A DNA stretch of 63,030 nt, the filler included, from Deltaproteobacteria bacterium (GTDB taxonomy: Bacteria > JAUYMQ01), in assembly GCA_030698575.1 (NCBI GenBank). It is 7 parts of 7 records of this genome, joined end to end, with 100 filler letters (N's around TTAATTAATTAA, not from the genome) between each part and the next. Parts side by side here need not be neighbours in the genome. Positions count along the whole stretch, not along the records: positions 1 to 6,388 come from JAUYMQ010000344.1; 6 more parts are not named here. The stretch is one strand, 5' to 3'. This document shows, piece after piece, positions 1-63,030 of the stretch. The notes beneath the pieces were generated by a model. That model ran no database searches. It saw only the letters and a list, made by a program, of their open reading frames with translations, and had not been told where the DNA came from. Every line of letters begins with the position of its first letter. The first letter of the stretch is position 1. The position numbers and the translations under genes are program-made.

Positions 1-99
1 GCCGTCGGTAATGCTCCGAAGCCATTTTTTCCGGTGAAGGACGGCCACTCCGGTCGTCGACCCGACAGCCCTCGAATCGCTCCGGGGACGTCCACATGT

Positions 100-117
100 T
101 GTAACCGAAATGTTACC
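100..117 (+). promoter_or_regulatory. Candidate regulator-binding site upstream of the cydA-like/nxrA operon
   Basis: TGTAACC (100-106) and TGTTACC (111-117) are direct repeats 11 bp apart. The same bases form the inverted repeat GTAAC-N6-GTTAC. Confidence 0.3.
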
Positions 118-162
118 TCCTCTTGCTAACCAACCGATGTCGTTCCTGCGGAGGACAGATCA

Positions 163-432
163 GTGAATGCCCGCGAGATGGCGGGAGAGAGCAAGTCGAT
201 GTCGTTTGTGGCGCGTATCTGGTTGGAACGCGGCCATAACGGAGAGCCCGTCTGGCGAGGGCATATCAAGCACGTTCAGGGCGGCGAGGAAAGCTACTTT
301 CAGGATCTTGGGGAGATGAACGAGTTTCTCGAACGCGTTAGCGGCATTCCCGGACCGTCAGCGGCAAGCGAATCCGGGGCCCATGCCTCTCCGCCATCCG
401 GCTCCGTCGCCAGAAGAAAGCGAAAGGTATGA
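163..432 (+). CDS. Small conserved-looking hypothetical protein, first gene of the nxr-like operon
   Basis: 89-aa ORF with GGAGGA RBS upstream. Pattern SFVARIWLE...WRGHIKHVQ...YF. Stop overlaps the next ATG (ATGA). Confidence 0.7.
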   Translation: MNAREMAGESKSMSFVARIWLERGHNGEPVWRGHIKHVQGGEESYFQDLGEMNEFLERVSGIPGPSAASESGAHASPPSGSVARRKRKV

Positions 433-2231
433 GGGAGACCGTGGTTATGGCGTGCGCGCGGAGGCTCGTCACTCGATACCTCTTTGTTGTTACGGCCGTC
501 GCCGCCGTCTTCGAGGCCGGCGTCGCCGCCGCACAGGGGGCGCCGCTGGCACCCGAATATGCCGCCCCTGCCTTGATGGACAGCCGGCTCGTGGTGTGGG
601 TCGCGGCTCAGCTACATCTCGACTTCGCCGCCTTCGTGTTGGCGGTGCCGATGTTCGCTCTGGTGATCGAGTTCTTCGGCTGGCGCATGGCCAAGCACGA
701 CGCGGCGGCGGCCACCCGGTACGACTGGCTGGCGCACGAGATGGCCCGTTTGCTCCCCGCGGCGTACTCCTTGACCGCCATTACGGGGGCGCTTCTCGGG
801 TTTATTCTGTTCAGCGCCTACCCGCGGTTCATGGGGTATCTCACGAATACGTTCGGGCCGACGTTCGTGGTCTATCCGCTATTCTTCGTCGCCGAAACGC
901 TGTGCCTCTACTTCTGGTACTACGCGTGGGACCGACTGCAGGGCGACCGCAAGTGGGCGCACTTGGTCTTGGGCCTGTTCCTCAACATCTTCGGCACGAT
1001 TGTCATGTTCATCGCCGATGCCTGGGCGACGTTCATGATGACGCCGACCGGGGTGGACCATCAGGGCGCGCTCGTCAGCCTCTATGACGCGGTGTGGAAC
1101 CCGGGCTGGATGCCGCTCAACATCCACCGCCTGATCGCCAACATCACCTTCGGCGCGCTGCTTTGCGCCGCATACGCCGCTTACCGATTCTTGAGCGCTC
1201 GTACGGAGAACGAGAGGGCCCTCTATGATTGGATGGGGTACACGGGCAACCTGATCGCTCTCTTCACCATGCTCTTCCTGCCCTTCGCGGGGTACTACTT
1301 CGGCTTCGAGCTCTTCGCCTTCTCGGCCACCTATGGCGTGACGCTGATGGGCGGGGTGCTCTCGTGGCTGTTCATTATCCAGGCCATCGTCATTGCCATC
1401 CTGTTCATTGGTGCGGCCTATTACGCCTGGCTCGGGCTCCTGCGAATCCCCGGCTCCGAACCCCAGCGGCGTTGGATACCGGCCTTCAACGTCATTCTCA
1501 TTCTCGGGTTCATGGTATGGGCGACGCCGCACACCATGGCTGCCTCGATCGAGGAATCGACCGGGCAGTTCCACCCGCTCCTCGGCGCCCTCGGCCTCAT
1601 GGCGCCGAAGATGATCGCGGTGACGCTTGTCCTCGTGGTGCTCTACGTGAGCTATCTCCTCTATCGACGGGCCGGCAAGGTTCTGACTGTTCCCTGGGCG
1701 CGGACGGGCACCATAGTGGAATGGGGCTTGGTCGGTCTGACGGCTTTCGCCATCACGGCGCTCGGAGTCTACGGCTACTTCGCCCCTGCCGACGTCCGGA
1801 TCGCCACCTCCATTTGGCAAATCGTCGTGCTCATCGCCGGCATCGTCGTCACTTTTGTTCTGGATCTGCTCCTGCTCCGCGGATCGCGAACGGTCGCCGA
1901 GGTGCGCTGGGGCAGCATGCCCCGGCGCGGTCAATACGTTCTCGTCACGTTGGCCTTCGTCATCGTCTGGCTAATGGGGCTGATGGGCTATGCGCGGAGC
2001 GGAGCACGCCTCAACTGGCACGTCTTCGGCATCGTGCAGGACACATCCGCGAGCGCCGGCCTTCCCACCCTGGGAGAGGCGGCGATCATGGTCACCTTGA
2101 TCACTGTCGTTTTCTTCGCGTTGCTCGCGATAGCCTTTGCGATCTCGGCCATGGCGGAGAGGGGCGCGCCGCCGCGCCTCGCGCCGGGGACTCGTGAGCC
2201 TGCGGCGACTTCGGAAGGAGTTCGAACGTGA
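429..2231 (+). CDS. Cytochrome bd ubiquinol oxidase subunit I-like (CydA-like) integral membrane protein, Nitrospira/anammox 'bd-like' type
   Basis: 600 aa with many TM helices. CydA-like His motifs AQLHLDFAAFVLAVP and PLNIHRLIAN. C-terminal MGYARSGARLNWHV replaces canonical GRQPW. Confidence 0.8.
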   Translation: MRETVVMACARRLVTRYLFVVTAVAAVFEAGVAAAQGAPLAPEYAAPALMDSRLVVWVAAQLHLDFAAFVLAVPMFALVIEFFGWRMAKHDAAAATRYDWLAHEMARLLPAAYSLTAITGALLGFILFSAYPRFMGYLTNTFGPTFVVYPLFFVAETLCLYFWYYAWDRLQGDRKWAHLVLGLFLNIFGTIVMFIADAWATFMMTPTGVDHQGALVSLYDAVWNPGWMPLNIHRLIANITFGALLCAAYAAYRFLSARTENERALYDWMGYTGNLIALFTMLFLPFAGYYFGFELFAFSATYGVTLMGGVLSWLFIIQAIVIAILFIGAAYYAWLGLLRIPGSEPQRRWIPAFNVILILGFMVWATPHTMAASIEESTGQFHPLLGALGLMAPKMIAVTLVLVVLYVSYLLYRRAGKVLTVPWARTGTIVEWGLVGLTAFAITALGVYGYFAPADVRIATSIWQIVVLIAGIVVTFVLDLLLLRGSRTVAEVRWGSMPRRGQYVLVTLAFVIVWLMGLMGYARSGARLNWHVFGIVQDTSASAGLPTLGEAAIMVTLITVVFFALLAIAFAISAMAERGAPPRLAPGTREPAATSEGVRT

Positions 2232-3064
2232 GTCGGACATCTTCCTATGCGGCGGCGACCTTGCCGGCCCTGATCGTGCTTGGCTTCATCGTCTGGTTCG
2301 CCAACTGGATCCCACAGACCCGCTGGGAGCCGCCAAAGACGAGGCAGATCACGGCGGCGATGTCGCCTTCCCAACTTGCGGGACTCGGCAAGGCGATTGT
2401 TCGCGAAAGGGGCTGCCTCGCCTGCCACACGATCGAGCCCGGTGTCGGCGTCAAGGGCCATGGGCGAGGCCCTAATCTCGCCAATATTGCGGCGCGGCGA
2501 GTCCAAGGTGTCCCTGGCGGCCCGGGCAACTTGGTCGAATATTTGGCCCAGGCCCTCTATGAGCCCGGAGCGTATCTGGTCGAGGGGTACGCCGGCATCA
2601 TGCCCTCTTCCGTGCGGGCTCCGGCCAAGCTCAACTACGAAGAAGTAACAGCCGCCGTCGCCTACCTCCAGTCCCTGGGCGGCAAGCCGACGGCGCGGGT
2701 GGGCGATTTGCCGCGACCGCCGGCCGAGGCAGAAACAGCGAGGACGACCCAGGGGGAAGGGACGGCAGGTGCGACCGATCCCAAGGACATTCTCACCAAG
2801 TTCGATTGTCTCACTTGCCACAGCCTGAAACCCGGCGAAGTGCTCGTCGGGCCGCCCTTCGAGACGACGTTATTGAAAAAGGCTGCGGCCGCGCGGGGTG
2901 TGACCCCCGAAGCCTACATCATGGAATCGATCATTGATCCGCGTGCCGTGGAAGTGGGCGACTTTCCCAAGGAGACGATGCCCGACGACTACGGGAAACG
3001 CTTGACCGCCGCGCAAATTTACGCGCTGACGCGCTATCTGATCGAGCCGGAGAAGAAGAAATGA
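2228..3064 (+). CDS. Membrane-anchored diheme cytochrome c
   Basis: N-terminal TM helix. Two CxxCH motifs (CLACH, CLTCH), each followed by a candidate distal Met (IMP, TMP). GTGA overlap with the upstream gene. Confidence 0.85.
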   Translation: MSRTSSYAAATLPALIVLGFIVWFANWIPQTRWEPPKTRQITAAMSPSQLAGLGKAIVRERGCLACHTIEPGVGVKGHGRGPNLANIAARRVQGVPGGPGNLVEYLAQALYEPGAYLVEGYAGIMPSSVRAPAKLNYEEVTAAVAYLQSLGGKPTARVGDLPRPPAEAETARTTQGEGTAGATDPKDILTKFDCLTCHSLKPGEVLVGPPFETTLLKKAAAARGVTPEAYIMESIIDPRAVEVGDFPKETMPDDYGKRLTAAQIYALTRYLIEPEKKK

Positions 3065-3861
3065 ACGCCGACACGCAAAGCCGAAACCGGTTTTCCGTGC
3101 CGCTTCCCGTTGGCGCGCTACTAGTCGTCGTCCTCGTTTTCGTAATGCTGAAGCTGATTCGGCCGGTGATCCCCCAAAGCGTCATCCTCTTGTACATGGG
3201 CTTCGTGGTGCTCGGCGTCGTCATTCACCTCACGCTCGACGACGATCGCATAAGACGGTTCTGGAACTTCTTCGTTCGCGCTGGAGACGAAGGTCCGGTT
3301 CTGCGCGCCCAACGCTGGGCGCTCCTCGCGGTGCTGCCCCTGGTCGCGGGATGGTGGGCCTACGACGCCGTGCGGCCGCGGTATACGCCGCCGGTCGAGA
3401 TCTTCCAGCGGCATCCGACGGTCGGAGAGGAGGTCCTGGGCCGGATCCAGGTGCCGGAGTGGGCGGCGAATCCCGCGAAATGGCGCGCCGAAGACATCGC
3501 CGAAGGCAAGAAGCTCTATGCGGCTAACTGCGCCGTCTGCCACGGCGAGAAGCTCGACGGCAATGGTCCAGCGGCGGCCGGCTTCCGTTATCCGATCCGG
3601 CCCGCGGACTTTCGCGACGTGGGTACGATCGCGCAGCTGACGATGCGTTACGTGTACTGGCGGATGACGACGGGCGGCATCCAGAATCAATTCAACAGCC
3701 CGATGCCGCGCTGGGTAGCTTCCGCCGATGGCCCTCAGGTCTCCACGCTCCATAGTTACGATTTCACGCCCGAAGAAGGATGGAAGGTCATCATCTATCT
3801 TTATCGGGCAACGGGTTACGAGCCGCGCAAGGAAGAGCTGCGCGACTATAAGAGCCATTGA
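3061..3861 (+). CDS. Membrane-anchored monoheme cytochrome c
   Basis: Three N-terminal hydrophobic segments, one CAVCH, candidate distal Met (SPMPRW). ATGA overlap. Confidence 0.85.
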   Translation: MNADTQSRNRFSVPLPVGALLVVVLVFVMLKLIRPVIPQSVILLYMGFVVLGVVIHLTLDDDRIRRFWNFFVRAGDEGPVLRAQRWALLAVLPLVAGWWAYDAVRPRYTPPVEIFQRHPTVGEEVLGRIQVPEWAANPAKWRAEDIAEGKKLYAANCAVCHGEKLDGNGPAAAGFRYPIRPADFRDVGTIAQLTMRYVYWRMTTGGIQNQFNSPMPRWVASADGPQVSTLHSYDFTPEEGWKVIIYLYRATGYEPRKEELRDYKSH

Positions 3862-6388
3862 TGGCCGGGGAAGGGAACATGGCGGAGACACCGTCCGGGG
3901 ACGAGACGATGAAAACGCGAAAGATCAGTCGCAGACATTTGTTGATGGGAGCGGCGGGAGTCGCCGGCGCCGCGGCCGGGGCGCAAGCGTTGCGCGGCCT
4001 CGCGGCGGAGCCGGGCTTCGAAGGCCGCGCCCTGGCCGTGGTCGCGCAAATCGAAAACCCGCTGGAATACTACCCCGACCGCGACTGGGAGGAAGTCTAC
4101 CGTAACCAGTACGCTTACGACCGCACGTTCACCTTTATCTGCGCGCCCAACGATACCCACATGTGCCGCGTGCGGGCCTTCGTGCGCAACGGCGTCGTGA
4201 TCCGCCTCGAGCAGAACTACGACTACCAGAGGTACTCGGACCTTTACGGCAACAAGGCGACGTACGCCTGGAATCCACGCATGTGCCTCAAGGGCTATAC
4301 GATACACCGGCGGGTGTACGGCCCCTACCGGGCCAAGGGTCCGATGATCCGGAAGGGCTGGAGGCAATGGGCCGATGACGGCTTCCCCGCCCTTTCGGAC
4401 GATCCCGCGCTGCGCACGAAATACAGGTTCGATTCGCGGGGAACGGACGACTTCGTCCGCGTGTCCTGGGATGAAGCGGCCACCTACTTGGCCAAAGGCC
4501 TGATGGCGATCGCGCGCACCTACAGCGGTGAGGAAGGAAAACGACGGCTCATCGAGAAGGACGGTTATCCCGCCGAGATGCTCGAGCACTGGGAGGGCGC
4601 CGGCACGAGGACGATCAAACTCGGGAGTTCGCTGCCCATTCACGGTGTCATCGGAAAGTTCGGCCTCTTCCGGATGGCTAATCTGCTTGGTCTGGTGGAC
4701 GCGCATGTGCGTGGCGTAGGGCCGGGCGAGGCGAAAGGAGCGCGGGAGTGGTCGGAATACACCTGGCGGGGGGACCAGGCGCCAGGACAGCCGTTCGTGC
4801 ATGGTTTGCAGACTTCGGACATCGACCTCAACGACCTCCGCTTCACGAAGTTTACGGTTCAGGTCGGGAAGAACCTGATCGAGAACAAGATGCCGGAGGC
4901 GCACTGGCTGACGGAATTGATGGAACGCGGCGCCCGCATCGCCGTGATCGCGCCAGAGTACAATCCGGCGGCGACCAAAGCGGATTACTGGATATCGGTT
5001 CGGCCCGGCCTCTCGGATACGGCCATCTTTCTCCACGTGACCAAGGCCCTTATGGACAAGGGCTGGTATGACGCGCCGTTCGTCAAGCAGTTCACCGATT
5101 TCCCGCTGCTCGTACGGACCGATACCCTCAAACGGCTCAAGCCGGAGGACGTCATTCGCGGATACCGTAACAAGGACATCAGTCGCGGGCCCAGCTTCAC
5201 GATCCATGGGATGACTGCCGAGCAACGCGACCGTCTCGGCGATTTCGTCGTTTACGACCTCACATCGCGGGGTTTCAGGCCGATCAGCCGCGACGACGTG
5301 GGCCGCAAAATTGCAGACGCCGGCATCGACCCCGCGCTGGAGTGGAGGGGTCGTGTCACGCTCTTGGATGGGGCTGAGATCGAGGTGATGACGGTGTGGG
5401 AGATGTATCGGGAGCATCTCCGGGACTACGACCTCGATACCACGGCCGATATCTGCGGGGCGCCGAAAGAGCTGATCGAAAAGCTCGTCGAGGATTTCGG
5501 GCGTCGTTTCTGGGATCCTGACTTTGTCGGCAGGCCCCGCGAGGCCTACCCAGTGGCGATCCACTTCGGCGAGGGCATCAACCATTATTATCATGCGACA
5601 CTACACAATCGCGCGACCTTTCTGCCGCTGATGCTGATCGGCAGCGTCGGCTTCCACGGGGCAGGCGCGCATACCTGGGCCGGAAACTACAAGGGCGCGC
5701 TGCTACAGGGCTCCGGGTGGTCGGGGCCGGGTGTCGGCGGCGCCTGGGTGAAAGAAGACCCCTTTAATCAGGTGCTCGACCCGGATGGACAAATCCGACC
5801 CGAAAACATCCGCGAACTTCTGCATGGCGAGGAAATGAGCTACTGGGGCTTTGGCGATCGGCCCCTGATCGTCGACACGCCGGGAGAGGGGCGCAAGAAC
5901 TTCACGGGCCGAACCCACATGCCGTCGCCCACCAAGGCGATGTGGTACTGCAACGCCAACCTCATCAACCAGGCTAAATGGGTCTACCACCTTCTCGTCC
6001 ACGTTAATCCCAAGGTCGACCTTATCGTCGACCAGCAAGTCGAGTGGACGGGATCGGCCGAGTATTCCGACATTGTGCTGCCGGCGAATACCTGGCTCGA
6101 GTTCGAGGATCTCGAGTGCGGCGCCTCCTGCTCCAATCCCTTCCTCCAATTATGGGGCGGCAACGGGATCAAGCCGCTCTACGACTCCAAGGATGACGGG
6201 ATGATCTTCGCCCTCGTTTCGCAGAAGCTCACCGAGCTCACGAACGACCATCGATTCCGGGACCACTGGAAATTCGTCCTCGAGGGCAAGTCCCAAGTCT
6301 ACATCCAGCGGGTGTTCGACAACTGCACCACGACGAAGGGTTACAAGGTTTCCGACATCATGGAGGGCAAGTATGGGGAGCCGGGGGC
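3861..6388 (+). CDS. nxrA: Periplasmic nitrite oxidoreductase/nitrate reductase alpha subunit (type II DMSO reductase family, Nitrospira/anammox NxrA-like); 3' end cut by contig end
   Basis: Tat signal SRRHLL. N-terminal [19 protein letters not shown]0 motif C-x3-D-x3-C...C (CAPNDTHMC...PRMC). Mo-ligand region [19 protein letters not shown] and HTWAGNYK blocks. Alternative starts at 3879 and 3909. Confidence 0.85.
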
Positions 6389-6488
6389 NNNNNNNNNNNN
6401 NNNNNNNNNNNNNNNNNNNNNNNNNNNNNNNNTTAATTAATTAANNNNNNNNNNNNNNNNNNNNNNNNNNNNNNNNNNNNNNNNNNNN
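6389..6488. other. Artificial contig spacer
   Basis: N-run, TTAATTAATTAA (stops in all six frames), N-run; 100 bp. Confidence 0.98.
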
Positions 6489-9473
6489 CGAAGCCCCCGT
6501 CGTCCGATTCGAAGTCGGAGTAGAAGAGCTGCCCGTCGATCCCGACCCCCGTGCTGTCCGCGAAAAACACATTGACGGTCTGCGCCACCGTGTCCGTAAG
6601 ATCAATCGTCACCCTGCCCAGGGCGGAGCTCTGCACATTCGCCGTAGTGGTCCCGCCGCCGGAGACGAGCGTCCCCTCGGTCGCGGCGGCTGCAAATCGG
6701 GCGCTCCCGGTGGTCGTGAGCCGGAAGGGAACCCCCGCCTTCTCAACCGGGGTGCCGTCGCGGAGGCGGAGCTGCACGGTGACCGCTGCGGCAGACGGAC
6801 GGATTACCGGGCTGGCAGCCGTCAGCTCGGCCTGCGCAAGGACGGGGATCGGATCAGTGTTGTCCGGCCGGCCGTCGCCGTCCGTGTCCGTCCGGGTCGG
6901 GTCCGTAATGAATCCATCCACGCCGGGTATCGTCTCCTCCCCGTCGCCCAGCGTGTCGCCATCGCTGTCGGGGTTGCCCGCGTTCGTGCCGATCGCCAGC
7001 TCCTGCCTCGCCGTCAGGCCGTCGCCGTCGTGGTCGCTGTCCAGGTCGTTCGGATCGTTCGGATCGAGCCCGTTGGCCGTCTCGACCGAATCGGTCGCGC
7101 CGTCGCCGTCGGTGTCCAGGGACTGGTAGAGGATCTTCAACGGAACGTAGGGACTGGAGGACCTGGCGCTTCCTCCCTCCCCGGGCGCCATGTGGACCCT
7201 TAGCTCGGGGAAGCTGGTATTGGTCGCGAAGATCAGCTCGAAGGCGTAGAAGCCCGGCACGGGGAAGTTGACCGCCCGGTTCGTCCTGCCGGAGAAGCGG
7301 CTCGGGAAGTCCAGGACGTTCTTCCCGCCGATTCGCAGGCGCGTCGCGACCTGACAGCACTCATAGATCTGGAAGTCGATCGGGCCGGGCACGTCGACGC
7401 GGATGAAGCCCGAAAGCCGCGCCACGCCGGGGAACGCGTTCGGGAATCCCCCGTTGGAGCGGCTCAGGTTCAGGTCCCGGTTGATCATCTGCTCGACCAC
7501 CGAGACGACGCCCGGATCGCCGGGCTCCAGGAGGAGGGTCGCCTCGGCCTGGTCGAGGTCCGGCGCATCACAGCAGACCGAGCTCGTGCCGGTCTGGACG
7601 AAGCGCCCGTGGAGCCCGTCTCCATTGTGGATCGGCGCGACGGCGAAGGCGCTCGCCGGATCGAGGAAGGCCGCCGCGAGCAAGTCGAGCCCCACGGTCG
7701 TGCGCTGGACGTTCCCGTTCAGATCGCCGGCTTCGAAAACGAGGGCGGCGTCCGTGGCGAGGGGATCCACGAAGCGGATGAAGCTGTCGAAGCTGGCCGT
7801 GCCGTCCGGATGGACCGTGAGCGGGAAGTAACCCGTCACGTCGTACGTCGCCCCCACCGGGATCTGGCTCGACGGCCCGTAGAGCCGCAGCGTGACCTTC
7901 CAGCTCATGACGTCCAGCCCTGCGGCCAGCGTCTCCTCCACCACGCTTCCGGCAATGTGGAACATGTTCGGATCGGTGGGGAATCCGGTCGTCTGGACCG
8001 TGAGCTCGGGCTCCACCTGGTCGCCCCAGAAGATCACGTCCATCTGGGTCACGGCCGGCAGCAGCCCGCCGAAGGTCGGATCGGGAACGGTCCGCGAGAG
8101 GACGACGTTCTCCCCACTCGGGCGGCGCGCGAAATCGGGGAGCAGCGCGCGCAGATCCGTCCCGTCGCGGTTGATCCAGGCGCCGAGAAAGACCGGCATG
8201 GACAGATCGACGTCGTTCGGGTCGGTCGGATCGTAGCGGACGTCGGGAATCACGGTCGTCCGGGAGAGCGAGCGCCGGACGGCCTGGAGGAATTCCTTCG
8301 CCTTCGCCTCGTTCTCGAACTGCTCCGGCGCGATGACCAGCAGGTCGTCGTTCTGGGGGTCGGTCTCGGCGTCGAGGGCCTTGAGCCCGGCCAGCAGGTT
8401 GTCGATCCCCAGATATATGACCAGCCGGAGCGCCGACAGATCGGAGGTGGATACCAGGCGAAGGAAGTCGGGGTTGGCCAGGATCACGTCCTGCTGGACG
8501 TCCAGCGTGCGGTCATAGCCCCGCTGCACGAGGACATCGATAGCGCCCGGATCCAGGTTGTAGGAATTCCCGACGCGGATGGCGGCGTCGGCGAGATAGA
8601 GCGCGCCCAGGAGCACCTTCACGTCGGCAATGTCCACCTCCACCGGGCCAAGCCCCTCGCCGAGGCGGTCGGCCGGGAAGTGATAGACGAAACCCTTCTT
8701 GATCCGCCGGAGCTGGGCCTGCGCCAGGCGAATCTGGAGAAGGACGTTCCGGTCGGCGAAGCGCTGCACGTCCGGAATTCCGGGCGACGTCGGCGGAAGC
8801 TCAATCTGGCCGGCCGCGTTCATCGGCAGCATGGCCGTCCAGTCGAACAGAACGCGCCCCTCGGCGGGCATCCCGAGCGCGTCGAGGAACTCGCCGGCGG
8901 AGTCCAGAACGAACGGATTGGCCCCGGGAAGCGTGGGGTCGAGAAGAATCGCGATGCGCGTGAGGGCAAGAAGGAGTGCGGCAGGCTGGTTGCTGCGATC
9001 CAGCCTTGTGGCCTCGATGAAGGCGTCACGCGCCGCCAGGAGGTCGCGGCGCGCCATGAAATCGATCCCCAGTTCGATGTAGTCGTCGACGGAAACGGCT
9101 GTATCCACAGAGAAGGTCGACGTGGCGGTGAAGGTCTTGATGACGAACTGGAAGAGGAAGGGATCGAAAACCTCCCCCATGGCCGCGGCTTCGAGCACGT
9201 GCGGGCCCGGGCCAAGTCCGCCGAGAGTGGCGGTGGCTATTCCCAATCCCAGGGTGAAGTCGGAGTGACGTCGAAGCCGTCCAGCGTCACGACGAGCGTG
9301 GCCGGTTGAACCGGGTCCTTTAGTCCAATCCTGGCCGGCAGGCTCGTTTCGAAGTAGGTGTTGGAATTCGCGGGGAGAAGCACGCGGAGCGGTTCTGCGG
9401 CGTGAGCCTCGGGAAGGGCCCACGCTAGCGCAGCGGCGACCAGAACGGCCACCCACCGGGCCATTCGCGTCAT
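6489..9473 (-). CDS. Large secreted/surface protein (PA14-like domain, Ca-binding DxDxDG repeats, Ig-like domain); apparent 1-nt frameshift near 9265; 3' end cut by contig end
   Basis: Signal-peptide ORF 9473..9237 (MTRMARWVAVLVAAALAWALPEAHA) with AGAGGA RBS joins the long ORF at V-T/S-D-F-T-L-G if one base is added. Repeats DTDGDG, DHDGDG, DSDGDT, DTDGDG. Confidence 0.7.
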
Positions 9474-9549
9474 GCTGGATTTCCTCTTCTGCGCTGGCCT
9501 GAGTGAGCAACGCCGGCAGGAATCGCCGGAGCCCGCGCCGTATTAGCCA

Positions 9550-9565
9550 TGCAATCCCCGTGCCG
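9550..9565 (-). promoter_or_regulatory. Putative sigma54 (-24/-12) promoter for the surface-protein gene
   Basis: Minus strand CGGCACGGGGATTGCA (GG-N10-GC), about 77 bp upstream of ATG 9473. Confidence 0.6.
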
Positions 9566-9718
9566 ACGGAATCGCGGGATTGCGGATCCTTTCGGTCCGA
9601 ACGGAAGCGCTTCAATTCAAAGGACAATCGGAAAAGCGGGCCGAAGCCTGACACCCGGGTATGTCACCGGTCGACGGAAAGTATTTCTCAATAATGGAAA
9701 TTTATTTCTGCTAAGAGG

Positions 9719-10117
9719 CTAAGGCTTCACCACCCGCAGCGCGAAGCCCATCGCGTCGAACACCCTCGGCCCTGCATAGCCGGCCCGAGCCCTGTTCGAG
9801 TAGTACGTCGACATGACGAGCCCCTTCAGGCCGAGATCGATGTTGCGCAAAGCGCCCGCCACGGGCCCAAGGCCGCGCCGCTCCTTCGCCACGAAGTGAA
9901 GGAAGCGGCCGAGCAGGCCCGCCGGCAGGAACGAGAGAATCGAAAGCAGCCCCTTGAGCCCCGCGAGATCCTCCGGGGGCATTGCGCGCAGGAGGGGATC
10001 GATATGAGTCAAACAACCGGTGTCGCTGAAGCGGGGAAAATCGCCGCCGCCCGGAATCATGATGTCGCCGATCCGCCCGAGAACCGCGACCTGCCGGGTT
10101 GAGAGAATCGCGCTCAC
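9719..10117 (-). CDS. Hypothetical protein, probable small partner subunit of the GMC oxidoreductase (gluconate 2-dehydrogenase subunit 3-like)
   Basis: 132 aa. GTGA overlap with the GMC gene. D-x-M-I-P motif near the N-terminus and K-G-L-V-M-S-T-Y-Y near the C-terminus. Confidence 0.6.
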   Translation of the reverse strand: MSAILSTRQVAVLGRIGDIMIPGGGDFPRFSDTGCLTHIDPLLRAMPPEDLAGLKGLLSILSFLPAGLLGRFLHFVAKERRGLGPVAGALRNIDLGLKGLVMSTYYSNRARAGYAGPRVFDAMGFALRVVKP

Positions 10118-11499
10118 GAAGCCTCCTTCAGCATGGTCTCCGCCGCCCGGTGCGAGATGGCCATGATGGTGAGCGAGGGGTTGATTCCGGGGGCGTTCAC
10201 GAATGCGCTCGAATCAGCGATGTAGATGTTGCGCTGCGTATGGAGGCTGAACCCCTCGTTGACGACCGACCTCCGGGGGTCGCGCCCGATGGCGCAGCCG
10301 CCCATGAGATGCACCCCGAACCAGAAGCGCGTGTGGAGCACGTCGTAGGCCCCGGCTGCCCGCATGATGTCGTCGATCAGTTGCTCGCCGTCCGCCGCCC
10401 GCGCCTGGTCCTGGCGGGTCAGGCGCTTCTCCACTCTCACCCTTCCCTTGCTGTTGATCCGAACCTTGCCGTTGTTCTCGTCCCGAACCGCCACCTCCAT
10501 GCAGGCCATGTGCCGATAGCGCCGCATCATCTGCTGATGCTCCGCCCCAAGGCCCGGGACCAGCATGGCCAGCGCGATGGGCCCCGCGAAGACGTTCTCG
10601 AGCTTGAAGCCTCGCACCCGGATTCCCGGGTCCTTCGACTTGACCGTCTGGAAGGAGCCCTTGTGCGCGTCGACGGGCTCCCGGAAGAGGCCAAAGTGCA
10701 TCGACTGTGGATGAGAGCTGAAGCCCGCGCCGATCGCGGGGAGCTTCTCCCCGAAACCCGACCTGAGCAGGATCTGGACGTTGCCGAAGACCCCGGCGGC
10801 CAGCACCAGGCGCCGGCCCGTGATCTCCTCGGGCCCCGCGGGGCCGACCCCCCGCACCCGGATGAGTCCGCCGGGCGCCAGGATGGTGTCGACCTGGAAC
10901 TCGGGGCGAAGCTCGAGGCCCGCAGCCAGGGCCTCCCGCAGGAAGGTCACCAGCATGCTCTGCTTCGAGTCGAGGCGGCAGCCGTTCAGGCATGCGATGC
11001 AGTCGTTCCCCGCACCGGTGTTGCAATCGGTCTGCCCCCGCTCCATTGGCGCGTACCGGAGGCCCAGCTTCTCGAAGCCGCGCACCATGGCCCGGGCGTT
11101 GCCGTTTCGGAGGTTCTCGGGAAGCGTCTTGATCGAGAGGTGCCGCCCGACCGCCTCGTAGTGCGGCGCCATCTGGTCGGGGGTGAAGAACGAGACGTCC
11201 GACTCGGCCTTCCAGTCCGACCAGGCCAAATCGTCGAAACGGTCGAGCAGGCACTGGTTCACGATAGTGGTGCCGCCCACGCATTTGGCGCGAAGGAAGG
11301 CCAGATTGGCGTCGGTGTTCAACTCGATGCCGCCGTTCCAGTAGAGGTCGACGTTGCCGCCCAGCTCGTCGTCCGGAAAGGTATCGGCCGTAAAATGCTT
11401 GCCGGCCTCCAGCATGACGCATCGGGCGCCGGCCTCGGTGAGCTTGCGCGCGATCACCGATCCCGACGCGCCGGAACCCACGATGATGTAGTCGTACAC
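10114..11499 (-). CDS. GMC family FAD oxidoreductase
   Basis: YDYIIVGSGASG FAD motif, VGGTTIVN, HLMGGC, YIADSS..., NPSLTIMA. Also a Cys cluster C..C..C...C. Confidence 0.9.
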   Translation of the reverse strand: MYDYIIVGSGASGSVIARKLTEAGARCVMLEAGKHFTADTFPDDELGGNVDLYWNGGIELNTDANLAFLRAKCVGGTTIVNQCLLDRFDDLAWSDWKAESDVSFFTPDQMAPHYEAVGRHLSIKTLPENLRNGNARAMVRGFEKLGLRYAPMERGQTDCNTGAGNDCIACLNGCRLDSKQSMLVTFLREALAAGLELRPEFQVDTILAPGGLIRVRGVGPAGPEEITGRRLVLAAGVFGNVQILLRSGFGEKLPAIGAGFSSHPQSMHFGLFREPVDAHKGSFQTVKSKDPGIRVRGFKLENVFAGPIALAMLVPGLGAEHQQMMRRYRHMACMEVAVRDENNGKVRINSKGRVRVEKRLTRQDQARAADGEQLIDDIMRAAGAYDVLHTRFWFGVHLMGGCAIGRDPRRSVVNEGFSLHTQRNIYIADSSAFVNAPGINPSLTIMAISHRAAETMLKEAS

Positions 11500-11514
11500 G
11501 GTCGCTCCTTCTGC

Positions 11515-12750
11515 CTAAAGAAACGCGCGCCCCATCCCGCGGTAGGTCGGAACGCGTTCCACCACGCGATTGCCCCGGACGAGAAGGTATTCGTTGAAAT
11601 GCTCGGCGAGCTCGCCCGCCTTCGTGTGCCGGAAGAAAACGGGGTCGCCGAGATCCAGATCCACCCCCTCGGGGGTGATGAGCGGCGTCTGCACCTCGCC
11701 CACGCCCTCGACGGGAAGAAGCCGCAGCCCTTCGGGCAGCCAGGGCCGCGGGAGCCGATCCGCGCCTGCCTCGCCCGAGGCGACGTAGCCGCCGCCGTGG
11801 CAGGTGACGAAACCGCTATCCGATCTCCGGACCACCTGGAGCGCGAAGTAGGCCGCGGGGTTCAGCTTGAAGTCACGATAGTAGTCGAAGAGATGGCTTG
11901 CAAGAAACCCGGATCCCGCCGTGACTTCCGTCAGCGCGCTCTCGTGGGTGCACCAGTTGAGGCTACCCGTGCCACCTCCGTTGAAAACCTTCGGAGGAAT
12001 GCCGCGCGCGCGGAGCATCTCGTCGATTCTTCGCCGCATCTGCTCAACGTGAGGGCGGGAGCGGGTCCGGATGAATCGCTTCGCCGGATTGAGCGCCCTG
12101 GCAAACGGGTTGTCGTCTCCGAGCCCCGCAATCTGCGCTTCGTAGCCCATCACCCCGTGGAAGCGGAGCCCGGCGTAGTCGTCCACGCTCAGCGCCAGCG
12201 CCACCAGCGCCTCCGGGGTTCTGAGCGGGCTGCGCCGCACGCCCAAGTGGAACGCCCCTCCGAGCGGGCGCCAGGACATGTCGATCTCGACGACGACGGG
12301 AATCCGCGTCCCCGCGCGTTCCCCGGCAGCGTTAAGACGCTCGAGATGCTCCTGGCTGTCGACGACGATGGCCAGCACGGCTTCACCGCCGTTCGCCTCG
12401 GCGAGAAGGCGGGCATCTGACGGCTGCACGGAGGGGTAAGCCACGAGGATGTCATCGAAGCCCTTCTCGACGAGAAAGGCCCCCTCCTCCACCGTGTAGG
12501 CCATGATCCCGGCGACGGTTCCGCCGCCGTGCTTCACGATGTATTCGATCAGCGCCAGGCATCGGACAGATTTCGAAGCGAGACGCAGTGTCTTGCCCCG
12601 ATGGCGTGCATCGCCCAGGAGGAGTTCGATGTTCCGATCAAGCGCGTCGAGATCCACCATGGCAAGCGGCAGGCGCTGGTCCTTGACGGCCTGGCGGTAA
12701 CGGCCGTACAGATCCGCCATACCCGGCGGCGGACCGCTTGCGGCGCTCAT
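11515..12750 (-). CDS. PLP-dependent alanine-racemase-fold amino acid deaminase/aldolase (DSD1-like)
   Basis: LRLASKSVRC PLP lysine motif, GVMGYEAQIAG, NGGGTGS, EVTAGSG, FRHTKAGE. Confidence 0.85.
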   Translation of the reverse strand: MSAASGPPPGMADLYGRYRQAVKDQRLPLAMVDLDALDRNIELLLGDARHRGKTLRLASKSVRCLALIEYIVKHGGGTVAGIMAYTVEEGAFLVEKGFDDILVAYPSVQPSDARLLAEANGGEAVLAIVVDSQEHLERLNAAGERAGTRIPVVVEIDMSWRPLGGAFHLGVRRSPLRTPEALVALALSVDDYAGLRFHGVMGYEAQIAGLGDDNPFARALNPAKRFIRTRSRPHVEQMRRRIDEMLRARGIPPKVFNGGGTGSLNWCTHESALTEVTAGSGFLASHLFDYYRDFKLNPAAYFALQVVRRSDSGFVTCHGGGYVASGEAGADRLPRPWLPEGLRLLPVEGVGEVQTPLITPEGVDLDLGDPVFFRHTKAGELAEHFNEYLLVRGNRVVERVPTYRGMGRAFL

Positions 12751-12775
12751 CGGCTTGTCTCCTTCCTGCCCTGGC

Positions 12776-13585
12776 TCAACCGTCGTCCCGCTCGCCGGGC
12801 GTCGCGTCCTGCTTCGGGAACCTGCCCTGCTTGGCGCGGCGGACGATCTCCTTTACCTCTTCCGAGAAATCGCGGTCCAGGATCCACCCGAGGTATCCGG
12901 CGTTCTTTTCCACCACCTCCCGCAGGCTTTTCCCCTTCACTTTGCCAAAGTTGAAGTAAGCCTCGCCGTGCCGCCACACGAACCGCCGGTCGCTGTCGAC
13001 GAAGCGATCGTCGGAGAGCATGGTCGATGCGGCGGCGAGCCCGGCCACGTCCTCCGGGAGATCAGGGTAGCGGGCGATCTGCGCCAGCAGAACGTCGAGC
13101 GAAGCCTCCGTGTCCGCAAGCGCACCGTGGGCGCCCTCGAGTTCACGGCCGCAGTAGAACCGGACTGCGGCGCTCAGATCCCGCGGCTCGCGGCTGAAGA
13201 AGATGACCTGGGGATCCAGGAGCCGCACACCTTCTTCTTCGAATCGCAGTTCGATCCGTTCCAGTTCCTTCCGGAGCAGCGGCACGTCGAACTTGACGAC
13301 GTTGTATCCCGCGAGATCGCAGCCGTCGATGAACTTGAGGATGTCGGCCGCAACCTCACCGAATGTCGGGGCGTCGCTAACAGCCTCGTCGGTGATTCCG
13401 TGGATCGCCGAGGCCTCGCGCGGAATGGGCTCCTTCGGGTTGACAAGGGTTCGCATCGTTTCACGCCGGCCGTCTGGATGAAGCTTCACGGCGGCAAACT
13501 CGACGATCCTGTCCTGGCGGGGGTCCGTCCCCGTGGTTTCGGTGTCGAAGAAAACTACGGGGCGCTCGAGGCGCAACTCTCGCAT
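12776..13585 (-). CDS. DEDDh 3'-5' exonuclease (DnaQ/PolC-exonuclease-like)
   Basis: FFDTETTG, AGYNVVKFDVP, AHGALAD motifs. C-terminal FNFGKVKG...YLGW extension. Confidence 0.9.
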   Translation of the reverse strand: MRELRLERPVVFFDTETTGTDPRQDRIVEFAAVKLHPDGRRETMRTLVNPKEPIPREASAIHGITDEAVSDAPTFGEVAADILKFIDGCDLAGYNVVKFDVPLLRKELERIELRFEEEGVRLLDPQVIFFSREPRDLSAAVRFYCGRELEGAHGALADTEASLDVLLAQIARYPDLPEDVAGLAAASTMLSDDRFVDSDRRFVWRHGEAYFNFGKVKGKSLREVVEKNAGYLGWILDRDFSEEVKEIVRRAKQGRFPKQDATPGERDDG

Positions 13586-13681
13586 GGGGTCTCCCTGGGA
13601 GTGGGGAAGTGGTCGGGCGAGATTTTACACAACATACAACGCCGCGGGGATAGAGGAAAAGTGCTTGCCCCCAGATCCACG

Positions 13682-13711
13682 TTGACGCCCGCCCGCTCGT
13701 CACACTATGGT
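13682..13711 (+). promoter_or_regulatory. Putative sigma70 promoter for sodC
   Basis: TTGACG-N18-TATGGT in the divergent intergenic region. Confidence 0.35.
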
Positions 13712-13822
13712 TACGTGGGGCAGTTGTTGTGCACGGCATCTCAGACGTGCGATCCGACCCGGCAGGCCTTCGCCGCACTACGCCGAACCGATAATATCGA
13801 ACCACCGAACGGGAGAGACGCC

Positions 13823-14503
13823 ATGAATGCAGGGGGGCCGCCATCCAGACGAATTGGCTCATGGAACCTATCGCTCTGCGCCGCCGCCGCGCTCTTGCTG
13901 ATCGCCGCGGGTTGCGGCGGTGGGGAGCAAGTGACCGAGCCGCCTGCCGATGAGGGCGTGGTCGAGGAGCCGGCGTCCCCGGAGGCCGCACAGGAGCCCG
14001 CGCCCGTCGCGGAGGGCGGCATCCAGGAAGAGAGTCTTCAACCCGACCGAGGAGACCCCGGGCGTGCGACTGCGAGCGCCAGGATCGAGCCCCGAAGCGG
14101 CAGCAGCCTCTCGGGTGCGGCCGGCTTCGAGCAAACAGCTGACGGCGTGCGCGTCGTCGTCAAGGTTTCCGGCGCCAAGCCGGGTGACCACGGCGTCCAT
14201 ATCCACGAGATCGGTGACTGCAGCGCCGACGATGCATCCTCCGCGGGCGGTCATTTCAACCCCGCCGGTGTCGCCCATGGCGCCCCGGGGGCTGCCGAGC
14301 ACCACCCGGGAGACTTCGGCAACATCACGATCGCCGCGGATGGCTCCGGCACCCTCGAGCTCATCACCCAGGGCGTGACGCTCGGCGACGGGGCATCGGC
14401 GATTGTCGGACGCGCGATTGTCGTCCACGCAGACCCGGACGACCTCTCGAGCCAGCCCTCGGGCAATGCCGGCGCCAGGATTGGCTGCGGTCTCATAAGA
14501 TGA
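13823..14503 (+). CDS. sodC: Cu/Zn superoxide dismutase, lipoprotein
   Basis: Lipobox IAAGC and an acidic Pro/Glu linker. Metal ligands HGVHIH, GGHFNP, HGAP, HHPGDFGN, VVHAD; ARIGCG. GGAG RBS upstream. Confidence 0.92.
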   Translation: MNAGGPPSRRIGSWNLSLCAAAALLLIAAGCGGGEQVTEPPADEGVVEEPASPEAAQEPAPVAEGGIQEESLQPDRGDPGRATASARIEPRSGSSLSGAAGFEQTADGVRVVVKVSGAKPGDHGVHIHEIGDCSADDASSAGGHFNPAGVAHGAPGAAEHHPGDFGNITIAADGSGTLELITQGVTLGDGASAIVGRAIVVHADPDDLSSQPSGNAGARIGCGLIR

Positions 14504-14517
14504 TACGCCTCCAGCCA

Positions 14518-14551
14518 GACGCCCCGCCCCTCGCGGCGGGGCGTTTGTTTG
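14518..14551 (+). terminator. Rho-independent terminator after sodC
   Basis: GACGCCCCGCC / GGCGGGGCGTT hairpin followed by TGTTT. Confidence 0.65.
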
Positions 14552-14668
14552 AAGCGCCGGCAAATTGCGCCTCTCCCCGTCGAAGGTTCCGGCGCACCCG
14601 CCGTCAACCCGAGGCGGCGTCCCCCCGCGAGCCCTGAGCGTTCCCCCCGGAGACCGCGGCCACTCTTC

Positions 14669-17050
14669 ATGAAGAAGCGCACGAAAAAACAGAAACGCAC
14701 CCGGCAAAGCCGTCTGGGGCGGTGGCTGCGCCTAGGGCTGCTGGCGATCGCGCTGCTCGCGATCGCCGCGCTGGCGCTCCAGTTCTACGTCCTCGAGCGA
14801 CGGCTCGACGAGCGCCTCCAGGCGGGCTTCGGCCAGGGAGGTCCCCGCTTCTACACCGATCGCCTTCGAATCGTCCCAGGCCTCGACCTCGAGCGAGCGG
14901 GCGTGCTCGACCGCATCGAGAGGCTTCGCTACCGGCGCGACCCGGACCTTGCGGACCCGGGTACCTGGCGGCAGCGGAAGGGGGTCATCGAGATCTACCT
15001 CCGTGGGTTCACCGACCCGCAGGGATCGATCCCCGCGCGTCTTGCCGTCATCGAGAACGAGGGCGGCAGGGTCAGAAGAATCGTCGATCGAAACGACGGA
15101 GCCGAGCGGCGACAGGCCACGCTGGAGCCGCTGATGCTCGACGTAACCTGGAATGGCAGCTGGCAGGCGCGACGTCCCGTGCGTCTCGCGAAGCTCCCCC
15201 CCCACGTGCCGGAGGCGGTGCTGGCTGCGGAAGACGCACGTTTCTATCACCACCCCGGGATCGATCTGATCGGAGTGCTTCGCGCCATGGTCGTGAACCT
15301 TCGCGCCGGCGAAATCCGCGAAGGCGCGAGCACGATCACCCAGCAGCTCGCCAAAAATTTATTTCTTACGCCCGAGCGCGCCTGGCGCAGGAAAGCGAAG
15401 GAGGCGATCCTCGCCTGGATGATCGAGGACCGCCTTACCAAGAAAGAGATCCTCGAGTGGTACCTGAACGAGGTCTACCTGGGGCGTGACGGGGCGGCGA
15501 GCATCGTCGGCGTCGGGCAGGCGGCAAGCTCTTTCTTCGACAAGCAGGCGTCCGAACTCACCATCGCCGAGGCCGCGACCATCGCCAGCGTCATCTCGGC
15601 GCCAAACCCCAATTCTCCGCTCCGGGCGCCGGAGCGGGCGCGCAAGCGCCGCGATCGGGTCATCCGGAACATGGGCGAGGCAGGCTTCATCACCGCCGCG
15701 CAGGCTTCGGCCGAGGCGAAGAGCCCGCTCCGCGTGGCCATCGGCGGCAGGGCAACGCTCGAGGCCCCCTTCTTTCTCGCGCAGGCCCTCCGCGAGGCCG
15801 GAGCGCTACTGGGCCGCGACACGCTATCCGGCGATCCGCTCGACATCTACACCACGCTCGATGTCTCGATGCAGGCGGCTTCCGAGTCCGCCGTCCGCCA
15901 GTCGCTCGCCCGTCTCGAGACGGATCATCCGTTCCTGAAAAAGGGCGAGGCGCCTCTGGAGGGCGCCCTGGCAATCGTCGGTACGCGCGACGGCGCCGTC
16001 GCGGCCCTCGTCGGCGGACGCGATTTTTCACGCCGCCCCTTCGACCGGGCGGCGACCGCCAGTCGACAGTCGGGCTCGACCTTCAAGCCCTTCGTCTACC
16101 TCGCGGCCTTCGAGTCGCACCCGCGAGACCTGACCCCCTCCAGCCCGCTCGAGGACGCCCCCGTCTCGGTTCGCGCCAGCGGCAAGATCTGGCAGCCCGC
16201 GAACTACGATGGTCGATTTCGCGGGACGGTCACCGTCAGATATGCGCTCGAGCGCTCGCTGAACGTGCCCACCGTGCGCCTCGCGCAACGGACGGGGATC
16301 GCCGACGTGGCGCGCACAGCCGCCGCCGCCGGGTGGGGCGGCGATCTCCCCCGCGTCCCGGCGCTCGCGCTCGGTGTTGCGGAAACGAGTCTGGTCGACC
16401 TCGCCGGCGCCTACACCGTCTTCCCGATGCTTGGAACCGCAGTGAAGCCCCATCTGCTCTGGGGCGTCACCGACGCCGGTGGAAACGTGATCGCGCGCCG
16501 CGCCGTCGAGACGCACGCGGTCGCCGATCCGCGCGCGACTTATCTCGTGCACCACATTCTGGAAGGAGTCGTTGATCGCGGCACCGCGCGCTCCCTCCGC
16601 GCCCGCGGTTTCACGCGCCCACTTGCGGGCAAGACCGGCACCACCAACGATTACCGCGACGCCTGGTTCGTGGGCTATACGCCCGATCTCGTCGCCGCCG
16701 CCTGGGTGGGGTACGACGACGGGCGGCCTATGCGACTCCCCTCCTCTTCCACCGCGCTGCCGCTCTGGGCGTCCGCCATGGGGCCGATCCTCGACAGCCG
16801 CCCACCGCTGAGCTTCACGGTGCCGTCCGGAATCTCGTTCCGCCGCGTGGATCCGCAGAGCGGCCTTCTGCCGGCGCGGGAATGCCCGGCCACAATTCTC
16901 GAAGCCTTCGTCGAGGGAACCGAGCCGCGGGTCGACTGCCGGCGGAGGTCCGACCTGCGCACGGCCCGCGCCCCCGCGCCGACACCGGACACTGAGGTCG
17001 AGCGAGTCATGAACAACTGGGTCAACAAGATATTCGGAATCTTCAGGTAG
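14669..17050 (+). CDS. mrcB: Class A penicillin-binding protein, PBP1B-like
   Basis: N-terminal TM and UB2H-like region. Transglycosylase motifs EDARFYHHPGID and GASTITQQLAKN. Transpeptidase motifs STFK, SLN, KTGT. Confidence 0.88.
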   Translation: MKKRTKKQKRTRQSRLGRWLRLGLLAIALLAIAALALQFYVLERRLDERLQAGFGQGGPRFYTDRLRIVPGLDLERAGVLDRIERLRYRRDPDLADPGTWRQRKGVIEIYLRGFTDPQGSIPARLAVIENEGGRVRRIVDRNDGAERRQATLEPLMLDVTWNGSWQARRPVRLAKLPPHVPEAVLAAEDARFYHHPGIDLIGVLRAMVVNLRAGEIREGASTITQQLAKNLFLTPERAWRRKAKEAILAWMIEDRLTKKEILEWYLNEVYLGRDGAASIVGVGQAASSFFDKQASELTIAEAATIASVISAPNPNSPLRAPERARKRRDRVIRNMGEAGFITAAQASAEAKSPLRVAIGGRATLEAPFFLAQALREAGALLGRDTLSGDPLDIYTTLDVSMQAASESAVRQSLARLETDHPFLKKGEAPLEGALAIVGTRDGAVAALVGGRDFSRRPFDRAATASRQSGSTFKPFVYLAAFESHPRDLTPSSPLEDAPVSVRASGKIWQPANYDGRFRGTVTVRYALERSLNVPTVRLAQRTGIADVARTAAAAGWGGDLPRVPALALGVAETSLVDLAGAYTVFPMLGTAVKPHLLWGVTDAGGNVIARRAVETHAVADPRATYLVHHILEGVVDRGTARSLRARGFTRPLAGKTGTTNDYRDAWFVGYTPDLVAAAWVGYDDGRPMRLPSSSTALPLWASAMGPILDSRPPLSFTVPSGISFRRVDPQSGLLPARECPATILEAFVEGTEPRVDCRRRSDLRTARAPAPTPDTEVERVMNNWVNKIFGIFR

Positions 17051-17073
17051 GTTTTTATGAAACGAAGCGTCGC

Positions 17074-17736
17074 CTAAACGCGAGCAACGGGGGCGACGAA
17101 ATACAGCAGGGCCAGGAAGTGCGAGAGGCTGCCGGCGATGACCAGCAGGTGGAAAACCTCGTGGTAGCCGAACACGCCCGGTACGGGATTGGGCCGCCGG
17201 AGTCCGTAGATGATCGCCCCCACCGTGTAGGAAACCCCGCCCAGAACAACGAGCCCCATCGCCGCCGGCCGGAGCCCTGCGGCCAGTCCTTCGATATCCA
17301 CCAGCGCGATGTAGCTCACGGCCAGATAAAGAGGCACGGTGACCCAGCGCGGGAGCCGGGGAAACAGGAGCTTCGTGGCCACCCCCCCCAGCGCCGCACC
17401 CCAGGCCAGTGATAGCATCGTCAGCCTGGCCGAACCTTCAAGCGCATGCACACAGAAAGGCGTATAAGTCCCTGCGATGAGAACGAAAATCATGGAGTGG
17501 TCGAGTCGGCGGAAAAAACCGTAGAGCTTCCCGCTCCACTCGCCGAGGTGGTAGGTGGCGCTGCTCGTGTACAACCCGATGAGGCTGGCCGCGAACACCA
17601 TCATCGAGACCTGTTTCCCCGGATCCCCCACAGAAGCCTGCCAGAGGAGGACCGCACCGGCCACGCTTGCCACGGCCCCGAATGCGTGCGAAACGCCCCG
17701 GAACCTGGGACGCCGGTTCGAATGACCCAACTGCAT
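17074..17736 (-). CDS. Hemolysin III / PAQR family membrane protein
   Basis: SATYH, RRLDHSMIFVLIAGTYTP, HEVFHLLV motifs; about 7 TM helices. Confidence 0.92.
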   Translation of the reverse strand: MQLGHSNRRPRFRGVSHAFGAVASVAGAVLLWQASVGDPGKQVSMMVFAASLIGLYTSSATYHLGEWSGKLYGFFRRLDHSMIFVLIAGTYTPFCVHALEGSARLTMLSLAWGAALGGVATKLLFPRLPRWVTVPLYLAVSYIALVDIEGLAAGLRPAAMGLVVLGGVSYTVGAIIYGLRRPNPVPGVFGYHEVFHLLVIAGSLSHFLALLYFVAPVARV

Positions 17737-17991
17737 CGGACAGCTTCTTTCGGTCAGGTGCGAGCGGGAATGCTCCGATCGCCCGGGCGCTGGAAGGTCC
17801 GGCGCCCCTGGGAAGGGGCCTCCGTATTACACGGGGGCGCCCTACGGGTCAATCGCTGATTTGCGCCGGGCGCGGGAAAGCTACGCTCGCGTGGCACCGT
17901 AACAACCCCGGATGCCTGGTTTTGACAGGCGCCGCGCGGAGAATACACCGCCCGCGTCGCCGTTCCTCTCCTCCGGTGACACGGTGGTGCT

Positions 17992-19107
17992 CTACCATGG
18001 CGACGAGGGCTCCGGCGTTTCCTGAGCGACGAGACGGGCCACTGCCGCCGCGAGAATCTTTCCCATCCGGGCCGCCCCATCTTTGCCGAGGTGATGGCCC
18101 ACCGGGCCGAACCAGCTTTCGCCTTCCGGCAGCTTGATCGAAGCCAGATCAACGAATGGCGCTTCCTCCCGCGCGCAAACCTCCACGAGCCGCGCGTTCA
18201 GGACGGGCAGTTCAGGATCCTCCTTTTCGCTCCACACCGGCATGGTCACAAAGAGAGGCGTCACTCCGAACTTCCGGGCCGCCTCGATCATGAGAAGGAT
18301 GTTCCGCTCGTAGTCATCCGCTGCCCGCGACAGGATCACCGGGTACTCGGCCGACGCGCGCAATCTGGCTCGCTTTTCACGAAGCGATTGCCCGGGAACA
18401 AAATCTTCGAGCCGGTTCCGGAGCGGCTGGCCCACGGTTTTGACGCCGAATCCCTTCAGGAACAGCGCCAGTCTGGAGCGGAGGACAGGCGGGGAGCTGT
18501 CCAGTTCTCCGAGGCGGACCGGGTCCGGGCGCGAGAACGCCTGGAAAAGAGCCTCGGCGTATCTCGAATCGCCGACCTGCTCCACGCTCAGGATTGATCC
18601 GTACCTCGCCAGGCGATCCGCGTCATTGATGCCGGTAAAGATGACAGCGACGTCGATCCCCACCGGGCCGGCAAGCTCGTTCAGGTGGGCCAGGTAGTGC
18701 GCCGACGCCGTGCCCGCCATTCCCGCGTTCGCCACCTGCCCCGGGCGCCCGCCCCCCAGGGCGTTCAACTCGACCTCGAGTCGGTACGGCCAGGATTCCT
18801 CCTCCGGCACCTCCGCGGACTCCGTCGCACTCCCGCCGAGAGTCACGATGCGCAGCGCACCCTCGCGGAAATCACGACCGCGCAGGCCCCAGCCGTTCGT
18901 GCGGAAGGGAGCCCCCAGAGCCTTGCTGTAGTGGTACGGCGGGCGGATGTAGGAGCGCCCGGGCTCGCCCAGATAGCGGCTTCCGAACAGCCGCAGGAAC
19001 GCCTCTCCGAAGACGGCCGCGTAGATGACGCCCGCCGCCACCAACGCGATGGTTGCCACGCCCGGACGCGTTCGCGCCGCGCTAGAACTGGAAGTAGATG
19101 AATTCAT
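17992..19107 (-). CDS. SGNH/GDSL hydrolase-like protein, probable partner of the MBOAT O-acyltransferase
   Basis: N-terminal TM, TNGWGLRG, LGGSATES (block I), NAGMAG, GIND (block III), late His. Start at ATG 19107 overlapping the MBOAT end, or GTG 19059. Confidence 0.7.
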   Translation of the reverse strand: MNSSTSSSSAARTRPGVATIALVAAGVIYAAVFGEAFLRLFGSRYLGEPGRSYIRPPYHYSKALGAPFRTNGWGLRGRDFREGALRIVTLGGSATESAEVPEEESWPYRLEVELNALGGGRPGQVANAGMAGTASAHYLAHLNELAGPVGIDVAVIFTGINDADRLARYGSILSVEQVGDSRYAEALFQAFSRPDPVRLGELDSSPPVLRSRLALFLKGFGVKTVGQPLRNRLEDFVPGQSLREKRARLRASAEYPVILSRAADDYERNILLMIEAARKFGVTPLFVTMPVWSEKEDPELPVLNARLVEVCAREEAPFVDLASIKLPEGESWFGPVGHHLGKDGAARMGKILAAAVARLVAQETPEPSSPW

Positions 19108-19998
19108 GGCCGCCCAGGTTCCCGAGGAACCAGATGGAGCAGTACATATAAAGGTAGAGCGAGGCGCGCGCCCAGGGCGACCGCACCTGCTGCAGCACCA
19201 GGAGGTCGTCGCGCCAGGCCTGGACCAGTTGCACGATGAGCAGGAAAGCGACGAGCAGGACGAGCCGCGAGAGGTAGTAGCTTCCCCGCGGCGTCCAGCT
19301 GACCCCGTTTCCGATCGCGGAAAGAATGCCCCCCGCCTCCGCCAGCGAGTCGGCACGGAAGATCAGCCAGCCGAAGCAGACCAGGTGGAAGGTCGCGAGC
19401 ACGCGCACGCCGCGCGAGACGGCCTCCGCTATCCCGGTACGCGCCGCGAACATGACATCGAGCACCGGGCGGCAAAGCCTGTGAACCACCAGGAGGGCTC
19501 CGTGGTAGCCGCCCCAAAGCACGAAGGTCCAGGCCGCGCCGTGCCAGAGCCCGCCCAGAAGCATGGTGATCATCAGGTTCACATGCGTCCGGGCTGTCCC
19601 TCCCCGATTTCCGCCGAGCGGGATGTAGAGATAGTCGCGAAGCCAGGCCGAGAGGCTGATATGCCAGCGCCGCCAGAATTCGGTGGGGTTGAGGGCGAAG
19701 TAAGGGAGGTGGAAATTGGCGAAAAGGTTGAAGCCGAGAATTCTCCCGAGGCCCCGAGCGACGTCGGTGTAGCCCGAGAAATCGCAATAGATCTGAAAAG
19801 CGAATGCGTAGACTGCCATCAGCGCGCTGAGTCCATCGAGGGGACCCGGTCCTTCGAAGACGCTCGTAACGATCTCGGCGAGATTGTCGGCGATGTACAT
19901 CTTCTTGAAGAGGCCCCAGGAGATGAGCAGCGCCCCGTCGCTGAGCCCCTCCCGCGTGACCTGCCGGGGCACGCGCACCTGCGGAAGCATGTGCCAGG
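19082..19998 (-). CDS. MBOAT family O-acyltransferase (AlgI/PatA-like); 5' end cut by contig end
   Basis: FQIYCDFSGYTD, FWRRWHISLS.WLRDYLYIPLGGNR, GLWHGAAW, C-terminal FIYFQF. Confidence 0.92.
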
Positions 19999-20098
19999 NN
20001 NNNNNNNNNNNNNNNNNNNNNNNNNNNNNNNNNNNNNNNNNNTTAATTAATTAANNNNNNNNNNNNNNNNNNNNNNNNNNNNNNNNNNNNNNNNNNNN
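19999..20098. other. Artificial contig spacer
   Basis: N-TTAATTAATTAA-N linker. Confidence 0.98.
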
Positions 20099-20185
20099 AA
20101 TGAGAGGGACCTCCCGGTAGCGGTCCAATTCGGCCTGAGGATTGATCTTGGCCGCTGGTTCCATTCGGTTCGATCCTTACGTACT

Positions 20186-20282
20186 TGTCGTTGCGAGGAG
20201 CGAAGCGACGAAGCAATCCCTTCGTTCGTGGCGATGCCCGGGGGATTGCTTCGTCGCCCCTTTGGGGCGCCTCGCAATGACA
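20186..20282. repeat. Palindromic REP/MITE-like element, copy 1
   Basis: TGTCGTTGCGAGG...AAGCAATCCC...GGGATTGCTT...CCTCGCAATGACA; near-identical copy at 41031-41129. Confidence 0.8.
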
Positions 20283-20325
20283 TGCGAATATTCGGGCGAT
20301 CTGGCCCGCTGCCGACCCCCGGCTT

Positions 20326-20760
20326 TCAGGCCTGCGGTTCGAGCACCACGAGCGGGATCTTGCGGGTCGTGCGCCGCTCGTACTCGGCGTAGCCGCTCTC
20401 CGCCTCGACGACCTGCTTCCAGAGCCGCTCGCGCTCCTCGCCTTCGGCCTCTCTCGCGATGGCATTCACAACCTGGCTCCCGCGCTGGACCTGCACGTTC
20501 TGGTTCGTCTTGAGATTCAGGTACCAGGCCGGGTGGTAGGGCTCGCCCGCGTTCGAGGCGATGACCACGGGGGCGTCGCCCTGGGTGATGTACATGAGCG
20601 TGTTCTTGCGAACCTGGCCGGACTTGCGGCCCCGGGTGATGAGGATGAGCACGGGCATCCCGAACGCCTTCCCGCCGACGCGCCCTCCGGTCTTCTCGTA
20701 GATCCACGGGTGGATTTTCCAGAACATCTCCATGAGCTTTGTCTTCTTGACCGCGGGCAT
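20326..20760 (-). CDS. Deazaflavin (F420)-dependent nitroreductase family oxidoreductase (Ddn/FDOR-A)
   Basis: LITRGRKSGQ.R, VIASNAG...HPAWYLNL, YAEYERRTTRKIPLVVL. GAGGT RBS. Confidence 0.9.
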   Translation of the reverse strand: MPAVKKTKLMEMFWKIHPWIYEKTGGRVGGKAFGMPVLILITRGRKSGQVRKNTLMYITQGDAPVVIASNAGEPYHPAWYLNLKTNQNVQVQRGSQVVNAIAREAEGEERERLWKQVVEAESGYAEYERRTTRKIPLVVLEPQA

Positions 20761-20814
20761 GATTACCTCGTCTCTGTGCGCGCGGCGGGGCATTGCCCGG
20801 GCGCGGTAGGGCCG

Positions 20815-21489
20815 TCAGTTTGCGGGGGCGGCGCCGGTCTCGATGATCCGGCGTTCGATGCGGACCCCCGCCCATGCAATGAGCAGGAACGTGAACAGCG
20901 CCGACGCCGCCACCGCCTGGATGACCGGCGGGACCGGGCCGAGCCAGAATCCGAGCTGCAGGATTAGAAATCCCACAATGAACCAGCGGCCGGCGCGGCG
21001 CGCGGGCATGCCGGCGCCGCTGCGTCGAAACCAGAAAATGATGCTGGCGAAGAGCAGCGCCATCTCGGCCACGAAAGCCGGAACCGGATAGTTCCAGAGC
21101 GCCAGGCCGAGCTTCACCGTCTGATCACCGTCGAGCGGGAGATCGGGGCGGTGAACGATCAGGTCGAGAAACCAGTGCGAGGCGACCACCGCGGCTACCA
21201 CGACCGCCGTGCGCCCCGCGCCGCCAAGCACGGGAATGCGGTGGGCGAGGACGAACGCCACGGCAGCCCAGACGAACGTGCCGGCGAGGCTGTGGGTGTA
21301 GGGCATGTAGTCGAGGACGAGGGGATTTGACGAAAGCCCCGGATCGAGGGACGCCTTCTCGATCCCGAGGATGATGAAGATCGCCCAGAACACGTCGACG
21401 AACTGCGCCGCGAGGAACAGCACGCAGAAGGGCACGCGTGGCTCGACCGCTTTTCCGATGAAAGCCGCGCTGTAGTGTCCGACGAACAT
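20815..21489 (-). CDS. Membrane-bound putative metal-dependent hydrolase
   Basis: MFVGH, PYTHSL and SHWFLDLIVHRPDL motifs; multiple TM helices. Confidence 0.75.
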   Translation of the reverse strand: MFVGHYSAAFIGKAVEPRVPFCVLFLAAQFVDVFWAIFIILGIEKASLDPGLSSNPLVLDYMPYTHSLAGTFVWAAVAFVLAHRIPVLGGAGRTAVVVAAVVASHWFLDLIVHRPDLPLDGDQTVKLGLALWNYPVPAFVAEMALLFASIIFWFRRSGAGMPARRAGRWFIVGFLILQLGFWLGPVPPVIQAVAASALFTFLLIAWAGVRIERRIIETGAAPAN

Positions 21490-21491
21490 CT

Positions 21492-21782
21492 CTACCTGCT
21501 CTCTTGCAAATCCGGCAGCGGTTCATCCACCACCGCCGCCAGGCACTCAGGTTCGAGGAAGGGCATTAGAAAATTCACCCCGCAGGGGGCCTTCGTGCGT
21601 TGCGCGAGATCGTCGAGCATCTCCGCCAGTGCGGGGGGCGGGATCATGGGCGTGCCGATCATGCCGAGCCCGCCGGCGTTCGAAACCGCGCCGGCAAGCT
21701 CGAGAGTTGCGACGCCGGGCATGGCGGCGCACTGGATCGGCAACTTGCAGCCGACAAGCCGGGTAAAACCGGTTTCGAGCAT
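21492..21782 (-). pseudogene. Truncated nitronate monooxygenase-family (FMN TIM barrel) N-terminal fragment
   Basis: T.FTRLVG..LPIQ.AAM...LAGAVSNAGGLGMIG...GVNFL matches the NMO N-terminus, but the ORF stops at 96 aa directly before the next gene. Confidence 0.7.
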
Positions 21783-22025
21783 GGCTCTTCTCTCTTTGAG
21801 GCCGGCCTGCTCCTCACAGTGGACGGTTGTGCCTCAGCGGTAAGCGCCGCACGCGAGACGAAACCTGGCCTCGGGTGGATTCTCACGGTGGCAGGCGGGG
21901 CAGGGCACGAAGAACCCCCTCGGTTGGCGGCGTATTGATCCGGTTCTACAGGGAGCGGGCTGCGGGATCAAGGCGGGGTCAGTTCAGCCGGGGCAGGCCC
22001 TCGGCTGGCCGGATCAGCGTGATGC

Positions 22026-23612
22026 TCAGACTTCCTGCGTGGTGTCCCCGTCGCGATAGCGTACCTGATAGAGGTCTCTCCGGCGATCGTTCCAGTTCTG
22101 CGTGGTGCCGGTGTAACGATGCCGGCGGAGCGCCTCGATGTCGACGTCGTGAACGATCACCGTCTCGATGTTCGGCGTACACTCGGCGGCTACGCCCTCG
22201 CGGCTGAAGGAGATGTCGGAGGGCGTGAAGATCCCGGACTGCGCGTAGTGGATGTCGGCGTTCTCCACGAAGGGGAGGTTGCCCGTGCACCCCGCGACGG
22301 CCACGTAGACATGGTTCTCGATGCAGCGCGCCAGCGAGCAGTGCCGCACCCGAAGGTAGCCGTGGCGATCGTCGGTGTTGAACGGAACGAAGAGAATCTG
22401 CGCCCCCCGCTTGGCGGCGATGCGGGACAGCTCAGGAAACTCGATGTCGTAGCAGATGAGGATGGCGATCTTTCCCCGATCCGTCTCGAATACCTCCAGC
22501 TTCTCGCCGACCTTCACACCCCACCATTTCTTCTCGTTGGGTGTGACGTGCAGCTTGTACTGTTTGCTGACCGCGCCATCGCGCCTGAAGAGATAGGAGA
22601 TGTTGTAGAGCGAATCCCCCTCCAGTGTGAACGTTGAACCGCCGACGATGTTGACGTTGTAGTTGATAGCGAGGTTCGTGAACATCTCGATGTACTGCGG
22701 CGTGAACTCTGCCAGCGCCCTCGCGGCCAGGCCGGGGCGCGTGGCCTCGGTGCAGGAGAGCAGCTGTGTCGTGAGCAGCTCCGGGAAGAGAAGGAAGTCG
22801 GAGCGGTGATCGGCGGCGACGTCGACGAAGAACGCGCACTGCTGCGCGAACTCGTCGAAGGACTTGATGCTCCGCATCTGGTACTGGACCACGCCGATCC
22901 GCACGATCTGGACCGGGCGGAAGTGCCGCCGCGCGTCGGGGCGGTATTCGAGGTTCGTCCACTCGAGGAAGGTCGCGAAGCCCTTCGACTCTTGATCCAC
23001 GGGGAGATAGTCTGGAATCAGCCTCTGCAGGACGAACCCGTTGGCAATCTGCGGCGTCAGCACCGGGTCGAACAGCTCCTTCGCCATCACCCGCTCGACG
23101 TACTCGACGGCGCTCATTTCGTCGGCATACGCCCCGTAGCCGGGCATGCGGCCGCCGATGATGATCCGCATGAGGTTCTTTTCGCGGGCCACCTGTTTGC
23201 GGGCATCGTAGATGCGCCGCGACAGGCGCATACCGCGGTACTCCGGATCGACCATGATCTCGATGCCGTACAGCGTGTCTCCGTTCGGGCTGTGGTTCCG
23301 GATGTAGCCGGAGTCGGCGATCTCGGCCCAGTCGTGCCAGTCGGAATAGAGATCGAAGTCGACGATGAGGCTCGCCGAGGAGGCGACAATCTTGCCGTCC
23401 GCCTCCACGCAAATCTGCCCGTCCGGGAAGATCTTGATCTGACTCTCGAAATGCTCCTGCTTCCAGGTCTTCATGTTGGGAAAGCACTTGCGCTGGAGCT
23501 CGCAGACCGCTTCGTAGTCTTCGTTTCGGAGCTTTCGGATCTGCACGCGCTTGGAGGGTTTATGCCCCCGCTTTCGCGCAGACTTGCCTTTTTTTCTCGT
23601 TCCCTCCGACAA
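22026..23612 (-). CDS. Bifunctional GNAT N-acetyltransferase / carbon-nitrogen hydrolase (nitrilase superfamily)
   Basis: GNAT motif [10 protein letters not shown]. Nitrilase triad in FPEL, QYKLH and ICYDIEFPE. Confidence 0.9.
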
Positions 23613-23615
23613 GTT

Positions 23616-24190
23616 TCAACCCTCCCGGGCCCGAGGGCCCTCGATCTTGGTGCGCGGCTCGATCCAGTGCAGAGGAATCAAGCCTACTAAAGATAGGGCA
23701 GCCATCACGGTGAACGCAACGGCATATCCATGCCAGGCGTGGAGTCGCCCGATTCCGAACGCCGACCATGACTCGCACAGGTTCGTTGCGCCCATGTAGG
23801 CGCTGAACTGGGTCGCCCTGAGCCGGGTGTCGGTGATGTCCATGAAGAGGGCGTAGGAAGAAGCCGTTAGGAGCCCGATCGCGAGATAGAGGCCCACAAA
23901 CAGGCCCTGGAGCAGGTCGGGACCCGCGCCTGCGCGGACCGAGAGCGCGAGGGCGAACACGCCGCCGGCCGTCAGGAGGACGAACAGCTCGACGATCCGG
24001 CGCCGTCCGCCTCGATCGGAAAGCGGGCCGCCCGCGAGCGCGCCGAGCAGCATGGCGGCCACCGCCGCGAGATAGAAGGTTCCGACAGCCTGCTCGCTCA
24101 GCCCCTGATCGATCAGGAAGGGTCCTGCCACCGCGCCCGCTGCCTCGAACGCCGCGCCCCCGAGGGCGGCGAAGCCGAGCCCCATCCAGG
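23616..24190 (-). CDS. MFS transporter (AmpG-like), C-terminal part; 5' end cut by contig end
   Basis: Hydrophobic helices, GGPLSDRGGRR MFS motif, ATQFSAYM. Confidence 0.75.
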
Positions 24191-24290
24191 NNNNNNNNNN
24201 NNNNNNNNNNNNNNNNNNNNNNNNNNNNNNNNNNTTAATTAATTAANNNNNNNNNNNNNNNNNNNNNNNNNNNNNNNNNNNNNNNNNNNN
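24191..24290. other. Artificial contig spacer
   Basis: N-TTAATTAATTAA-N linker. Confidence 0.98.
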
Positions 24291-24782
<492 letters not shown>

Positions 24783-25955
24783 CTACTTGATCCCCGCGTC
24801 TGATTTGAGCGTGTCCGCCTTGTCCACCCGCTCCCAGGTGAAGTTCTCTCCCGAGCGGCCGAAGTGGCCGTGGCAGGCGGTTTCGCGATAGATGGGGCGC
24901 AGGAGGTCGAGCATTTCGATGATCCCGCGAGGCTTCAGGTCGAAGTGCGTTCGAACGAGCCGGGAAATGTCTTCCTCCGAGACGACGCCCGTGCCGAAGG
25001 TGTCGATGGCCACGGAGACGGGCTCCGCCACGCCGATGGCGTAGGCCACCTGGACCTCGCAGCGCTTCGCGAGACCGGCCGCCACGATGTTCTTCGCAAC
25101 GTAGCGCGCCGCATAGGCGCCGCTCCGGTCGACCTTGGTCGGATCCTTGCCGCTGAAGGCCCCGCCACCGTGCCGTCCCATGCCTCCGTAGGTGTCGACG
25201 ATGATCTTGCGCCCGGTGAGCCCCGAGTCACCCATGGGCCCGCCGACCACGAAGCGTCCCGTGGGGTTCACGTGATACACGGTGCTGTCGTCGAGGAATT
25301 GCGCCGGGACGGTCTTCTTGATGAGCTTGGTGATGATGGTTTCGCGGATATCGTCGTAGGCAACCCGCTCATCGTGCTGCGTGGAGATGACGACCGCGGT
25401 CACACGGACGGGGCGGTTGTTCTCGTACTTGATTGAAACCTGGGATTTTCCGTCGGGGCGAAGCCAGCTCACCTCGCCCGAGCGGCGCAGCTCGGCGAGG
25501 CCGGCCACGAGCTGGTGGGCGAGCTGGATCGGAAGCGGCATCAGCTCGGGCGTCTCGTCGCAGGCGTAGCCGAACATCATCCCCTGATCGCCGGCCCCCT
25601 GATCCTTGTGGAGCCCCTCGTTCTCATCCACCCCCTGGGCGATGTCGGGCGACTGCTTGTCGAGCGCCACGAGCACGCCGCAGCTCGCGGCGTCGAAGCC
25701 CATCTCGCTCGAGGTGTAGCCGATGTCCCGGACGGTTTCGCGGACCACATCGGGGATGTCGACCCGGGCGCTGCTGGTGATCTCGCCAGCCACGACGACG
25801 AAGCCGGTCTTGAGGAGAGTCTCGCAGGCCACCCGGCTTCGCGGGTCCTGGGCCAGCATGCTGTCGAGGATGGCGTCGGATATCTGGTCCGCCATCTTGT
25901 CGGGATGCCCCATCGAGACGGACTCGGAGGTAAAAACGAAGTTCTTCGCGGACAT
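24783..25955 (-). CDS. metK: S-adenosylmethionine synthetase
   Basis: [28 protein letters not shown]. Confidence 0.97.
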
Positions 25956-26033
25956 GAAGGCTGCTCCAGAAGGCCGTCTTCGGGCGGGCCGGGCCGTTTT
26001 GACGGGCAAGTCAGCGGAAAATGAGAGTCGGCT

Positions 26034-26061
26034 AGGGTATCAGAGCATCGCGGTTTGTCAA
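26034..26061 (-). promoter_or_regulatory. Putative sigma70 promoter for metK-ahcY
   Basis: Minus strand TTGACA-N16-TACCCT. Confidence 0.5.
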
Positions 26062-26075
26062 CGTCCGGGAGAGCC

Positions 26076-27830
26076 CTAGGGCAGGACGCCGGGGAAGCGG
26101 CGGTCGGTCTCCTCCTGGAGAAAACCCTTCACCTCCTCCGCCGTCGGCAAGGTCAGGGCCTGCGCAACGATCTCGCGGGCCTCCCTGAGGGTGGTCCCCC
26201 GTACGATCCGCTTGACGCAGGGGATGGCGAGGGAGTTCATCGAAAGCTCGTCCAGGCTGAGCCCGATGAGCATCAGGATGTTCCGGGGGTCGTTGGCCAT
26301 CTCGCCGCACATCATCACGGGGATTCCGGCGGCGTGCCCTGCCTCGACCACGCGCTGGATGAGGCGCAGATGTGCCGGGTGAAGCGGCTCGTAGAGATAG
26401 GCGACCTGCTCGTTCCCGCGGTCGACGGCCAGCGTGTACTGGATGAGATCGTTCGTCCCGATGCTGAAGAAATCCACCTCCGGCGCGAGGAGATCGCTGA
26501 TCATCGCGCTGCTCGGCGTCTCCACCATGATCCCCACGGGGAGGTCGGGATCGTAGCGCTCCGACCGGGCGTCCAGCTCCTCCCTGACCTCCGCGAGTAT
26601 CAGCTTCGCTTCACGAATCTCGCTCACATCGGAGATGAGAGGAAACATGATCCGGGCGCGCCCGTGCGCGCTCGCGCGGAGGATGGCGGCAAGCTGAGTC
26701 TTGAACAGCTCACGCTCCCGGAGGCAGAAGCGCATGGCGCGGAGCCCCAGCGCCGGGTTCGACTCCTGGGAGAGATTGAAGGGGCCGGCAAACTTGTCGC
26801 CGCCCAGGTCGAGCGTGCGAATGACGGCGGGATGGGGCGCCACCCGCTCGACCACCGACCGGTAGATGCGGTAGTGCTCCTCCTCATCCGGCAGATCGGT
26901 CCGGTTCATGTATAGGAACTCGGTCCGGAAGAGCCCCACCCCTGCGCCGCCATGCGCCAGCAAGGAAGGAATCTCCTCGACGAGCTCGACGTTTCCCACC
27001 AGCCGGAGCTCGTAGCCGTCCCGCGTCTCGGCCGGAAGATCGGTGTACCTGAGCAGTTCCCGCTCCAGCGCGAGATACTCTCCCCGTTGCTGCCGGCACT
27101 GCTCGAGTGTGGCCGGGTCGGGATTGACGCGAACGACCCCCGTGCAGCCATCGACCACGAGAAGGTCGCCCGGCTTGATCAGGCTCGTGGCGTTCTCGAG
27201 CCCGACCACGGCGGGAATCTCGAGGGCGCGCGCGGTGATTGCGGTGTGGGAGGTTTTTCCGCCGGCGTCCGTGACGAAGCCCATCACGAGTTTCCTGTCG
27301 AGCTGCGCCGCATCCGCCGGTGAGAGGTCGTGCGCAACGATGATGATCTCGGTGAGCGATCGCTGGATGGTCTCCTGCTTTTCACCCAACAGGTTCCGCA
27401 TCACGCGATCAGCCACAACCTGGAGATCGGTCCGGCGCTCACGGATGTACTCGTCGTCGATCGCTTTGAAGACATCCATGACGCGATCCACGATCATCCG
27501 GAGGGCGTGCTCGGCGTTAACCCGGTGCTCGGAGATGTTCCGGCCGGTCTCCTCGAGGATCATGACGTCCTCGAGAATCAGCAGGTGGGCATCGAAGATG
27601 TGGCTCAGCCCCTCCGGCCCGGAAAATTGCTCCTTCACGCGGAGCAGCTGCTCGCGTGACCGCTCGACCGCTCCCTTGAAGCGGGCGAGTTCGGATTCGA
27701 TCCGGTCGGGCTCGATCTCGTAGCGTGGAATGGAGACTTCACGGGAACGGAGGACGTAGGCTTCGCCTATCGCGATGCCCGGCGAGGCATCTATCCCGGT
27801 CATGATGGTCTGTTTTTCTGCGCTGGTCAT
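26076..27830 (-). CDS. ptsI: PEP-protein phosphotransferase (PTS enzyme I)
   Basis: GGKTSHTAI phospho-His, GLFRTEFL, DFFSIGTNDLIQY, MCGEMA. Confidence 0.95.
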   Translation of the reverse strand: MTSAEKQTIMTGIDASPGIAIGEAYVLRSREVSIPRYEIEPDRIESELARFKGAVERSREQLLRVKEQFSGPEGLSHIFDAHLLILEDVMILEETGRNISEHRVNAEHALRMIVDRVMDVFKAIDDEYIRERRTDLQVVADRVMRNLLGEKQETIQRSLTEIIIVAHDLSPADAAQLDRKLVMGFVTDAGGKTSHTAITARALEIPAVVGLENATSLIKPGDLLVVDGCTGVVRVNPDPATLEQCRQQRGEYLALERELLRYTDLPAETRDGYELRLVGNVELVEEIPSLLAHGGAGVGLFRTEFLYMNRTDLPDEEEHYRIYRSVVERVAPHPAVIRTLDLGGDKFAGPFNLSQESNPALGLRAMRFCLRERELFKTQLAAILRASAHGRARIMFPLISDVSEIREAKLILAEVREELDARSERYDPDLPVGIMVETPSSAMISDLLAPEVDFFSIGTNDLIQYTLAVDRGNEQVAYLYEPLHPAHLRLIQRVVEAGHAAGIPVMMCGEMANDPRNILMLIGLSLDELSMNSLAIPCVKRIVRGTTLREAREIVAQALTLPTAEEVKGFLQEETDRRFPGVLP

Positions 27831-27891
27831 GGAGCTCGCTCGGGCGCCTGTTCGGGCGCTCGCTGGGGGAGCTTGCTCGGCAGGGGTCTGC

Positions 27892-28200
27892 TCACTCCTC
27901 TCCGAACTTGTTCTCGATCAACTCGCACAATCGCGCCACGGCGGCGCTCGCTTCGGCCCCGCTGGCGCGCAGCGTCACCTGCGTGCCCTTGCTGGCCGCG
28001 AGAGTGAGAATCCCCATGATGCTCTTGCCGTTCACCTCGTTGCCGTCCCTGGCAAGAAAGATCTCGCACGGAAACCTGGCCGCCGTCTGGACGAACAGCG
28101 CTGCGGCCCGGGCGTGAAGCCCCAGCTTGTTCTTGATGGTGCAGGTTCTGTTCGTCAGGGAGCCTGCGCCCGCCCCCTCCTGCTCGTGACCCGGTTCCAT
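27892..28200 (-). CDS. ptsH: Phosphocarrier protein HPr
   Basis: GLHARAA (His15) and NGKSIMG (Ser46). Confidence 0.93.
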   Translation of the reverse strand: MEPGHEQEGAGAGSLTNRTCTIKNKLGLHARAAALFVQTAARFPCEIFLARDGNEVNGKSIMGILTLAASKGTQVTLRASGAEASAAVARLCELIENKFGEE

Positions 28201-28610
28201 TATTTCTTTCCTCGACTGCGCAGGATCTCGCTCGCGATGGAGATGTTCCGCTGGCCGTAGGCCTTGATGAAGGCGGCCAGCTCCTCCAGGGTTTTCCCTT
28301 CGCGGAAGCTCGCGAGTTTGATCAGCATCGGGAGGTTGACCCCGGAGATCACCTCCACCTTCTTCTCGTCGAGGAACGTCAGGCTTATGTTCGATGGCGT
28401 TCCGCCGAACATGTCCGTCAGGATCAGCGCACCCGCGCCCCGGTCGACCTTCTTCAGTCCCGATGCGATCTCGGACCGTATCGCTTCGACGTCCTGCGTG
28501 GGCCCGATGGAAACCGCCTGAAACCCCTCCACCGGCCCGATGATGAGTTCAAGAGTTTTCAGAAACTCCTGGGCAAGGTCGCAATGGCAAACAATGACGA
28601 CTCCGATCAT
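28200..28610 (-). CDS. PTS mannose/fructose-type EIIA component
   Basis: IVCH, LTDMFGGTPSN, GVNLPML. Confidence 0.92.
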   Translation of the reverse strand: MIGVVIVCHCDLAQEFLKTLELIIGPVEGFQAVSIGPTQDVEAIRSEIASGLKKVDRGAGALILTDMFGGTPSNISLTFLDEKKVEVISGVNLPMLIKLASFREGKTLEELAAFIKAYGQRNISIASEILRSRGKK

Positions 28611-28648
28611 AAAATTCCCCGAATAGGTTCAGGCCCGGTTGAGCGCGG

Positions 28649-29524
28649 CTAGTGGCGTCCGATGTCCCGGTGATCCACCAGGACGTGATCGTGGCGCGCC
28701 TTCAGGTACTTCTCCAGCTCCCGAACAATGACCACCGAGCGGTGCCGGCCCCCGGTGCAGCCGATGCCGATGGTCAGGTACGCCTTCCCCTCCTTCTCGT
28801 AGAGGGGAACCAGAAAATCGATCAGGTCGAAGAACTTCTCGATAAAGGCTTGTGTTTCCGGCTGCGACAGCACGTAGTCGGTTACCGGCTGCTCGAGCCC
28901 CGTTCGTAAGCGCAACTCTTCCACGAAGTTCGGGTTCGGCAGAAACCGGACGTCGACCGTGAGGTCGGCATGCTCAGGAAGCCCGTTCCGGTATCCAAAG
29001 GAAACGAGCGACAGGGTCATTTTAGTGGCATCCGGGGAGCCGGTAAACAGCCGGTTCACCTCGCGGCGCAGATCGTGCACCGTGAGACTCGAGGTGTCTA
29101 GGATGTGGTCCGACAACCGCCGGACGTCCTCGAGCGCCCGCCGCTCGAGGCGGATGCCATCCAGCACCGTTCCGGTCGGCGTGAGCGGGTGGCGCCGGCG
29201 CGTCTCCTGGAAACGGTGCGTGAGAGCCTCGTCGCCGGCCTCCAGGAACAGCACCTCCACGGGCGTCCCCCCCTCCCGGAGCTGCTTGTGGATGGCCGGG
29301 AACTCCTTCAGGAATTCCCCTTCCCGGACATCGGCCACCAGGCCGACTTTCTGAATGGTCCCCGACTGGCGGCACAGGTCGACAAAAGTGGTCACCAGGA
29401 CGAGCGGAAGATTATCGACGCAATAATAGTCCAGATCCTCCAGGACCTTGACGGCTGTCGACTTCCCCGAGCCGGAGAGCCCGCTGATGATCACGACCTT
29501 TATCGACTGATCACCCGAGATCAT
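28649..29524 (-). CDS. rapZ: RNase adapter RapZ / YvcJ family P-loop protein
   Basis: SGLSGSGKS, CVDNLP, DVRFLPNP, GCTGGRHRS. Confidence 0.93.
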   Translation of the reverse strand: MISGDQSIKVVIISGLSGSGKSTAVKVLEDLDYYCVDNLPLVLVTTFVDLCRQSGTIQKVGLVADVREGEFLKEFPAIHKQLREGGTPVEVLFLEAGDEALTHRFQETRRRHPLTPTGTVLDGIRLERRALEDVRRLSDHILDTSSLTVHDLRREVNRLFTGSPDATKMTLSLVSFGYRNGLPEHADLTVDVRFLPNPNFVEELRLRTGLEQPVTDYVLSQPETQAFIEKFFDLIDFLVPLYEKEGKAYLTIGIGCTGGRHRSVVIVRELEKYLKARHDHVLVDHRDIGRH

Positions 29525-30585
29525 GGCTTTCCACGCTTCCTGCCGCGGCCCGATTTCGCCGCCCGCTTGACGCCCCGCCCCCCGGCGGCGCGCCCTTGCT
29601 TGGCGGCCCGCGGGGCAGGCTTCGTCGAGCCATTGTCCGGCATGGCCGGGGTGGCCCGCCTGAGCCGCGTCAGAAGCCGCTCGTTGAACGTCTGCGCCGA
29701 CAGCGTCCCTCGCTTCTTGAGAATCTCGTTTCGCGAGGCCACCTCGATGATCGTGGCCAGGTTCCTCCCCGGCTTCACGGGCACGTGAACCTTCGGTATC
29801 TCGACGTCGAGGAGGACCTCGATATCCGCCTCGAGGCCGGTGCGGTCCGGATTGGGCAGGTCGCCCCAGTCGACGAGATGCACGATCAGATCGATCGGCA
29901 TCCGCTCCCGGGTGGACGTGGCGCCGTAGAGGTCCAGCACGTTGATGATTCCAAGGCCCCGGATCTCCATGTGAAATCCGAGGCTCGAATTGGGCATGCC
30001 AAGGAGCCGCTTGTGGGCGACCCGGCGGATCTCCACTACGTCGTCGGCAACGAGCCGGTGCCCCCGGGCCACGAGATCGAGCGCAGCCTCGCTCTTTCCC
30101 ACGCCGCTCTTCCCCTGCAGCAAAATTCCCAGGCCGAAGACGTCCACGAGCACGCCGTGCACGCGCGTGCGGTCCGCGAGCTTTTCCTCGAGAAAGCGGG
30201 TGAGCCGGCTGACGATGCGGGCTTTGGCCAGGCGCGCGCGAAGAAGGGGGATCTTGCGCGACTCACAGGCCTCGAGCAGAGATCGCGGAGGCGCGAGGTT
30301 GTAGGTAACAATGATGCAGGCAAGCGGCAGGCCGCAGAACTCTTCGATGATCTCGCTGCGCCGCTGCGAGGTGAGCGATTTCAGGTAAGCAAGTTCGGCC
30401 TTCCCGAGCAGCTGCACCCGCTCGGTTTCCATATACGCGCGAAACCCCGCGAGTGCGAGGCCGGGCTCCTGGATCCTGGGAATCGAGATGACGTTGGAAA
30501 GACCGTCGCGCCCCGCCAGGACGTGGAGCCCGAGGTCCTTGTCGGCCTCATCGAGGATGTCCTGAACCCGCAATTGAGAAGCCAT
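29521..30585 (-). CDS. hprK: HPr kinase/phosphorylase
   Basis: HGVLVDV, GKSGVGKSE, LVADD, MEIRGLGII, PGRNLA. Confidence 0.95.
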   Translation of the reverse strand: MASQLRVQDILDEADKDLGLHVLAGRDGLSNVISIPRIQEPGLALAGFRAYMETERVQLLGKAELAYLKSLTSQRRSEIIEEFCGLPLACIIVTYNLAPPRSLLEACESRKIPLLRARLAKARIVSRLTRFLEEKLADRTRVHGVLVDVFGLGILLQGKSGVGKSEAALDLVARGHRLVADDVVEIRRVAHKRLLGMPNSSLGFHMEIRGLGIINVLDLYGATSTRERMPIDLIVHLVDWGDLPNPDRTGLEADIEVLLDVEIPKVHVPVKPGRNLATIIEVASRNEILKKRGTLSAQTFNERLLTRLRRATPAMPDNGSTKPAPRAAKQGRAAGGRGVKRAAKSGRGRKRGKP

Positions 30586-30612
30586 CGCCGCTGTCCGCTC
30601 CGATCCGCCAGC

Positions 30613-31071
30613 TCACTGGCTGGCGTCCCCCTCATCAATGATCGTGAGGATCTCCTCGGCCGTCTCGACCTCGAGCAGGCGCTTCCGGATGTCGGCGTCC
30701 TTCAGCAGCCGGGAGAGGCGAGCCAGCATTTTCAGGTGATCCCCGACGGAGCCCTCTTGGGCAAGCAGCACGAAGAAGAGCATCGTGGGCTTCCCGTCCA
30801 TCGCATCGAAGTCGATCCCTTCGCGGGACCGGCCGAAACCCAGGTGGAGCCGGCTGAGTCCGCGCATTTTGCCGTGCGGGATCGCGATACCGTCGCCGAT
30901 TCCCGTGCTTCCGAGCTTTTCGCGATCGAGCAATACCTGCACGACCCGCTCCGGATCCGAATCGAGGGCGGGCGCCATGGCGGCGCTGATCTCCTCCAGA
31001 ACGCCGCGTTTGTCGCGCCCCGCAAGATTGGGGAGCACCGCCGCCTTGTCGAGAACATCCAGGATTCGCAT
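30613..31071 (-). CDS. ptsN: PTS IIA nitrogen-regulatory protein
   Basis: REKLGSTGIGDGIAIPH; position downstream of rpoN. Confidence 0.9.
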   Translation of the reverse strand: MRILDVLDKAAVLPNLAGRDKRGVLEEISAAMAPALDSDPERVVQVLLDREKLGSTGIGDGIAIPHGKMRGLSRLHLGFGRSREGIDFDAMDGKPTMLFFVLLAQEGSVGDHLKMLARLSRLLKDADIRKRLLEVETAEEILTIIDEGDASQ

Positions 31072-31186
31072 TGGACTATCAGACTCCCGCCGGTCGCCTC
31101 GTTTAGAGCGCGCACCCCGGAGCCGGCCTGTTTCGGGATTGCGCTTGATCCTTATAGATAATCGGCAGCCGCCCCGAAACCTCGAT

Positions 31187-31312
31187 CTTTTCCCCGCGGT
31201 GTGCCGCCCTCACGAAGAGGGGCTTTGCGCAGGTTCTTCAGGGGTTTGGGGGTTCCGGTGCTCGCCGATGCCGTCTCACGGGCCCGGCGAACGTCACCCG
31301 GCTGGGGAAAAG
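31187..31312. ncRNA. Candidate structured RNA / multi-hairpin element in the rpoN-ptsN intergenic region
   Basis: Terminal inverted repeat CTTTTCCCC / GGGGAAAAG encloses internal hairpins GCCCTC..GAGGGGC and TCGCCG..CGGCGA, plus a GU-rich stem. Confidence 0.3.
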
Positions 31313-31331
31313 GAGCAGAGGGAGACGCGCG

Positions 31332-32756
31332 TCAGTGGGGCGCGGCTTTGCGCTTCGTGCTGGAAAGAATGCCGAGAATCTCGCGATACTTCGTCACGGT
31401 ACGGCGGGCGATCTCGATGTCGCTCTTCTTCAGGATCTCGACGATCTTCTGGTCGCTCAGGGGCCGCTTGGAGCTTTCCGCGACAATGATCCTCCGGATC
31501 TTGTCCTTCACCGCCTCGGACGCCATGTGTTCGCCGCCCGTGAGATTGATTCCGCTGTTGAAGAAGTACTTCAGCTCGTAGATCCCCTGGGGCGTATGGA
31601 CGTATTTGTTCGTCGTGACCCGGCTGATGGTGGACTCGTGCATGCCGATGTCGTCCGCCACGTCGCGAAGATTCAGCGGCTTCAGCAGGTTGATCCCCTT
31701 GTCGAAGAAGTCCCGCTGGAACTTCACGATCGACTCCATCACCTTGTAGATCGTCCGCTGGCGCTGATGGATCGACTTGATCAGCCACACCGCCGACCTG
31801 AGCTTCTCCTGGATGTATTCCTTCGTGACCTTGCTCGTGCTCGAATTGCCGTGGAGGACGTCCCGGTAGAACGGGCTTATCCGGAGCTTGGGCATCCCGT
31901 CTTCGTTCAGGACGATGACGTAGTCCTCACCCACCTTGTGCAGGTAGATGTCAGGGGTGATGTAGAAAGGTTCCTGCTCGGAGAAGGGGCGGCCGGGCTT
32001 GGGCTCCAGCCCCTGGATGACCCTGGCCGCCTCGACGACCTTCTCGACGGGAACAGCCAGTGATTTCGCGATGCCGCGGTAGTCCGCGCGCTCCATGCGG
32101 GATAAGTGCCCACTCACGATATTCTCAACGAGAGAGCCCCGCAGACCGATTGGACCCAGCTGTAAGAGCAGGCACTCCTTCAGATCACGCGCCGCAACCC
32201 CGAGGGGATCGAACTCCTGCACGCGCCGCAACACTTCCTCGACCGCCGCCACATCAGCGTCCGCCACCTCGGCGATGTGCTCCAGCGTCTCCTCCAGGTA
32301 GCCGTCCTCGTTCAGGTTGCCGATGATGAGCGCGCCGATGGTCTGCTGGTCTTCGCCCAGATTCGACATCTTGAGCTGCCACATGACGTGGTCGGAGAGG
32401 CTGGCTTTCTTGACGAGGGTGCTTTCGAGCGAGGGGCGATCTGATTCGATATCGGCGGGCTTGTATCCGATGGAGGAGTAAGTGTCGAGGTAGCTGTCCC
32501 AGTCGATGTCGGGCAGCTTTTGTTCCGCTTCCGGCGCGACGTTGTCGGCGCCCAGCTCGATCGACTCCTTCTTGGTCTGCGCCTCGTCCTCGTAGTCCGG
32601 GGCGTCTTCGAGGATGGGGTTTTCCTGAAGCTCGGCTGAGACGAGATCGACCAGCTCCATCCGGTTGAGCTGGAGGAGCCTGATGGCTTGCTGCAGCTGG
32701 GGCGTCATCACCAGCTGCTGCGTGAGTTTCAGGCTCTGTTTGATCTCAAGCGCCAT
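31332..32756 (-). CDS. rpoN: RNA polymerase sigma-54 factor
   Basis: QQLVMTPQLQQAIRLLQL, HESTISR, RpoN box ARRTVTKYRE. Confidence 0.97.
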   Translation of the reverse strand: MALEIKQSLKLTQQLVMTPQLQQAIRLLQLNRMELVDLVSAELQENPILEDAPDYEDEAQTKKESIELGADNVAPEAEQKLPDIDWDSYLDTYSSIGYKPADIESDRPSLESTLVKKASLSDHVMWQLKMSNLGEDQQTIGALIIGNLNEDGYLEETLEHIAEVADADVAAVEEVLRRVQEFDPLGVAARDLKECLLLQLGPIGLRGSLVENIVSGHLSRMERADYRGIAKSLAVPVEKVVEAARVIQGLEPKPGRPFSEQEPFYITPDIYLHKVGEDYVIVLNEDGMPKLRISPFYRDVLHGNSSTSKVTKEYIQEKLRSAVWLIKSIHQRQRTIYKVMESIVKFQRDFFDKGINLLKPLNLRDVADDIGMHESTISRVTTNKYVHTPQGIYELKYFFNSGINLTGGEHMASEAVKDKIRRIIVAESSKRPLSDQKIVEILKKSDIEIARRTVTKYREILGILSSTKRKAAPH

Positions 32757-32838
32757 AGGGTCTCTTTTCCGCAGTTACCAGATTAAGCCGTGCCTGATGA
32801 AACCGTCCGAGCGGGCCCCGCCGGTTGGCGGGCGCCGG

Positions 32839-33561
32839 CTACAAAGTGAAATCGTGGCCCAGATAAATCTCCCGTGCCTTGGGACTGCTCGCAATGCGCT
32901 CCGGCTCACCCTCTTCGACGATCTTGCCGTCCGCGATGATGTAGGCCTTGTCACACACCTTCAGGGTGTCGCGCACGTTGTGGTCAGAGATCAGGACCCC
33001 GATTCCCCGCGACTTCAGCTGCGCGATGATCCGCTTGATGTCGGCCACCGCCAGCGGATCGATCCCCGCAAAGGGCTCGTCGAGGAGCATGAAGCGCGGC
33101 GAGATGACCAGTGCCCGCGTTATCTCGAGGCGCCTTCGCTCACCGCCCGAAAGACTGAAGGCCATGTTGCGCCGGAGCGGCGTGAGATCCAGTTCCTCCA
33201 GGAGCATCTCGAGGCGCCGCTTCCGCTCACTCGTTTTGATCGGGAGCGTCTCGAGAATGGCTTTTATGTTGTCCTCCACCGAGAGCTTCCGGAAAACCGA
33301 CGGCTCCTGGGGGAGGTAGGTGATCCCCTGGCGCGCCCGCTTGTACATGGGCTCCTGGGTGATGTCCCTGTCGCCGAGAAAAACCTGGCCGGCGTCCGGC
33401 TTCATCAGTCCCACCACCATGTAGAAGCTGGTGGTCTTTCCCGCGCCGTTGGGGCCGAGCAGGCCGACGACCTCGCCCCCCTTCACCGCGAAGCCCACGT
33501 CGTTCACGACGCGGCGGCCGCCGAAGCTCTTGCACAGCCCTCTCGCGGCGATGTAGCTCAT
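32839..33561 (-). CDS. lptB: LPS export ABC transporter ATPase
   Basis: [36 protein letters not shown]. Confidence 0.95.
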
Positions 33562-34658
33562 GGGCTAGTTACCCCCGTCCCCGATCGCGCGGCGGCTGCG
33601 CCGCCCCCCTGGTCGAGAGTCTGCATGCCCTGGGGGCTGATCGTGACCGTTGCCTGGCGGACGGTGAAGCGGTTGTCTTCCAGGTAGACGCTGATCTTGT
33701 CGCCGAGCACCGTGTCAGAGCCCCGCTTGACGACCGGATCACCCGTCAGGTCGATTCTTCCCTCCGCGCTGTAGTAGATCCCTTGATCGCAAGTCGCAGT
33801 GATCTTCTCGGAGGCGTTCCCGCCCTTGCCGTCGCCCTCGTGAATGATCCGCACGTTCCGGTCGGCGATGATCTTGTTGATGCCCTTGCCGTCCGAGGAG
33901 TAGAGCACCGTCATGACGTCGCAGTAGATCCGCAGCCTGCCCTGCTTCGCCTCGACGTTTCCGCGGAAAACCACGGTATTTCGCTTGTTAATCGCCTCCA
34001 GCGTGTCCGATGTGATGGCGATCGGCGTCCTGTTGTCCCGAACCCTGAGACCGAGGGGGTCCTTCACCCCCGAATCTCCCGTCGCCCCCGCTCTGGCGCG
34101 GCTATTAGAAGAATCGGCCGCCCCGCCGGAAACTTGACCCTCCCCTGTGTCGCCCCCGGATATCGCTTCCGGCGCTGCCGGCTCCAGGCTACGGCCGACC
34201 TCGGCCGCCAGATTGGGAAGCTTCCCGATCAGATCCTCCCGGCCCGCGCCCTCGCGGAAGAAGGCCGCCTTTGATTTGCCGTCATCCGGGTCGTACAGCC
34301 GTGCATCGAAGCTGTAGGTGCCCCCGAGCTGCGTCAGGCTGCCATAGAGCACGTAGGTCGCTCCGGCCCCGGCCGCCGTTTTCCCGAGCGCCTCGTTCGT
34401 GAGCGGACTGGAAGCCGCATCCTCCGCCCCCTCCGGCGCCGTCACCGCAACGAACCCCTGCAGGTCGTCCAGCGCGTCCGCGAGCTTCGCGCGAACTTCC
34501 TTCGCGGCGGACTGGAGCGTCGGCAGACTGCCGTGCACCTCCAGGGGCGCCACGGCTATCTTGATGTCCCCCTGGATGCCCCGGGCAGGTCCCGGAATGA
34601 AAAACGTTGCCAATAGGGCGAGTACGATCGCCCCTCCCCCCCCACGCTTCGTTCTCAT
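33558..34658 (-). CDS. lptA: LPS transport periplasmic protein LptA with an extra N-terminal CsgG/TolB-N-like domain
   Basis: C-terminal OstA-like PIAITSD...[11 protein letters not shown]...LTGDP...GDKI, located between lptC and lptB. N-terminal IAVAPL...[18 protein letters not shown] domain after a signal peptide. Confidence 0.8.
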
Positions 34659-35215
34659 CAGTTCCCCGTCGCCCGGACCTGGTTCAGCAGCTCGACGGTC
34701 TCTCTCTCGACATCGACCGTCATGCCAATCCCCTCGGTCTCGAACCCGCTGCCGACGATCTTGACCGGATCGCCAGTCGTGATTTCACGTTTCTCGTAGG
34801 TGTACTTCAGTGTGGATGTGAAGAATTCGAGCCCATCGCTCGACCGGCCCCGAATGTCACCAGCGGCCGTCATGTCGCGTGTGTCCGTGTCCAGCTCCCC
34901 GCTGTTGCTGTACAGATGCATCTCCCGCCCGTCCCTCGCAAAGAAGGTGATGTGAACGCCTTCGAAGGCCGCGCGGTTCTTGTCCTTGAAGAGCCGGGCG
35001 GTGCGGGATTGCACCACCCAGTTGCGCTTCCCCTGGCGGCTGTCGACGAACTTCACGTTCGTCATGACCATGTCCGCCTTGGGCAGCTGAAGGGTCGCCT
35101 TTCGATCTTCCTGGCGCTCGCCCTCGCCCACGTTGCGGAGAAGCGAGAAGGCGATGGAGCCCACGGTGAAGACCAAAAGGAAGGAGAGCAGGGTCGTCAG
35201 CCGCCTCACCACCAC
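34658..35215 (-). CDS. lptC: LPS export periplasmic protein LptC
   Basis: N-terminal TM, beta-jellyroll-like sequence, position upstream of lptA/lptB. Confidence 0.85.
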   Translation of the reverse strand: MVVRRLTTLLSFLLVFTVGSIAFSLLRNVGEGERQEDRKATLQLPKADMVMTNVKFVDSRQGKRNWVVQSRTARLFKDKNRAAFEGVHITFFARDGREMHLYSNSGELDTDTRDMTAAGDIRGRSSDGLEFFTSTLKYTYEKREITTGDPVKIVGSGFETEGIGMTVDVERETVELLNQVRATGN

Positions 35216-35354
35216 TCTCCCGAACGTCGAAGGGGAAAAGGGCCGTTTATTACCGCCGGCCGCATTTCGTGCTTCCGATGGCCCATGATCTGAACGCCCG
35301 GTAAGCTAGAAAGTTTAGGTAGTTCAGGAACTTGCCGGGTCAGGTGGGGACCCT

Positions 35355-35370
35355 AGCACAATGCGTGCCA
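35355..35370 (-). promoter_or_regulatory. Putative sigma54 promoter facing lptC-lptA-lptB-rpoN
   Basis: Minus strand TGGCACGCATTGTGCT (GG-N10-GC). Confidence 0.5.
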
Positions 35371-35406
35371 GCCTGTAAAGAAGAATGAAGGGGCGGTGAT
35401 GCAAGT

Positions 35407-35422
35407 TGGCGTGATAGTTGCA
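35407..35422 (+). promoter_or_regulatory. Putative sigma54 promoter on the plus strand, facing the 3' end of lpxL
   Basis: TGGCGTGATAGTTGCA (GG-N10-GC). Confidence 0.4.
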
Positions 35423-35470
35423 TGATAAGCGTCGAACCCCACGGGAACTGAGGGGCTTTCCCATCTCCCC

Positions 35471-36457
35471 TTAACGTGTCGCTCCGACGGCCCGCGGCCC
35501 CGGCGCCGCGGACTGGGCCTCGTCCGGCGGGCGCCGACGCCAGCGGCGGTGCATCCAGACCCACTGCTCCGGCACGCGCCGGATCTGCGCCTCGATTCTC
35601 CGCGTGAACTCCGCTGTCGCCAGCCTCTGATCCGCTTCGGGGTCGCCGGTTTGTGGAAGCTCGACCGGCCCCGAGTAAATGATGCGGTGCCGCCCGTCGG
35701 GCAGCCGCTCGATGAATCCCACGATCACCGGCGCATCCATCCGGTAGGCAAGAGACGCGGCCGCGACCGGCGTGTTCGCGGGCTTCCCGAAGAAATCCAC
35801 GAACACGCTCTGAACCTTCGTGTCCTGATCGATCAGCATCGCGAGCACTTCGTTCTGCCGGAACGCGCGAATGAGGTCGCGGATGGAGCGCGCGTCGCCG
35901 CGCTCGACTGTCCGGACGCCGTTTTCGGCCCGGATACCCACGAGTATCTCCTGCATCCGCCGGTCGTAGGCGTGCCGCGAGATCGCGTTGACCTTGTAGT
36001 GCTGGTAGCGCGCGAAGTAGGAGGCGAGGATCTCCCAGTTTCCGAGGTGACCCGTGACCCAGATGAGCCCCTTGCCGCCTTCCAGGCAGCGGTCGATCCC
36101 GGCGCGATCCTGCAGCTCGACGTAGGTATCGAGGCGGTCCCACATCTTCCGGAAGTTGGCGAGTTCGACGAAGTTCAGCGCGAGGTGGACGAAGCTCCGC
36201 CGGGCGATGCGCCGGCGCTCCGAAGGGGTTTTCTCGCCCCCGAAGGCGATCTCGAGATGGCGGAGCGCCTTCGCGCGCTCCGGCCAGAGCAGGTAGTAGG
36301 CCAGGTTCCCCGCCACCCGGCCGAGCGCCATGCCGACCCGGATCGGAAGCAGGCGCAGCGCGCCGAGCACCCCGCGGAACCCCAGGAAGATCAGCTCGTT
36401 CCTGCCGCGCTTGATCGCGCGCCGCAGCCGACGGGGGAGGAAGCGCCGCCTAGCCAA
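35471..36457 (-). CDS. lpxL: Lipid A biosynthesis late acyltransferase (LpxL/HtrB family)
   Basis: GHLGNWE, LIDQD, FFGKPA, PEQWVWMHRRW. Confidence 0.88.
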   Translation of the reverse strand: MARRRFLPRRLRRAIKRGRNELIFLGFRGVLGALRLLPIRVGMALGRVAGNLAYYLLWPERAKALRHLEIAFGGEKTPSERRRIARRSFVHLALNFVELANFRKMWDRLDTYVELQDRAGIDRCLEGGKGLIWVTGHLGNWEILASYFARYQHYKVNAISRHAYDRRMQEILVGIRAENGVRTVERGDARSIRDLIRAFRQNEVLAMLIDQDTKVQSVFVDFFGKPANTPVAAASLAYRMDAPVIVGFIERLPDGRHRIIYSGPVELPQTGDPEADQRLATAEFTRRIEAQIRRVPEQWVWMHRRWRRRPPDEAQSAAPGPRAVGATR

Positions 36458-37370
36458 CCCATACCTCCACCGGCATGGCCGCGGTGTTGAAGGCGGCGCC
36501 CACCCCTCCGCGGCGATCGACCGTGATCACCCCGCACTCGCACCCCGCGGCCGTGGCGGCCTCGATGGCCCGGGCGGCGGCGCTGCTTGCATCGAGATCC
36601 CGCAGGAGCGCCTCGGTCTGCCGCGCGACCTGGGTCCGCAGAATCTCCTCCCCCTGCCCTGTCGCCGAGACGGCGCCGCCGGGGCCCACGAAGGTGCCGG
36701 CGCCGGGAAAGGCGCTGTCCCCCACGCGACCGCGGAGCTTCAGCCAGACGCCGCCCGTGCTGGTCGCCGCCGCCGCACGTCCGTGACGATCCAGCGCCAC
36801 AGCACCCACGGTGCCGGGCGTGCCGCGAACTTCCGGATGCGCCCGCACGAGTTCGACGAGATTCTCGTAACCCGGGGGTCCCTTTGCGCCGCGCCCCGGG
36901 TCCCTGCGCGCGGCGGCCAGGATCGCGCGCCGGAGTTTGCGCCACTGCGCCCGCCGCTCCGGCGTCAGGGTCTTCCAGTCGTCAAAGCCGCGCTGCCGCG
37001 CGAAGGCCACCGCACCCGGGCCGGCCAGCAGCCAGTGGGGCGTCTCTTCAAGGACGCGCCTCGCGACGCGCACCGGGTTGCGCACGCCGGTGATGGCCGC
37101 GACGGCGCCGAAGCGATCCCCGTCTTCCATGATCGATGCGTCCATCTCCACCCGGCCGTCCCAGGTGAGCACCGACCCGGTGCCCGCGTTGAAGCGCGCA
37201 TCGTCCTCGAGCAGCGCCACCGCGCGCTCAACGGCGTCCAGCGCGGCGCCGCCCGCAGCGAGAACCGTCGCGCCGGCCTCCATGGCGGCCCGGAGCACGG
37301 CGTGGCGCGCGGCGGGATCTTCCTGATCAGCGCGGCCCGCGCCGCCGTGCACCGCGAGCGCGCAGCTCAA
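36450..37370 (-). CDS. iaaA: Isoaspartyl peptidase / L-asparaginase (Ntn hydrolase)
   Basis: AVHGGAG, FNAGTGS, GTVGAVA, TSTGG, GRVGDS, ATGQGE. TTG start overlaps the upstream stop. Confidence 0.88.
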   Translation of the reverse strand: MSCALAVHGGAGRADQEDPAARHAVLRAAMEAGATVLAAGGAALDAVERAVALLEDDARFNAGTGSVLTWDGRVEMDASIMEDGDRFGAVAAITGVRNPVRVARRVLEETPHWLLAGPGAVAFARQRGFDDWKTLTPERRAQWRKLRRAILAAARRDPGRGAKGPPGYENLVELVRAHPEVRGTPGTVGAVALDRHGRAAAATSTGGVWLKLRGRVGDSAFPGAGTFVGPGGAVSATGQGEEILRTQVARQTEALLRDLDASSAAARAIEAATAAGCECGVITVDRRGGVGAAFNTAAMPVEVWVG

Positions 37371-38070
37371 GAATTCTCCAGAAAGCTTCCGAGCATGCGC
37401 GCGTACAGGCGGCCGGCCTCCTGCAACTCCTCGACGCGCACGTGCTCGTTGGCCGCGTGGGCCTGCGCGAGATCGCCCGGCCCCAGAATGAGCGACGGTA
37501 TCCGGGCCGAATGGATCAGGAAGCGGGCGTCGGTGGTGCCGGGGAGCGCCATTCGCCGGGGGCTGAAGCCGCCCGCCCGCAAGGCCTCCTCGGCGAGCCG
37601 CACCACCTCGCTCTCTCCCGGGATCTCGGACGGGGGCGCGAACACGCCGTACTCGATCCTGGCCTTGAAATCCGGATGGGCGCGGCGAACCTCGGCCACG
37701 GCCGCATTGATCTCGCGCCGGAGCTGCGCCGGCTTTTCTCCCGGAAGAATTCGCCGATCGAACTCGATGACGCACTCGGGGGGGACCACGTTCGATCGGA
37801 CGCCTCCGTGGATCTTCGTGACGACCAGGGTGGGGCGCCCGAGGAGCGGGTGCCGCGCATCGAAGCGCATGCGGGAGAGGCGCTCGACGAGGTGGGCCGC
37901 ATGGCGAATGGCGTTCACCCCCCGTTCGGGCATAGACGAATGGGCGGCGCGTCCCAGCACGGTGACCCTGCCGCGCAGCGTCCCCTTCGCCGCCAGCACC
38001 GGCTGCAGGCTCGTCGGTTCGCCCACCACCGCCAGGCTCGCGCGCACGAGCCCCTTCGCGACGAGGTATC
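37367..38070 (-). CDS. M20 family metallopeptidase (ArgE/DapE-like); 5' end cut by contig end
   Basis: VGEPT, GRAAHSS, NVVP, GTTDA, GPGDLAQAHAANE. Confidence 0.88.
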
Positions 38071-38170
38071 NNNNNNNNNNNNNNNNNNNNNNNNNNNNNN
38101 NNNNNNNNNNNNNNTTAATTAATTAANNNNNNNNNNNNNNNNNNNNNNNNNNNNNNNNNNNNNNNNNNNN
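38071..38170. other. Artificial contig spacer
   Basis: N-TTAATTAATTAA-N linker. Confidence 0.98.
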
Positions 38171-38642
38171 CCTGGATCTCGTCGAGGAAGCGCCTGTCAT
38201 GGAAGCGGAAACGTTGGATCTCAGCGAAGAGATTTCTGACGAAACCGAGCTCCTCACGGAGCTACCCGAGGGTGAAGCGGTCGAGGACGACGGGGTTGCG
38301 CTGGAGGGAGAGGATCTCCCGGAGGCGCTTATCGAGGAACTCACCGAGGAGATGCCCGATCTGGATATCCCCATGGAGCCCGTCCGGGAAGACGCGGATT
38401 CGGATGAGAGTCTCGAGCTGATCGAATCGGGTTTCCAGCCAATCGATTTCACCACGGAGGTCACCGAACTCGCGGAGCGGGGGAATATCGAAGACGAGTG
38501 GGAGATTGTCGCTGTGGGCTCTCCCACGCGCCTCGGCCCTGCCAGCTTCTCGATCCCGCTCGAAATCCGGGAAGCCGGGCATCCGGTGCGTGAAGCGCAC
38601 ATCACCATCACGCTGAGCGGCCCGTCGACGAAACCAAGATGA
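38171..38642 (+). CDS. C-terminal part of a highly acidic hypothetical protein; 5' end cut by contig end
   Basis: Open frame from the contig edge, Glu/Asp-rich, ends in a short beta-rich segment. ATGA overlap with the next gene. Confidence 0.65.
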
Positions 38643-40999
38643 GTGACACCTCCCCCACCCGCCTGGCGCTCGTTGGCGCCGGCCCCGAAGCCCTCCCGCT
38701 GCTTGAAGGCATTCTCACCGACAAGCGCGTCGAGCTCGTGGCTATTCTCGATCCCGAGCCCGAAGAGGCGTTCGTCCTCGTGCGATCGCACCTCGAGGAG
38801 AACGCGCCGGCGCTGCTTCAGGGTTTCCATCCGCTGATCGAAAGTGATCCCGGCCGTATCGCGCGCGAGCAACCACCTGACGTGATCGTCGACGCAATGC
38901 CCCCCGGCACAGGAAACCTCGCGGGGAGGCTGCGGCAGGCGCTCGGCCCCCGCGCCGTCCAGCAAATGAACGCCCTCTCCGCGCGGCTCATCTGGGGCCC
39001 GCGGCCAGGCGAAGAACCGGCGGGCGCGCAGCCCGTCGGCCGGCGGCGCGTGCTGCGCAGCCTGCACGAGATCATCCGTGCACAGAACCTCGCCATCGGT
39101 GAGGAAGATCTTCTCGCTCTCATCCTCGACACCGCAGTGCGAACAACCGGCGCCGATCGCGGCTCGCTCATGCTCATTGACCCCGCCGACAACCAGTTGA
39201 AAGTCAGGGTTGCGAAGGGGATCGAGGCGGAACTGATCCCAAAAATCCGCTTCCCCGTGGGTGAGGGGATCGCGGGCAAGGTGGCGCAGCAGGGCGTGCC
39301 CATCCGGATCAGCGGGAAGGCCGACCCTCAGAAGTTCCACATCCTGCGCGACCGGGACGACGTGCTGAGCGCGCTGAGCGTCCCGCTCATCGCGGAGGAA
39401 AAGGTCTTCGGCGTGCTCAATGTTTCGAGCACGCACCGCGGCAAGGAATTTTCCGAAGACGATCTTTCCTTCCTGATGGAGCTGGCCGGCCTCGAGGCGC
39501 AGATCATCGTGCGATCGGAAGAGGTGCGCGAGCTGCGGGACAGCGTCGAAAAATTCCGGACCGACAAACAGGTGAATCAGATCCTGGCGAGCGTCCTCCC
39601 CCTGGAGGACCGGCTGGCCCGGGTCTGCGCGCTCGTTTGCAAATGGATTCCGGGCGCGAGCTGCGCCGTTTATCTTCCGGATGAAACCGGCGCGCTCCAG
39701 GCGCGGGCGGCCGCGCCGGAGCAGAGCCGGGAGGCGGGCAGAGCCGGGCTTGGGGGAGATGCAGCCGTCGCGCGCTGGGCCTTCCAGGAAGGCCGCGCGG
39801 CCGTGCTGCGCGGTGATCCGCGGGCCCGGGCCGGCGGCGCGCAGGCGCGAATGGCCTACGCCGCGCTTCCGCTGGTCGCCAACGAGAAGAGTGTCGGGGT
39901 GCTGGTCGCCCAGGTGGTCTCAGCGAGGGGGCTGGATGAGCGGGAGGAGAACATCCTGCGCGGAGTGGCCGAGCCCATCGCCGACGCGGTCTCGTTGTCA
40001 CTCCGGGAGGAATCGATCACGCACTACGCAACCCAGGTGGGCGCGATCAACGAGGCGGGCCTCAGGCTGCTCGCCACCGACGACCTCGACGAGCTTGTCA
40101 AGATGATCACATCTTCGGCCGGCATGATCCTGCAGTGCGACGCCTGCGTGCTGCGCCTGCGCGACGCCGAGAGCGGCCGCTACACCATCCGGAGCTACTT
40201 CGGCTCATCCGACGCCAAGCTGCAGAAGAGCCTCTTCGCCTTCGACAAGAAATTCGTCATCCGGCTGCTGCGGCGGAAGGAGCCCATTCTCGTCTCTGCT
40301 GTCGACGCCGACCCCGAGCTTGGCGCCGATGATCCATCGGTGCGGGGCGCGCTCGGCGTGCCGTTGCGCCATCCGAACGGGATGCTCGGGACGCTTTCCC
40401 TCTACGACAAGATGGTCCCGAACTCGTTCTACCCCGTCCCCTTCTCGCCGGAGGATCGCGAGATCCTGGTGCGCTTCGCCGGCTTCGTCGAGCGTGCCGT
40501 CCTGCAGGCCATCATGGCCGAGCGATCGAGAAAACATGATCTGCTCGACGAGGCCACGGGACTTCCGAACCGGAGCTACCTCGAACGCCGCCTGGGCGAG
40601 GAGTTGGCTAGAGCAAAGCGCTCGGGGCGGCAGATCGGGCTCATGACCTGCCGGCTGGCGAACCACGGGGAGTTCAGCGAGCGTGCCGGCGAGGAAGCCG
40701 GCCGGCGGCTCGTCGTCAAGCTGAGTGAGACGTTGCGCGACAACCTCCGCGGCTTCGACATCGTGGCCCGCACGGAGGAGCTGGCCTTCGGCATCCTTTT
40801 CCCGGAGCCGGGGCTCGACGCGAAGGAGGCCATCACGCGCCTCTCGGTGTCGTTGAACGACGCGGTGCAGGCCGACCTGCCGCCGGACACGCCCATGAAG
40901 GTGCAGCTCCACTTCGGCTATGCCTTCCACCCCGAGGACGGCGACACCGCCGAGACCCTCTGGGAGAAGGCCTCGCAGATTCGCATTCGCACGCAATAG
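38639..40999 (+). CDS. Multi-GAF sensor protein with a degenerate GGDEF domain
   Basis: N-terminal Rossmann-like LALVGAG, about three GAF domains (GEGIAGKVA, LSVPL..GVLNV), DEATGLPNR, RGFD I-site, EELAF in place of GGDEF. Confidence 0.85.
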   Translation: MSDTSPTRLALVGAGPEALPLLEGILTDKRVELVAILDPEPEEAFVLVRSHLEENAPALLQGFHPLIESDPGRIAREQPPDVIVDAMPPGTGNLAGRLRQALGPRAVQQMNALSARLIWGPRPGEEPAGAQPVGRRRVLRSLHEIIRAQNLAIGEEDLLALILDTAVRTTGADRGSLMLIDPADNQLKVRVAKGIEAELIPKIRFPVGEGIAGKVAQQGVPIRISGKADPQKFHILRDRDDVLSALSVPLIAEEKVFGVLNVSSTHRGKEFSEDDLSFLMELAGLEAQIIVRSEEVRELRDSVEKFRTDKQVNQILASVLPLEDRLARVCALVCKWIPGASCAVYLPDETGALQARAAAPEQSREAGRAGLGGDAAVARWAFQEGRAAVLRGDPRARAGGAQARMAYAALPLVANEKSVGVLVAQVVSARGLDEREENILRGVAEPIADAVSLSLREESITHYATQVGAINEAGLRLLATDDLDELVKMITSSAGMILQCDACVLRLRDAESGRYTIRSYFGSSDAKLQKSLFAFDKKFVIRLLRRKEPILVSAVDADPELGADDPSVRGALGVPLRHPNGMLGTLSLYDKMVPNSFYPVPFSPEDREILVRFAGFVERAVLQAIMAERSRKHDLLDEATGLPNRSYLERRLGEELARAKRSGRQIGLMTCRLANHGEFSERAGEEAGRRLVVKLSETLRDNLRGFDIVARTEELAFGILFPEPGLDAKEAITRLSVSLNDAVQADLPPDTPMKVQLHFGYAFHPEDGDTAETLWEKASQIRIRTQ

Positions 41000-41030
41000 A
41001 TCCCCGCGCCGCGAGATATCACTGCCCTGA

Positions 41031-41129
41031 TGTCATTGCGAGGAGCGAAGCGACGAAGCAATCCCCTCGTTCGTGGCGCTGCCCGGGGGATTGCTTCGGC
41101 ACCCTCTCCGAGAGTGCCTCGCAATGACA
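41031..41129. repeat. Palindromic REP/MITE-like element, copy 2
   Basis: TGTCATTGCGAGG...CCTCGCAATGACA terminal inverted repeat; near-identical to 20186-20282; lies between convergent genes. Confidence 0.8.
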
Positions 41130-41171
41130 TGCGGGGGGAGCGCAAGCTGAGCCGCTATCCGGTGCTCCGCC

Positions 41172-41463
41172 CTACTTCCGCGCCCCTCGCCTCTGCTTCC
41201 GCCCGCGCTTGCCCGTCGCTCCGGGAGTCTCCGGCCTCGCCGAGAAGTGCGCACGCCACCAGCGCAGCGTGGCGAGAAACCAGATGGCGGCGGGAAAGGA
41301 AATGATGAGGCCCGAGGTCGAGACGTTGTGCGCCATCGCCGCCGCGCGCCAGGCGAGCCGGCTCTCGACGAAGCCCCCCTGCACAAGCGGCACCAGAGCG
41401 AGGCCGGCCGCCACCAGCCCCATCACGAGGAGGAAGGCCATGATGGCGAGCAGCACGCCGAAC
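41172..41463 (-). CDS. C-terminal part of a membrane protein; 5' end cut by contig end
   Basis: Two hydrophobic helices and a basic tail; frame open to the contig edge. Confidence 0.55.
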
Positions 41464-41563
41464 NNNNNNNNNNNNNNNNNNNNNNNNNNNNNNNNNNNNN
41501 NNNNNNNTTAATTAATTAANNNNNNNNNNNNNNNNNNNNNNNNNNNNNNNNNNNNNNNNNNNN
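41464..41563. other. Artificial contig spacer
   Basis: N-TTAATTAATTAA-N linker. Confidence 0.98.
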
Positions 41564-42501
41564 TCAATCCCCCAGGGGTAGTCGGTCGCCCCGTAGATGT
41601 ACTCCATCGCGATGCCCAGGCCCTGGTGCCACCGCGGAATCCCCATGCCCCGGCAGTAATCGTCGAGCCAGGTCCGGACCGTCCTCGCGTACTCCCCGGG
41701 CCCCGAAAGGCTGTAGGTAATGCGATCCGAGGAGTATCCGGCCTCGAGCCCCTTGGCGTAGGCGGTGAGCAGGTGAAAGAGATCGCGAACCGGCAGGCCC
41801 GCTTCGAGACTCTTGGTCCAGTCGAGCGCCGACACCATCGCGTGTTCGAAGTCGCGCTCGCCCGCTGGCACATCGAGCAAAATGTTCGAGACGCTGAAGT
41901 CCCCGTGCGTCAGCGTGAAGGGGAAGGCTGCGCCCGCAAGCGCGCCCGCGCGCTCCTCGATTCTCCCCAGGTATCGCCGCGCCGCCGGCGTCAGCTCGCT
42001 GCCCTTCACGAACCGCCGGATTGGCTCGAGAAACGCCTGCTCGACGTCGTCGGCCGAGAGCGTGACCTCGACGCGCGTGGCCACCTGGAGCTCGGTCAGC
42101 CACCGGCAGGCACGGCCGAGCGCGCGCAACCCGCGGCTCTGAAAACTGTGAAGCCGCGACCCCGGCAGCCCCTCGAGCATGAGCACCATCTTTCCACCGA
42201 TGGCGCAGAGCGATACGGGCTTCGGGATCGAGGGGAGAAACTCGGTCAGAGGCGCCAGCCGGCGAAGGATGCGCTCGAGGTTCTCGTACTCGAGCCTGAG
42301 ATAGGCCTCGCCTTCGGCCGTGCGCGGTATCTTCACCACCAGCTGGGGCCGTCCCCCGCCCCCGTCCTTGCTCGAGAGAACGAGGAAGGTGCTGACGCGC
42401 GAGCCGGGGAGCTGAACAAAGGAAATCTTTTCGGGCGGGGGAGTTCCTGGGAGCAGCTCCGTCCAGTTTTCGATCAGGTAACGGCTGAGGAGCGGGAACA
42501 T
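41564..42501 (-). CDS. APH/choline-kinase-like phosphotransferase; 3' end cut by contig end
   Basis: VVKIP lysine, Brenner-type THGDFSVSNILL, LDW motif. Confidence 0.8.
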
Positions 42502-42522
42502 CTCGTGGCCCCCCCTCGGGCG

Positions 42523-43473
42523 TCAGGACTTTCTTGCCACCGCGATATAGGACGGCGCGGCCACGGGGACGAGTCCTGCGTCGATGGCCGCGCCCAGCAA
42601 GGCCCGCTTCCAGCGGGCCCTGGGATGTCGATAGACCACGTGAAAGTATCGAAGGGCCTCCTTGCTGTCAAGGGAAACGACCGCCTGAAGGTCGCTCAGA
42701 TCGGGCACCGGAAGGTAGAGTTGCGGATCATGGAATCCGGATCGCGCGAGTCGCGCGCGAAACGCCGGAAGCGTGCTCGCCAGCGCGCGCCCGCCCGCGC
42801 AGCGCGCGCCGAGGGGGTTCCTGATTCGATTCGGCATTCCGAGAACGAGCGTGCCGCCCTTGTGAAGCAGGCGAAAGGCCGTGCTGATGAGACGCCCGAG
42901 CGGATCGCCGCCGCCGCCGTTCGTTCCCGGCGCGCCGCGCCAGGCGCCCATGAGCGAGACGAGCGAGAACTGATCCCGCGTGAAGGGAATATCCGACTCG
43001 CTCCGGCCGTGCACGATCGCGTGCACGTTATCGAGCGATTCCTGATCGGCGCGAACGCGGAGATACTCGGCGCGCTCGGCGTCCTGCACGAAGGCGGCGA
43101 CGCTTCCCATCGTGCGCGCGACCGCGGTCAGATGCGCGCCCCAGGGATCGCCGAGCACGAGCGCCGCCCCGTCGGGGTCGGGCTCGACCAGAAACTGCCA
43201 GTCGCCGGCCCGCTCGGTGCGCATGGCGCCCATGCGCATCATGAGCACGCGGAGATCGGGTGTGCCGGCCTCGAGCTTTGTCTCTGCCGCGGCCAGCCAG
43301 CCCCGCTCGAGCGCGTCCTGTGCAAGCGCCGGCGGCGACGCGGGCGCCTCGCCCGACGCCCAGACCACGCCGCGCCGTACAGGCAGCGCGTGGCCGCAGC
43401 GGTTGCAAGAGAAACAATCTTTGGCCGGGGCCAGCGGGCCGTCGCAGCGCGTGCAGGAGAGCGTGATGCTCAC
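42523..43473 (-). CDS. Class I SAM-dependent methyltransferase-like protein with N-terminal zinc ribbon
   Basis: CTRC...CNRC, degenerate motif I (LVLGDPWG), PFTRDQFSLV, LHKGGTLVLGMPNR. Confidence 0.65.
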   Translation of the reverse strand: MSITLSCTRCDGPLAPAKDCFSCNRCGHALPVRRGVVWASGEAPASPPALAQDALERGWLAAAETKLEAGTPDLRVLMMRMGAMRTERAGDWQFLVEPDPDGAALVLGDPWGAHLTAVARTMGSVAAFVQDAERAEYLRVRADQESLDNVHAIVHGRSESDIPFTRDQFSLVSLMGAWRGAPGTNGGGGDPLGRLISTAFRLLHKGGTLVLGMPNRIRNPLGARCAGGRALASTLPAFRARLARSGFHDPQLYLPVPDLSDLQAVVSLDSKEALRYFHVVYRHPRARWKRALLGAAIDAGLVPVAAPSYIAVARKS

Positions 43474-44675
43474 GGGAGCCCCTCCACAATTTCGCGAAGC
43501 CGCGCCGCGCGCCGCTCCCAGCTGTAGCTCTCGACGTCTTTGCGCGCCCGGGCCGCCAGCGCGGCGGCCAGCGCGGGGTCGGCGAGCAGTGCCCGGAGCG
43601 CGTCGGCCAGCGCCTCGGGATCGCCCGGCGGCGCCAGCCGCCCGTTGTCGCCGTCGCGGATCACTTCACGAATGGCCGGGAGATCGGAAACGACGACGGG
43701 AATGCCCGCCGCCATCGCCTCGAAGATCTTCAGGGGCGAAGTGAAGTAGCGCGAGTAGACGCTGTCGGGGAGCGGCACCGCGGTCACGGTCGCGCGCGCC
43801 ATGTACGCGGCCAGTTCGCCGTGCGGCACGAAGGGGCGGAACTCGACGCGGTCCGCCACGCCGATGGCTCCCGCGAGCGCTTCGAGCCGCGCGAGGTCGG
43901 GCTCGAAGGGAAGCCCGCCGACGATGAGCAGCTTCGCCTCGGGCAGCCGCGTCACGGCGCGGACGATCGTGTCGACGCCTTTCCAGGCGTAGAGCTGGCC
44001 CACGTAGATGATCGTCGCCGGTTCCGGGTCGCGCCGCGGCTCGCCTTCGATCAGATGAACGCCGTTGCGAACGACATGAAGGTCCGGGCGATCGCCGAAA
44101 GTTTCGATCAACATTTCGCGCAGCGCTTCCGTCACACACACCACCGCGTCGGCGCCGCGGTAGAGCCGCTCGTCGATGCTCTTCTGCCGTTCGATCTGCG
44201 CCTCTGGAACAGGCGGGCTGTCGGGATACATCTCGTGGCGGATAGCGAGGAAGAGATGGGAGATATGGTGCATCTCGAAGACGACGGGCACGCGGTGAAG
44301 CGATCTTAGCGCGAGCAGGCCGCGCACGACACCTTCGTCGCGCGCCAGGAAAGCGGCGGGGCGCCCCTGCCCTGCGGGGATGAGCGCGCGGCGCAGGCAG
44401 GACAGGCCGAGCGTCGCCAGGAAGCCGCGGTTGCGCGCTTTCGCGGGCGCGGCGGGCGGGAGCACGGGCAGGCGGACGATCGACAGGTTGCGGTGCGGGT
44501 TCAGGCCGTAGAAGGCCAGCGACTCGACCTCGCCAATCCGGCCCTTCCCCCCGCGGACGAGCAGCGTCACGCGATCACCGGCGCGCGCCAGCGCGTGGCA
44601 GGTCTGGATGATCTGGATCGAGTTCGCGCGCTCCATCGGGAAGCGCAGGTTTACGGGATAGACGATGTGAGCCAT
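43470..44675 (-). CDS. Glycosyltransferase family 4
   Basis: YVGQLYAWKGVD, SPLKIFEAMAAGIPVVVSD. Confidence 0.92.
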   Translation of the reverse strand: MAHIVYPVNLRFPMERANSIQIIQTCHALARAGDRVTLLVRGGKGRIGEVESLAFYGLNPHRNLSIVRLPVLPPAAPAKARNRGFLATLGLSCLRRALIPAGQGRPAAFLARDEGVVRGLLALRSLHRVPVVFEMHHISHLFLAIRHEMYPDSPPVPEAQIERQKSIDERLYRGADAVVCVTEALREMLIETFGDRPDLHVVRNGVHLIEGEPRRDPEPATIIYVGQLYAWKGVDTIVRAVTRLPEAKLLIVGGLPFEPDLARLEALAGAIGVADRVEFRPFVPHGELAAYMARATVTAVPLPDSVYSRYFTSPLKIFEAMAAGIPVVVSDLPAIREVIRDGDNGRLAPPGDPEALADALRALLADPALAAALAARARKDVESYSWERRAARLREIVEGLP

Positions 44676-44713
44676 GGGCGCTCCCGGGGGGCCTTCCGCG
44701 GGCTTCGCGGGGG

Positions 44714-44794
44714 CTAGTCGGCAGCCGGGATCACCTCCGCGGCCTTGGCGCGCGTATCGTCGACGAGGGCCGCCACGTGCTTCTCGATCTCGTC
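44714..44794 (-). CDS. C-terminal end of an upstream gene cut by the contig end
   Basis: Reads DEIEKHVAALVDDTRAKAAEVIPAAD-stop with typical GC3 codon bias. Confidence 0.5.
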   Translation of the reverse strand, partial: DEIEKHVAALVDDTRAKAAEVIPAAD

Positions 44795-44894
44795 NNNNNN
44801 NNNNNNNNNNNNNNNNNNNNNNNNNNNNNNNNNNNNNNTTAATTAATTAANNNNNNNNNNNNNNNNNNNNNNNNNNNNNNNNNNNNNNNNNNNN
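44795..44894. other. Artificial contig spacer
   Basis: N-TTAATTAATTAA-N linker. Confidence 0.98.
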
Positions 44895-46424
44895 CACGAA
44901 CCCGCCGATGAACATGCCCGTCAACACCTGCGGGTCCGACAGCAGCAACTGAAAATCGGGCTGGTGGTGTTTCACCACGTTGATGAAGGCCGCAATGATC
45001 GCGAGCGAGGCCAGCGAGGCCGCGCCGATGGCAAACCCTTTGCCGATCGCCGCCGTGGTGTTGCCGACTTCGTCGAGCGCATCGGTGATGGCGCGGGTTT
45101 GTTTGCCCAGTCCCGCCATCTCGGCGATGCCACCGGCGTTGTCGGCCACCGGGCCGTAGGCATCGACGCTCATCGTGATGCCCACCGTGGCCAGCATCCC
45201 GACCGCGGCTATCCCGATGCCGTAGATCCCTGCAACGTAGTCCGAAACGAAGATGCCCGCGGCGATGCAGAGCACCGGTGCCGCGGTGGACTCGAGGCCG
45301 ATTGCGAGCCCCGTGATGATGTTCGTCGCGGCGCCGGTCTGGCTCGCTTCGGCGATGCGCCGGATCGGGCCCGCGGCGGTGTAATACTCGGTGATCCAGC
45401 CGATGAGGAGCCCGACCAGCGTTCCGGCCACCACCGCGAGGAACACACCGTTGGACATCGCGAGCTGGTGGACGAGCGCGTAGGCCAGGGCGAGGAAGAG
45501 AGCTGCCGACAAGAGCGTGGCCATGCGAAGCGCCATCGCGGGGCTCCCCTTGGCGAGTATTCGCATGAACGCGATGCCGATGAGGCTCGCGATGAGGCCC
45601 AGGGCAGCCATGCCGAGCGGCATGAACATGAGATCGGCGCGCAGCGTCACCGCGTCGATGTTGGGGCCCAGCTTGGCCATGAGCGCGCCGCCGGCGGTCG
45701 CGGCAATGGCGATGGTCGCGATGATGGACCCGACGTAGCTCTCGAAGATGTCGGCGCCCATGCCGGCCACGTCGCCCACGTTGTCGCCCACGTTGTCGGC
45801 GATGACGCCCGGGTTCCGCGGGTCGTCTTCGGGGATGCCCGCTTCCAACTTTCCCACGAGATCGGCGCCGACATCGGCGCTCTTCGTGAAGATGCCTCCG
45901 CCGACGCGGGCGAACAGCGCAATCGAGCTGGCCCCCATCGCGAAGCCGTTGATGTAGCTCGACGTGGCGGGATCCCCGCCGAAGATGAGGTAGAGAACGC
46001 CGACGCCCATCAGCCCAAGGCTCGCCACAGCGAGCCCCATGACGGAGCCGCCGTTGAACGCGATGAGAAGGGCGGCTGTCTGCCCTTTCTCCTTGGCCGC
46101 GTTCGCGGTCCGCACGTTCGCCTTGGTCGCCGCGCTCATCCCGAATCGGCCGGCCAGAAGCGAGGAGATCGCGCCGCCTATGAAAGCCAGCGCCGTCTGG
46201 AGGTTCACCGCGAAGCCCAGGAGCACCGCGACGATCACGATGAAGACCGCAAGGATCTGATACTCGCGCTTCAGGAAGACCATGGCGCCGAGGTGAATCT
46301 GATCCGCAATTTCCTGCATCCGCTCCGATCCGGCGGGCGCCGCAAGAATTGCCCTGTAAATCCCGAATGCCACCAGAAGGCCAAACACCCCCAGAACGAC
46401 CGGGGCCCACCCCCAGATTTCCAT
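44895..46424 (-). CDS. hppA: Membrane-integral ion-translocating pyrophosphatase (K+-dependent type); 3' end cut by contig end
   Basis: [43 protein letters not shown]. Confidence 0.94.
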
Positions 46425-46504
46425 TCCCAGACCTCCTTCTCAGGAAACCACCGCGCCGGGAGGCCAGGCGCCTCCCGGGGAGCATTTCAATATGTAGATA
46501 AATC

Positions 46505-47077
46505 TCAAGGGTTAAATCGGTTCATCGCAGGAACGATCCCCTCGAAAACGATCGTTTCGAGGGCCTCCACGGCCCGGTCGAGGATCTCGGGGAGACGCTC
46601 CTCTTCTTCTCGCAAGAAGGGCTGAAGCACGAAGTCCTCCGGGGCGATCCGCACCGGGGGCCGCCCGATTCCGATGCGGAGACGAAGGAAACTGTCACCG
46701 CCCATCACCTCGATGATCGAACGGACCCCGCGCTGTCCGCTATCGCTGCCACGGGCGCGGATCCGGAGCTTCCCGAAGGGAAGATCAAGATCATCGTGCA
46801 CCACGACGACGTCCTCGGGGCGGATGCCGTAGTAGTCCGCCGCTTCCCTGAGGGCGCTCCCCGAAAGATTCATGTAGGTCTGGGGTTTCAGCAGCAGGAT
46901 GGCGGCTTCGATATCGTCACGCCGAAGCAGCCCCTGCCACAGGTGCGATCGAAACTTCCGCTTGCCAAGCTTCGCGCCGTGGCGCTCCGCCAATCGGTCG
47001 ATCAAACGGAAGCCGATGTTGTGGCGGGACCCCTCGTACTTCTTGCCCGGATTCCCCAGGCCGGCCAGAAGCTTCAA
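46505..47077 (-). CDS. pth: Peptidyl-tRNA hydrolase
   Basis: GLGNPG..Y..SRHNIGF, KPQTYMNLSG, HDDLDL, RLRIGIG. Confidence 0.95.
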   Translation of the reverse strand: MKLLAGLGNPGKKYEGSRHNIGFRLIDRLAERHGAKLGKRKFRSHLWQGLLRRDDIEAAILLLKPQTYMNLSGSALREAADYYGIRPEDVVVVHDDLDLPFGKLRIRARGSDSGQRGVRSIIEVMGGDSFLRLRIGIGRPPVRIAPEDFVLQPFLREEEERLPEILDRAVEALETIVFEGIVPAMNRFNP

Positions 47078-47092
47078 GATGGGCGGCTCGCC

Positions 47093-47821
47093 CTAATCGT
47101 CCTTGCCCTTGGCCTTGGCCTTGGCGTCGCCCTTCCCCTTGGCGTCGCCGTCCGCCGCAGCCGCACCCTCGGCCGGCGCTTCGGCGCCCTCGGCACCAGG
47201 CGCCACCTCCCCTGCCGGCAGCTCGCCTTCGACCGGCGCCGCAGCCTCTTCCTCAGCCATCGGCGAAGTGACGGTGGCCACGGTCGTGGTCAGTTCCTCG
47301 ATAATCTTCACTCCCGCGGGGACAATCAGGTCGCTCACGTGGATCAAATCGCCGATCCCGAGGGCCGTCACGTCTACCTCGACCACCTCGGGAATGCTTC
47401 CCGGGAGGCATTCCACGCGCAGCTCGCGCAGCCCCTGATCGAGAATCCCGCCCTCGTCGATGCCGGCCGCCTTTCCGATGAGCCGGATGGGAACATCCAC
47501 CTCAATCGCCTCGTCCATGCGGATCTGGTAGAGGTCCGCGTGAAGGGGCACGCGCTTGATCGGGTCGACCTGGAGATCGCGGAGCAAGACGACCTTTTCT
47601 CCCTCTTCCGACCGCCCGCCGATGGTGAGGCGGATCAAGGTGTTTGTGCCCGCCTCGGTGTCCACCGCCTTCATGAGCGCGCGCGGATCGACGGCAAGCA
47701 TCACGTTCTCGAGACCGTGGCCGTAGAGGATCGCCGGGATCATCCCTTTCGCGCGAATCTTTCGCGCGACGCCCTTTCTCGTACCTGTCCGCAGTTCGAC
47801 GCTGAGTTCCGATCGTTCCAT
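47093..47821 (-). CDS. rplY: 50S ribosomal protein L25 / Ctc
   Basis: IPAILYG, LHADL, long Ctc-type form with acidic tail; between prs and pth. Confidence 0.95.
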   Translation of the reverse strand: MERSELSVELRTGTRKGVARKIRAKGMIPAILYGHGLENVMLAVDPRALMKAVDTEAGTNTLIRLTIGGRSEEGEKVVLLRDLQVDPIKRVPLHADLYQIRMDEAIEVDVPIRLIGKAAGIDEGGILDQGLRELRVECLPGSIPEVVEVDVTALGIGDLIHVSDLIVPAGVKIIEELTTTVATVTSPMAEEEAAAPVEGELPAGEVAPGAEGAEAPAEGAAAADGDAKGKGDAKAKAKGKDD

Positions 47822-47876
47822 TGGTACAATCTCCTGGCTGCGCTCCTGCCGCGTCAGGCGGCGGGCGCCGATCCGG

Positions 47877-48818
47877 TCAGAAGAAAAGGGAGCTGACCGA
47901 GGTCTCCGAGTGAATCCGCTTGATGGCCTCGCTGAGAAGAGGCGCGATGCTCACGACCTTGATCCGTGGGCAGGCGTTCGCCTCCTCGCGCAGCGGGATG
48001 GTGTTCGTCACGAGGAGTTCCTCGATGTTCGACTCCTCGATGCGCTTCACCGCCGGCCCTGATAGCACCGGATGCGTGGTCGCCGCAAAGACACGCTTTG
48101 CGCCGGCCTCGGCAAGCGCTGCGGCGCCCTTCACCAGCGTGCCGCCGGTATCGACGATGTCGTCGACGAGAATGGCCGTCTTCCCATCGACATCTCCGAT
48201 AATGTTCATCACCTCGGTAACGTTCGCCGCCTCGCGCCGCTTGTCGATGATGGCCAGACCGACATCCAGCCGCTTGGCGTGCGCCCTCGCTCGTTCCACG
48301 CCGCCTGCGTCTGGCGCCACGATGATGAGATCATCCTTGTAGTGCTGTTCGATGTACTTCAGGACAACCGGCGCGGCGAAAAGGTTGTCGACGGGGATAT
48401 TGAAGAATCCCTGGATCTGCCCCGCGTGCAGATCCATGCAGAGCACGCGATCGGCGCCGCTGGTCGAGATCAGATCAGCCACAAGCCGGGCCGTGATCGG
48501 CGTGCGGGACGCCAGCTTCCGGTCCTGCCGGGAGTAGCCGTAGTAAGGCATGACCGCCGTGATGCGCTTGGCCGAAGCGCGCCGCACGGCGTCGCACATG
48601 ATGAGCAGCTCCATCAAATTCGTGTTGCTGGGGGTACTCGTCGATTGCACCAGGAAGACGTCGCAGCCGCGGACGTTCTCCTCGATCTCCACCATGATCT
48701 CGCCGTCCGAGAAGGGACGCACCTCCGCCTTTCCGAGCGGAACGCCCAGGTTTTCGCAGATCTCCCGGGCCAGCGACGGATTGGAATTGCCGGAGAAGAC
48801 CTTCATTGCCTCGGTCAT
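47877..48818 (-). CDS. prs: Ribose-phosphate pyrophosphokinase
   Basis: [37 protein letters not shown]. Confidence 0.96.
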
Positions 48819-48868
48819 GGCGACGTTCCCCGGAAAGCGTGGAGATGGCGGGTGATAGCGTCTCGAAC

Positions 48869-48943
48869 TGGTTGGGGCGGCAGGATTCGAACCTGCGAAT
48901 GCGGGATCCAAAGTCCCGTGCCTTGCCGCTTGGCTACGCCCCA
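48869..48943 (-). tRNA. tRNA-Gln (anticodon TTG), CCA encoded
   Basis: TGGGGCGTAGCCAAGCGGCAAGGCACGGGAC-T-TTG-GA-TCCCGCATTCGCAGGTTCGAATCCTGCCGCCCCAACCA; usual ispE-tRNAGln-prs context. Confidence 0.96.
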
Positions 48944-48973
48944 GTAAGCGGCGCTGGCCGCCGGGCGCTCGTC

Positions 48974-49837
48974 TCAAGCCGGCTCGAGGTTCCTGGCCAG
49001 AAAGACCCGCCAGTTCGGCGCGAGCCTGAGCGAGTCGTAGGCGTATCGCGCGCGCGACACCTCCCTGAAAACACCAAAGACCGTGGGGCCGCTTCCGGAA
49101 ACCAGCGCGCCCACGGCCCCCAGCCCCATCAGGCGCTCTTTCAACCGCTGAAGCACGGGGTACCGAGGCAGGGTGACCGCCTCAAGGTCGTTGGCGAGGG
49201 AGGCGCTTAAGTTGCTCCAATACCTTGAAATCGGGGGTACTTTAGGTTGTGGTCGCCCCCTTGTCAACGGCCCGCGAAGCCGATCGTAGGCCCAGGCGGT
49301 GGACACCTCGAAGCCCGGGTTGACCAGCACGAACCAGGTCTCCGGCATGGGCGGCAGGGGGGTGAGAATCTCACCAATTCCCCGCGCCAGTGCGGGGCGG
49401 CCCTCGAGGAAGAAGGGAACATCGGCCCCGAGCGAGGCCGCCAGACGAGCCAGGGACCGCTTTCCAATCGGCCCACCGGCGAGCCGGTTGAGCCCTTGAA
49501 GCACCGCCGCGGCGTCGGAACTGCCGCCGCCAAGCCCCGCTCCGGCCGGCACCGCCTTCCCGAGGCCGATGCGCACGCCGCGCCGGAGCCCCGCTGCCTC
49601 CATGAATTCCGCGGCTGCACGAACGGCCAGGTTCCCATCGCCGCTGGGAATATCGGCGCTGTTCGTCATGAGCGTCACCCCCCGCCCCCCGAAGGAAACC
49701 TCCACCAGGTCGCCGAGTGTGAGCGGCACCATGACCGTCTCGATGTCGTGGTAGCCGTCCTCGCGGCGGCCGAGCACGCGCAGGGTCAGGTTCACCTTCG
49801 CGGGCGCGAAAAGTTGCACTGTCTCAGTCGCGGCCAC
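48974..49837 (-). CDS. ispE: 4-diphosphocytidyl-2-C-methyl-D-erythritol kinase
   Basis: [36 protein letters not shown]. Confidence 0.95.
49239..49267 (-). promoter_or_regulatory. Sigma70 promoter inside ispE, probably for tRNA-Gln-prs-rplY-pth
   Basis: Minus strand TTGACA-N17-TAAAGT within a locally AT-enriched patch of ispE. Confidence 0.6.
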
Positions 49838-49864
49838 GGGATGCCTCCGTCAGGGAACCTTCTC

Positions 49865-52450
<2,586 letters not shown>

Positions 52451-52638
52451 CAACAAAGCTCCTTGGGCATCGGGGGACCTCTGAAACCAAATTACAGGAA
52501 CATCGCCCGGCATCGCGGGGCCACTCGTAACCTGCGCACGATGGCGGTGGGGGTCAACCGCCGGCGGGCGAAAAACGGGTGGAAAATCGAAGGGCCGGGT
52601 GGCCCGGGGTGATGGCGCAAAGGGAACGGAAGAGAGGG

Positions 52639-53052
52639 CTAGATGCGGCCGGAGGCCTTCAGAAAGCGGAGCCGGAGGTCGTAGAGGACAGCCTCGAGGG
52701 TCTTCTTCTCCTCGTCGCTCAGATTCCCCCGGGTCTTCTGCTCGAGCATCCCGAGCAGATCGATGGTCTGCTGGGCGACGGGGAGATTCTGCTCGACCTT
52801 CTTGGTGAAGGGATCAGGGATTTCCCCGAGCTGCGCGAGGGCACTGCTCGAAAGTGAGAAGACGAAAGTCGTGAAGGTGATCTCGGGTGGCGGGACCCCC
52901 TTTTCAGCGCCGCTCGTGGGGGGCTCGCTGGCTGGGGGCGCCTCGGGGGAAGGTTCTGCCGCTTTGCTCTGGCCGCGGCGGTCGGAGACGCGAAATCGCG
53001 GCGATCGGCCTTCCTTCTGATTCTTTTCGTCTTCCTCGTCGGACCTGGCCAT
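52639..53052 (-). CDS. DUF1844-family protein
   Basis: [11 protein letters not shown]...[21 protein letters not shown]...[10 protein letters not shown]. Confidence 0.85.
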
Positions 53053-53106
53053 GGCGAGGGCCTCCGGAGTCAAAGTGCGCGGGCAATCCCGCGCTTCGTC
53101 TAGGGC

Positions 53107-53433
53107 CTAAGCATTCTCGTCCGGCGTGTCAACCGGATCGTCTTCGGCGGACACGGCCTCCGGGGGCGCCTCCAGCGCGGCGAACGGGGCGTCTTCCTGG
53201 AGGGCTTCCCCTGGCTCCGCCTCCTCGGAAAGGGCCGGTTCAACGGCCTGCACCTTGGCCCTCGGCTTCGGGGCGGGCTTCAGCTCTTCCTCCTCGAGGT
53301 TCAGGATCTCGGAACTCCCCTCGCGATCGGGGAGAGAGCCGATGAAGCCGTCGAACTCCTCTGTGGTCAGGAGCCCCTTTCGAATCGAGCGCTCCGCGAT
53401 GCGCTTGTCGTAGTGGATGAAGGGTTTCTCCAT
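53107..53433 (-). CDS. Small hypothetical protein with acidic tail
   Basis: DKRIAERSIRKGLL...SLPD N-terminal segment; GGAGG RBS; promoter upstream. Confidence 0.7.
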   Translation of the reverse strand: MEKPFIHYDKRIAERSIRKGLLTTEEFDGFIGSLPDREGSSEILNLEEEELKPAPKPRAKVQAVEPALSEEAEPGEALQEDAPFAALEAPPEAVSAEDDPVDTPDENA

Positions 53434-53488
53434 GGAAGGGCGTCCTCCGGGATGAACTTCGTGGTGAATGGAACAAAATTTTAAAGAA

Positions 53489-53501
53489 AATCAGGCCGTT
53501 G
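53489..53501 (+). promoter_or_regulatory. Putative IHF-binding site
   Basis: AATCAGGCCGTTG matches WATCARNNNNTTR, with an A/T tract upstream. Confidence 0.35.
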
Positions 53502-53511
53502 AGAGAAGCGG

Positions 53512-53540
53512 AAAGTAGTGGGCCGGGCCGGTGCTGTCAA
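53512..53540 (-). promoter_or_regulatory. Putative sigma70 promoter for the leftward genes
   Basis: Minus strand TTGACA-N17-TACTTT. Confidence 0.6.
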
Positions 53541-53563
53541 GTGTCCCGGACGACGTCATCCCC

Positions 53564-53593
53564 TTGACACCCGCGGGGCCCGCGTCCTACCCT
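53564..53593 (+). promoter_or_regulatory. Putative sigma70 promoter for bamD
   Basis: TTGACA-N18-TACCCT. Confidence 0.5.
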
Positions 53594-53660
53594 ACCGTCG
53601 CATTCGTAAACTAATCCGCACGCAACTCCCCCAAGGCGGCACGCACAGGAAGGATCCTTC

Positions 53661-54539
53661 ATGAGGCGTTCCCGGCTGACAGCCCGCCTCGGGCTTGCGT
53701 TGCTCCTCACTCTGCCACCGCTCGTCACCGGCTGCGCCAACAAAGAGCCGGCGCAGATCGATCGCCTGCTCACCGCCGAGGAACTCTACGAGCGCGGTAT
53801 CGGGCAACTCAAACCGCACCGGAGCTTCCTCTTCTTCGAAGGCGTCGACACCGACGACGCCGTCGCGACTTTCCAGCAGATTATCGACAATTTTCCGGCC
53901 TCAGAGTACGCCCTCCAGGCGGAATTGATGATCGGACAGGCCTACTTCGACGACGGCCGGTATGAAGAGGCATCGGTATTCTACGAGGATTTCGTCAAGA
54001 CGCATCCGACTCATGGCAGCGTCCCGCAGGCCATCTACCAGGCGGGCATGTGCAAGTTCAACAAGCTTCCTACCGAGGATCGGGATCAAACGCCGACCAA
54101 GGACGCCGCCGGATTCTTCGAGTTGCTGATTAACAAGTTTCCCGGAACGCCTTTCGCCGACAAGGGACAGGAACGCCTGAGGGAGTGCAAGGGGAGACTC
54201 GCCGAGCACGACTACGCAGTTGCGGAATTCTATGTGAAGCAGAGCGACTATCAGGGCGCCCTCAACCGCTGCAGCGCCATGTTGGCGAACTATCCTGACT
54301 CCGGTCACGAAGCGCAGGCGCTCTACTGCATTGGCGAAGCCCACTTCCACCTTGCGCAGCCGGAGCTGGCGCGCGACGCGTTCCAGCTTCTCGTCGAGGA
54401 TTATCCATCGGATCCCAAGGCGGAACTCGCGCGCAGCTATATGGCCCGTCTCGACTCGCTGAACGATTCGCTGGAGGATGAGGCGTACGATACCCGCGAG
54501 AAAGAGATCGCGCGGGGTTCCCTGGATCCGGAATACTGA
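53661..54539 (+). CDS. bamD: Outer membrane protein assembly factor BamD (TPR lipoprotein)
   Basis: Lipobox VTGC, TPR repeats, DRDQTPT and LAEHDYAVAEFY motifs. Confidence 0.9.
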   Translation: MRRSRLTARLGLALLLTLPPLVTGCANKEPAQIDRLLTAEELYERGIGQLKPHRSFLFFEGVDTDDAVATFQQIIDNFPASEYALQAELMIGQAYFDDGRYEEASVFYEDFVKTHPTHGSVPQAIYQAGMCKFNKLPTEDRDQTPTKDAAGFFELLINKFPGTPFADKGQERLRECKGRLAEHDYAVAEFYVKQSDYQGALNRCSAMLANYPDSGHEAQALYCIGEAHFHLAQPELARDAFQLLVEDYPSDPKAELARSYMARLDSLNDSLEDEAYDTREKEIARGSLDPEY

Positions 54540-54542
54540 TTG

Positions 54543-57188
<2,646 letters not shown>

Positions 57189-57245
57189 GGGCGAAAGATA
57201 CCCCAAGGCCGGAGAAGGCGGCAAGGGGACGCTCCCTCCCGGCCC

Positions 57246-57278
57246 AACGAGAAGCGCCGGTCCGCGTGGGACCGGCGC
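57246..57278 (-). terminator. Putative terminator after pilT
   Basis: Perfect 10-bp stem GCGCCGGTCC / GGACCGGCGC followed on the minus strand by TTCTCGTT. Confidence 0.45.
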
Positions 57279-57301
57279 CGGGCGAACCTCCGTCGAGGGG
57301 C

Positions 57302-58489
57302 CTAGAAGCGTTCGATGGCCAGCTCGTCCTCGTTATCCTTCTTCTCTTTGTCGGTTTTCGCCTCTCCCTCGGCCCCTTCCTCGGAATGTTCAAAATCATC
57401 CCAGGTGGAATCGCTGGTCGCCGAGATGCCGCGGAACCGAAGCGCGAAGTCGTCGGGATTCGAGACATAGCGGAGCGCCTCGTCGTAGGAGACGAGGCCG
57501 TTCTTCACCAGCTGCATGAGCGACTGATCGAAGGTCTGCATGCCGTAGGTTGTGAACCCCTTGGCGATCGCGTCGGGGATCTCCTTGGTGCGTTCCTTGT
57601 CGATGATGCACTCGCGGATGCGCGCCGTCGAGACGAGAACCTCGAGCGCCGGCACGCGCCCCCGGCCGTCGGCCCGCGGAACGAGCCGCTGGGAGATGAT
57701 CCCCTTGATGATGGACGCGAGCTGAAGGCGCACCTGCTTCTGCTGGTAGGGCGGAAAGACCGACACGATCCGGGTGATGGTCTCGGTTGCGTCGATCGTG
57801 TGCAGGGTGCTCATGACCAGGTGCCCGGTTTCGGCGGCGGTAAGCGCGGTTTCAATGGTTTCGAGATCGCGCATTTCGCCCACGAGAATAACGTCCGGGT
57901 CCTGCCGCAGCGACGACCGCAGGGCGCCCGCGAAGGATCTCGTGTCGACCCCGATCTCCCTCTGATTCACGATCGACTTCTTGTCGCGGATGAGGAATTC
58001 GATCGGGTCCTCGATGGTGATGACGTGTGCCGTCCGGTGCGTGTTGATGTGGTCGATCATGGCCGCCAGGGACGTCGACTTGCCGCTGCCCGTGGTCCCG
58101 GTGACCAGGATCATGCCGCGGTTTTCCATCGCAATGCGTTCGACGATCTTCGGCAGGTTCAGCTGTTCGATGCTCTGGATGCCGAAAGGGATGACCCGGA
58201 AGACGATGCCGATGGTCCCGCGCTGCTGGAACACGTTCACGCGGAAGCGGCCCAGGCCCGGAACGCCATAGGCCAGGTCGACCTCGTTCGTTTCCTCGAA
58301 CCGCGTCCGCTGGTAGTTGTTCATGATCGAGGCGGACATCTTGTTGATGTCCTCCGGCATCAAGCGCGGCGCCTTCTTGTACGGCACCAGAGCGCCGTCG
58401 ATGCGAAACATGGGAGGCAGGCCGGCCTTGACGTGAATATCCGAGGCCCCTCCCTTCACAGCTACCTTGAGTATCTCGTTCAGCTCCAT
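57302..58489 (-). CDS. pilT: PilT/PilU family type IV pilus retraction ATPase
   Basis: GTTGSGKST, TIEDPIE, LRQDPDVILVGEMRD, AETGHLVMSTLHT, GMQTFDQSL. Confidence 0.9.
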   Translation of the reverse strand: MELNEILKVAVKGGASDIHVKAGLPPMFRIDGALVPYKKAPRLMPEDINKMSASIMNNYQRTRFEETNEVDLAYGVPGLGRFRVNVFQQRGTIGIVFRVIPFGIQSIEQLNLPKIVERIAMENRGMILVTGTTGSGKSTSLAAMIDHINTHRTAHVITIEDPIEFLIRDKKSIVNQREIGVDTRSFAGALRSSLRQDPDVILVGEMRDLETIETALTAAETGHLVMSTLHTIDATETITRIVSVFPPYQQKQVRLQLASIIKGIISQRLVPRADGRGRVPALEVLVSTARIRECIIDKERTKEIPDAIAKGFTTYGMQTFDQSLMQLVKNGLVSYDEALRYVSNPDDFALRFRGISATSDSTWDDFEHSEEGAEGEAKTDKEKKDNEDELAIERF

Positions 58490-58554
58490 GCATGATCTCC
58501 ACGCCGCGCGCGCCGTGGCGACCCAGGGATGTCGCCGCGGTGATGCGCAGTGCC

Positions 58555-59643
58555 TTACTTGCCGCGTCCCCGGGGTTCCTTCTTCGGGTCTGAAGCGTTC
58601 TCAGCGGCCTCCCTGGGCGCGGCGGTGTCGTGAACCAGCCGCTGCTTCTTGATTCCGTAGTGCTGGTAAACCTTCTCCTCGAGATCGGCCAGAACCTCCG
58701 GGTGTTCCTTCAGGAAGGCCTTGGCGTTCTCCCGGCCCTGCCCGATCCGCTCGCCGGCATAGGAGTACCAGGCGCCGCTCTTCTCGATGAGGTTCAGGTT
58801 CGACGCCAGATCGACCACATCGCCGGTTCGGGAAATACCCTCGCCGTAGATGATGTCGAATTCCGTCTCCTTGAAGGGCGGGGCTATCTTGTTCTTCACG
58901 ATCTTCACCCGGGTCCGGCTTCCCGTCACGTCCTGCCCGTCCTTGATGGCGCCGATCCGCCGGATGTCCATGCGGACGGAGGAGTAGAACTTCAAAGCGT
59001 TCCCTCCGGGTGTGGTTTCAGGGTTGCCGAACATGACGCCTATCTTCATGCGAATCTGGTTGATGAAGACGACCGTTGTTCTCGACTTCGAGATGGTCGC
59101 GGTCAGCTTCCGGAGCGCCTGGGACATCAGACGCGCCTGCAAGCCCATGTGCGCGTCACCCATTTGCCCCTCGATCTCGGCCTGGGGAACCAGGGCGGCC
59201 ACCGAGTCGATCACGAGCACGTCGATAGCTGCCGATCGCACAAGCATCTCCACGATCTCGAGCGCCTGTTCACCCGTGTCGGGCTGGCTGATGAGCAGAT
59301 CGTCCGTGCGCACGCCCAGGAGCCGCGCGTAGTTCACGTCGAGGGCGTGCTCGGCGTCGATGAAGGCCGCCGCGCCGCCCTGGCGCTGGGCCTCCGCAAC
59401 AATGTGGAGCGCCAGCGTGGTCTTGCCCGACGACTCCGGCCCGTAGATCTCGACCACCCTGCCCCGGGGGACACCGCCGATGCCCAGGGCGATGTCGAGG
59501 CCGACGCTCCCGGTCCCGATCGACTCGATGTCGGGGATGATGGCGTCGCTCCCCAGACGCATGATCGCCCCTTTGCCGAATTGCTTCTCGATGGCGGCGA
59601 CCGCGAGGTCGATGGCCTTCTGCTGATTCGTATCGAGTGACAT
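58555..59643 (-). CDS. recA: Recombinase RecA
   Basis: [30 protein letters not shown]. Confidence 0.98.
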
Positions 59644-59767
59644 GCTTTCCTCCTCCTGCTGCGATCAGGGGGATGTAGGGTTGATATCGTCCTTTTGGCC
59701 GCCCTTCTTGAGCCGCCGATCGGACGATGGATGGGGGGCCGCGGAAGGCCGGCCCCGGTCTGTCTTC

Positions 59768-60442
59768 TCAGGAAGTTTCGTCCGCCCCGGGCGGCAGATC
59801 CGAATTTCTGCGCCGCCCCAGGGGGACCCGTCGCAAGGGGGTATGAACGGCGCCGCCAGGACCGAGTTCGCTCCGGAAGAGCGTCAGGGCATCGGCCGTG
59901 AAGCGGCCCAGGGGGCCCGGGTCCAGCCGGGCGATGAGGCCCGGCCAGTCGACGGAGCCGACACGAACCATCTTAACCCGACCCAGTGTCAAATGCGGAG
60001 AAAAGGCGCGGGTCTCTCTCGAAAAACCCGCCTTGCCGGCCGCGCCGTCGACCTTTCCGGCCAGATTGGAGAGCGCCTCCCGCCCCTCGCCGATGCCCAC
60101 CCAAAGCACCCGGGGCCGCCTCGGGGACGGGAACGCCCCGAGCCCCTCGAGCGAAACCGCGAAGGGAGAGAGCTTGGCGGCCTTGTGGGCGAGGGACTCG
60201 GAAAGGCGCTCGGCCTGGGAGGGACGCGTCGTGCCAAGAAACTTGAGGGTCAGGTGCAGGTTCCGGGGCCTGACCCAGCCGACGCCGGGCGCGTGCTCAC
60301 GGAGCCTGTCGATCAGCGCGGCGCAGCGCTGGCGAAGATCATCAGGGATTTCAATCGCCACAAAGGCGCGATAGGCCTCCTCCTCCTTCAGCCCCTCGCG
60401 CGCCCGGCCGGTCACGGGTGGCGGAGCACGGGCGGCCGGCAC
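59768..60442 (-). CDS. thpR: RNA 2',3'-cyclic phosphodiesterase (2H family); start uncertain
   Basis: Two HLTL motifs, RAFVAI, PRVLWVG; cinA-thpR-recA context. Confidence 0.9.
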   Translation of the reverse strand: MPAARAPPPVTGRAREGLKEEEAYRAFVAIEIPDDLRQRCAALIDRLREHAPGVGWVRPRNLHLTLKFLGTTRPSQAERLSESLAHKAAKLSPFAVSLEGLGAFPSPRRPRVLWVGIGEGREALSNLAGKVDGAAGKAGFSRETRAFSPHLTLGRVKMVRVGSVDWPGLIARLDPGPLGRFTADALTLFRSELGPGGAVHTPLRRVPLGRRRNSDLPPGADETS

Positions 60443-60452
60443 ACCTGCCGGC

Positions 60453-61724
60453 TCACCTGAACCGTCCCGCCCATTCCAGCCCCAGCACGTGCATGCGAAT
60501 CATGTTGAGCGCGATCGCGGCGCTCCAGTTCTTGATGTGCTCCCGATCGCCGAAGAACTGCAGCCTGTGCGCCCGCGTCCCCTCCGCGGTCGCCAGCGCG
60601 ATGAAGACCAGCCCGACGGGCTTCTCCTCCGTTCCTCCCGCGGGTCCCGCGATTCCGGTGATTGCGATTCCCAGGTCGACCCCCGCTGCGCGCCGAACTC
60701 CCTCGGCCATGGCGATCGCGACCGGCTCGCTCACGGCGCCGTGCGCCTCGAGCAGTGCTTCCGCCACACCCAGTTCCGCAGCCTTGGCTTCGTTCGAGTA
60801 GACCACCATCCCGCGCTCGAAGTAATCGGAACTTCCCGCCACGTTCGTCAGCCGGTGGGCAAGAAGGCCGCCGGAGCAGCTTTCGGCCGTGGCCAGGCGC
60901 AGCTTCCTCTCGCGCAGCAGTTCCCCGACCACCGCCTCGATGCGCCGATCGCTCTCGCCGATGACCAGATCGCCGAGCCGCGCTTCGATCTCGGCCCTCA
61001 CCCCATCGCGCCGTTCCTGCGCCTCGTCGGCGCTCGTTCCCTCGGCCACGATGCGGATGAGGTTCTCGGGAAAATCCGCGCGGAACCCCAGCGTTACCCC
61101 CGGTACGCCGGCGGCCGCATCCGAGAGGCGCTCGTCGAGCCGCGACTCACCGATCCCGAACACGCGCAGAAGCACTGTCGATTGGTGTGATCCCGGCGGG
61201 AGCAGGCCCTCCAGGAAGGGGAGAACCTCGTGCTCCATCATCCGTTTCATCTCCCGGGGAACCCCGGGCATGAAGAAGAAGTGGCGATCGGCTCGCGCCA
61301 TCCGGAAACCAGGCGCCGTGCCCAGCGGGTTCGGGAGAACAACGGCCCCTTCGGGAAACATCGCCTGGTTCCGGTTGTTCTCCGTCATCGGATAGTGCAC
61401 CCGCTCGAAGAACGCCTGGATCCCCGCCAGGACCGCCTCGTCCAGCCGCCGCTCGACCCCGAAGAAGCGCGCCGCGCAGGCGCTGGTGATGTCGTCCCGT
61501 GTTGGCCCCAGGCCGCCGGTCACGATCGCCACGCGCGCGCGCGACTCCGCCTCCCTAAAAGCCTGGAGGATGTCGGCCTCGACGTCGGCCACGACCGTGT
61601 GGCGCACGACCCGCCAGCCGGCATCGTCCAGCCGGGAGGAGAGATAAGCCGCATTGCCGTTCACGATCTCGCCGTTCAGGACTTCGTTCCCGATGGCGAT
61701 GATCTCCGCCGCGAGGGTTTCCAT
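60453..61724 (-). CDS. cinA: CinA-like competence/damage-inducible protein (MocF + NMN deamidase domains)
   Basis: IGNEVLNG, TGGLGPTRDD, PGVPREM, TAESCSGG, GAVSE, ITGIAGP. Confidence 0.93.
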   Translation of the reverse strand: METLAAEIIAIGNEVLNGEIVNGNAAYLSSRLDDAGWRVVRHTVVADVEADILQAFREAESRARVAIVTGGLGPTRDDITSACAARFFGVERRLDEAVLAGIQAFFERVHYPMTENNRNQAMFPEGAVVLPNPLGTAPGFRMARADRHFFFMPGVPREMKRMMEHEVLPFLEGLLPPGSHQSTVLLRVFGIGESRLDERLSDAAAGVPGVTLGFRADFPENLIRIVAEGTSADEAQERRDGVRAEIEARLGDLVIGESDRRIEAVVGELLRERKLRLATAESCSGGLLAHRLTNVAGSSDYFERGMVVYSNEAKAAELGVAEALLEAHGAVSEPVAIAMAEGVRRAAGVDLGIAITGIAGPAGGTEEKPVGLVFIALATAEGTRAHRLQFFGDREHIKNWSAAIALNMIRMHVLGLEWAGRFR

Positions 61725-61738
61725 GGGGTAATCCGGCG

Positions 61739-62230
61739 TCAAGAGGGAGGCAGGAACATCGCAACGATCCGGAGGGCGACGTTCGCGTAGATACCCGCCG
61801 CCACGTCGTCCAGCACGATGCCGTAGCCGCCCGGCAAGTTGCGTTCGATCCAGCGGATGGGGAAGGGCTTCAGGATATCAAACATCCGGAAGAAGACAAA
61901 GCCGGCAAGCAGCCCGCTCTCGATTGTGAAGGGTCCTGCTGAAAGCGTGCCGGTGGCGGGAAGGAAAGCGAGCGTGGTGAGCATGCCCACGACCTCGTCG
62001 ATGGTGACCTGACCGGGATCCTTCTGCCCGAAGATTTCGATCGCGCCCGCGCTGGCCCAGACCGCAAGCGCGATGCCGGAGAGCAGCGTGAGGACATAGA
62101 GCGGCGCGCCGAGCGCGCCGAAGCCGAGGACATAGAGCGCCAGGCCGACGAGCGCACCGGCGGTTCCGGGGGCAACCGGGGCATACCCGGAGCCGGCGCC
62201 TGTGGCGATGAAGAGCACGAAACCGCGCAC
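61739..62230 (-). CDS. pgpA: Phosphatidylglycerophosphatase A
   Basis: APGTAG, DPGQVTIDEVVG, FRMFDILKP, DDVAAG. Confidence 0.93.
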   Translation of the reverse strand: MRGFVLFIATGAGSGYAPVAPGTAGALVGLALYVLGFGALGAPLYVLTLLSGIALAVWASAGAIEIFGQKDPGQVTIDEVVGMLTTLAFLPATGTLSAGPFTIESGLLAGFVFFRMFDILKPFPIRWIERNLPGGYGIVLDDVAAGIYANVALRIVAMFLPPS

Positions 62231-62314
62231 GGAAACTCCTGGCTCGAGGCGATTGGCATGCCCTCCGCCGGGCGGGGGAGCGGAGGGAGGGACGCGGGTT
62301 GCGGGCCGGCCAGG

Positions 62315-62344
62315 AGTCTAGTCGCGCCGCGCGGGGGCTGTCAA
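62315..62344 (-). promoter_or_regulatory. Putative sigma70 promoter for pgpA-cinA-thpR-recA
   Basis: Minus strand TTGACA-N18-TAGACT. Confidence 0.55.
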
Positions 62345-62490
62345 CGCGCCGGGCCGTGCCCGGAAGCGTGGAAACCCTTACAACCCTTGAGGAAATTCCT
62401 CATTGCCGGCCTTCTCGCACCTCAAGTTTCTTCTTTTCCGGGCCGATGACAAGGGGGAGAAAGTTTGACCCCCAGCAGCGGGAAAACGGC

Positions 62491-63030
62491 ATGTCAGCGA
62501 ACACTTCCCAGCCCGTTCCCGAGCGGGTGCACTCCGCACCGGCTCGGGCGCAGAGTGACGGCGAGACCTCAGCCGTCGCGGGGTTCCTGCTCGCGCTCGT
62601 CAAGGCCATGAAGGGCGTCCAGTTCTATCCCGAGAGCCATCCCGCGCTCAAAGCCATTCTCGCAAAGTGCCACGCCTCTGCTGAACCGCTCTTCGCCATC
62701 CATCGCGTCCTCGCGTTCGAGGCGCGCAGCCAGAAAATCTTTTTCGCCGGGCAGCCGGTCTCTTCCGAGGTCCCCGAGATCCGGTCGCTCGCGACCGAAT
62801 GCGTGCATCGCCGCGTGCGCAAATTTCAGATCGACGAGGGCGTGCAGATGGCCGAGCTGGATCGCTTCGTCCGTGCACTGACCACTCCTCCCGACGCGCT
62901 CCAGATTGTGGGAGGAATCGAGCGGCACCTGTTCGGGCAGGAAGTGAAGCGGATCTCCGTCAACGAGGTGGACTACCAGGATCTTCTCTACGGGGAGCTC
63001 CCGGAGGATACGCAGGATGATCTCTTCGCG
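62491..63030 (+). CDS. N-terminal part of a protein resembling the start of deltaproteobacterial HEAT-repeat/HD-GYP proteins; runs off the window end
   Basis: Absent from the ORF track because it has no stop. Reads MSANTSQ...LVKAMKGVQFYPESHP...ELDRFVRAL...ISVNEVDY. Alternative in-frame ATG at 62446. Confidence 0.65.
   Translation, partial: MSANTSQPVPERVHSAPARAQSDGETSAVAGFLLALVKAMKGVQFYPESHPALKAILAKCHASAEPLFAIHRVLAFEARSQKIFFAGQPVSSEVPEIRSLATECVHRRVRKFQIDEGVQMAELDRFVRALTTPPDALQIVGGIERHLFGQEVKRISVNEVDYQDLLYGELPEDTQDDLFA

What the first reader, a model, noticed from the sequence alone, without database searches (positions are those of the whole stretch)
163..6388. Periplasmic NXR-type respiratory operon in an apparently non-nitrifier, deltaproteobacteria-like genome
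Seen: five genes linked by overlapping stop/start codons (ATGA, GTGA, ATGA, TGATG): small protein, CydA-like protein, diheme cytochrome c, monoheme cytochrome c, and a Tat-exported Mo enzyme with NxrA-type blocks. Known: this alpha-subunit type is the periplasmic NXR of Nitrospira, Nitrospina and anammox bacteria, and anammox nxr clusters also carry bd-subunit-I-like and c-type cytochrome genes. Inference: a lineage whose other contigs look deltaproteobacterial may oxidise nitrite or respire nitrate with this complex. Reaction direction cannot be read from sequence, and contig 1 is not physically linked to the housekeeping contigs.
Basis: partly seen in the sequence, partly recalled or inferred. 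Interest (0 to 1): 0.85.

Follow-up and report, generated by a model that had tools for sequence, protein, structure and literature searches.

The report
NXR-type operon on doubtful contig
A short contig carries the front part of a nitrite/nitrate oxidoreductase gene cassette that is common in uncultured proteobacteria, and its link to the rare deltaproteobacteria-like genome it was binned with is not secure.

Summary
Window 1-6388 is one whole 6,388-bp contig (C235). It carries five overlapping genes: a small protein, a bd-like membrane protein, a dihaem and a monohaem cytochrome c, and a Tat-exported NxrA cut off at the contig end. NxrA scores 1090 bits against Kuenenia NXR-A and keeps its Mo and FS0 ligand motifs. 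The same gene order, followed by nxrB, a TorD-like gene and nxrC, occurs in 28 of 80 related loci, 26 of them labelled Pseudomonadota. In a tree the window's NxrA nests inside a clade whose 23 named rows are all Pseudomonadota. The host bin is deltaproteobacteria-like by RpoB and belongs to a GTDB phylum with only three species. Nothing ties C235 to it physically. The rest of the operon is missing from the bin and both family relatives lack the cassette. The nearest relative (93% identical) lies on a 140-kb contig with a probably proteobacterial flank and a base composition like the bin's. I put mis-binning at about 60% and recent transfer at about 35%. NXR-type genes in non-nitrifier MAGs are already in print, function unknown. 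Separately, contig C514 carries a second, more distant NXR-family operon that is genuinely linked to host genes.

The parts
1..162 (+). Upstream non-coding end of contig C235
   Evidence: No sigma-70-like promoter was found, and terminator-like sites are at the chance level. There is no Rfam match. The first 201 bases do not align with the nearest relative L093.
163..432 (+). Small conserved protein (89 aa) of unknown function, first gene of the cassette
   Evidence: It has no Pfam or NCBIfam family. tblastn finds homologues at the same position in 14 of 80 related loci. The nearest Atlas clusters are unnamed proteins commonest in Chloroflexota, scoring 0.89, which is a lead only.
429..2231 (+). 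bd-like membrane protein (600 aa, about 12-14 hydrophobic segments), probably haem b-binding
   Evidence: PF01654 matches only profile positions 2-232 of 418. It aligns to CydA chain 5doq_A residues 8-209, with His63 and His233 on conserved His positions. Hydrophobic segments were counted. It is 73-84% identical to the syntenic gene in 28 loci. This matches the 14-helix bd-like oxidase of NXR clusters described in PMC3578206.
2228..3064 (+). Membrane-anchored dihaem cytochrome c (278 aa)
   Evidence: It has two CxxCH motifs at residues 63 and 194 and one N-terminal hydrophobic segment. Pfam gives Cytochrom_C and Cytochrome_CBB3.
3061..3861 (+). Membrane-anchored monohaem cytochrome c (266 aa)
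   Evidence: It has one CxxCH motif at residue 157 and two N-terminal hydrophobic segments. Pfam gives cytochrome c families.
3858..6388 (+). nxrA, Tat-exported molybdopterin subunit, cut off by the contig end after 843 codons. The likely true start is the ATG at 3909.
   Evidence: It scores 1090 bits against 7b04_B. It has SRRHLL at residues 24-29, the FS0 motif C95-A-P-N98-D99-T-H-M-C103 plus C143, and the Mo-ligand motif Y301-x4-D306. These correspond to Cys67/Asn70/Asp71 and Asp275 of KsNXR-A (PMC8387239 passages). The homologue in L093 starts at the Met that aligns with window 3909.

Best explanation
Contig C235 is the 5' part of a conserved respiratory cassette. Its gene order is small protein, bd-like haem b membrane protein, membrane-anchored dihaem c, membrane-anchored monohaem c, NxrA. 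In complete relatives NxrB, a TorD-like chaperone and the haem b subunit NxrC follow. The enzyme belongs to the periplasmic NXR family, the same family as the anammox enzyme. It sits in a subclade carried almost entirely by uncultured Alpha-, Beta- and Gammaproteobacteria.

Shown: gene content, motifs, synteny and tree position.

Inferred mechanism: NxrA/B are exported by Tat. Nitrite and nitrate interconvert at the Mo site in the periplasm. Electrons pass along FS0-FS4 and the NxrC haem b to the two membrane-anchored cytochromes c. From there they go either to a haem-copper oxidase (nitrite oxidation) or come from quinol through the bd-like protein (nitrate reduction).

My odds for the main physiological direction in this clade are about 50% quinol-dependent periplasmic nitrate reduction, 35% nitrite oxidation and 15% another oxyanion. 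As for the host, the contig more likely does not belong to the deltaproteobacteria-like genome (about 60% mis-binned from a proteobacterium of similar composition) than it is a recent acquisition (about 35%).
For: - **Family.** NxrA scores 1090 bits against Kuenenia NXR-A, with the next hits at 172 bits (PcrA-type) and 98 bits (NarG). The Tat, FS0 (3Cys/1Asp) and Mo-Asp motifs are present.
- **Cassette.** 28 of 80 related loci have bd-like, dihaem, monohaem and nxrA in the same order. 24 loci have nxrB, a TorD-like gene and nxrC downstream.
- **Literature.** The same gene set is described for Kuenenia, Nitrospira and Nitrospina (PMC3578206 passages).
- **Tree.** 69 rows were used. C235 pairs with L093 (SH-aLRT 99). 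The pair is sister to Rhodobacteraceae/Rhizobiaceae rows (100). All lie inside a 26-row clade (99) whose 23 named rows are all Pseudomonadota.
- **Not tied to the bin.**
  - L093's NxrA C-terminus, NxrB, TorD-like protein and NxrC find only 31-46% identical paralogues in G000, while the C235 parts are 80-93% identical.
  - C235's ends share no k-mer overlap with any bin contig.
  - NxrA was not found in G001 (90% complete) or G002 (72% complete).
  - None of the 13 ORFs on L093 outside the nxr genes has a G000 hit above 37% identity.
  - The L093 flank nitrilase has 8 named hits among 120 listed: 6 Betaproteobacteria-type, 1 Alphaproteobacteria, 1 Anaeromyxobacter.
  - L093's flanks correlate 0.958 with the bin's tetranucleotide profile and L093's cassette segment 0.939, against 0.945 for C235 itself. 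Composition therefore cannot tell them apart.
- **Reversibility.** NXR is shown to be reversible for Kuenenia (PMC8387239 abstract and passages).
Against: - C235's tetranucleotide profile is inside the bin's range. It is at the 15th percentile of 150 contigs of 5-8 kb, and it fits better than 22 of 22 homologous segments from named genomes.
- C235 and the housekeeping contig C241 show the same pattern over three runs of one study. C235 word shares are 0.93, 0.35 and 0.00. C241 is fully covered in X1, patchy in X2 and has only tiny conserved pieces in X3.
- The proteobacterial origin of L093 rests on one flank gene.
- The tree is a 'quick' search without bootstraps. It has no verified Nitrospira, Nitrospina or Nitrotoga row, and its single outgroup is on a long branch.
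- The direction of catalysis is untested. Of 31 cassette-bearing genomes, 21 also have a canonical NarG, which argues against a simple stand-in role for nitrate reductase. 14 have a RuBisCO large subunit, which keeps lithoautotrophic nitrite oxidation open.
Confidence: 0.6

Rival explanations
1. The contig is a true part of the deltaproteobacteria-like genome. This rare lineage recently acquired the whole cassette from a proteobacterium and uses it for nitrate respiration or for nitrite oxidation coupled to its haem-copper oxidases.
For: The contig was binned with G000. Its tetranucleotide fit is at the 15th percentile and better than 22 of 22 decoys. Its presence pattern over three runs matches that of host contig C241. 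[quoted passage not shown] One of these, on C514, is an NXR-family operon physically linked to a host-typical dinB. The cassette looks mobile: IS110 and rve transposase genes lie beside it in L033.
Against: There is no physical link. The rest of the cassette is absent from a 91.6% complete bin. 0 of 2 family relatives carry it. 93% protein identity to a contig with a probably proteobacterial flank would require a very recent cross-phylum transfer. Composition does not discriminate. Bin contamination is 4.6%.
Confidence: 0.35
2. The enzyme of this proteobacterial subclade acts on another oxyanion, such as chlorate, perchlorate or selenate, rather than nitrite or nitrate.
For: Type II DMSO reductases have changed substrate repeatedly. 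No member of this subclade has been assayed; only MAGs appeared among the 80 loci. The authors of PMC9306079 leave the function open.
Against: The substrate-side Asn, the Mo-ligand Asp and the 3Cys/1Asp FS0 motif of the Kuenenia enzyme are all kept. Identity to anammox NxrA is 54-59%, far higher than the similarity to PcrA-type chains (172 bits against 1090).
Confidence: 0.1
3. The contig is mis-binned from a known nitrifier, an anammox bacterium or a Chloroflexi nitrite oxidiser.
For: The enzyme family is the one used by those organisms.
Against: In one search identity is 54-59% to the rows labelled Planctomycetota or Brocadiia, 64% to the Nitrospinota-labelled row and 65-67% to the two Chloroflexota rows. 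It is 75-82% to the Pseudomonadota rows and 93% to L093. The tree puts C235 inside the Pseudomonadota clade with support of 99-100.
Confidence: 0.02

Closest known systems
Kuenenia stuttgartiensis NXR (PDB 7B04; nxr cluster kustd1699-1713)
   Same: The catalytic subunit is of the same family (1090 bits). Identity to the row labelled Kuenenia is 56.8%. It has a Tat signal, the Mo-ligand Asp, the substrate-side Asn and the 3Cys/1Asp FS0 motif. The partner gene set is bd-like protein plus mono- and dihaem c.
   Different: It belongs to a different subclade. The bd-like gene and the cytochrome c genes sit directly upstream in one overlapping operon. No hits to them were found within the flanks held for the anammox loci. 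No NXR-T or anammoxosome context is expected. The window copy is truncated.
Periplasmic NXR gene sets of Nitrospira and Nitrospina with the 'bd-like oxidase' (PMC3578206)
   Same: The bd-like protein has many helices. Its N-terminal part aligns with CydA and keeps the His positions, and the Q-loop part is not matched. One monohaem and one dihaem cytochrome c are present.
   Different: No verified Nitrospira or Nitrospina sequence was available to me, so the relationship is by literature and by one Nitrospinota-labelled MAG row (64% identity). No cupredoxin or multicopper oxidase genes are seen on the contig.
Periplasmic Nxr-like genes of heterotrophic MAGs in nitritation-anammox reactors (PMC9306079; for example Ideonella sp. 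H5_PRO6 = locus L013)
   Same: L013 lies in the same 26-row clade and has the same gene order. [quoted passage not shown]
   Different: The window copy is 76% identical to L013's NxrA and was binned with a non-proteobacterial genome. I did not see that paper's Fig. S5 tree, which is a PDF supplement.
Nitrotoga / periplasmic NAR 'sister clade' (PMC6050957)
   Same: It is a periplasmic, Tat-exported type II DMSO-reductase enzyme with a soluble haem b subunit. This is the likely home of the bin's second operon on C514, which scores 932 bits against 7b04_B and is 42% identical to the window's NxrA.
   Different: The window's NxrA is much closer to anammox NxrA than to C514's. Assigning C514 to the Nitrotoga-type clade is my inference; no named sequence of that clade was compared.

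Membership tests
Periplasmic NXR alpha subunit (Nitrospira/Nitrospina/anammox type, type II DMSO reductase family) | Twin-arginine signal for export | tested here: met
   SRRHLL at residues 24-29 of the ORF.
Periplasmic NXR alpha subunit (Nitrospira/Nitrospina/anammox type, type II DMSO reductase family) | Mo-ligand Asp in the Y-4x-D motif | tested here: met
   YTWRGD with Asp306. It aligns with YTWHGD of 7b04_B. The motif and Asp275 are described in PMC6050957 and PMC8387239 passages.
Periplasmic NXR alpha subunit (Nitrospira/Nitrospina/anammox type, type II DMSO reductase family) | FS0 cluster motif with 3 Cys and 1 Asp, and the substrate-side Asn | tested here: met
   C95-A-P-N98-D99-T-H-M-C103 and C143 correspond to Cys67/Asn70/Asp71 of KsNXR-A.
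Periplasmic NXR alpha subunit (Nitrospira/Nitrospina/anammox type, type II DMSO reductase family) | Closer to solved NXR-A than to other type II enzymes | tested here: met
   1090 bits against 172 (PcrA-type), 126 (EbdA) and 98 (NarG).
Periplasmic NXR alpha subunit (Nitrospira/Nitrospina/anammox type, type II DMSO reductase family) | Placement inside the Nitrospira/Nitrospina/anammox clade proper | tested here: inconclusive
   It groups with anammox and one Nitrospinota-labelled row against the C514 outgroup, but in a separate Pseudomonadota subclade. The tree has no verified Nitrospira, Nitrospina or Nitrotoga row.
Periplasmic NXR alpha subunit (Nitrospira/Nitrospina/anammox type, type II DMSO reductase family) | Adjacent nxrB and nxrC partners | tested here: inconclusive
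   The contig ends inside nxrA. The partners follow in 24 syntenic loci. In the bin only 31-46% identical paralogues were found.
Periplasmic NXR alpha subunit (Nitrospira/Nitrospina/anammox type, type II DMSO reductase family) | Nitrite-oxidising or nitrate-reducing activity | not testable with these tools
   No cultured carrier was seen among the 80 loci, and no RNA run is listed.
Cytochrome bd oxidase subunit I (CydA) | Full-length match to PF01654, including the Q-loop and C-terminal half | tested here: not met
   Only profile positions 2-232 of 418 match. The PDB alignment covers CydA residues 8-209 only.
Cytochrome bd oxidase subunit I (CydA) | Conserved N-terminal His positions for haem b | tested here: met
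   His63 and His233 align with His residues of 5doq_A. That these are the haem ligands is from PMC3578206 and my recall.
Cytochrome bd oxidase subunit I (CydA) | Adjacent cydB (subunit II) | tested here: not met
   The next genes are two cytochromes c.
Cytoplasmic respiratory nitrate reductase NarG | Score over the TIGR01580 cut-off | tested here: not met
   129 bits against a cut-off of 1084. The ORF is truncated, but it also has a Tat signal, which I recall NarG lacks.

The most novel reading that the evidence does not exclude
The contig is genuine. A member of a three-species candidate phylum in groundwater then holds two periplasmic NXR-family systems. One is a complete bd-like/cytochrome c/NXR cassette recently taken from proteobacteria. 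With its haem-copper oxidases it gains energy from nitrite oxidation without being a classical autotrophic nitrifier. More widely, this uncharacterised cassette would make many denitrifying Alpha-, Beta- and Gammaproteobacteria facultative nitrite oxidisers. 14 of the 31 cassette-bearing genomes searched have a RuBisCO large subunit.
Probability: 0.12. Interest if true: 0.7.

Novelty: new member of a known kind. Interest (0 to 1): 0.35.

Why it matters
Nitrite oxidation is credited to a handful of lineages. NXR-type genes in other organisms are counted as 'nxr' in many metagenome surveys without anyone knowing which way the enzyme runs. This contig adds one more copy of a widespread, syntenic and apparently mobile cassette. 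It shows how easily such a copy can be credited to the wrong genome. What would matter is a functional test of the cassette in any carrier. If it oxidises nitrite in heterotrophic or facultatively autotrophic proteobacteria, nitrification budgets and nxrA-based surveys would need revising. If it reduces nitrate, it is a third, quinol-linked periplasmic nitrate reductase system beside Nap and Nar.

Tried and rejected
- **Plasmids.** tblastn of NxrA against 72,556 plasmid records gave 5 records, all at 26-35% identity. There is no close plasmid copy.
- **Expression.** No RNA holder is listed.
- **Coverage.** I tried to lay runs on C235 plus C236 together to compare depth. 
- **Whole-record search.** The 140-kb record behind L093 is not held. 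Its organism therefore rests on one flank gene.
- **Contig ends.** No k-mer overlap (21-127 bases) was found between C235's ends and any other bin contig.
- **Longer copies.** No near-identical longer copy exists among the 153 loci held. The best is L093 at 84-87% nucleotide identity.
- **Signals.** There are 0 promoter-like sites. The 5 terminator-like sites equal the shuffle mean of 5.0. There is no Rfam match at E up to 0.1.
- **Readings rejected.**
  - A canonical bd oxidase: only the N-terminal half matches and there is no cydB.
  - NarG.
  - Origin from anammox, Nitrospinota or Chloroflexota.
  - C514's nxrB/nxrC/TorD-like genes as the missing partners of C235: they are only 31-46% identical to L093's.
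- **Literature.** Searches found no paper describing this exact synteny in proteobacteria. These were four keyword searches of open-access text only, so this is not proof that none exists.
- Two papers opened for nxr passages added nothing here (PMC10935808; PMC12098122).


Full report
**Observation.** The window is seven contigs of one assembly (G000: 4.13 Mb, 653 contigs, 91.6% complete, 4.6% contaminated) joined by N spacers. The finding covers the whole of contig C235, 6,388 bp.

The + strand carries five ORFs at 163-432, 429-2231, 2228-3064, 3061-3861 and 3858-6386. Their stop and start codons overlap as ATGA, GTGA, ATGA and TGATG.
- ORF1 (89 aa) has no family.
- ORF2 (600 aa) matches Cyt_bd_oxida_I over profile positions 2-232 of 418 only.
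- ORF3 has two CxxCH motifs and one N-terminal hydrophobic segment.
- ORF4 has one CxxCH motif and two such segments.
- ORF5 is a molybdopterin protein with the twin-arginine motif SRRHLL. It runs off the contig after 843 codons.

**What the Mo enzyme is.** ORF5 matches Kuenenia NXR-A (7b04_B) at 1090 bits over residues 37-843. The next solved relatives are PcrA-type chains at 172 bits, EbdA at 126 and NarG at 98. It scores 129 bits on the narG model, whose cut-off is 1084.

It keeps the features that Chicano et al. describe for the active site (PMC8387239 passages). These are the Mo-ligand Asp (YTWRGD, Asp306) and the unusual 3Cys/1Asp FS0 motif with the substrate-side Asn (C95-A-P-N98-D99-T-H-M-C103, C143).

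**The membrane protein.** ORF2 aligns with residues 8-209 of a solved CydA. His63 and His233 fall on conserved His positions, and nothing matches beyond that. Lücker et al. describe the 'bd-like oxidase' of the NXR clusters of Kuenenia, Nitrospira and Nitrospina in just this way. Those clusters also hold one monohaem and one dihaem cytochrome c (PMC3578206 passages). The Atlas's nearest clusters for ORF2 are long CydA-family proteins commonest in Nitrospirota and Pseudomonadota.

**A conserved cassette.** A scan of species genomes found 578 related stretches, and the best 80 were kept.
- In 28 of these 80 loci the bd-like gene, the dihaem c and the monohaem c lie directly upstream of nxrA in the window's order.
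- Identities there are 73-84%, 51-67% and 65-72% respectively.
- Of these 28 loci, 26 are labelled Alpha-, Beta- or Gammaproteobacteria, one Dehalococcoidia and one Thermomicrobiales.
- 24 loci show nxrB, a TorD-like gene and nxrC downstream.
- The small ORF1 is found in 14 loci.
- The loci labelled anammox, Acidobacteriota, Elusimicrobia, Tectomicrobia and Nitrospinota show no bd-like or dihaem hit in the DNA held.

In 16 loci whose flanks I scanned, further genes recur beside the cassette. These are a BTAD-domain regulator upstream in 9 loci, a Usp+PCP_red protein, a radical SAM+SPASM+PCP_red protein and an amine-oxidase-like flavoprotein. L033 has IS110 and rve transposase genes next to the regulator.

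**Phylogeny.** A 69-row tree of the region homologous to the 843 residues was rooted on the bin's own distant paralogue from C514.
- C235 pairs with metagenome locus L093 (SH-aLRT 99).
- The pair is sister to Rhodobacteraceae/Rhizobiaceae rows (100).
- All lie within a 26-row clade (99) whose 23 named rows are all Pseudomonadota.
- Anammox rows form a separate group.

Identities are 93% to L093 and 75-82% to Pseudomonadota rows. They are 61-67% to Chloroflexota, Acidobacteriota, Elusimicrobiota, Nitrospinota and Tectomicrobia rows and 54-59% to anammox rows.

The tree was a quick search without bootstraps. I had no verified Nitrospira, Nitrospina or Nitrotoga sequence. A published study puts one member of this clade, Ideonella sp. 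[quoted passage not shown] It states that whether such genes serve nitrite oxidation or nitrate reduction is unknown (PMC9306079 passages; its Fig. S5 was not seen). Other surveys also report nxrA in non-nitrifier MAGs (PMC10359470 passages).

**The host.**
- G000's RpoB is 81-84% identical to proteins labelled 'Deltaproteobacteria bacterium RBG_13_65_10' and 'Myxococcota bacterium'.
- It is 71-75% identical, over about two thirds of its length, to Myxococcales-type proteins.
- The genome's GTDB phylum holds only three species genomes, G000, G001 and G002, all in one family.

'Deltaproteobacteria-like, not a known nitrifier lineage' therefore holds.

**Is the contig the host's?** The evidence in favour is as follows.
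- Its tetranucleotide profile correlates 0.945 with the rest of the bin. This is the 15th percentile of 150 contigs of 5-8 kb, and it is better than all 22 homologous segments from named genomes (0.80-0.93).
- Its GC content is 62.5%, against 65.3 ± 2.3% for the bin.
- Over three runs of one groundwater study, C235's word shares are 0.93, 0.35 and 0.00.
- The housekeeping contig C241 (clpB, alaS, recA) is fully covered in X1, patchy in X2 and has only tiny conserved pieces in X3.

The evidence against is as follows.
- All five genes belong to the cassette, so there is no physical link to a host gene.
- The remainder of the cassette is not in the bin. L093's NxrA C-terminus, NxrB, TorD-like protein and NxrC find only C514's paralogues at 31-46% identity.
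- C235's ends overlap no other bin contig.
- Neither G001 (90% complete) nor G002 (72% complete) has the gene.
- The closest protein (P0002, 93%) lies on a 140-kb metagenome contig.
  - That contig's cassette is 84.6% identical in DNA to C235.
  - Its other 13 ORFs have no G000 hit above 37%.
  - One flank gene, a nitrilase, has 8 named homologues among 120 listed: 6 Betaproteobacteria-type, 1 Alphaproteobacteria and 1 Anaeromyxobacter.
- That contig's flanks correlate 0.958 with G000's tetranucleotide profile and its cassette segment 0.939. Composition therefore cannot separate G000 from such an organism.

Weighing these, I put mis-binning at about 60%, recent horizontal acquisition at about 35% and other explanations at about 5%.

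**The rest of the bin.**
- G000 has two strong haem-copper oxidase subunit I genes.
- No RuBisCO large subunit and no cd1 nitrite reductase were found.
- No other CydA-like gene was found.
- narH-narJ-narI lie on C476.

Contig C514 carries a complete second operon:
- a Tat-exported alpha subunit of 1166 aa, scoring 932 bits against 7b04_B and 42% identical to the window's NxrA;
- a beta subunit;
- an EB_dh-type gamma subunit;
- a TorD-like chaperone.

This operon sits next to lexA and dinB. That dinB is 74-75% identical to genes in G001 and G002, so C514 is a genuine host contig. The alpha subunit itself is not in G001 or G002. The lineage therefore does hold an NXR-family enzyme, but not the one in the finding.

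**Mechanism.** Family membership and motifs establish the following:
- a periplasmic Mo-bisMGD enzyme;
- an FeS chain, by homology;
- two membrane-anchored c cytochromes;
- a polytopic bd-like protein that probably binds haem b.

The electron path is inferred. Electrons would pass between the Mo site and the cytochromes c through NxrB and NxrC. From there they would go onward to a terminal oxidase (nitrite oxidation). Alternatively they would come from quinol through the bd-like protein (nitrate reduction).

The Kuenenia enzyme catalyses both reactions (PMC8387239). Among the 31 genomes behind the cassette loci, 21 have NarG over the model's cut-off, 21 have cd1 nitrite reductase and 14 have a RuBisCO large subunit. 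The carriers are thus mostly denitrifiers, and nearly half are possibly autotrophic.

A built-in quinol-side module in organisms with no evident need for reverse electron flow leans me toward nitrate reduction (about 50%). The frequent presence of Nar and RuBisCO keeps nitrite oxidation (about 35%) well alive.

**Verdict.** The cassette is one more member of a widespread, apparently mobile family that has been noted before and never characterised. Its attribution to the deltaproteobacteria-like genome is unproven and more likely wrong. Interest is moderate to low for this contig. The open question is the function of the cassette family as a whole.

Noticed in passing
G000 contig C514 (not in the window; locus L164:3838-10101): A complete second periplasmic NXR-family operon: a Tat-exported alpha subunit of 1166 aa (932 bits against 7b04_B), a beta subunit, an EB_dh-type gamma subunit and a TorD-like chaperone. 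It lies next to lexA and dinB. The dinB is 74-75% identical to genes in both family relatives, so this operon is physically linked to the host. The alpha subunit is not found in those relatives.
   Followed up: partly
Loci L009, L010, L017, L020, L021, L033, L035, L036, L084, L093 (flanks of the cassette): Four genes recur beside the cassette: a BTAD-domain regulator, a Usp+PCP_red protein, a radical SAM+SPASM+PCP_red protein and an amine-oxidase-like (HemY-like?) flavoprotein. They lie downstream in alphaproteobacterial loci and upstream and divergent in betaproteobacterial loci. They may be a cofactor or maturation module that travels with the cassette. None has a close homologue in G000.
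   Followed up: partly
L078 (record labelled Candidatus Desulfatibia sp.): Its NxrA sits inside the Scalindua group of anammox rows with support of 100. The locus also has the anammox-type gene order. This is probably a mis-binned anammox contig in a public MAG.
   Followed up: no
G000 as a whole: The genome's GTDB phylum holds only three species genomes, all in one family. Its RpoB carries an extra stretch compared with Myxococcales-type RpoB: those hits cover only about 67% of the query.
   Followed up: partly
window 6489-9654 (- strand, contig C236): A protein of more than 1055 aa with no Pfam family, running off the contig end. It has acidic D-x-D-x-D-G-type repeats near one end that resemble calcium-binding repeats (recalled, not tested).
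   Followed up: no
G000 contig C476: narH, narJ and narI of a cytoplasmic nitrate reductase start at the contig's first bases. The narG that should precede them was not looked for specifically.
   Followed up: no
L033:743-2582: Transposase genes with rve and IS110 family domains lie directly upstream of the cassette's BTAD regulator in a Rhodobacteraceae MAG. This fits with the cassette being mobile.
   Followed up: no
Genomes G071, G073, G076 (behind L023, L025, L029): The cassette lies on the same contig as denitrification genes. The cd1 nirS cluster is about 25 kb away in G071 and about 49 kb away in G073. narG is about 13 kb away in G076.
   Followed up: no
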